A DNA stretch of 12,767 bases. It comes from Candidatus Wukongarchaeum yapensis (GTDB lineage Archaea > Asgardarchaeota > Wukongarchaeia > Wukongarchaeales > Wukongarchaeaceae). This document shows positions 1-12,767 of this stretch, in pieces. A program made the translations under genes and the position numbers. The DNA is taken from contig JAEOSI010000040.1 of the NCBI GenBank assembly GCA_016840425.1, positions 1-12,767 of the forward strand, read 5' to 3'. Below the pieces are notes generated by a model, which was given only the letters and a program-made list of their open reading frames with translations, ran no database searches and was not told the DNA's origin. Each line of letters starts with the position of its first letter. The first letter of the stretch is position 1.

Positions 1-23
1 TGGTTGTGGTTGTGGTTGTGGTT
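1..23. repeat. (TGGTTG)n hexamer tandem repeat encoding a PQPQPQP linker on the minus strand
   Basis: tggttg x3 plus tggtt at 1-23; may continue beyond the window. Confidence 0.85.
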
Positions 24-447
24 TTGCAGTGATTGGGGTGGTTATAGCTTCTTCTTGGGGCGGAACCCATAAAGTAAGAGTTGGTAGCAGATCCCTTATA
101 ACGTTCGCTATTCTGTTCGCTTGAGAGAAAATTATTTTTTTATGTTCGCTTCCCTTCTTCATCACAATTGCTAAAACAACATCTTCTGTTACTTTTTCAA
201 AAAATAGTGTTAGTTCGCCTGCATGAAACTGTCCTTCCTCCACATTTCCTGCAACATCTAAAATCATTGAGCCTTGTTCTTGCATAACCTGGGTTACTGC
301 TCCAAGGGTTTCTCTTCCATCAAACCCCTTAGCGATGGAAGCATAAACTTGACCAGCTACAGTATAAATACCCACCGCTTTTATATCAGAAGAAGTTAGT
401 GCAAACCCCTCAAGAACCACCTTAAGTTCTTCACTTTCATAGCTCAA
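1..447 (-). CDS. Roadblock/LC7 (MglB-like) domain protein with Pro/Gln linker, 3'-truncated by the window edge
   Basis: Not in the ORF track because it has no stop in the window. Manual translation from TTG 447 (GAGGGT about 6 nt upstream): LSYESEELKVVLEGFALTSSDIKAVGIYTVAGQVYASIAKGFDGRETLGAVTQVMQEQGSMILDVAGNVEEGQFHAGELTLFFEKVTEDVVLAIVMKKGSEHKKIIFSQANRIANVIRDLLPTLTLWVPPQEEAITTPITAKPQPQPQP. The helix-b-b-helix-b-b-b-helix pattern matches the Roadblock/LC7 fold. The frame is open up to GTG 510 (alternative start). Confidence 0.72.
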   Translation of the reverse strand, partial: MSYESEELKVVLEGFALTSSDIKAVGIYTVAGQVYASIAKGFDGRETLGAVTQVMQEQGSMILDVAGNVEEGQFHAGELTLFFEKVTEDVVLAIVMKKGSEHKKIIFSQANRIANVIRDLLPTLTLWVPPQEEAITTPITAKPQPQPQP

Positions 448-690
448 CCTAGTACCCTCATCTATCCAAAATGTCTTTAAATTTGTAGAGGAGATCTTAT
501 TTTCCTTCACGACCTCCTATTAGTAATCTTAGGCTTTCAACAATATTCTTTTTACATATTATTAATTCATTAACAAATTAACAGTATAGTATTTAATATT
601 AACATTTTATGATTTAAATAATCTTACCATTATACGGATTGATATTCTCTTTCCTCATTAAATTTTAATTGACTTTATGTATTTAGACTT

Positions 691-2322
691 TTAGACTTTT
701 TTAATCTTTTCTGATAATATTTTTGAAATCTTTAAAGCTCCTATTTCCGCTATATACGGTCCGAGTTTTGGCCCTTGGGGTTCTCCTAAAATAAAGAAAT
801 ATAATAACTTGAAAAAAGTTTTTGGTTTTATCCCATGTTTTTTCGCTATTTTAAATATCGCTTCCTGTATCTTCTCTCCACTCCTTTCTATTTCCAAAAC
901 CTCAATCACATCTTTTAACGCTTTCATCTCCTTTAAAGAGATCTCAATCTCTCTCCTTTCCTTTTTTACCGCTTTTCTCTCAAAATCTTCTACCCAATTC
1001 CTACATCGCTCAATTTTTTCCTTTATTTCTTTAATTTGATCCGTTCTCTTAATATAATCATACTCCAACAACTTTTCAGCCAAAAACTTTTCCTCAAAAT
1101 CCTTCGGAGCTACTTTTATCAAATGAACCAACGTTTTATAAGGCACATGAATCCTCGGCTCTTTTGGAGGATTCAACAAACAACAATACTCATATAACCC
1201 TCTCAACTTGGCATCTTTAGCCCTATTAGAAAACCTTTTTCCACTAAAATAAAAATCCTCTAAATGCTCAAACTCATCCTCAAACTTAGGAACATCATCC
1301 ACAGAAATCGCTCGCGTACCCTCAAAACGCTTAAACAAAAGAAGAAGCAATGATTGAGGAGAACCATACCTTAACCATACCTGCGGCGTAAAAACATTTC
1401 CCGAAGACTTTGAAATCTTTTTACCGCCCTTATCAAGAAACATCTCATACATTATATGATACGGTGGTTCATAACCAAGAATTTCCCTACTTATCCGATC
1501 ATTAACCCTCACACTATCTGCTATATCCTTTCCATAAGCTTCAAAATCTATCTTTAACGCAGCCCACCTCGCCGCAAACTCCACCTTCCAACTAAGCTTC
1601 CCTCCACCCCTACTATAATCCGCAAAACCCTCATTTCCACAACCCTCTAACTTCTTCCCCTTTATCTCTAAACCCTCACAAACATAAGCCACCTTCTTTT
1701 CACTGGCCAAAAATTCCAAAGCTTTAGTCGTGTAAATCCTCCCACAATTAGAACAAACCGCATGAAACGGAAGAACCTCAACATACTTTTCCTGTTCAGT
1801 CTCCTCCCTTATTATCCTCCCCGCCTTTTTCCATTCACTCAAAATCCTCTCAATCTGACTTGTGAAAACCCCAGCTTCATACAACTTTTTAGCAGAAGCA
1901 AACTCATACTCTATCCCAGACTTATCAAGAGCATCCAATAAAAGCGAACTCATATGCTCCCCATAACTGTCATGACACTTAAAAGGATCTGGAACAGAAG
2001 TCACAGGAAAACCTAAATAATCTTTCAAAGAGTCAGGCAAACCGCTAGGTATCTTTCTTAATCCATCCATATCATCAGAAAACGCTATAAGTTTCGCGTT
2101 ATACCCCCTATCCTCAAAGGCAAGCTTTATCCCATATCCCCTCACGGCATCACCAAGACTCCCAATATGAGGAAATCCCGAAGCACCGAGTCCACTCTCA
2201 GCCCTAAATTCCCCCTTTTCCCCAATAAACTCTTTCCTCCGCTCAATAGTCTCCCAAGCAACCTTATCGATCCAAGTCCCACGACCAATAATCTCCATAT
2301 TCTCCTCGTTAACTTCTCTCAA
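691..2322 (-). CDS. lysS: Lysyl-tRNA synthetase, class I
   Basis: HIGH-like motif ESGLGASGFPHIGSLGD, SDDMDGLRK, CSNCGR zinc knuckle, GKLSWKVEFAARW, YGKD, KMSKS-like KKISKSSGN, and C-terminal GPKLG anticodon-binding domain. TTG 2322 has GGTGA upstream; ATG about 24 nt downstream is an alternative start. Confidence 0.97.
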   Translation of the reverse strand: MREVNEENMEIIGRGTWIDKVAWETIERRKEFIGEKGEFRAESGLGASGFPHIGSLGDAVRGYGIKLAFEDRGYNAKLIAFSDDMDGLRKIPSGLPDSLKDYLGFPVTSVPDPFKCHDSYGEHMSSLLLDALDKSGIEYEFASAKKLYEAGVFTSQIERILSEWKKAGRIIREETEQEKYVEVLPFHAVCSNCGRIYTTKALEFLASEKKVAYVCEGLEIKGKKLEGCGNEGFADYSRGGGKLSWKVEFAARWAALKIDFEAYGKDIADSVRVNDRISREILGYEPPYHIMYEMFLDKGGKKISKSSGNVFTPQVWLRYGSPQSLLLLLFKRFEGTRAISVDDVPKFEDEFEHLEDFYFSGKRFSNRAKDAKLRGLYEYCCLLNPPKEPRIHVPYKTLVHLIKVAPKDFEEKFLAEKLLEYDYIKRTDQIKEIKEKIERCRNWVEDFERKAVKKERREIEISLKEMKALKDVIEVLEIERSGEKIQEAIFKIAKKHGIKPKTFFKLLYFFILGEPQGPKLGPYIAEIGALKISKILSEKIKKV

Positions 2323-2356
2323 AGGATCACCTTCTAAAATCCTTTTAATTAATAAA

Positions 2357-2381
2357 CAAAAAGTAATTAATTTACTTTTTG
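2357..2381. promoter_or_regulatory. Perfect 10-bp inverted repeat in the lysS/GNAT divergent promoter (candidate operator)
   Basis: CAAAAAGTAA-TTAAT-TTACTTTTTG, directly upstream of a minus-strand TATA-like TTTATTAA (2356-2349). Confidence 0.45.
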
Positions 2382-2466
2382 ATAAGGTTTGATTTTTATA
2401 GCTTCAACTCATAGCTTTAACAAACATCTAGACACCTAAATACTCCTACTGGAGGTTTAAAAAATA

Positions 2467-3225
2467 ATGGTGGATCTCGATATAAGGATCAACGGCAAAC
2501 AACTATTAGAACTAATAAAACCAATAATTTCTCCATGTACCAATGATATCTATAGTTTTTCCGATATCGAAGAAGAGATGGAAGAAGATTCTGAAAACAA
2601 GATTCTCATCGTGGTATTAAACAAAGAAACGAGTGAAACCATCGGATTCTCTTTGATAACCGTAGATAGATCATTAGATGAGGAAGGGAAAAAACTTCCT
2701 CTGGTAGGCGTTATAGAACTTCTGTGCGTCATTCCCAGCGAAAGATCTACCGAAACTCCCCTTAAAATAATAGAAGCAATAGGAAATCTTGCAAAAGAAA
2801 ATTTTTTGGAATCCCTCGAAGCATCAGCTTTTATAGAAGATAAATGGCTCCTTAAAGCGTTGCAAAAAACAGGCTTCACAGCTTATGCAGCATGTTTAGA
2901 TAAAGAGATCGAAAACATAGAAGATGCATACAGATTCTTTGAAATCTTTAAAGAAGAATGGAACGAACGCATGTATGTAGAAATATTATGCCGAGACCTC
3001 CATAACGGTGATTGCTACTCCCACCTAATGGAGGATATAGAAGAGGTAGAAAACTTTCTTAAAGAAGCAAAAAACGCAGGAAAACACCCACTCCTTGTCC
3101 GCATATACGTCCAATTAAGATCCCTCGATGAAAAAGAGACCAGCCCCCTACATATGAGAACAAAAATTGATTGGGATGCTGTCTCAATACTTTTTGATAA
3201 ATGGATAAACAAATACAACCAATAA
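2467..3225 (+). CDS. GNAT-fold protein with degenerate acetyl-CoA motif plus an uncharacterised C-terminal domain
   Basis: GGAGG RBS upstream. Pattern ETIGFSLIT...VIELLCVIPSER...LLKALQKTGF follows GNAT motifs A and B. Confidence 0.62.
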   Translation: MVDLDIRINGKQLLELIKPIISPCTNDIYSFSDIEEEMEEDSENKILIVVLNKETSETIGFSLITVDRSLDEEGKKLPLVGVIELLCVIPSERSTETPLKIIEAIGNLAKENFLESLEASAFIEDKWLLKALQKTGFTAYAACLDKEIENIEDAYRFFEIFKEEWNERMYVEILCRDLHNGDCYSHLMEDIEEVENFLKEAKNAGKHPLLVRIYVQLRSLDEKETSPLHMRTKIDWDAVSILFDKWINKYNQ

Positions 3226-3311
3226 CGATCAACATTTTTCTAATGGGTTATTCCTATCTTCCCCTTTTAATATTCAGTACTTTTATTTTTAAGAAAGAGA
3301 AGAGAGAAAAA

Positions 3312-3995
3312 ATGATACAAGAGACAAAAAAACGATTAATTATTGGACTAATCTTGATACTGTTGAGTTTAGGATCCATCCTACAACTCACATACGTCAA
3401 TAAAAGCGAGGAGCGAGAACTCAAAGCAGGAGAAGAAGATGCAAGATACCTAATATACCTCATAAAAGGGACAGGATTATACGCCTACCTCGAAGCTTTA
3501 TCACTAGATACTTTTGAGATCCATCTAATGAAAGAATCTTCATTTCTAGCTTTCATAGAAAACGGTAAAATAGACGCCACTTCTTATGCTGTAGAAAGCG
3601 CGATAGGAAGCTCACCTGGAGAAAGCATAAGCATTTCTTGGGGATGTAATGACTCTTCAGAATATGTAATCTTTGTGTCATATGTCGATGAAAACGGTGA
3701 TAATAAAGCAAGTTACAGACTAGAATACCACCATATGAGCGCTTTCGGAATAATCGCTGCCATACCCCTCCTCATTTTAGCTGCATGGTTCATAATTTCA
3801 AGCTTTTACACCCTCAAAAAAAGATCAGAAGAAGAAAAAGCCGTCGTGGCAAAAGCATCTAAGGCACAGATAATAGAAAATGGTGAAGTAAAAACAGTAA
3901 ATTTCTGCTCAATCTGTCATAAAAAAGTAGCCGAAGAAGCGGCCAAATGTCCTCATTGTGGAGCCTTCCTTCAATGGCACGAAGATACGCCTTAA
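3312..3995 (+). CDS. Membrane protein: N-terminal TM/signal, beta-sandwich (GOLD/PPC-like) domain, second TM, cytoplasmic zinc ribbon
   Basis: Likely start MIQETKKRLIIGLILILLSLG at ATG 3312; the longer ORF from 3201 overlaps the upstream gene. Second TM is AFGIIAAIPLLILAAWFIISSFY. C-terminal CSICHKKVAEEAAKCPHCG has two CxxC pairs. Confidence 0.75.
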   Translation: MIQETKKRLIIGLILILLSLGSILQLTYVNKSEERELKAGEEDARYLIYLIKGTGLYAYLEALSLDTFEIHLMKESSFLAFIENGKIDATSYAVESAIGSSPGESISISWGCNDSSEYVIFVSYVDENGDNKASYRLEYHHMSAFGIIAAIPLLILAAWFIISSFYTLKKRSEEEKAVVAKASKAQIIENGEVKTVNFCSICHKKVAEEAAKCPHCGAFLQWHEDTP

Positions 3996-4003
3996 AACCT
4001 GAA

Positions 4004-4504
4004 TCAGCTTTCCTCCATCTTTTTTAGCGCTTCTTCAACAGCCTCTTGAGCAGCTTCCCTGATTTTTTCTAACCGACCACGAGAAACACCGCTTTCCTCC
4101 ACTATCTTGTCCAAATCTCCTTCTAAAAGGTCTTTTGTAGAGGTAATACCTACATTGCTAAGCTTTTCAAGCATGACTTTTCCCACACCTTTCACACCGC
4201 TCAATTCAACAAGCTCTGCTACTTCCTTTAATTCCCTTTCAACGGCTCCTTTCTTTGCCTTTACTCTCCCTTTTTTCACAACTTCTTTCTCTACTTTAAG
4301 GGTCTCTGTAAACTCCTGTAAAGCCCTAATATTCTCCTCATAGGCTGTTCTCCGCCGAGTATCAACACTTAACCCGAACTTTCTAGCCATTTTAACCGAT
4401 AAATTAACCGCACTTAACTCTTTTAAACTGAAACCTTTACCCTGCCTAAAAGGCTTCACCATATCTGCTGAGGGCGTTTTTACTACAGACCTTGGCAAAT
4501 CCAT
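4004..4504 (-). CDS. rpl13e: Ribosomal protein eL13 (L13e) fused to a C-terminal helix-hairpin-helix domain
   Basis: L13e signature RQGKGFSLKEL...ARKFGLSVDTRRRT...NIRAL. C-terminal LSGVKGVGKVMLEKLSNVGITSTKDLL...SGVSRGRLEKIREAA is HhH-like. GGAG lies 8 nt before ATG 4504 and only 2 nt before ATG 4510. Confidence 0.9.
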   Translation of the reverse strand: MDLPRSVVKTPSADMVKPFRQGKGFSLKELSAVNLSVKMARKFGLSVDTRRRTAYEENIRALQEFTETLKVEKEVVKKGRVKAKKGAVERELKEVAELVELSGVKGVGKVMLEKLSNVGITSTKDLLEGDLDKIVEESGVSRGRLEKIREAAQEAVEEALKKMEES

Positions 4505-4622
4505 GTTCATTTCTCCAACCTTTTATAAGGACTAAACAATATTAATCCCTATAAAATATTTTTATTCTTCTAAAAACTTAAGCATATTTTATTATCTTTC
4601 TAACTCAAGAAGATGATAATGC

Positions 4623-5012
4623 ATGAAGCATCAAAAAAAATTGCGAGCTTTCTTAATATTGAATTGGGACGACATAATCGCAATTACAGCGATTTTATTC
4701 TTAACATACTATTTTTGGGCAAAATACTTTAGAATAGCTATTTTGATAGCTATAATGTGGGCCATATTCGGAATAGGTCTAAAATCCTACATACTTCTGC
4801 CCTCGCTACTTAAAGAAAAGCCTGAAGCCGCAGAAGACTACGTAGGGAAAACAGCGACAGTAACAAAAACCCTAAACCCTTCAGGATTCATAAAAATTGG
4901 TGGAGAAATTTGGAAAAGTGAAACCCTCTCAGACCCTATTGAAGAAGGTTCAAAAGTAAAAGTCTGTAGGATGGATAAAAAACGCTTAATATTATTCGTG
5001 GAAAAAATCTAA
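4623..5012 (+). CDS. Short NfeD-family protein (two TM helices plus OB-fold C-terminal domain)
   Basis: Hydrophobic N-terminus followed by YVGKTATVTKTLNPSGFIKIGGEIWKSE...IEEGSKVKV, the NfeD C-terminal consensus. Confidence 0.85.
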   Translation: MKHQKKLRAFLILNWDDIIAITAILFLTYYFWAKYFRIAILIAIMWAIFGIGLKSYILLPSLLKEKPEAAEDYVGKTATVTKTLNPSGFIKIGGEIWKSETLSDPIEEGSKVKVCRMDKKRLILFVEKI

Positions 5013-5036
5013 AACTAACCCCTCCCTTCTAATCAC

Positions 5037-6341
5037 TTACATTTTTTCTTCCTTTTCTAATCTTTTTATGAAAGATAGCAATGTTGGCAAAAAGGTGCCT
5101 ATATCTGTTACAATCCCTACAGCGTGCATTGTACCCCTATCCAAAAGCTTTGTCACTGTAGCCTGACTTATATCAATAACTATGGTCCGCACTTTCGAAG
5201 GCAACAAGTTTCCCACAGCTATCGAATGAAGCGCAGTAGCCATCATCAACACAAGCGCCGCATTTCTCAAATGTTTACGCATAGCCTCCTGCGCCTCTAC
5301 AACATCGGTAATCACATCAGGGATAGGCCCATCATCTCGAATTGACCCTGCTAAAACATAAGGTACATCACTTTTTATACACTCGTAAAAAACCCCGCTC
5401 TTCAACACGCTCTTCTCCACAGCTTCTCTCAACGATCCCGCTTTTCTTACCTCATTAATCGCCGCCATATGATGCCTATGACCCCCCTCATGAGTCTCTA
5501 CACTCTTTAAATTCATGCCTAAAGAAGTTCCAAAAAGAGAATATTCTACATCATGTACTGCTAAAGCATTTCCTGAAAGAAGAGCATCAACATAACCCTT
5601 CCTTATAAGCTCGGCTAAAGTATCCCGAGCCCCTGAATGTATAATCGCAGGTCCGGCGACGATCACTATCTTACCATTTCCCCTTTTGATCTCTAAGATC
5701 TCCTTAGCAATAAGTCTTGCATACGTTGTAGACGGCTTTTCAGAACTGGCAGTAGACGCCATGAACTCAAAAATTTCCCGCCTTCTTGGCCTTTCAGGAG
5801 GAACAACCTTAATCCCCTTAGACCCTGTAACAACCATATCCCCCTTTTTAACCTTAGAAATAGGCACAGTAAAAGCCCTCCCATCCCGAATAACTATCGC
5901 CTTATCCATCTCAGGATTTTCAACAAGAAGCCAATGTCCTCCTAAACGAATAAAAGTCTCATGATGCGTAGTAGAGTAAAAAGAATCAGGAAGAACCCCA
6001 TCAGCAGATGCAGATTCCAAAACCACATCTTCCTCCACTCCTTTAACCACTGCACCAAAAACCTGCAACTCACTAATTATTTCCGAAAGCTTCTCTTCAT
6101 TCTCTGCAAAAATTCTAATAGTACACCGAGAATAATCCTTTTCCGTCTCTCCAACATGAAAATTCAAAAACTTAAGGTTAGCATCATGATCATAGATTAA
6201 ACCAAGAACTTTAGGAAGAATAAAACTATCAATTAAATGGCCTTCAAGATTTATATCTACGTGAGCTCGAAGCCTTTCAAACACCCTAGATTCTTCTGAA
6301 GATTTCACCACCAAATCATCATAATGGTCATTCTTGCCCAA
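5037..6341 (-). CDS. TIGR00300-family protein (LOR/SDH conserved N-domain; ornithine cyclodeaminase-like, homologous to the C-terminal part of AgrE/ArgZ)
   Basis: GHLIDS, FYSTTHH..., EMD, FEFMASTASSEKP, GPAIIHSG, GNALAVHDVE, GHRHHM, LAGSIRDDGP, HSIAVGNLLP, KLLDRGT. TTG start with AGGTGGTG RBS. Confidence 0.9.
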   Translation of the reverse strand: MGKNDHYDDLVVKSSEESRVFERLRAHVDINLEGHLIDSFILPKVLGLIYDHDANLKFLNFHVGETEKDYSRCTIRIFAENEEKLSEIISELQVFGAVVKGVEEDVVLESASADGVLPDSFYSTTHHETFIRLGGHWLLVENPEMDKAIVIRDGRAFTVPISKVKKGDMVVTGSKGIKVVPPERPRRREIFEFMASTASSEKPSTTYARLIAKEILEIKRGNGKIVIVAGPAIIHSGARDTLAELIRKGYVDALLSGNALAVHDVEYSLFGTSLGMNLKSVETHEGGHRHHMAAINEVRKAGSLREAVEKSVLKSGVFYECIKSDVPYVLAGSIRDDGPIPDVITDVVEAQEAMRKHLRNAALVLMMATALHSIAVGNLLPSKVRTIVIDISQATVTKLLDRGTMHAVGIVTDIGTFLPTLLSFIKRLEKEEKM

Positions 6342-6366
6342 AAATCAACACCACCTAATCACTATA

Positions 6367-6394
6367 ATAACTAAAAGCGCATAACTAAAGGCGT
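6367..6394. repeat. Tandem 14-bp imperfect direct repeat upstream of the TIGR00300 gene
   Basis: ATAACTAAAAGCGC (6367-6380) followed by ATAACTAAAGGCGT (6381-6394); 12/14 identical. Confidence 0.4.
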
Positions 6395-6498
6395 GGAAGT
6401 AATACCTCAATAATATCTCGCGCTTATTTTAACAATTTCCTGTAAAATTTTAAGAAAAACTTTTCATACACCTAAATAAAAGTTAACAAAACCGTTTA

Positions 6499-6514
6499 CA
6501 AATAACTTTATTAA
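6499..6514 (+). promoter_or_regulatory. Candidate archaeal BRE/TATA promoter for the putative ncRNA
   Basis: TTTATTAA at 6507-6514 begins 27-30 nt before the 5' arm of the terminal helix (6534-6537), which is standard archaeal spacing. Confidence 0.5.
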
Positions 6515-6533
6515 GAAGGGAAACGTAAAGATA

Positions 6534-6766
6534 ATTCCCCGTGGATAAAAGTTCTTGAACCTAGGAAAATTTTCTAAAAACTGAAGCGAAGGAAGATAAT
6601 GCGCAAATCTAACGACGCTAAAGTTTGAGGAAAATTATGTGGCTACGCAAGAACAAAGTTCGTGCGGGTGAAATCGCCAGAAACAGATGGCAAAAATACG
6701 ATTAAGGTCGTGTTAGCCGGAAGTTGATGGATGAAATTAACCCGCAACAAACAATCCGCGGGGAAT
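6534..6766 (+). ncRNA. Putative novel structured non-coding RNA (~233 nt), family not recognised
   Basis: 13-bp closing helix ATTCCCCGTGGAT (6534-6546) / ATCCGCGGGGAAT (6754-6766) with one G-U pair that works only on the plus strand. Internal helices: 6551-57/6648-54; 6562-67/6571-76; 6578-82/6622-26 + 6585-88/6616-19 + 6594-97/6607-10; 6663-67/6742-46; 6676-79/6688-91; 6695-6702/6707-14; 6723-28/6736-41. Flanked by a TATA box and T-runs. Confidence 0.65.
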
Positions 6767-6767
6767 A

Positions 6768-6815
6768 TTTTATTTTTTTATCTCCTTTTTTTTAAATTAA
6801 ATTAGGTTTTTTTTT
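6768..6815 (+). terminator. Oligo-T archaeal-type terminator cluster
   Basis: T7 (6773-6779), T8 (6786-6793) and T9 (6807-6815) directly after the ncRNA closing helix; no plus-strand protein gene lies immediately upstream. Confidence 0.55.
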
Positions 6816-6824
6816 CGGTTTGTT

Positions 6825-7085
6825 TTAGGTGTATAATAGTTTTCTCATTGGGTCGTTTGCTTCCATTCTTTTTATGTGGTATTCAAGAATTTTTCGTATT
6901 TTTTTAAGGGTTAAAACTTTTTCTTCTAAAGTGCGTTCTTTTCCATAGCCAAACTCTTCTTTTAAGAAGGTTTCAACCTGTTTTTCAGCCAATTCTTTTA
7001 AATGTTCTTTAATCTCTTTTTCAAGCTCTTCTATCTGTTTTCTTAGTTTTTCTTCTTTTTCTTTTACCGTTTTTTTGACCTCCAA
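6825..7085 (-). CDS. Hypothetical 86-aa charged coiled-coil/helical hairpin protein
   Basis: TTG start with AAAGGA upstream; heptad-like EKEEKLRKQIEELEKEIKEHLKELAEK; no family recognised. Confidence 0.68.
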   Translation of the reverse strand: MEVKKTVKEKEEKLRKQIEELEKEIKEHLKELAEKQVETFLKEEFGYGKERTLEEKVLTLKKIRKILEYHIKRMEANDPMRKLLYT

Positions 7086-7151
7086 CAGATTCCTTTTTGA
7101 TTTGAAAATTTAAATGAATAGCCTTGAATTATTTTTACCGGTTTTAATCCT

Positions 7152-7215
7152 GTTCTATGATGTTACGGGACTTTGCTAACCTCAGAACTATTAGAGGCGC
7201 AGGATCGCCTATAAT
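7152..7215. other. Two adjacent imperfect hairpins/palindromes in an intergenic region
   Basis: GTTC..TGA.GTTA / TAAC.TCAGAAC (7152-7188), and ATTAGAGGCG-CAGGAT-CGCCTATAAT (7190-7215, 9/10 paired). Confidence 0.4.
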
Positions 7216-7266
7216 GTTTAATATTTTCAAGTATGCTTCTGCCATTGTTTTTTCGAATGTTTTTAA

Positions 7267-7632
7267 TTATTCAGGGGTTAGTTCTTCTATAAATCCATAA
7301 AAATTAACAGCAACACGTTTACAACAAGAGACTGGTATTGTTTTTGAATGGATTTCTTCTAGAGGGCAATTTTTTATTTTAAGAAGATCCAACTCCCTGT
7401 TTGCTTCTATTTTGTCCCTAATAAACCAGTTCTCAAATTCGTCTTTTCCTATGTGTTTCTGTTCCATGTCTTCTAAGCTTTCTCTTAATTTTTCTTTTAT
7501 CGCGTCCTCTCCCTCTGCTAAACCGTAATTTTCGAAATATTCTACTATTTCGCTGAAATTTTTAGGATCATGAGTTGAAAGTATTTGGAGAATTGATGCT
7601 CCCATTTTCTCTTTAGTAAGGCTCGAACTCAT
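7267..7632 (-). CDS. Hypothetical 121-aa protein, probable N-terminal winged helix-turn-helix
   Basis: ATG with GGGGT upstream. Three predicted helices (GASILQILST / NFSEIVEYFENYG / AIKEKLRESLEDMEQK) followed by a wing-like HIGKDEFENWFIR, and a Cys-containing tail. Confidence 0.68.
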   Translation of the reverse strand: MSSSLTKEKMGASILQILSTHDPKNFSEIVEYFENYGLAEGEDAIKEKLRESLEDMEQKHIGKDEFENWFIRDKIEANRELDLLKIKNCPLEEIHSKTIPVSCCKRVAVNFYGFIEELTPE

Positions 7633-7765
7633 TATTTCTTTGACCCCTTTACTTTATCAGACGATTGTCTTTTTTTAAAAACTGTTTAAATATATCTTTT
7701 TAAATTAATTTAATGTTTTTTACCTGTTCTAAAATTTTTAAGCTTATTTTGGAAGTGATAAATCA

Positions 7766-8875
7766 ATGGATCAATGGCGTTTAGTAGATGTTGGTATGTT
7801 GCCCAGTTTGGACACACAAACCGTTTATCATGCGGTCGCTTTGGCTAGAAGTGAAGGGATTGTTCCTGATACGTTAATTTTGTGTTATCCAGAAAATCCT
7901 TTCATATGCATTGGTTATCATCAGGTTATCAATTTAGAGGTTGATGTCGACTTCTGTAATTCTCGGGGTATTCCTATCGTTCGTAGGTGTCTTGGGGGAG
8001 GAACTGTTCTTTTGGATAAAAACCAGCTTTTTTACCAAGTTATTGTGGGAAGAGATAATCCTAAGATCCCTCTAGGTGTGAGGGGTTTATTTGAAACTTT
8101 GTTAAGACCCGTTGTTTATGCTTTCCAAAATTTTGGAATACCCGCAGAGTACAAACCTATTAACGATATCGAGGTCGACGGTAAGAAGATTAGCGGTAAT
8201 GGCGCTGGCCTTGTAGAGAAAGCTAACGTCTTAACTGGTAACATGATATTCGACTTTGACTATGATACTATGGTCTCTTGTTTTAAGATCCCTTCTGAGA
8301 AATTTAAAGACAAGTTAGCTACGTCTTTGAGAGAGCGAGTTACGACGATTAAACGAGAGCTTGGAGATAAAACTCCTAGTAGGGAAGTAGCAAAAAAGAC
8401 CCTTATTTCCTGTTTTGAAAAATTTTTAGATATCCAGCTTGTATATTCCGAGCTGACAAGAAAGGAGGGAGAACTGATTAAAGAGTTAAATGAGCAATAT
8501 AACTCTGATGAATGGCTTTTTATGCATGAACATCGTAAACCTAACCTTGCTTCTCCTACAAGAACCTTGAAGATATCCGCCAGGTCAAGAATTGTAGAGA
8601 CTACTTTTAAGGCTCCAGGAGGATTAATTCGAGCTACTTTAGAGATCGATGATAAGAATAAAATAGTCGATGTCCTTGTTTCGGGCGATTTTTGGGTGTA
8701 CCCAAAGGAGGTATTAAAAGAACTTGAAAACACCTTAATAGGTTGTAATATAGACGAAAAAGAAATTTTAAACGCTATTTACCATTTTTATAAAGCAACA
8801 AACGTTAAAACCCCCGGAATGCTCCCAGAACATTTCGCAAAAACAATTCTCTCAACAAAAAATGCAAAAACATAG
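7766..8875 (+). CDS. lplA: Lipoate-protein ligase A with fused C-terminal domain (resembles sLpl(AB)-type)
   Basis: WRLVD, ICIGYHQ, IVRRCLGGGTVLLD, NDIEVDGKKISGNGA (adenylation Lys), and C-terminal KAPGGLIRATLEI...VSGDFWVYP domain. Confidence 0.93.
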   Translation: MDQWRLVDVGMLPSLDTQTVYHAVALARSEGIVPDTLILCYPENPFICIGYHQVINLEVDVDFCNSRGIPIVRRCLGGGTVLLDKNQLFYQVIVGRDNPKIPLGVRGLFETLLRPVVYAFQNFGIPAEYKPINDIEVDGKKISGNGAGLVEKANVLTGNMIFDFDYDTMVSCFKIPSEKFKDKLATSLRERVTTIKRELGDKTPSREVAKKTLISCFEKFLDIQLVYSELTRKEGELIKELNEQYNSDEWLFMHEHRKPNLASPTRTLKISARSRIVETTFKAPGGLIRATLEIDDKNKIVDVLVSGDFWVYPKEVLKELENTLIGCNIDEKEILNAIYHFYKATNVKTPGMLPEHFAKTILSTKNAKT

Positions 8876-9079
8876 CCCAATACGCCCTTATTTCCTATAA
8901 AATAATGGAGAAATATTTTTAGCAGATTAAACCCTAATATAAATGAGAACAACTAAAATAGCAAAGAAGTCCGCAAATCCTTTAAATTTTGACTCCTCCC
9001 CAAATCAATATTACGGAAAGTCAATATTCTTAAAGATAGTGTTTTTTACCTTTCTTAGCTTTTATCAAACAAGGGAGAA

Positions 9080-9748
9080 ATGTTTAGAATGAACATGGAT
9101 GAAAGTTTTTCTGAAAATATTTCTGAAGATTTTATAGATGGAAAAAAATCGAAGGGTAAAGAGGCGGTAATAACCAAAGAAATAATTGAAGGAAGCCTCC
9201 GAGAAATCGATGTAAACCGTTATATTTTTGTAGCATATACTTTTACAGATTCAGAACACGCTGAAGTTTCAGTTGTTAGAAGCTGGCGTGGTTTAGCAAA
9301 AAAAGGTTTAAATCGCATGATTAACGTTCTTTTAGATTTTGGCCATCTTTTAAAAATGATCGCTTTTGATCCTGCAGCAGCAAAAGAAGTTTGCTCCTTC
9401 CCCATACTTGAATTAGGGAGGTTGGGTAAAGAAGAAATATCCCTTTACGAAACAAAGTTTTCTAACGCTCTTCTCGTGTGTTTGTATTATTCCGATATGG
9501 AGCTCGCTTTGGGGGAAGTTCCTGTAACACAAGTACTATACCGCTTTGGCTTGAAAAAACCGATAATTTTTAGCGTTACTTCAGATGTTTCAACAAGCCT
9601 TGTTATAGGTGTTTTAGGGGATGTACCCCAAGGGGATAAGCTAATAAAACTTAAGGAAATCCTTCAGAATTTTATGTTAGCCTTTGAAAGCTGCTTAATA
9701 CCTCGTCATAATATGAAAATCACCCATGTCCTAGACTTAGGCTTTTAA
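9080..9748 (+). CDS. Hypothetical protein, possible divergent Roadblock/longin-like fold (GTPase partner)
   Basis: GGAG RBS; 40 nt upstream of the GTPase. The C-terminal VTQVLYRFGLKKPIIFSVTSDVSTSLVIGVLG...LIKLKEILQNFMLAF has the three-strand-plus-helix pattern of Roadblock proteins. The gene call is firm; the fold call is tentative. Confidence 0.6.
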   Translation: MFRMNMDESFSENISEDFIDGKKSKGKEAVITKEIIEGSLREIDVNRYIFVAYTFTDSEHAEVSVVRSWRGLAKKGLNRMINVLLDFGHLLKMIAFDPAAAKEVCSFPILELGRLGKEEISLYETKFSNALLVCLYYSDMELALGEVPVTQVLYRFGLKKPIIFSVTSDVSTSLVIGVLGDVPQGDKLIKLKEILQNFMLAFESCLIPRHNMKITHVLDLGF

Positions 9749-9788
9749 CAATCTTAATCCCCTCTGTTGGTCTTTGGAGTGAGTTATT

Positions 9789-10325
9789 TTGGTAAATATA
9801 GGCTTGTTAGGTTATAAAAACGTCGGAAAAACAAGCCTGTTTACCCTCTTTAAAGAGACAAAAGGCGTAAAAGTTTTAACTGGTCAGTTTGGCTCATCTA
9901 GAGAAGGTCACACAGTCACCATGGATTTCATAAGGTTCACAAACGAGGGAAAAATGCATTCACTTTTCGGAACGGGGGGGCATGAATGGCGTTTAACCGT
10001 ATACCACCGGAACTATGTTTTAAAAAACGCCGATAATTTCGTTTGTATGTTTGATTTATCGGTCCCATCAGAGCCTCAACTTGAATTTTTTAAAAAACTA
10101 GAGATTTTAGCAAATCCTAAAGGTAAGCTCGTTATCGCCCTTAATAAATACGACTTAGTGAAGGAAGAAAGCGTTTTTGAAACTTTTAAACAAACAATAG
10201 AAGAATCAAGGTTCATAAGCACGATAAAAACTGTCAAAATTTTACCCACTGTAGCAGTTCCTAAAAATGGGTATGAAAAATTCAATGAAAACGCTGTAAA
10301 AGCTGTCCTCCTTCTATGTGACTAA
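9789..10325 (+). CDS. Small GTPase, MglA-like prokaryotic Ras-superfamily group
   Basis: G1 GYKNVGKTS, G2 HTVTMDF, G3 region LFGTGGHE (cf. LFGTPGQ of MglA/CvnD-like GTPases), beta4 FVCMFD, G4 ALNKYD, G5-like PTVA. TTG start with GGAG/GAG upstream. Confidence 0.92.
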   Translation: MVNIGLLGYKNVGKTSLFTLFKETKGVKVLTGQFGSSREGHTVTMDFIRFTNEGKMHSLFGTGGHEWRLTVYHRNYVLKNADNFVCMFDLSVPSEPQLEFFKKLEILANPKGKLVIALNKYDLVKEESVFETFKQTIEESRFISTIKTVKILPTVAVPKNGYEKFNENAVKAVLLLCD

Positions 10326-10469
10326 AAAGTTAAAAACCAAGAGCTTATAAAGGGGCTTAAAAGCAGATCCTAGGGAGGAAAAAATATTACCCTCCATCTC
10401 CATATAATTAAAAAGAATATACTCATCAAATCAAAATATCATAAACTAAAATATAAGAGTAGAAACAAA

Positions 10470-11171
10470 ATGTTTCAAGACGATAAAAGGCTTCGTAAAC
10501 AGGTTTATTTTTATCCATGGTCCATAGCCAAAATAATCCGTCATGTTAGTAGGTTTCCTCATCGTGAAATAGCAGGTTTTCTCATCGGAAAAGTTTCCAA
10601 AGAGGGAGAACTATACATTTTTGATGCAATGAGCGGGAAACATCAAGGTACTAGCACTTCTGTAATATTAGACGAAAGTATAATGGCGCAAATAGCAGAA
10701 GATTTAGAAAAATATGGAGAAGAATTAGCCATTGTAGGATGGTACCACAGTCACCCTGGGCTAGGAGCCCATTTTATGTCAAGTACTGATGTTCAAACCC
10801 AAAAGGTTTATCAATCCTATTTTCCAAAAGCTGTAGCCCTCGTAATCGATCCTGTTCCCTTCAACCGCTCTGGAAACTGGGAAGATATCGATATACATCT
10901 CTACCATGTAGTTAAAGACGCCTATAAAGAAAACCAGGTAGTTTATATAACCGACATAGAGAAAGTTGTTCCCCATCTTGTCCACGCATTAAGCTTTGAA
11001 TTTATCCCTCCTAAACCTTCTCCGGAAAAAGAAGTACCCCAAGAAGAGCTCTACTATCCTACTGAAGTTAAACAAGAAAAAATGGACTATTTCTCCGAAA
11101 TAGTAAACTACTTTTTTGCTTCTGTTATAACAATTATTTCTTTAATCCTGATAATCTTTACAAGCATATGA
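10470..11171 (+). CDS. JAB1/MPN+ (JAMM) metalloprotease, Rpn11-like, with C-terminal transmembrane anchor
   Basis: Catalytic Glu in HREIAGFLIG, IVGWYHSHPGLGAHFMSSTDVQTQ and ALVIDP, followed by a Pro-rich linker and terminal hydrophobic IVNYFFASVITIISLILIIFTSI-stop. Confidence 0.92.
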   Translation: MFQDDKRLRKQVYFYPWSIAKIIRHVSRFPHREIAGFLIGKVSKEGELYIFDAMSGKHQGTSTSVILDESIMAQIAEDLEKYGEELAIVGWYHSHPGLGAHFMSSTDVQTQKVYQSYFPKAVALVIDPVPFNRSGNWEDIDIHLYHVVKDAYKENQVVYITDIEKVVPHLVHALSFEFIPPKPSPEKEVPQEELYYPTEVKQEKMDYFSEIVNYFFASVITIISLILIIFTSI

Positions 11172-11207
11172 AGATTAGACCCTAAAAAAGAAAAGGAAAC
11201 GATAACA

Positions 11208-12728
11208 ATGGTTCAGGAAACCGATAAAAAGTCTTCTAAAAAAGAGGAAACAGGGCAACTTATACCCTTATTTTCTTCCATAAATTTTACGCTATCTCCG
11301 GGAGACTTAAAACATCTTATCAAAAAATTAAGCGGTTTAGGCTTTGAGCAAAATGCCTATGAAGAAGATGGAAAAAGAATAGTTTTAACCCCGAAAGATT
11401 ATAGCACTTTTAAGCTCCTTGATGCAAAAGTTTTAGTAAAGTTTCCCAGGCTATTTGATCCCTTAAACTTTTTGGTAACGTGTTATTCTGGGCAACTCAA
11501 AGTGAAAGAGAACACAGAAGTGTTAAACGTAAATTATCATGGGTCAGTAAATGGTCTTGATGCAAGGAGAATGCTAAGTCTCTCAAACCTTCTTGAATTC
11601 GCAGAATGGCCAAAAGAGCTGGAAAAATGGATCAAAAGTCCGTTAATTTTCTCCGTTTTTTTGTGTAAAAACAAAAAGACTATCAACCAAGTCGTAGAAG
11701 AAAATTTCCCAGACCAGGAAGTACAATGGATCGCAGATGAAGACTCTTCTACGAAAATAGCTTTTTTAGGACAAAGTCCTGGCAAACATGTTTCAGGCTA
11801 CGTGATGACTACTTCGTTCGATGTCTTGCATTTTGGTCCTGATTGGCAGCTAAACGAAGCAACCATGCCTGATTCCATAGTCGTTTTCATAGTGGATAAA
11901 GAACTATATACCAACGCTAAAAGGGATTTAGAAGAGTTCGGTCAGTTCGATTTTGTCAACATAGGCTCCTCAGTAAAACTCTCCTCTCTTCGCGCTTTAG
12001 AAATCATAGAAAAACTTTTACCGTGCATAGTTCTTTTTAACAATCTACTCAAAATTAAGGAAGAGATAATTAACATTCTTGCAGAAACACCTCAATTATA
12101 CGGGGAGGACTATCGTGGCTATCTTGAGGCTCTAATCGCAGTTGATGAAAAACTTTTCACCCTCGACGAACTCTTTCATAACGCCAAAAATGTAGTAAAA
12201 ACCACAATATCTGCTCTAGAAATAAACAGTGTTTCTAACTATTTAAATTCAAATACAGAGGATGGTCAATGGTTAAACGATACTATTAAAGTCCTAACTG
12301 AAAAAGGTTATTTAGGTCTTCTATCTCTCATAGAAGATCTTGTCGACAGCCTAAATAAAGCCAAAGACCTCATACAGAGGAAAATAACCATAGTTAACCT
12401 TCAACTATCTCTAAGACGAGAAAAAATAGAGATCACAGAAAACCGTATTCTACGCGGTATATCCATCATATTTTTGGGAGCAGCAGTAGCCGAAATATTT
12501 TCCCAAATCCTCCCCTCCTTCTTTTCAAGTTTCTGGTTTATTCTAACCGTGAGCTTAGCAGAAGGATTAGGTATCGGCTTACTTCTCTTATGCGGCTTTG
12601 AAATAATGTCTGAAAAATCAAAAGCTATAGACGACAAAAGAAAAATAAGCCACCAACTCATAATCTTTACAACAATCTCCGCATTAATGATCATAATCCC
12701 AATAATCTATATCTTTAGGCGGCTCTAA
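11208..12728 (+). CDS. Membrane protein with large soluble N-domain, long helical stalk and three C-terminal TM helices (CorA-like architecture, no GMN motif)
   Basis: Stalk LIEDLVDSLNKAKDLIQRKITIVNLQLSLRREKIEITENRILRG runs into TM1 ISIIFLGAAVAEIF, then TM2 FWFILTVSLAEGLGIGLLLLCGF and TM3 LIIFTTISALMIIIPIIYIF. The gene call is firm; the family call is weak. Confidence 0.7.
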   Translation: MVQETDKKSSKKEETGQLIPLFSSINFTLSPGDLKHLIKKLSGLGFEQNAYEEDGKRIVLTPKDYSTFKLLDAKVLVKFPRLFDPLNFLVTCYSGQLKVKENTEVLNVNYHGSVNGLDARRMLSLSNLLEFAEWPKELEKWIKSPLIFSVFLCKNKKTINQVVEENFPDQEVQWIADEDSSTKIAFLGQSPGKHVSGYVMTTSFDVLHFGPDWQLNEATMPDSIVVFIVDKELYTNAKRDLEEFGQFDFVNIGSSVKLSSLRALEIIEKLLPCIVLFNNLLKIKEEIINILAETPQLYGEDYRGYLEALIAVDEKLFTLDELFHNAKNVVKTTISALEINSVSNYLNSNTEDGQWLNDTIKVLTEKGYLGLLSLIEDLVDSLNKAKDLIQRKITIVNLQLSLRREKIEITENRILRGISIIFLGAAVAEIFSQILPSFFSSFWFILTVSLAEGLGIGLLLLCGFEIMSEKSKAIDDKRKISHQLIIFTTISALMIIIPIIYIFRRL

Positions 12729-12767
12729 AAGAAATTCTCTTAACAGCACTAAAATATGTTCAATAAA

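Follow-up and report, generated by a model that had tools for sequence, protein, structure and literature searches.

The window, a 12,767-nt stretch of DNA from Candidatus Wukongarchaeum yapensis (GCA_016840425.1 JAEOSI010000040.1:1-12767), harbors on its plus strand, at positions 6534 to 6766, a structured non-coding RNA of about 233 nt that comprises a closing helix, P1, and two arms, D1 and D2, arranged as a three-way junction. The fold, covariance-model matches at six loci and contigs from RNA libraries, together with the strand signals described below, indicate that this is very probably a genuine plus-strand structured RNA gene, and it is a candidate new RNA family, well supported as a real gene. 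The reading that we favor as a whole, namely a stand-alone ncRNA gene whose three-way junction product acts in trans as the RNA or scaffold of a ribonucleoprotein (RNP), is given a probability of roughly 45%. Our literature search found no paper describing this RNA.

The minimum free energy (MFE) of the plus strand is -85.5 kcal/mol, as compared to -47.8 ± 4.4 kcal/mol for 200 dinucleotide shuffles, none of which folds as well (z = -8.56). An earlier note on this DNA had proposed comparison with shuffles as a check, and the RNA passes it clearly. The minus strand of the same interval gives -69.9 kcal/mol (z = -7.2), and the homologues from the congeneric genome G001 and from contig L089 fold on their plus strands with z-scores of -7.52 and -9.48, respectively. 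Three independent single-sequence folds, of the RNA from the W. yapensis genome (G000), from G001 and from L089, yield an identical architecture, in which a 13-bp helix joins the two ends and A-rich linkers connect it to two long irregular hairpin arms. P1 pairs its 5' strand, AUUCCCCGUGGAU (6534-6546), with its 3' strand, AUCCGCGGGGAAU (6754-6766), through 12 Watson-Crick pairs and one G-U pair; the same pairing evidence supports both strands, and a contig from RNA library X17 reaches position 6762 in the latter. Junction strand J1/2 (AAAA, 6547-6550) opens with the A of the UpA step 6546/6547, where RNA-library contigs of three studies end. Arm D1 (6551-6654), shared by the three folds, starts with the 7-bp helix P2 (GUUCUUG/CAAGAAC, 6551-6557 with 6648-6654), in which a single U-A to U-G change is seen among the homologues, and continues as a long hairpin of several segments, interrupted by purine-rich internal loops. 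Sequence variation within the RNA is greatest in the distal third of this arm. Junction strand J2/3 (AAA, 6655-6657) is invariant in the six homologues and leads into arm D2 (6658-6752), whose pairing is supported by a compensatory pair and by G-U switches. In D2, helix P3 of 10-11 bp (6658-6668 with 6741-6752) opens into the internal loop YGAAA x AAUUAA(A), beyond which three short helices with purine-rich loops between them lead to an apical hairpin (6698-6711, ACGAU/GUCGU). Finally, a single A links D2 back to P1. Across the homologues, hardly any variation is seen at the junction or in the proximal half of either arm.

The 13-bp end-joining helix, the 7-bp helix that closes the first domain and the A-rich linkers (AAAA, AAA and A) had all been described correctly in the earlier note. 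The UGCGG/CCGCA helix that it placed at the base of the second domain is also present, but it belongs to a longer helix of 10-11 bp. The interiors of the arms had been drawn differently. Instead of a short hairpin beside a long one, D1 forms one continuous multi-segment hairpin with no separate short hairpin, and instead of three hairpins D2 forms a single long irregular one. Of the six homologues, five have one or two A-C mismatches in the GCCA/UGGC hairpin proposed for D2. The long hairpin, by contrast, leaves nearly all cells paired, with a single A-C (in L090) and one compensatory change from C-G to U-A. The two T-loop-like segments suggested for the same domain do not hold up either: the first reads CGAAA in four of the six homologues, which removes the U that a T-loop needs, and in the second the UGA takes part in consensus pairs. 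Readings as a double T-loop that would bind a tRNA elbow, or of CCUAGG/UAUGUGG as an 11-nt GAAA receptor, were both rejected, the required bases not being conserved among the six homologues. A K-turn-like register noticed in D2 by eye (CAGA before AAC, opposite GUU, then 4 nt, then GAUG) needs a 4-nt bulge where a K-turn has 3 nt, and it competes with the consensus pairing.

A BLAST search over 60 relatives revealed one homologue, in the congener G001 (C5:5549-5783, 89% identity). Further copies were reached via the neighboring ornithine cyclodeaminase-like protein, whose 90% cluster has 34 members and at least four sequence lineages. The Hodarchaeota metagenome contigs encoding four of these members (L089 to L092) carry the RNA at the corresponding place and in the corresponding orientation. 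The resulting six homologues, the W. yapensis copy included, are 85-97% identical, have a common gene neighborhood, with the TIGR00300/ornithine cyclodeaminase-like gene on one side and a small orphan gene on the other, and match the covariance model with 231-288 bits. They differ by indels of 1-2 nt, which we count as evidence for a non-coding sequence, and no ORF longer than 35 aa is found within the RNA.

In the model-based alignment of these six sequences, 98.6% of the 438 cells from 73 pairs hold standard pairs, as compared to 31-50% in a control in which the 3' partners were slid by 1-3 columns. Two pairs are compensatory, one of them (A-U to U-A) the outermost of P1 and the other (C-G to U-A) in the GGC/GCC helix of D2. 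About eight further pairs switch between G-U and Watson-Crick forms, and ten extra pair types are counted. The switches include single-side changes in P1 (U-G to U-A in three homologues, A-U to G-U in L092) and switches in D2 (G-U to A-U, G-U to G-C and U-G to C-G). A 2-nt insertion in L089 lengthens a D2 helix and does not break its pairing. Variable columns are fewer among paired positions (18 of 146) than among unpaired ones (31 of 94; Fisher p = 1.5e-4). The covariation score is reached by 12 of 500 column shuffles of homologues that are close kin (at least 85% identical). The further homologues that had been asked for number five and keep the pairing, but the covariation events are few and both full compensatory changes come from L089 alone.

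Beyond these sequences, a search with covariance model R1 over 150 genomes of the phylum gave a single weak match outside the genus-level clade, in G148. It was rejected as a chance match because it lies inside a 436-aa ORF. Model R2 was run over the class, which in GTDB consists of G000, G001 and G002 only, and found nothing in G002, a member of another family (91% complete). Nothing similar was seen at the ornithine cyclodeaminase-like gene loci of five more distant Asgard genomes, none of the 33 loci from a 19-mer metagenome scan matches the model, and viral contigs gave 0 matches. A genome-contig search returned only the contig of G001 as a real match. Near-identical sequence occurs in DNA runs from marine sediment, seawater, mangrove and other sediments, and the nearest named records are labeled 'Candidatus Hodarchaeota archaeon', in line with the Asgard origin that had been supposed from the sequence. 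The RNA is known from one genus-level clade, with at least eight sequence variants. This narrow range may be real, or the RNA may have diverged beyond reach elsewhere in a poorly sampled class.

The RNA is present as a single copy in G000, in a gap of 483 nt between two genes. On its left, a minus-strand gene (5037-6341) encodes a TIGR00300/ornithine cyclodeaminase-like protein with an ArgZ-like C-terminal domain and a LOR/SDH N-terminal domain; on its right, an 86-aa coiled-coil ORF occupies positions 6825-7085, also on the minus strand. The plus strand of the RNA is divergent from the former gene and convergent on the latter, and the RNA contigs described below reach neither. A riboswitch or 5' leader of the plus strand was rejected on these grounds, in agreement with the earlier note, which had argued against a 5' UTR riboswitch. 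In L089 and L090, the RNA, the 86-aa gene and a 162-aa gene are found together, flanked by lipoate ligase and ornithine cyclodeaminase-like genes. L091 has an 87-aa gene and a cut 108-aa gene on the corresponding side of the RNA, and the L092 contig ends just past it. Neither the 162-aa nor the 86-aa protein belongs to a Pfam or NCBIfam family or has a useful Atlas match; a comparison of the 162-aa protein with 5.8 billion proteins gave relatives in this clade only, and its gene in G000 has an in-frame stop. No repeats or integrase were seen near the RNA, and ARAGORN found neither a tRNA nor a tmRNA. A 20-nt near-identity between the RNA and an ORF-free spacer of the same genome (G000:C92) does not extend further.

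A TATA-box-like promoter element, TTTATTAA (6507-6514), lies about 23-27 nt upstream of the RNA and is invariant in the six loci. The 19 nt in between vary, and conservation resumes at about 6535, at the start of the closing helix. Past the 3' end, oligo-T runs (T4, T7, T8 and T9, 6768-6815) are likely archaeal termination signals; the first of these runs are kept in five of the six loci and are missing from L091 through a deletion. The longest T run inside the gene is T4 on the plus strand, as compared to two T5 runs on the minus strand. On the minus strand, 4-8 G-U pairs of each homologue would turn into A-C, and no more than one or two A-C mismatches of the plus strand would turn into G-U. 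A separate conserved block at 6419-6450 is likelier to be the promoter region of the ornithine cyclodeaminase-like gene. The G-U pairs, the TATA box at the expected distance and the T7/T8/T9 runs had each been singled out in the earlier note, and all three were recovered here; they point to the plus strand as the one that is probably transcribed.

Four metatranscriptome runs, which belong to three studies, contain index words of the locus. They have 0.05-0.07 of the words of a 701-nt interval and 0.17-0.22 of those of the 251 nt around the RNA, and all of their words therefore fall within it. We mapped contigs to positions 6300-7000 from three RNA runs (X17, X18 and X20) and one DNA run (X10). 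X17 gave one contig of 218 nt (6545-6762), X18 one contig (6546-6681), and X20 two contigs that represent two sequence variants (6546-6688 and about 6552-6758). In all three RNA runs depth is zero over 6300-6539 and over 6828-7000, and the only matches to the right of the RNA are two of low complexity, 54 nt each, which X20 has on the T-runs (6773-6815). The DNA run covers the entire 6300-7000 interval and the RNA runs cover the RNA only, a pattern that DNA contamination would not produce. They differ from the window by 2-13% and therefore come from related strains or species, which adds at least two more sequence lineages. Their depth is 2.5-8x, and they establish presence only, saying nothing on the strand, ends or level of the RNA. 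The proposal that the RNA is independently transcribed is supported by the invariant TATA box, by conservation that starts at the closing helix, by the oligo-T runs and by flank-free RNA contigs from three studies.

On the left, the contigs end at 6545 (X17), 6546 (X18) and 6546 (X20), at the UpA step between P1 and the AAAA linker, and none covers 6534-6544 in the 5' strand of P1. On the right, they reach 6758-6762, that is 5-9 nt into the 3' strand. A sequencing adapter directly abuts position 6546 in X20, and four unlisted letters precede the end in X18. Either the adapters of X18 and X20 are in opposite orientation or the libraries are unstranded, and the strand was not read from them. These ends are a weak hint of a real RNA end, and the mature RNA may be without the 5' strand of P1 (6534-6544). 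Processing at the 5' end, self-cleavage, a labile UpA at the exposed junction and the loss of low-coverage ends are all possible origins; the X17 contig may lack about 11-13 nt at each end. As the pairing of P1 survives three changes, both of its strands are probably part of a functional RNA at some stage. A circular RNA was rejected, since the X17 contig is colinear with the gene and has no back-joint.

We searched for known families that could account for the RNA. At the gathering score, Rfam models applied to the whole window gave no family match to it, and at E up to 10 over 6400-6900 only junk matches appeared, on the minus strand or upstream and none on the plus strand inside the RNA, which agrees with the statement in the earlier note that no family is recognizable. 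RNase P RNA was rejected because a canonical RF00373 gene is found elsewhere in the genome (G000:C123:7930-8284, 184.6 bits) and the RNA itself has no match to this model; conversely, model R2 does not match the canonical RNase P RNA locus of G000. SRP RNA was rejected because G001 carries a canonical RF01857 gene (C81:1178-1492, 164.6 bits) besides the RNA; no SRP RNA was found in G000 (92% complete). Among known self-cleaving ribozymes (hammerhead, twister, pistol, hatchet, hairpin and HDV-like), none gave an Rfam match, and the junction strands AAAA, AAA and A are unlike the hammerhead core CUGANGA/GAAA. A TnpB/IscB omega-RNA or transposon guide RNA was rejected in view of the single copy, the neighbors (an ornithine cyclodeaminase-like gene and orphans) and the locking of both ends in P1, and HEARO and omega-RNA models do not match. 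The 6S and Y RNA models do not match either, and the terminal C/D boxes of box C/D guide sRNAs are absent. The Ro60/TROVE domain (PF05731) was not found in G000, G001 or G002, which are 87-92% complete, although a very distant Ro60 could escape this search.

The comparison with 5S rRNA required closer attention. Both are stand-alone genes for a three-way junction closed by a terminal helix, with two arms that carry purine-rich internal loops. Model RF00001 detects no 5S rRNA in G000, G001 or G002 at E up to 0.01, and none over 6400-6900 or in the whole of G000 at E up to 10. Wu et al. (2022) reported having been unable to predict 5S genes in closed Heimdallarchaeum genomes (PMC8813620), and an expanded 5S rRNA of 231 nt is known from Halococcus (Stepanov and Fox 2021, PMC7812874). 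Arm D2 of L090 and L092 contains an 11-nt match, CCGGAAGUUAA, to the conserved strand of 5S helix III and loop B. Within G001 this match shrinks to 8 nt, and the shared motif is for this reason probably due to chance. Seven canonical Asgard 5S sequences were compared with the RNA; all that they share with it is a GGAAGUUAA-like stretch, which is located in its second arm. The loop C sequence that 5S rRNA has in its first arm (CCGAAC ... GGAAGUUAAGC) is absent, as are loop E (AGUA/GAA), helix IV and the loop D arm. A permissive search of G001 revealed two adjacent partial 5S matches at C1:43458-43674. This locus starts with GGAAGUUAAGCC and ends with CCGAACUCGGAA; in between are the motifs of loop E and helix IV as well as the two strands of helix I. 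A 9-bp inverted repeat, CAACGCCUG/CAGGCGUUG, flanks the locus. To judge from these canonical motifs, it is a circularly permuted 5S gene; it is not in the G000 assembly. As G001 has this separate 5S gene, the present RNA is not 5S rRNA, and an expanded or divergent 5S was rejected.

Five other explanations of the locus were weighed. That the RNA is a divergent or expanded universal RNA, 5S rRNA mainly or else SRP RNA or RNase P RNA, could be argued from its junction strands of 4, 3 and 1 nt, which are as in 5S loop A, from its size and the 11-nt match, and from the failure of RF00001 in three genomes. It is nevertheless scarcely credible: G001 has the RNA together with a permuted 5S and a canonical SRP RNA, G000 has a canonical RNase P RNA, the 5S-like motif is in the wrong arm with no loop E/helix IV arm beside it, and the 5S, SRP and RNase P models score nothing at E up to 10. 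An element on the minus strand, either a leader or riboswitch of the ornithine cyclodeaminase-like gene or an RNA that runs from about 6766 to the TTTT at 6550-6547, is also very improbable. It would lie upstream of and co-directional with the gene at 6341-5037, the minus strand folds better than shuffles, with an MFE 1-3 kcal/mol below that of the plus strand in G001 and L091, and the contig ends at 6545-6547 coincide with a minus-strand T4 run. However, its 4-8 A-C mismatches in place of G-U pairs, and single-side changes that are mostly G-U/Watson-Crick switches of the plus strand, argue against it. Its two internal T5 runs should terminate archaeal transcription, P1 keeps its pairing yet could not form in an RNA ending at 6547, and RNA contigs are absent over 6342-6544 towards the gene, where the block at 6419-6450 is more readily taken as a promoter region.

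The contig ends bear most directly on the idea that the transcript is cut at the junction UpA (U6546/A6547), either by a cellular nuclease that processes it or by its own action as a new ribozyme. Its mature form would then begin at about 6547, with the 13-nt 5' piece lost or annealed to the 3' strand. The coincidence of ends from three studies, the abutting adapter in X20 and a conserved TATA box that places the transcription start near 6534-6541, upstream of the contig ends, favor such a cut. We consider it unlikely, because contigs cannot establish RNA ends, a UpA in a single-stranded junction is also the most labile bond during extraction or fragmentation, and depth is low enough for ends to be lost. 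The junction lacks a hammerhead core and no known self-cleaving family matches, and the pairing-preserving changes in P1 argue for both strands in the functional RNA. A decoy that titrates a nucleic-acid-binding protein, in the manner of 6S, CsrB or Y RNA, is an outside chance. The stand-alone gene, the apparent high abundance, the long end-joining helix and the repeated purine-rich internal loops would suit this role, but no TROVE/Ro60 domain is found in the three genomes, no 6S or Y RNA model matches and no candidate partner is encoded nearby. Y RNA and 6S RNA are likewise abundant, stable and non-coding, with a long helix joining the ends; at 233 nt, the three-way RNA is more than twice the size of a Y RNA and more elaborate, and we know of no 6S-like RNA in archaea. 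Finally, the RNA might form an accessory cassette with the 86-aa and 162-aa orphan genes, as an antitoxin-like, defense-related or element-derived RNA among housekeeping genes. The grouping of the three in L089 and L090, with a lipoate ligase gene on one side and an ornithine cyclodeaminase-like gene on the other, the clade restriction of the 162-aa protein and its in-frame stop in G000, as expected of a dispensable gene, point that way. This is quite unlikely in view of the single copy, the stable synteny, the lack of nearby repeats or integrase and the lack of a viral contig match. Furthermore, the RNA is far better conserved than the neighboring spacer, RNA libraries contain it but none of the stretch examined from the 86-aa gene (6825-7000), and the convergent arrangement gives no operon link.

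The role as an RNP RNA or scaffold is, tentatively, the most likely single reading of what the RNA does, although taken by itself it is less likely than not. Transcription would start about 25 nt downstream of the conserved TATA box and end in the oligo-T runs past the gene. The product would fold as a three-way junction, the 13-bp helix closing its ends and A-rich linkers joining the two arms, with the tip of D1 free to vary. The RNA is probably stable and abundant, because it alone was recovered from rare organisms, and it would act in trans, being divergent from one neighboring gene and convergent on the second. Interaction surfaces would be formed by its invariant junction and proximal internal loops, and the conserved purine-rich internal loops and the junction would serve as docking sites for a lineage-specific ribonucleoprotein of which the RNA is a subunit or scaffold. 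We prefer an RNP because the size and ornateness of the RNA resemble those of known RNP RNAs, because it offers neither free ends nor long single-stranded segments for base-pairing, and because structured RNAs of archaea are generally protein-bound.

The closest parallels support comparison in different respects. RNase P RNA and SRP RNA, at 250-350 nt, are abundant RNP RNAs with housekeeping roles that are transcribed from promoters of their own. The present RNA is reminiscent of them in being seen in metatranscriptomes though its organism is rare; in contrast to them, it has neither a P4-type pseudoknot nor the SRP helix 8 motif. With the large orphan structured ncRNAs of prokaryotes (raiA, OLE, ROOL/GOLLD and the 'ornate' RNAs of the Breaker laboratory) it shares a stand-alone gene, a multi-helix fold with conserved junctions and internal loops, a high apparent abundance and a discovery from sequence and structure ahead of function. 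Those classes come from bacteria or phages and are covered by Rfam models that do not match here, whereas this RNA is archaeal, smaller than OLE, ROOL and GOLLD, and confined so far to one genus-level clade.

RNAs of more than 200 nt with an elaborate conserved fold are rare, and most of those that are understood are ribozymes or the cores of essential ribonucleoproteins. There is a slim chance that the present RNA founds a class of large structured RNAs, new to science, in the archaeal lineage nearest to eukaryotes and has a biochemical role of its own, either as a ribozyme that cuts itself at U6546/A6547 or as the core of an unknown abundant ribonucleoprotein. To our knowledge, rRNA, RNase P RNA and SRP RNA essentially make up the large structured housekeeping RNAs of archaea for which families have been described; the smaller structured ones are tRNAs and guide RNAs. 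The importance of the finding is limited by a known range of one genus-level clade and by the lack of a functional clue. It does indicate that the RNA annotation of Hodarchaeota genomes is incomplete, the 5S gene of the genus being itself permuted and invisible to standard models. Hodarchaeota are an Asgard lineage central to models of eukaryote origin, and an additional abundant structured RNA in these archaea would be a concrete target for biochemistry in enrichment cultures.

Within the structured RNA (window 6534-6766, plus strand), all four bases are found across variants at position 6614, in an internal loop of arm D1. The base is G in the window, C in the congener genome G001, A in the metatranscriptome runs X17 and X18, the DNA run X10 and the Hodarchaeota metagenome contig L090, and T in one contig from metatranscriptome run X20. 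Position 6614 is a fully unconstrained site, and the rest of the RNA is conserved. The upper part of arm D2 shows a 20-nt near-identity (GCAAAAACACGATTAAGGTC; E 0.006) to positions 676-709 of contig L032 (G000:C92:676-709), a different contig of the window's own assembly, within an AT-rich 500-nt spacer without an ORF. The match may be due to chance, because similarity of this spacer to arm D2 does not extend past the 20-nt stretch.

The spacer that separates the RNA gene from the ornithine cyclodeaminase-like gene (5037-6341, minus strand) harbors a 32-nt block, TCGCGCTT.TTTTAACAATTTCCTGTAAAATTT (6419-6450), that is near-invariant in all six loci carrying the RNA, while the surrounding spacer is variable and includes a 25-nt indel. 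The block is probably a promoter or 5' UTR element of that minus-strand gene. A fusion of a ribosomal protein eL13 domain with a helix-hairpin-helix module (Pfam L13e and HHH_5; 4004-4510, minus strand) is common to the window and the related contig L089. Downstream of the RNA, codon 122 of a 162-aa orphan gene (7140-7632, minus strand) is an in-frame stop, whereas the 98% identical L090 orthologue encodes Gln at this position; the stop could stem from a nonsense mutation or an error in sequencing, or the codon could be recoded.

Motifs and weak matches to the Rfam 5S rRNA model (RF00001) identify a locus in G001 (C1:43458-43674, equivalent to L102:1409-1625) as a circularly permuted 5S rRNA gene. 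Its sequence opens with GGAAGUUAAGCC, continues through loop E and helix IV and the two strands of helix I, and closes with CCGAACUCGGAA; an inverted repeat, CAACGCCUG/CAGGCGUUG, lies on both sides. RF00001 detects it only as two neighbouring weak matches (17.9 and 16.1 bits). Neither a counterpart of this locus nor SRP RNA (RF01857) was found in the window's own genome assembly (92% complete, 277 contigs), and both absences probably represent assembly gaps. Similar neighbouring double matches occur in G002, from another family of the class (C1:83457-83597), and in genomes G003, G014 and G021. 5S genes have been stated to be unpredictable in Heimdallarchaeum (PMC8813620), which circularly permuted 5S genes would explain.

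Follow-up and report, generated by a model that had tools for sequence, protein, structure and literature searches.

Gene content of the locus

The stretch of DNA that we analyzed (the window) comprises 12,767 nucleotides of a contig of Candidatus Wukongarchaeum yapensis. Between positions 9080 and 12728 it carries four open reading frames (ORFs), all on the + strand and separated, in order, by gaps of 40, 144 and 36 nt. A preliminary description of this DNA had given the same co-oriented ORFs and gaps, and all of its coordinates were reproduced; the GTPase, JAMM protease and membrane helices that it had claimed were recovered as matches to TIGR00231 and PF01398 and as predicted transmembrane (TM) helices. 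The first gene, ORF1 (9080..9748, 222 aa), encodes a GTPase partner without known family; its start is probably at 9089, because the ATG at 9080 is out of frame in the congener SMTZ1. It is followed by the gene for a small P-loop GTPase (9789..10325, 178 aa), which has a TTG start, and by the 144-nt intergenic gap (10326..10469). Beyond the gap lie the gene for a tail-anchored, Rpn11-like JAMM metalloprotease (10470..11171, 233 aa) and a big gene encoding a 506-aa membrane protein (11208..12728).

Comparison with two congeners indicates purifying selection on all four ORFs, with dN/dS values of 0.13-0.14 for ORF1, 0.10-0.13 for the GTPase, 0.43-0.51 for the JAMM protein and 0.19-0.21 for the 506-aa protein. 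As 763 of the 1269 adjacent ORF pairs in this genome are same-strand, the co-orientation of the four genes is ordinary.

The GTPase and its neighbor

The GTPase passes TIGR00231 with a score of 42.6 against a cut-off of 42.5. It has the G1 motif GYKNVGKT (aa 8-15), the G2 Thr in TVTMDF (aa 42-47) and the G4 motif NKYD (aa 119-122), and both a lipidation tail and a TM helix are absent. Its G3 motif is GTGGH (aa 61-65), with neither Asp nor Gln, which agrees with the earlier description of an MglA- or conservon-like G3 lacking Asp. Over 14 aligned members of the GTPase family, G1 (GxxxxGKT), the G2 Thr and G4 (NKxD) are invariant, the set expected of a Ras-like/TRAFAC small GTPase, while G3 is GTGGH in the Wukong and Hod types and APGGD in the Loki types, Asp-less as in the MglA type; the position of the catalytic Gln is occupied by His or Asp in all of them. 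In MglA this Gln is Q82 (PMC13408092), and the MfpB GTPase of the mfp conservon (MfpB/C/D/E) has a GXXGQ G3 without Asp (PMC13015309).

The GTPase family is present in all three genomes of families f1 and f2, this one included, and in 17 of 21 genomes of f21, 61 of 68 of f9 and 7 of 7 of f23. ORF1 and the GTPase adjoin in all three Wukongarchaeales genomes. One of these belongs to another family (G002); there, an ORF1 homolog with 35% identity lies immediately upstream of the GTPase, 15 nt apart, and the flanks are unrelated. A coordinate count showed a distant ORF1 homolog and the GTPase adjacent and co-oriented in 64 of the 68 Loki-type genomes (f9/f23) having both. By absolute measures ORF1 is only a weak homolog of this Loki-type partner of ~270 aa (HH probability 23%, ~21% identity); the hhalign E-value of 0.0009 was the best non-self match among 60 families (the next being 0.022), and ORF1 ranked top when the Loki partner profile was run against 5139 ORFs. 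Judged from these comparisons, ORF1 and the GTPase are an old pair common to Wukongarchaeales and Loki-type archaea, and the conserved adjacency favors the earlier proposal that ORF1 is a dedicated GTPase partner. The partner is not obligatory, since it was detected in none of the 21 f21 genomes, though the GTPase is kept there. A 303-aa gene that follows the GTPase in f21 was considered as an ORF1 homolog and rejected when the comparison showed no homology. This genome has no significant match to the gene that comes third in the Loki-type cluster, or to the one that precedes ORF1 in G002. A complex prediction for the GTPase, ORF1, GTP and Mg scored 0.01, which is evidence neither for nor against binding. 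We found no description of this GTPase pair in the literature searched.

Predicted fold of ORF1

ORF1 has no match in Pfam, NCBIfam or PADLOC. Its structural model has a pLDDT of 55.7, with residues 94-146 mostly below 50. Three structure searches with this model gave LuxR-type ligand-binding and GAF domains as the best matches: the RhlR ligand-binding domain (Z 10.7, rmsd 3.6, 154 residues aligned) and a GAF domain (Z 9.9), a Foldseek E-value of 5e-4 and Atlas TM scores of 0.52-0.55 to GAF/LuxR-type domains. A Loki profilin was matched with Z 7.0. Among the 50 best structural matches there was no Roadblock or longin entry, an absence that is not enough to dismiss either fold. The elements of the model are ordered helix-strand-strand-helix...strand-strand-helix, an order common to the Roadblock, profilin and GAF folds. 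From this low-confidence model, ORF1 is predicted to be a GAF-like or profilin-like alpha-beta domain. The model comes closest to GAF and LuxR autoinducer-binding domains (Z about 10-11, 135-154 residues aligned); the protein differs from them in sequence (5-11% identity) and in having no Pfam GAF match, HTH or kinase output domain.

The preliminary description had named Roadblock/longin regulators of eukaryotic trafficking and the Roadblock + GTPase link of bacterial conservons as background. ORF1 could be an enlarged Roadblock/MglB-type GAP, the pair then being an ordinary MglA-MglB variant: its predicted element order would fit, and, like MglB and the conservon protein MfpD (PMC13015309), it is encoded just ahead of a GTPase without the G3 Asp. 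However, ORF1 has no match to the Roadblock family PF03259 at E<=1, whereas 14 other sites in the same genome do match; it is twice as long as a Roadblock domain, and the structure searches, with a low-confidence model, favor LuxR-type ligand-binding and GAF domains. We consider this explanation doubtful.

The tail-anchored JAMM protease

The JAMM protein passes PF01398 (E 1e-18), and its closest PDB entry is CsRpn11 (6FJU, E 3e-35). The catalytic set, aligned with CsRpn11, is complete (E33, H93, H95, S104, D107), and the motif is stretched by one residue, a feature shared with many anchored orthologs. By its motif, it is a catalytically intact Rpn11-like protease. CsRpn11 of Caldiarchaeum subterraneum (6FJU/6FJV/6FNN; PMC6043591) has the same full JAMM set, and no Ins-2-type insertion is seen in the JAMM here in the alignment. 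CsRpn11, however, is soluble and encoded in a ubiquitin operon, while the protein studied here has the one-residue motif insertion and a single C-terminal TM helix (aa 215-233) and is encoded away from the ubiquitin locus.

All of the 30 best Asgard JAMM loci have a C-terminal TM helix, and tail-anchored forms occur in 12 Asgard families with different neighbors in each. The membrane JAMM of the preliminary description is thus upheld by an intact motif and a C-terminal helix conserved across families. Six families of genes neighboring the anchored JAMM were compared with ORF1 and with the big protein, and none was similar to either (hhalign E>0.2). In several families the anchored JAMM has genes of 416 and 257 aa at its sides, which are absent at the locus studied here; a 416-type match lies on contig C63 of this genome, and the 257-type was not found there. 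The JAMM tree does not gather the anchored forms into one clade (5 changes, at least 3 of them forced) and so neither shows nor dates a single origin. PADLOC gave only sub-family JAB matches, and a defense-system reading was therefore dropped. The literature searched held no description of an anchored Asgard JAMM.

This protein is the sole PF01398 match in the genome. The genome has a eukaryote-type ubiquitin system: a ubiquitin ending in GG is encoded on contig C109, with no JAMM at that locus; its neighbors there are RING-like, UEV-Vps23-like and Vps28-like (named by inspection and from bioRxiv 10.1101/2023.07.25.550441). A single-contig Odin-type genome (G003) gave no JAB match apart from the anchored form, and its ubiquitin bears a C-terminal extension. 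Five genomes of family f6 yielded neither a ubiquitin nor, at E<=1e-15, any protein matching this JAMM.

The 506-aa membrane protein

The 506-aa protein is predicted to consist of an N-terminal alpha/beta region, a long helical stalk and three C-terminal TM helices (aa 417-435, 444-462 and 484-502). The long helices and three TM helices agree with the large stalked membrane protein described earlier; the role of scaffold or substrate then given to it is not supported. Its homologs are confined to congeners (85-90% identity); sequence searches for distant relatives likewise returned congeners only, and DUF3422 gave no match. In structure comparisons CorA/Mrs2 came first in Foldseek, short of significance (E 0.14, own model with pLDDT 40), the Atlas model reached a TM score of 0.56 (by target) to a CorA cluster, and a VIA match (Z 12.0) covered the helices alone; the pLDDT-40 model is too poor to decide the fold. 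In its predicted layout the protein is like CorA/Mrs2/ZntB (2-TM-GxN), first in three weak structure comparisons, with an alpha/beta N-terminus, stalk helices and C-terminal TMs; it differs in lacking the GMN/GxN filter that ends TM1 in that family (GxN occurs nowhere in it), in having three predicted TMs and no Pfam CorA match, and in being about 150 residues longer. Canonical CorA is encoded elsewhere in both Wukongarchaeum genomes, and GMN is seen in this genome's copy.

The 144-nt gap and transcription

A TATAAT at 10403 and a GGAAAAA-TTATTAC stretch are kept in four congeneric sequences (background identity 82%). The TATA-like word reported earlier is therefore present and conserved among congeners, but its frequency is not above that of shuffled sequence: of 844 free upstream regions of 144 nt in the genome, 276 contain TATAAW, against 374 in shuffles. 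RNA structure in the gap was not significant (z 0.03), and a sigma-70 promoter scan, ill-suited to archaea, stayed at chance level. The gap possibly holds a separate promoter. In one metatranscriptome with a small Wukongarchaeum share, one contig covers 9535-9998, across the gap between ORF1 and the GTPase gene, a second falls inside the JAMM gene and none spans the 144-nt gap; such contigs can show neither transcripts nor their absence. In two of four congeners the big gene has an upstream in-frame ATG overlapping the JAMM stop codon, which hints at coupling.

Conservation of the gene order

The order of the four genes is kept in three Wukongarchaeum contigs (this genome, G001 and SMTZ1), so that the two pairs are syntenic in two other genomes of the genus, and the four adjoin one another only within it. 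Because the upstream 9 kb (LysRS, eL13, ArgZ-like, LplA) are equally syntenic, this conservation is uninformative. The genes directly downstream of the four vary among the three genomes. A second JAB gene, prokaryotic-type and convergent, lies directly downstream of the four genes. Outside the genus, members of the GTPase family, the ORF1 family and the big protein were found in 0 of 40 wide JAMM loci (26 tail-anchored), and none of 37 wide GTPase loci contained the big protein or, at E<1e-10, an Rpn11-like JAMM. In G002 the JAB genes are soluble forms on contigs other than that of ORF1 and the GTPase.

Because the GTPase pair and the JAMM gene lie apart in every other lineage examined, and the big gene was not found outside the genus, a four-gene system is not supported, and neither is the single signaling or cargo-turnover system of the preliminary description; its division into two gene pairs stands. 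We read the locus, with a probability of roughly 0.8, as independent units, probably transcribed as two, that have come to lie side by side in this genus. Counting against independence, the four genes stay together while the downstream genes differ among congeners; a recently assembled, genus-specific system would be expected to look the same as juxtaposition.

The JAMM and 506-aa proteins might nevertheless be a true functional pair within the genus, a deubiquitinase plus the protein that it acts on or joins in the membrane, without any role for the GTPase pair. Their genes are adjacent in all four congeneric contigs that have both, with a 36-nt gap or an ATGA-type overlap, both products are anchored C-terminally in the membrane, and the convergent JAB gene next door would suit such a pair; yet the anchored JAMM occurs without a detectable homolog of the big protein in 11 other families, and the big gene is restricted to the genus; we regard this pairing as improbable. 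That all four form one membrane system assembled in Wukongarchaeum, with the GTPase switch controlling a membrane deubiquitinase that acts on the stalked protein, would suit the shared strand, the short gaps, the constancy of the four in three contigs beside variable downstream genes and the two membrane-bound products, but is very improbable given no co-occurrence outside the genus, a genus synteny that spans the entire upstream block, a different conserved context for each widespread component and a possible separate promoter in the 144-nt gap.

Proposed functions

Under the preferred reading of independent units, ORF1 and the GTPase (unit A) would be an old two-gene G-protein switch. The intact G1, G2 and G4 motifs suggest that the GTPase binds GTP/Mg. 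Because it lacks the G3 Asp and the catalytic Gln, it is probably a poor GTP hydrolase by itself and dependent on the partner encoded with it. ORF1, from its conserved adjacency, is most likely a dedicated regulator, which may bind the GTPase and act as GAP or GEF in the way that MglB acts on MglA, with another fold. A tentative, rather unlikely extension is that ORF1 and its Loki-type homologs each consist of a free-standing GAF-like domain that senses a small molecule and that binds and gates the GTPase, itself devoid of the two catalytic residues of G3; this would be a ligand-controlled switch, with a regulator fold undescribed for Ras-like GTPases, common to Wukongarchaeia and Lokiarchaeia.

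The MglA-MglB polarity switch (Myxococcus, Thermus) and the actinobacterial conservons (cvn/mfp) likewise place an Asp-less-G3 GTPase beside a small alpha/beta partner. Unit A differs from them in the replaced Gln, in the absence of an MglA or ATP_bind_1 sequence match and of a Roadblock match in the partner, and in having no sensor kinase or MfpC-type gene; no kinase family matched any of the four proteins, and none was seen by inspection in the G002 and Loki-type neighborhoods. The Asgard Roadblock-small GTPase-DENN operon (bioRxiv 10.1101/2020.10.19.343400) also joins a conserved small GTPase to a putative regulator; unit A differs in having no DENN and no Roadblock match, another GTPase family and a patchy range (Wukong, Hod and Loki types).

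The first gene of unit B would encode the cell's Rpn11-type deubiquitinase, held at the inner membrane face by its C-terminal helix. From its motifs, its conserved anchor and the activity of CsRpn11, it may remove or mature the ubiquitin encoded at the other locus. The 506-aa protein would be a lineage-specific, divergent protein of CorA layout, most likely oligomeric and channel-like with altered selectivity; its gene may be co-transcribed with the JAMM gene, and a functional tie to the JAMM is not part of our proposal.

If true, a four-gene system would have joined GTPase switching physically to deubiquitination, a rare connection, in an archaeon closely related to eukaryotes; the comparative data lend it no support. 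What is new is that the ORF1-GTPase pair reaches Wukongarchaeia, with the GAF-like fold of the ORF1 model as a lead. Many Asgard small GTPases are orphans, and a pair spanning two Asgard classes offers a specific candidate regulator for one of them. Both this genome and the closed Odin-type genome yielded the anchored Rpn11-like enzyme and no other of that type, which suggests that some of the archaeal ubiquitin cycle takes place at the membrane.

Gene content and conservation of the locus

The preliminary description placed four forward-strand ORFs, separated by 40, 144 and 36 nt, at the end of the window, and these are present as claimed: ORF1 (9080-9748, 222 aa), a small GTPase (9789-10325, 178 aa), an Rpn11-like JAMM protein (10470-11171, 233 aa) and a 506-aa membrane protein (11208-12728). 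Because the four proteins are 77-92% identical to those of congeners, with a dN/dS <1 for every one, we consider the ORFs to be real genes. The window covers the whole of contig C244 in an assembly of 2,156,567 bases and 277 contigs; the genome of Candidatus Wukongarchaeum yapensis As_085 is described as 2.16 Mb in 277 contigs and 92.5% complete (bioRxiv 10.1101/2020.10.19.343400). The TATA-like word noted earlier in the 144-nt gap is present and conserved, but comparable upstream regions carry such words in a third of cases, fewer than shuffled sequences do, and 60% of neighboring ORF pairs in this genome share a strand. Neither the word alone nor co-orientation alone is an argument for a four-gene system.

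The end of the window (12624-12767) is identical to the first 144 nt of contig C238 (L006:1-144), and because of this exact contig-end overlap the region runs on into C238, where a 166-aa orphan, a prokaryotic-type JAB gene (L006:652-1122, minus strand), GCV-H and a beta-CASP nuclease follow. In the congeneric genome G001, this JAB gene and the 506-aa gene are immediate neighbors in convergent orientation, which places the 506-aa gene between two JAMM genes. Elsewhere in the window are an eL13 gene (4004-4510) with a C-terminal helix-hairpin-helix extension (PF01294 and PF14520 in congeners) and a genus-conserved 252-aa orphan (2467-3225) that scores weakly as an acetyltransferase (AAC(6')-like, E 0.026).

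The synteny check suggested in the preliminary description finds the four genes in the same order in G001 and in a second congeneric contig, SMTZ1, but this is uninformative: the upstream block from LysRS through eL13 and an ArgZ-like gene to LplA is kept in the same order in both, so that the arrangement shows genome closeness only. In G002, the only genome available from another family of the same order, ORF1 and the GTPase lie 15 nt apart between unrelated flanks, and the JAB-family genes are soluble and on other contigs. Phylum-wide, none of 40 wide JAMM loci outside the genus contained the 506-aa protein or a member of the GTPase or ORF1 families, and none of 37 wide GTPase loci contained an Rpn11-like JAMM or the 506-aa protein. 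Some of these loci are broken off where a contig ends, and the G002 assembly has a completeness of 91%. We therefore favor, with a probability of roughly 80%, a locus made up of independent units. That the JAMM and the 506-aa protein form a functional pair specific to the genus is unlikely; no tie between them was found other than adjacency in one genus. The proposal that all four genes constitute one membrane signalling or cargo-turnover system was not borne out, the GTPase and JAMM loci being apart in the lineages compared outside the genus, and it is now highly improbable. Our literature search found no description of the anchored Asgard JAMM or of the GTPase pair.

The anchored JAMM and the 506-aa protein

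The zinc site of the JAMM is complete, and the protein comes closest (E 3e-35) to CsRpn11, a soluble archaeal enzyme shown experimentally to be a deubiquitinase (PMC6043591). The C-terminal TM helix of this JAMM is shared with other Asgard genomes, occurring in the 30 best-scoring Asgard loci (30/30) and in 12 families overall; JAMMs within ubiquitin/E1/ESCRT clusters are soluble, as are two CsRpn11-like proteins of 202 aa. One f7 orthologue (L104:4203-4802) has a basic tail and no TM helix, as against four other f7 copies, through either loss or assembly error. The neighbors of the anchored JAMM vary from family to family, and none of six neighbor families compared with ORF1 and the 506-aa protein was similar to them. 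A co-oriented pair of 416-aa and 257-aa genes lies 5' of the JAMM in several families (L109:3958-6650, L127:4273-7088, L131:1425-4545), of which only a 416-type match was found in our genome, on C63. In f12 genomes the tail-anchored JAMM is convergent with a Roadblock-like gene (L129:6502-8012, L045, L038).

This JAMM is the only PF01398 match in the genome. A ubiquitin locus (C109:16045-19997, L153) encodes a ubiquitin whose C-terminus is already GG together with RING-like, UEV-Vps23-like and Vps28-like proteins, and neither a JAMM nor an obvious E1 was found in that cluster, which adjoins two Yip1-like 5-TM genes. In the single-contig, 1.42-Mb genome G003, which we take to be Odinarchaeum, the anchored form is the sole JAB match, and the ubiquitin carries a C-terminal extension requiring proteolytic removal. 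We infer that the JAMM is most likely a general membrane-bound DUB.

Even when 1.8 billion representatives were searched exhaustively, the 506-aa protein had relatives at 85-90% identity only. Its N-terminal part is alpha/beta, followed by long helices and then by three TM helices at the C-terminus. CorA-family entries came out on top in three structure comparisons: an Atlas search (first among named families; TM 0.56 by target), Foldseek (E 0.14, which is not significant) and VIA-align (Z 12.0, over helices only and in a range common for helical bundles). The layout resembles CorA but the GxN motif is absent, and a normal GMN-bearing CorA is encoded elsewhere in the genome. We do not place the protein in the CorA family; the odds that it is a divergent, channel-like protein of CorA layout are about even.

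The GTPase and its upstream partner

Of the GTPase motifs, G1, the G2 threonine and NKxD are intact, but the G3 sequence, GTGGH, has neither the Asp nor the catalytic Gln. MglA and conservon GTPases are known to lack the G3 Asp as well, with GXXGQ in MfpB (PMC13015309); those proteins keep the Gln, whereas this one does not. No close match to a solved structure or Pfam family was found. Profile searches detected the family in 3/3 Wukongarchaeales genomes, 17/21 of f21, 61/68 of f9 and 7/7 of f23, the last two being presumably Lokiarchaeia. Genomes of f23 also hold a second Asp-less paralogue that has no upstream partner (L203:4682-5308, L205:4423-5067). In f21 (Hod-type) the GTPase is kept beside a different gene, unrelated to ORF1, which gives this GTPase family another conserved setting. 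In these genomes (L023:2113-3024, L220:2133-6997) a conserved 303-aa protein, winged-helix-like by eye, lies 3' of the GTPase, and the GTPase is divergent from a P-loop ATPase of ~1025 aa with a HerA/DUF87-like Walker A.

In f9 and f23 a conserved ~270-aa gene lies directly 5' of the GTPase, adjacent by coordinates in 64 of the 68 genomes having both. ORF1 and this Loki partner have the motifs F-x11-R-x-W-x-G and D-x5-GE in the same order, and profile comparison made them the top non-self match among 60 families (E 0.0009; runner-up 0.022). Searched against the 5139 ORFs of our genome, the partner profile ranked ORF1 first, yet with an E of only 0.08. Because the profile match comes together with a shared position, homology appears likely, though not proven.

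In the most probable mechanism, the GTPase would act as a switch that binds GTP but hydrolyses it weakly by itself, and the co-encoded ORF1 would regulate it. The pair would work like MglA-MglB, but differs from that system in two membership features, the catalytic Gln in G3 and a Roadblock match in the adjacent gene, no Roadblock Pfam match being found in ORF1. The best matches of the ORF1 model (pLDDT 55.7) were LuxR-type ligand-binding and GAF domains (Z 10.7, rmsd 3.6, 154 aligned), with Z 9.9 against a GAF domain and 7.0 against a Loki profilin. What the window newly provides is a possible GAF-like fold for ORF1, suggested by its predicted structure, and a probable tie between ORF1 and the Loki partner family, through which the GTPase pair would reach a second class.

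What the first reader, a model, noticed from the sequence alone, without database searches (positions are those of the whole stretch)
10470..11171. Tail-anchored Rpn11-like JAMM protease
Seen: full catalytic set (Glu, HSH at 10746-10754, Ser, Asp at 10788-10790) in eukaryote-like VGWYHSHPG and ALVIDP contexts, then a PPKPSP linker and a single C-terminal TM (about 11100-11168) with no signal peptide. Spacing is HxH-x8-S-x2-D rather than the canonical x7. Known: Rpn11, CSN5 and AMSH are soluble, and AMSH reaches membranes through ESCRT partners. Inference: a deubiquitinase-like enzyme hard-wired to the cytoplasmic membrane face, suggesting ubiquitin-like editing of membrane cargo in an archaeon.
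Basis: partly seen in the sequence, partly recalled or inferred. Interest (0 to 1): 0.75.

Follow-up and report, generated by a model that had tools for sequence, protein, structure and literature searches.

The report
Tail-anchored Rpn11-like deubiquitinase, Asgard archaeon
This gene of an Asgard (Hodarchaeales) archaeon encodes a ubiquitin-removing zinc protease of the Rpn11 type that ends in a membrane anchor. The same design is kept in at least 15 Asgard families but is described in no paper I could find, which suggests that ubiquitin removal in the closest archaeal relatives of eukaryotes happens at the membrane.

Summary
ORF 10470-11171 (+) encodes 233 aa: an intact JAMM/MPN+ core (Glu33, His93-x-His95, Ser104, Asp107), a disordered Pro-rich linker, and one very hydrophobic helix at the extreme C-terminus. 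There is no signal peptide.

- **Closest relatives:** the nearest solved relative is the Caldiarchaeum ubiquitin isopeptidase CsRpn11 (E 2.7e-35), then eukaryotic Rpn11, CSN5 and AMSH.
- **The anchor is conserved:** 29 of the 30 closest Asgard homologues, in 15 Asgard families overall, end in such a helix. Only its position and hydrophobicity are conserved, not its sequence.
- **Genome context:** this is the genome's only Rpn11-type JAMM. The genome also has ubiquitin ending in Gly-Gly, a RING E3, E2, E1-like genes, and ESCRT-I, -II and -III.
- **Link to ubiquitin genes:** ubiquitin genes sit next to the soluble paralogues, never next to the anchored form.
- **Predicted complex:** a model places the ubiquitin tail in the active site (0.81 against 0.00 for controls). 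Similar complexes are already solved, so this pass may reflect likeness only.

Best reading: a deubiquitinase tethered to the membrane with its catalytic domain in the cytoplasm. A role in editing membrane cargo is inference.

I found no paper describing this architecture. This scan has noted it before on other DNA (e1-5396763, e1-2929142). I class it as a new variant of a known kind.

The parts
10470..11171 (+). Whole gene: 233-aa tail-anchored Rpn11-like JAMM/MPN+ metalloprotease, plus stop codon
   Evidence: ORF and translation. Pfam JAB PF01398 at 1.3e-18. CsRpn11 6FJU at E 2.7e-35. The same-genus orthologue is 85% identical, with dN/dS 0.43 overall and 0.31 in the MPN core.
10503..10919 (+). 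MPN/JAMM catalytic core, residues 12-150
   Evidence: In the AlphaFold2 model the pLDDT block means are 80-93 across this range. Foldseek top hits are CsRpn11 6FNO/6FNN/6FJU (E about 1e-15, TM-score on the target 0.75-0.85), then yeast and human Rpn11 and CSN5.
10566..10568 (+). Catalytic Glu33, the general base that polarises the water
   Evidence: Invariant in alignment A1. Aligned to the Glu of CsRpn11. Contacts the ubiquitin tail in the predicted complex.
10641..10679 (+). Ins-1-like segment, residues 58-70, predicted to pair with the ubiquitin C-terminal strand
   Evidence: Residues 63-70 are in the confident interface of the predicted complex. The role of Ins-1 is described for CsRpn11 in PMC6043591.
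10746..10790 (+). Zinc-binding motif His93-Ser-His95, 8-residue spacer, Ser104, 2 residues, Asp107
   Evidence: Read directly from the sequence. H93, H95, S104 and D107 are invariant in A1. There is a one-residue insertion relative to CsRpn11 and Rpn11. The x8 form occurs in 21 of the 30 nearest homologues.
10995..11078 (+). Flexible Pro/Glu-rich linker, residues 176-203, including PPKPSP
   Evidence: pLDDT below 50 for residues 176-203. Length and sequence vary among orthologues. dN/dS is 0.58 for residues 161-205.
11100..11168 (+). C-terminal transmembrane helix (tail anchor), residues 211-233, with no residues beyond it
   Evidence: Kyte-Doolittle mean 2.62 for residues 215-233. It lies within the AlphaFold2 helix 200-232, whose pLDDT is about 90 here. 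An equivalent helix is present in 29 of 30 nearest homologues and in 15 Asgard families.
11208..12728 (+). Downstream 506-aa protein with three C-terminal hydrophobic helices, 36 nt after the JAMM stop. This is context only.
   Evidence: ORF. Helices at residues 414-438, 442-466 and 480-504. No Pfam family passes its cut-off. It is adjacent to the JAMM gene only in the same genus (L017), not in the other lineages examined.
9080..10325 (+). Upstream 222-aa protein and 178-aa small GTPase, 144 nt before the JAMM gene. This is context only.
   Evidence: GTPase: TIGR00231 at 5.1e-11. The 222-aa protein matches no family. The arrangement is shared only with the same-genus genome.

Best explanation
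The gene encodes an active zinc isopeptidase of the Rpn11/CsRpn11 type. It is inserted into the cytoplasmic membrane after translation through its C-terminal helix. The MPN domain stays in the cytoplasm on a flexible tether: a poorly predicted stretch of about 25 residues with one short helix, then a linker of about 30 residues.

The proposed mechanism follows other JAMM enzymes. His93, His95 and Asp107 hold Zn2+. Glu33 activates the water. Ser104 stabilises the intermediate. The Ins-1 segment pairs with the extended C-terminal tail of the organism's own ubiquitin, so the bond after Gly-Gly is cut.

Because the enzyme is fixed to the membrane, it should mainly remove ubiquitin from proteins at or near the membrane. 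It is the only Rpn11-type JAMM in a genome that has ubiquitin, a RING E3, an E2, E1-like genes and ESCRT-I, -II and -III. It is therefore the likely eraser of that system, working like AMSH or Doa4 in the eukaryotic ubiquitin-ESCRT pathway but anchored directly rather than through partners.

Shown by computation: the fold, the catalytic residues, the conserved anchor and the genomic distribution. Inferred: catalysis, topology, ubiquitin as the substrate, and the link to membrane cargo.
For: **Family and fold**
- JAB PF01398 at 1.3e-18.
- Best solved relative is CsRpn11, 6FJU at 2.7e-35, followed by Rpn11 (about 1e-17), CSN5 (about 1e-13) and AMSH (about 1e-6).
- Foldseek ranks CsRpn11-ubiquitin complexes first.
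- CsRpn11 is an experimentally shown ubiquitin-specific isopeptidase that does not cut SAMPs (PMC6043591).

**Active site**
- E33, H93, H95, S104 and D107 are invariant in A1.
- MPN-core dN/dS against the same-genus orthologue is 0.31.

**Anchor**
- Hydropathy 2.62 at residues 215-233, and a confident AlphaFold2 helix.
- 29 of 30 nearest Asgard loci carry a terminal helix. Further families add up to 15.
- 35 of the top 60 global 50%-identity representatives are tail-anchored.
- The anchor sequence is no more conserved than shuffled sequence, at 0.15 for both. This is what a lipid-facing anchor should look like.

**Genome context**
- This is the only PF01398 hit in a 92%-complete genome.
- Ubiquitin (77 aa, ending in Gly-Gly then stop), RING-H2, UEV-Vps23, Vps28 and EAP30 lie together on contig C109. 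An E2 is on C135, ThiF/E1-like genes are present, and two Snf7 genes are on C143.
- Five other genomes whose only match is the anchored form all have an unlinked ubiquitin gene.
- A full-length ArsA/Get3-type ATPase is present. This is compatible with tail-anchor insertion but not discriminating, because the control rang in all 14 control genomes.

**Predicted complex of residues 1-160 with the genome's ubiquitin**
- Score 0.81, best control 0.00. The mark was reached by 58 of 80 solved complexes and 2 of 110 mismatched pairs.
- The runs agree in at least 98% of contacts, and the partner's pLDDT is at least 89.
- The ubiquitin tail touches residues 33, 93, 95, 104, 106 and 107 and the Ins-1 segment.
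- Like complexes are solved (6FNN, 5U4P), so the pass may be from memory. It shows likeness, not binding.

**Expression hint**
- A metatranscriptome run holds a 244-nt contig identical to 10615-10858. This is a weak hint only.
Against: - No biochemical or localisation data exist for any member of this family.
- The gene is not next to ubiquitin, E1, E2, E3 or ESCRT genes here. Ubiquitin-like ORFs sit beside soluble paralogues but beside none of the anchored forms examined. Flanks were mostly only 1.5 kb.
- The Ub-Vps23 cluster on C109 holds no JAMM gene.
- The one-residue insertion between the zinc ligands and Ser104 is untested for its effect on activity.
- This genome's ubiquitin already ends in Gly-Gly, so precursor processing cannot be the role here.
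- The immediate neighbours are conserved only within the genus. The partners conserved in other classes were not found in this genome.
- dN/dS of the anchor (0.88) and of the whole gene (0.43) is not low, though it is based on few sites.
- The tree does not resolve whether the anchored forms are one clade. Starred branches force at least 5 changes of the label.
Confidence: 0.6

Rival explanations
1. This is the general, and here the only, ubiquitin isopeptidase of the cell. The anchor is a regulatory device: it keeps the enzyme away from cytosolic conjugates, or limits its concentration, rather than targeting membrane cargo. Substrates would be any ubiquitin conjugate that reaches the membrane, plus ubiquitin precursors in lineages that have them.
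For: It is the only PF01398 protein in the genome. Five other genomes have ubiquitin with only the anchored form as a match. A related ubiquitin, P0168, carries a C-terminal extension after Gly-Gly that would need processing. CsRpn11 does both processing and deconjugation (PMC6043591).
Against: This genome's ubiquitin needs no processing. Several families keep a soluble, ubiquitin-linked paralogue alongside the anchored one, for example G117 with L023 and L064. That points to a separate role for the anchored copy.
Confidence: 0.2
2. It is a membrane-tethered JAMM peptidase that acts on something other than ubiquitin. Candidates are a SAMP/Urm1/ThiS-type modifier or another membrane-associated conjugate.
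For: Prokaryotic JAMMs commonly serve non-ubiquitin modifiers. The NCBIfam desampylase model gives a weak hit (2.5e-5, far below its cut-off). The gene is never adjacent to ubiquitin. In Baldr, Odin and other classes it sits in a cassette with two proteins of unknown family.
Against: Its nearest characterised relative, CsRpn11, is ubiquitin-specific and rejects SAMPs. The genome has two other JAB proteins of the prokaryotic type that can serve other modifiers, on C238 and as a JAB-E1 fusion on C119. The predicted complex with the genome's ubiquitin passed (0.81 against 0.00; 58 of 80 solved complexes and 2 of 110 mismatched pairs reach the mark; possibly from memory of solved complexes).
Confidence: 0.12
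3. It is a non-catalytic MPN scaffold, like EMC8/EMC9 of the eukaryotic ER membrane protein complex, serving as a structural subunit of a membrane complex.
For: Pfam UPF0172 (EMC8/9) matches at 3.4e-12. EMC9 appears in the PDB list at 1.5e-3.
Against: The JAB model scores higher (67 against 47 bits). All five catalytic residues are present and invariant across orthologues. From general knowledge, not tested here, EMC8/9 are MPN-minus proteins without the zinc site. Related Pfam families matching one stretch is expected.
Confidence: 0.03
4. The C-terminal hydrophobic helix is not a membrane anchor. Instead it is an oligomerisation or partner-binding helix of a soluble protein.
For: No transmembrane predictor trained on known topologies, and no experiment, was available. 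Eukaryotic Rpn11 uses C-terminal helices to join the lid helical bundle (PMC6043591).
Against: Of the 15 windows of 19 residues, 14 hold no charged residue and one holds a single one, and their hydropathy of 2.15-3.12 is far above that of amphipathic bundle helices. The helices end 0-6 residues from the terminus. Their sequence identity equals the shuffled expectation, so no specific interface is conserved.
Confidence: 0.05

Closest known systems
CsRpn11, the Rpn11 homologue of Candidatus Caldiarchaeum subterraneum (PDB 6FJU, 6FJV, 6FNN, 6FNO; PMC6043591)
   Same: It is the best sequence and fold match (E 2.7e-35; 39-45% identity in the Foldseek alignments). It has the same catalytic residues and an Ins-1 segment. 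It also acts alone rather than in a proteasome lid.
   Different: CsRpn11 is soluble, 202 aa, with no hydrophobic tail (its look-alikes P0008 and P0009). It has x7 spacing. It sits in the Ub-E2-E1-RING operon. The window's protein has a tail anchor, x8 spacing and no linkage to ubiquitin genes.
Eukaryotic Rpn11/PSMD14 (26S proteasome lid) and CSN5 (COP9 signalosome)
   Same: They share the MPN+ fold and near-identical motif contexts (GWYHSHPG, VVDP). E values are about 1e-17 and 1e-13.
   Different: The window's protein has no C-terminal lid-helix domain, since Pfam reports no MitMem_reg or CSN5_C. The genome has no second PF01398 gene that could act as an Rpn8/CSN6-like partner. The eukaryote-like sequences form their own supported clade (SH-aLRT 96) away from the query. 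The eukaryotic proteins are soluble subunits of complexes.
AMSH/STAMBP, AMSH-LP and fission yeast Sst2 (ESCRT-associated JAMM deubiquitinases)
   Same: They are stand-alone JAMM isopeptidases that work at membranes in a ubiquitin-ESCRT pathway. This is the nearest functional analogy. Sequence match is about 1e-6.
   Different: AMSH reaches membranes through MIT and clathrin/STAM-binding regions that bind ESCRT proteins (general knowledge). No such domain is detected here. Here the anchoring is covalent, through a transmembrane helix.
Tail-anchored or membrane-anchored cysteine deubiquitinases of eukaryotes (USP19 at the ER, USP30 on mitochondria)
   Same: The design principle is the same: a cytosol-facing deubiquitinase fixed to a membrane by one helix. 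This comparison is from general knowledge and was not tested here.
   Different: The catalytic fold is unrelated (USP cysteine protease against JAMM metalloprotease). I know of no eukaryotic JAMM with a transmembrane anchor.
JAMM proteins with an internal membrane helix and a long C-terminal domain, in other archaea and in bacteria
   Same: They have an N-terminal Rpn11-like JAMM followed by a membrane helix. About 30 of the 150 best global representatives are built this way. Earlier notes of this scan describe such proteins inside ubiquitin-like operons.
   Different: Those proteins continue for 200-600 residues after the helix, presumably outside the cell. They form separate clades in the tree. 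The Asgard form ends with the helix.

Membership tests
JAMM/MPN+ metalloproteases (Pfam JAB, PF01398) | MPN fold recognised by the family model above its curated cut-off | tested here: met
   67.3 bits against a cut-off of 22.5. AlphaFold2 core pLDDT is 80-93. Foldseek hits to Rpn11 and CSN5 structures have probability 1.00.
JAMM/MPN+ metalloproteases (Pfam JAB, PF01398) | Catalytic Glu, the His-x-His and Asp zinc ligands, and the conserved Ser | tested here: met
   E33, H93, H95, S104 and D107 are present and invariant in 12 homologues. They align to the CsRpn11 residues.
JAMM/MPN+ metalloproteases (Pfam JAB, PF01398) | Canonical spacing His-x-His-x7-Ser-x2-Asp | tested here: not met
   The spacing is x8. 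There is a one-residue gap in the CsRpn11 alignment at residue 101. The trait is shared by 21 of the 30 nearest homologues. This is a variation in a loop, not the loss of a ligand.
JAMM/MPN+ metalloproteases (Pfam JAB, PF01398) | Zinc-dependent isopeptidase activity | not testable with these tools
   This needs an enzyme assay.
Rpn11 proper (proteasome lid subunit) | C-terminal helices that join the lid bundle, and an MPN-minus partner (Rpn8) | tested here: not met
   No MitMem_reg-type domain was reported by Pfam. This is the single PF01398 gene in the genome. The C-terminus is a linker plus a membrane helix.
CsRpn11-type operon deubiquitinase of archaeal ubiquitin operons | Encoded next to ubiquitin, E1, E2 and RING genes, and soluble | tested here: not met
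   The ubiquitin cluster is on another contig and holds no JAMM. No ubiquitin-like ORF lies beside any anchored form, whereas soluble paralogues L063, L064 and L065 have one.
AMSH/STAMBP family | An N-terminal MIT or other ESCRT-binding region together with the JAMM core | tested here: not met
   Pfam finds only JAB-related families in the 233 residues. AMSH matches are weak, at about 1e-6.
Tail-anchored membrane proteins (architectural class) | A single transmembrane segment at the extreme C-terminus, with no signal peptide or other hydrophobic segment | tested here: met
   The only window above 1.9 is at residues 215-233 (2.62), and the N-terminal maximum is 0.36. AlphaFold2 gives a helix at 200-232. 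The feature is conserved in 15 families.
Tail-anchored membrane proteins (architectural class) | Post-translational insertion with the N-terminal domain in the cytoplasm | not testable with these tools
   An ArsA/Get3-type ATPase is present, but the family rings in all 14 control genomes, so its presence proves nothing.
EMC8/EMC9 (Pfam UPF0172, PF03665) | An MPN-minus pseudoenzyme without the zinc site | tested here: not met
   The model matches at 3.4e-12 but below the JAB score. The full zinc site is present.

The most novel reading that the evidence does not exclude
The tail-anchored Rpn11-like enzyme is an ancient, pan-Asgard, membrane-resident deubiquitinase. Together with the Asgard ubiquitin, RING E3, UEV-Vps23 and ESCRT genes, it would close a ubiquitin-dependent membrane-protein sorting cycle that existed before eukaryotes. 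On this reading the AMSH/Doa4 step was first solved by direct anchoring. In several classes the enzyme would work with two dedicated partner proteins of unknown fold, of about 400 and 256 aa.
Probability: 0.3. Interest if true: 0.8.

Novelty: new variant of a known kind. Interest (0 to 1): 0.6.

Why it matters
Asgard archaea, and Hodarchaeales in particular, are the closest known relatives of eukaryotes. Their ubiquitin and ESCRT genes are used to reconstruct how eukaryotic membrane trafficking began. Published work on archaeal ubiquitin erasers rests on the soluble, operon-encoded CsRpn11.

A conserved membrane-anchored Rpn11-type enzyme, which is the sole Rpn11-type JAMM in many Asgard genomes, would place ubiquitin removal at the membrane. 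That fits a sorting role for Asgard ubiquitin better than a proteasomal one.

It also gives a simple, testable protein. The soluble domain can be assayed against the organism's own ubiquitin. The anchor can be tested for insertion. The protein can be localised in the Asgard strains now in culture.

Tried and rejected
- **Partner proteins, language-model search.** Searches of the 256-aa and 425-aa proteins conserved next to the anchored JAMM in Odin and Baldr gave no usable relatives (best 0.83, below the useful range). Pfam gave nothing either.
- **Partner proteins, own genome.** A profile of the 256-aa family (A3) found no match in the window's genome. With 92% completeness this means not found, not absent.
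- **Phylogeny.** The tree had 128 MPN cores and 139 columns, built with the quick method. It did not resolve the backbone: 54 of 125 inner branches are open. I therefore make no claim that the anchored forms are monophyletic, or that eukaryotic Rpn11/CSN5 descend from an anchored ancestor.
- **dN/dS of the anchor.** The value of 0.88 rests on 28 codons and is uninformative.
- **RNA evidence.** One metatranscriptome run held a tenth of the sampled words. Two contigs lie on 9535-9998 and 10615-10858. Contigs in an RNA library do not prove transcription, and no habitat is inferred.
- **Get3/ArsA.** It is present, but the family rings in every control genome, so it is not evidence for a tail-anchor pathway.
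- **Literature.** Eight full-text searches and four papers searched by term (one section read in full) turned up no description of a membrane-anchored Asgard JAMM. The library lacks most subscription journals. This includes a 2011 Molecular BioSystems paper on prokaryotic RING/ubiquitin operons that I recall from memory and could not read.
- **EMC8/9 reading.** Considered and rejected because the zinc site is intact.
- **Neighbourhood as an operon.** The window's four-gene neighbourhood (222-aa protein, GTPase, JAMM, 506-aa membrane protein) was considered as a conserved functional operon. It is shared only with the same genus.
Full report
**1. The observation**

ORF 10470-11171 on the + strand runs from the first ATG after a stop to TGA and encodes 233 residues.
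- His93-Ser-His95 at 10746-10754.
- Asp107 at 10788-10790.
- Glu33 at 10566-10568 and Ser104 at 10779-10781.
- The hydrophobic tail from about 11100 to 11168.

The local contexts IVGWYHSHPGLG and AVALVIDP are there, as is the PPKPSP stretch. Eight residues separate His95 from Ser104. HMMER's alignment to the Caldiarchaeum enzyme puts a single-residue gap at position 101 and keeps Ser104 and Asp107 in register. The x8 reading is therefore right, and it reflects one inserted loop residue rather than a shifted ligand.

**2. What the protein is**

- Pfam assigns the JAB/MPN family (1.3e-18, 67 bits against a cut-off of 22.5). Lower, overlapping matches go to the related UPF0172 and Prok-JAB models.
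- Against all PDB sequences the best match is CsRpn11 of Candidatus Caldiarchaeum subterraneum (6FJU, 2.7e-35). Then come yeast and human Rpn11 (about 1e-17), CSN5 (about 1e-13), AMSH/Sst2 (about 1e-6), BRCC36 and, last, EMC9.
- An AlphaFold2 model built on 12 homologues has mean pLDDT 74. It has a confident MPN core (residues 12-150), a disordered stretch at 176-203, and a confident single helix at 200-232.
- Foldseek places the model on the CsRpn11-ubiquitin complexes first, with a target TM-score of 0.83-0.85 for those three chains, and then on Rpn11 and CSN5.
- CsRpn11 has been shown experimentally to cut after the Gly-Gly of its own ubiquitin, in both precursors and conjugates, and to reject SAMPs (PMC6043591).
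- E33, H93, H95, S104 and D107 are invariant in the alignment of 12 homologues.

**3. The anchor is real and conserved**

- The best 19-residue hydropathy window is the very last one, residues 215-233, with a mean of 2.62. No N-terminal window exceeds 0.36, so there is no signal peptide and no other membrane segment.
- A scan of 400 genomes of the phylum with the protein found matches in 295.
- Of the 30 best loci, 29 encode a protein whose strongest hydrophobic window (2.15-3.25) ends 0-5 residues from the C-terminus.
- Twenty more loci from weaker-scoring families added anchored forms of 219-289 aa. They also revealed soluble paralogues.
- Taking one representative per family, 15 Asgard families carry the anchor. 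Fourteen of the 15 windows hold no charged residue and one holds a single one. Pairwise identity is 0.15, exactly the shuffled expectation.
- So position and hydrophobicity are conserved and sequence is not. That is the signature of a lipid-facing anchor rather than a protein interface.
- In a profile search of 1.84 billion representatives, 35 of the best 60 proteins are tail-anchored. Further down come JAMM proteins with an internal helix and a long C-terminal domain, and then sequences with the Rpn11/CSN5 motif.
- The x8 spacing occurs in 21 of the 30 nearest loci. The other 9 have x7 and are anchored too, so the two traits are independent.

**4. Genome context**

I did not test that. The genome is 2.16 Mb and 92% complete.

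- The anchored gene is its only PF01398 match.
- Two other JAB proteins are of the prokaryotic type. One is a 156-aa protein on C238. The other is a JAB-E1 fusion on C119, with an E2-like gene just upstream.
- Contig C109 carries these genes:
  - a 77-aa ubiquitin that ends in Gly-Gly followed directly by the stop codon;
  - a RING-H2 protein;
  - a UEV-Vps23 protein;
  - Vps28;
  - an EAP30 (ESCRT-II) protein;
  - two Yip1-like membrane proteins (Yip1 is my reading of their sequences against the 2023 preprint's description of Hodarchaeia clusters; neither was scanned against a family library).
- This arrangement matches what a 2023 preprint reports for Hodarchaeia.
- A canonical E2 is on C135, ThiF/E1-like genes are on C63 and C232, and two Snf7 genes are on C143.
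- The substrate system and an ESCRT machinery are therefore present, but neither is linked to the JAMM gene.

Across all fetched loci, ubiquitin-like ORFs lie next to three soluble paralogues (L063, L064, L065). None lies next to an anchored form. Family f16 keeps both kinds in one genome: G117 has L023 (anchored) and L064 (soluble, next to ubiquitin). Five genomes in which the anchored form was the only match all have a ubiquitin gene elsewhere.

**5. Neighbours**

In the window, a 222-aa protein and a small GTPase lie upstream, 144 nt from the JAMM gene. A 506-aa protein with three C-terminal helices lies 36 nt downstream. This arrangement is shared only with the same-genus genome.

In Baldr-, Odin- and three further families, the anchored gene instead directly follows two conserved genes of unknown family, of about 400 and about 256 aa. 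Neither gene matched anything informative. A profile of the 256-aa family (A3) found nothing in the window's genome; the 400-aa family was not searched there. In family f14 a Roadblock/LC7 gene is adjacent.

**6. Mechanism**

The best-supported reading is a zinc isopeptidase that is inserted after translation by its tail. Its catalytic domain sits in the cytoplasm on a flexible tether and removes the organism's ubiquitin from proteins at the membrane.

A complex prediction of residues 1-160 with the genome's ubiquitin scored 0.81, against 0.00 for the best control. That mark was reached by 58 of 80 solved complexes and 2 of 110 mismatched pairs. The runs agree in at least 98% of contacts, and the partner's pLDDT is at least 89. 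The ubiquitin tail lies on residues 33, 93, 95, 104, 106 and 107 and on the Ins-1 segment. Because CsRpn11-ubiquitin and Rpn11-ubiquitin complexes are solved, this pass may be from memory. It shows likeness, not binding.

The same-genus orthologue is 85% identical, with dN/dS 0.31 in the MPN core. A metatranscriptome contig identical to 10615-10858 is a weak hint of expression.

The link to membrane cargo and ESCRT is inference. It rests on anchoring plus gene content.

**7. Rivals**

- The enzyme could be the cell's general eraser, with the anchor acting as a restraint.
- It could act on another modifier.
- It could be an EMC8/9-like scaffold. The intact zinc site argues against this.
- The helix could be an oligomerisation element. 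The hydropathy and the lack of sequence conservation argue against this.

**8. Comparison and novelty**

The protein is a member of the JAMM/MPN+ family and is nearest to CsRpn11. It fails the defining features of three narrower groups:
- Rpn11 proper, because there are no lid helices and no MPN-minus partner.
- The operon-type CsRpn11 class, because it is not soluble and not in a ubiquitin operon.
- AMSH, because it has no ESCRT-binding region.

It works most like AMSH or Doa4, or like the anchored cysteine deubiquitinases USP19 and USP30. That comparison is from general knowledge.

The tree of MPN cores leaves the backbone unresolved. The eukaryote-like sequences form their own clade (SH-aLRT 96) away from the query, and the anchored label needs at least five changes.

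No paper in the searchable library describes a membrane-anchored Asgard JAMM. Databases simply name these proteins Mov34/MPN/PAD-1 family or proteasome lid subunit RPN8/RPN11.

This scan has noted the same architecture before on other DNA. Notes e1-5396763 and e1-2929142 cover Asgard genomes, and others cover related anchored JAMMs in other phyla. My survey reached the same picture independently.

I class it as a new variant of a known kind, of moderate to high interest, resting wholly on computation.

Noticed in passing
L070 (G000 contig C109) 687-10998: A ubiquitin-ESCRT gene cluster. It holds two Yip1-like membrane proteins (my reading, not scanned against a family library), a 77-aa ubiquitin ending in Gly-Gly then stop, a RING-H2 protein, a coiled-coil protein, UEV-Vps23, Vps28, a 107-aa ORF and an EAP30 (ESCRT-II) protein. 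It contains no JAMM gene.
   Followed up: partly
L004 (G000 contig C119) 1-2369, minus strand: A JAB domain fused to a ThiF/E1 domain (more than 552 aa, running off the contig), directly preceded by a 205-aa protein with an E2-like HPP...C motif. This looks like a bacterial-type E2 plus JAB-E1 conjugation module, separate from the eukaryote-like ubiquitin set.
   Followed up: no
L015 2259-5014; L011 2575-6729; also L023, L026, L031, L039, L049, L053: A conserved cassette in Odin, Baldr and three further Asgard families. Genes of about 400 aa and about 256 aa, of no known family, lie directly upstream of the tail-anchored JAMM. The 256-aa family has 39 invariant columns (A3). A profile of the 256-aa family (A3) found nothing in the window's genome.
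   Followed up: partly
P0168 (84-aa ubiquitin homologue, 45% identical to the genome's ubiquitin): It carries eight residues after Gly-Gly, so it is a precursor form that would need a processing protease. The window genome's ubiquitin ends exactly at Gly-Gly.
   Followed up: no
L020-L045 (family f14) and L011 9868-10443: A Roadblock/LC7 gene lies next to the tail-anchored JAMM throughout family f14, and about 3 kb away in Baldr. In the window an unassigned 222-aa protein plus a small GTPase lie upstream. Asgard genomes are rich in such genes, so this may be chance.
   Followed up: no
P0025, P0030, P0045, P0054, L032 (about 290-300 aa): Close relatives with the same x8 motif have lost the terminal helix and carry a different soluble C-terminal extension of about 130 residues. 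The anchor has therefore been exchanged more than once.
   Followed up: no
window 9535-9998 and 10615-10858: Two contigs of one metatranscriptomic run lie on the end of the 222-aa gene running into the GTPase gene (7 differences) and inside the JAMM gene (0 differences).
   Followed up: partly
L067 (G398, same order, other family): The only other Hodarchaeales family sampled has no anchored form among its PF01398 matches. Its best match is a soluble 333-aa protein with x7 spacing that groups with soluble Asgard paralogues. That genome is 91% complete.
   Followed up: partly
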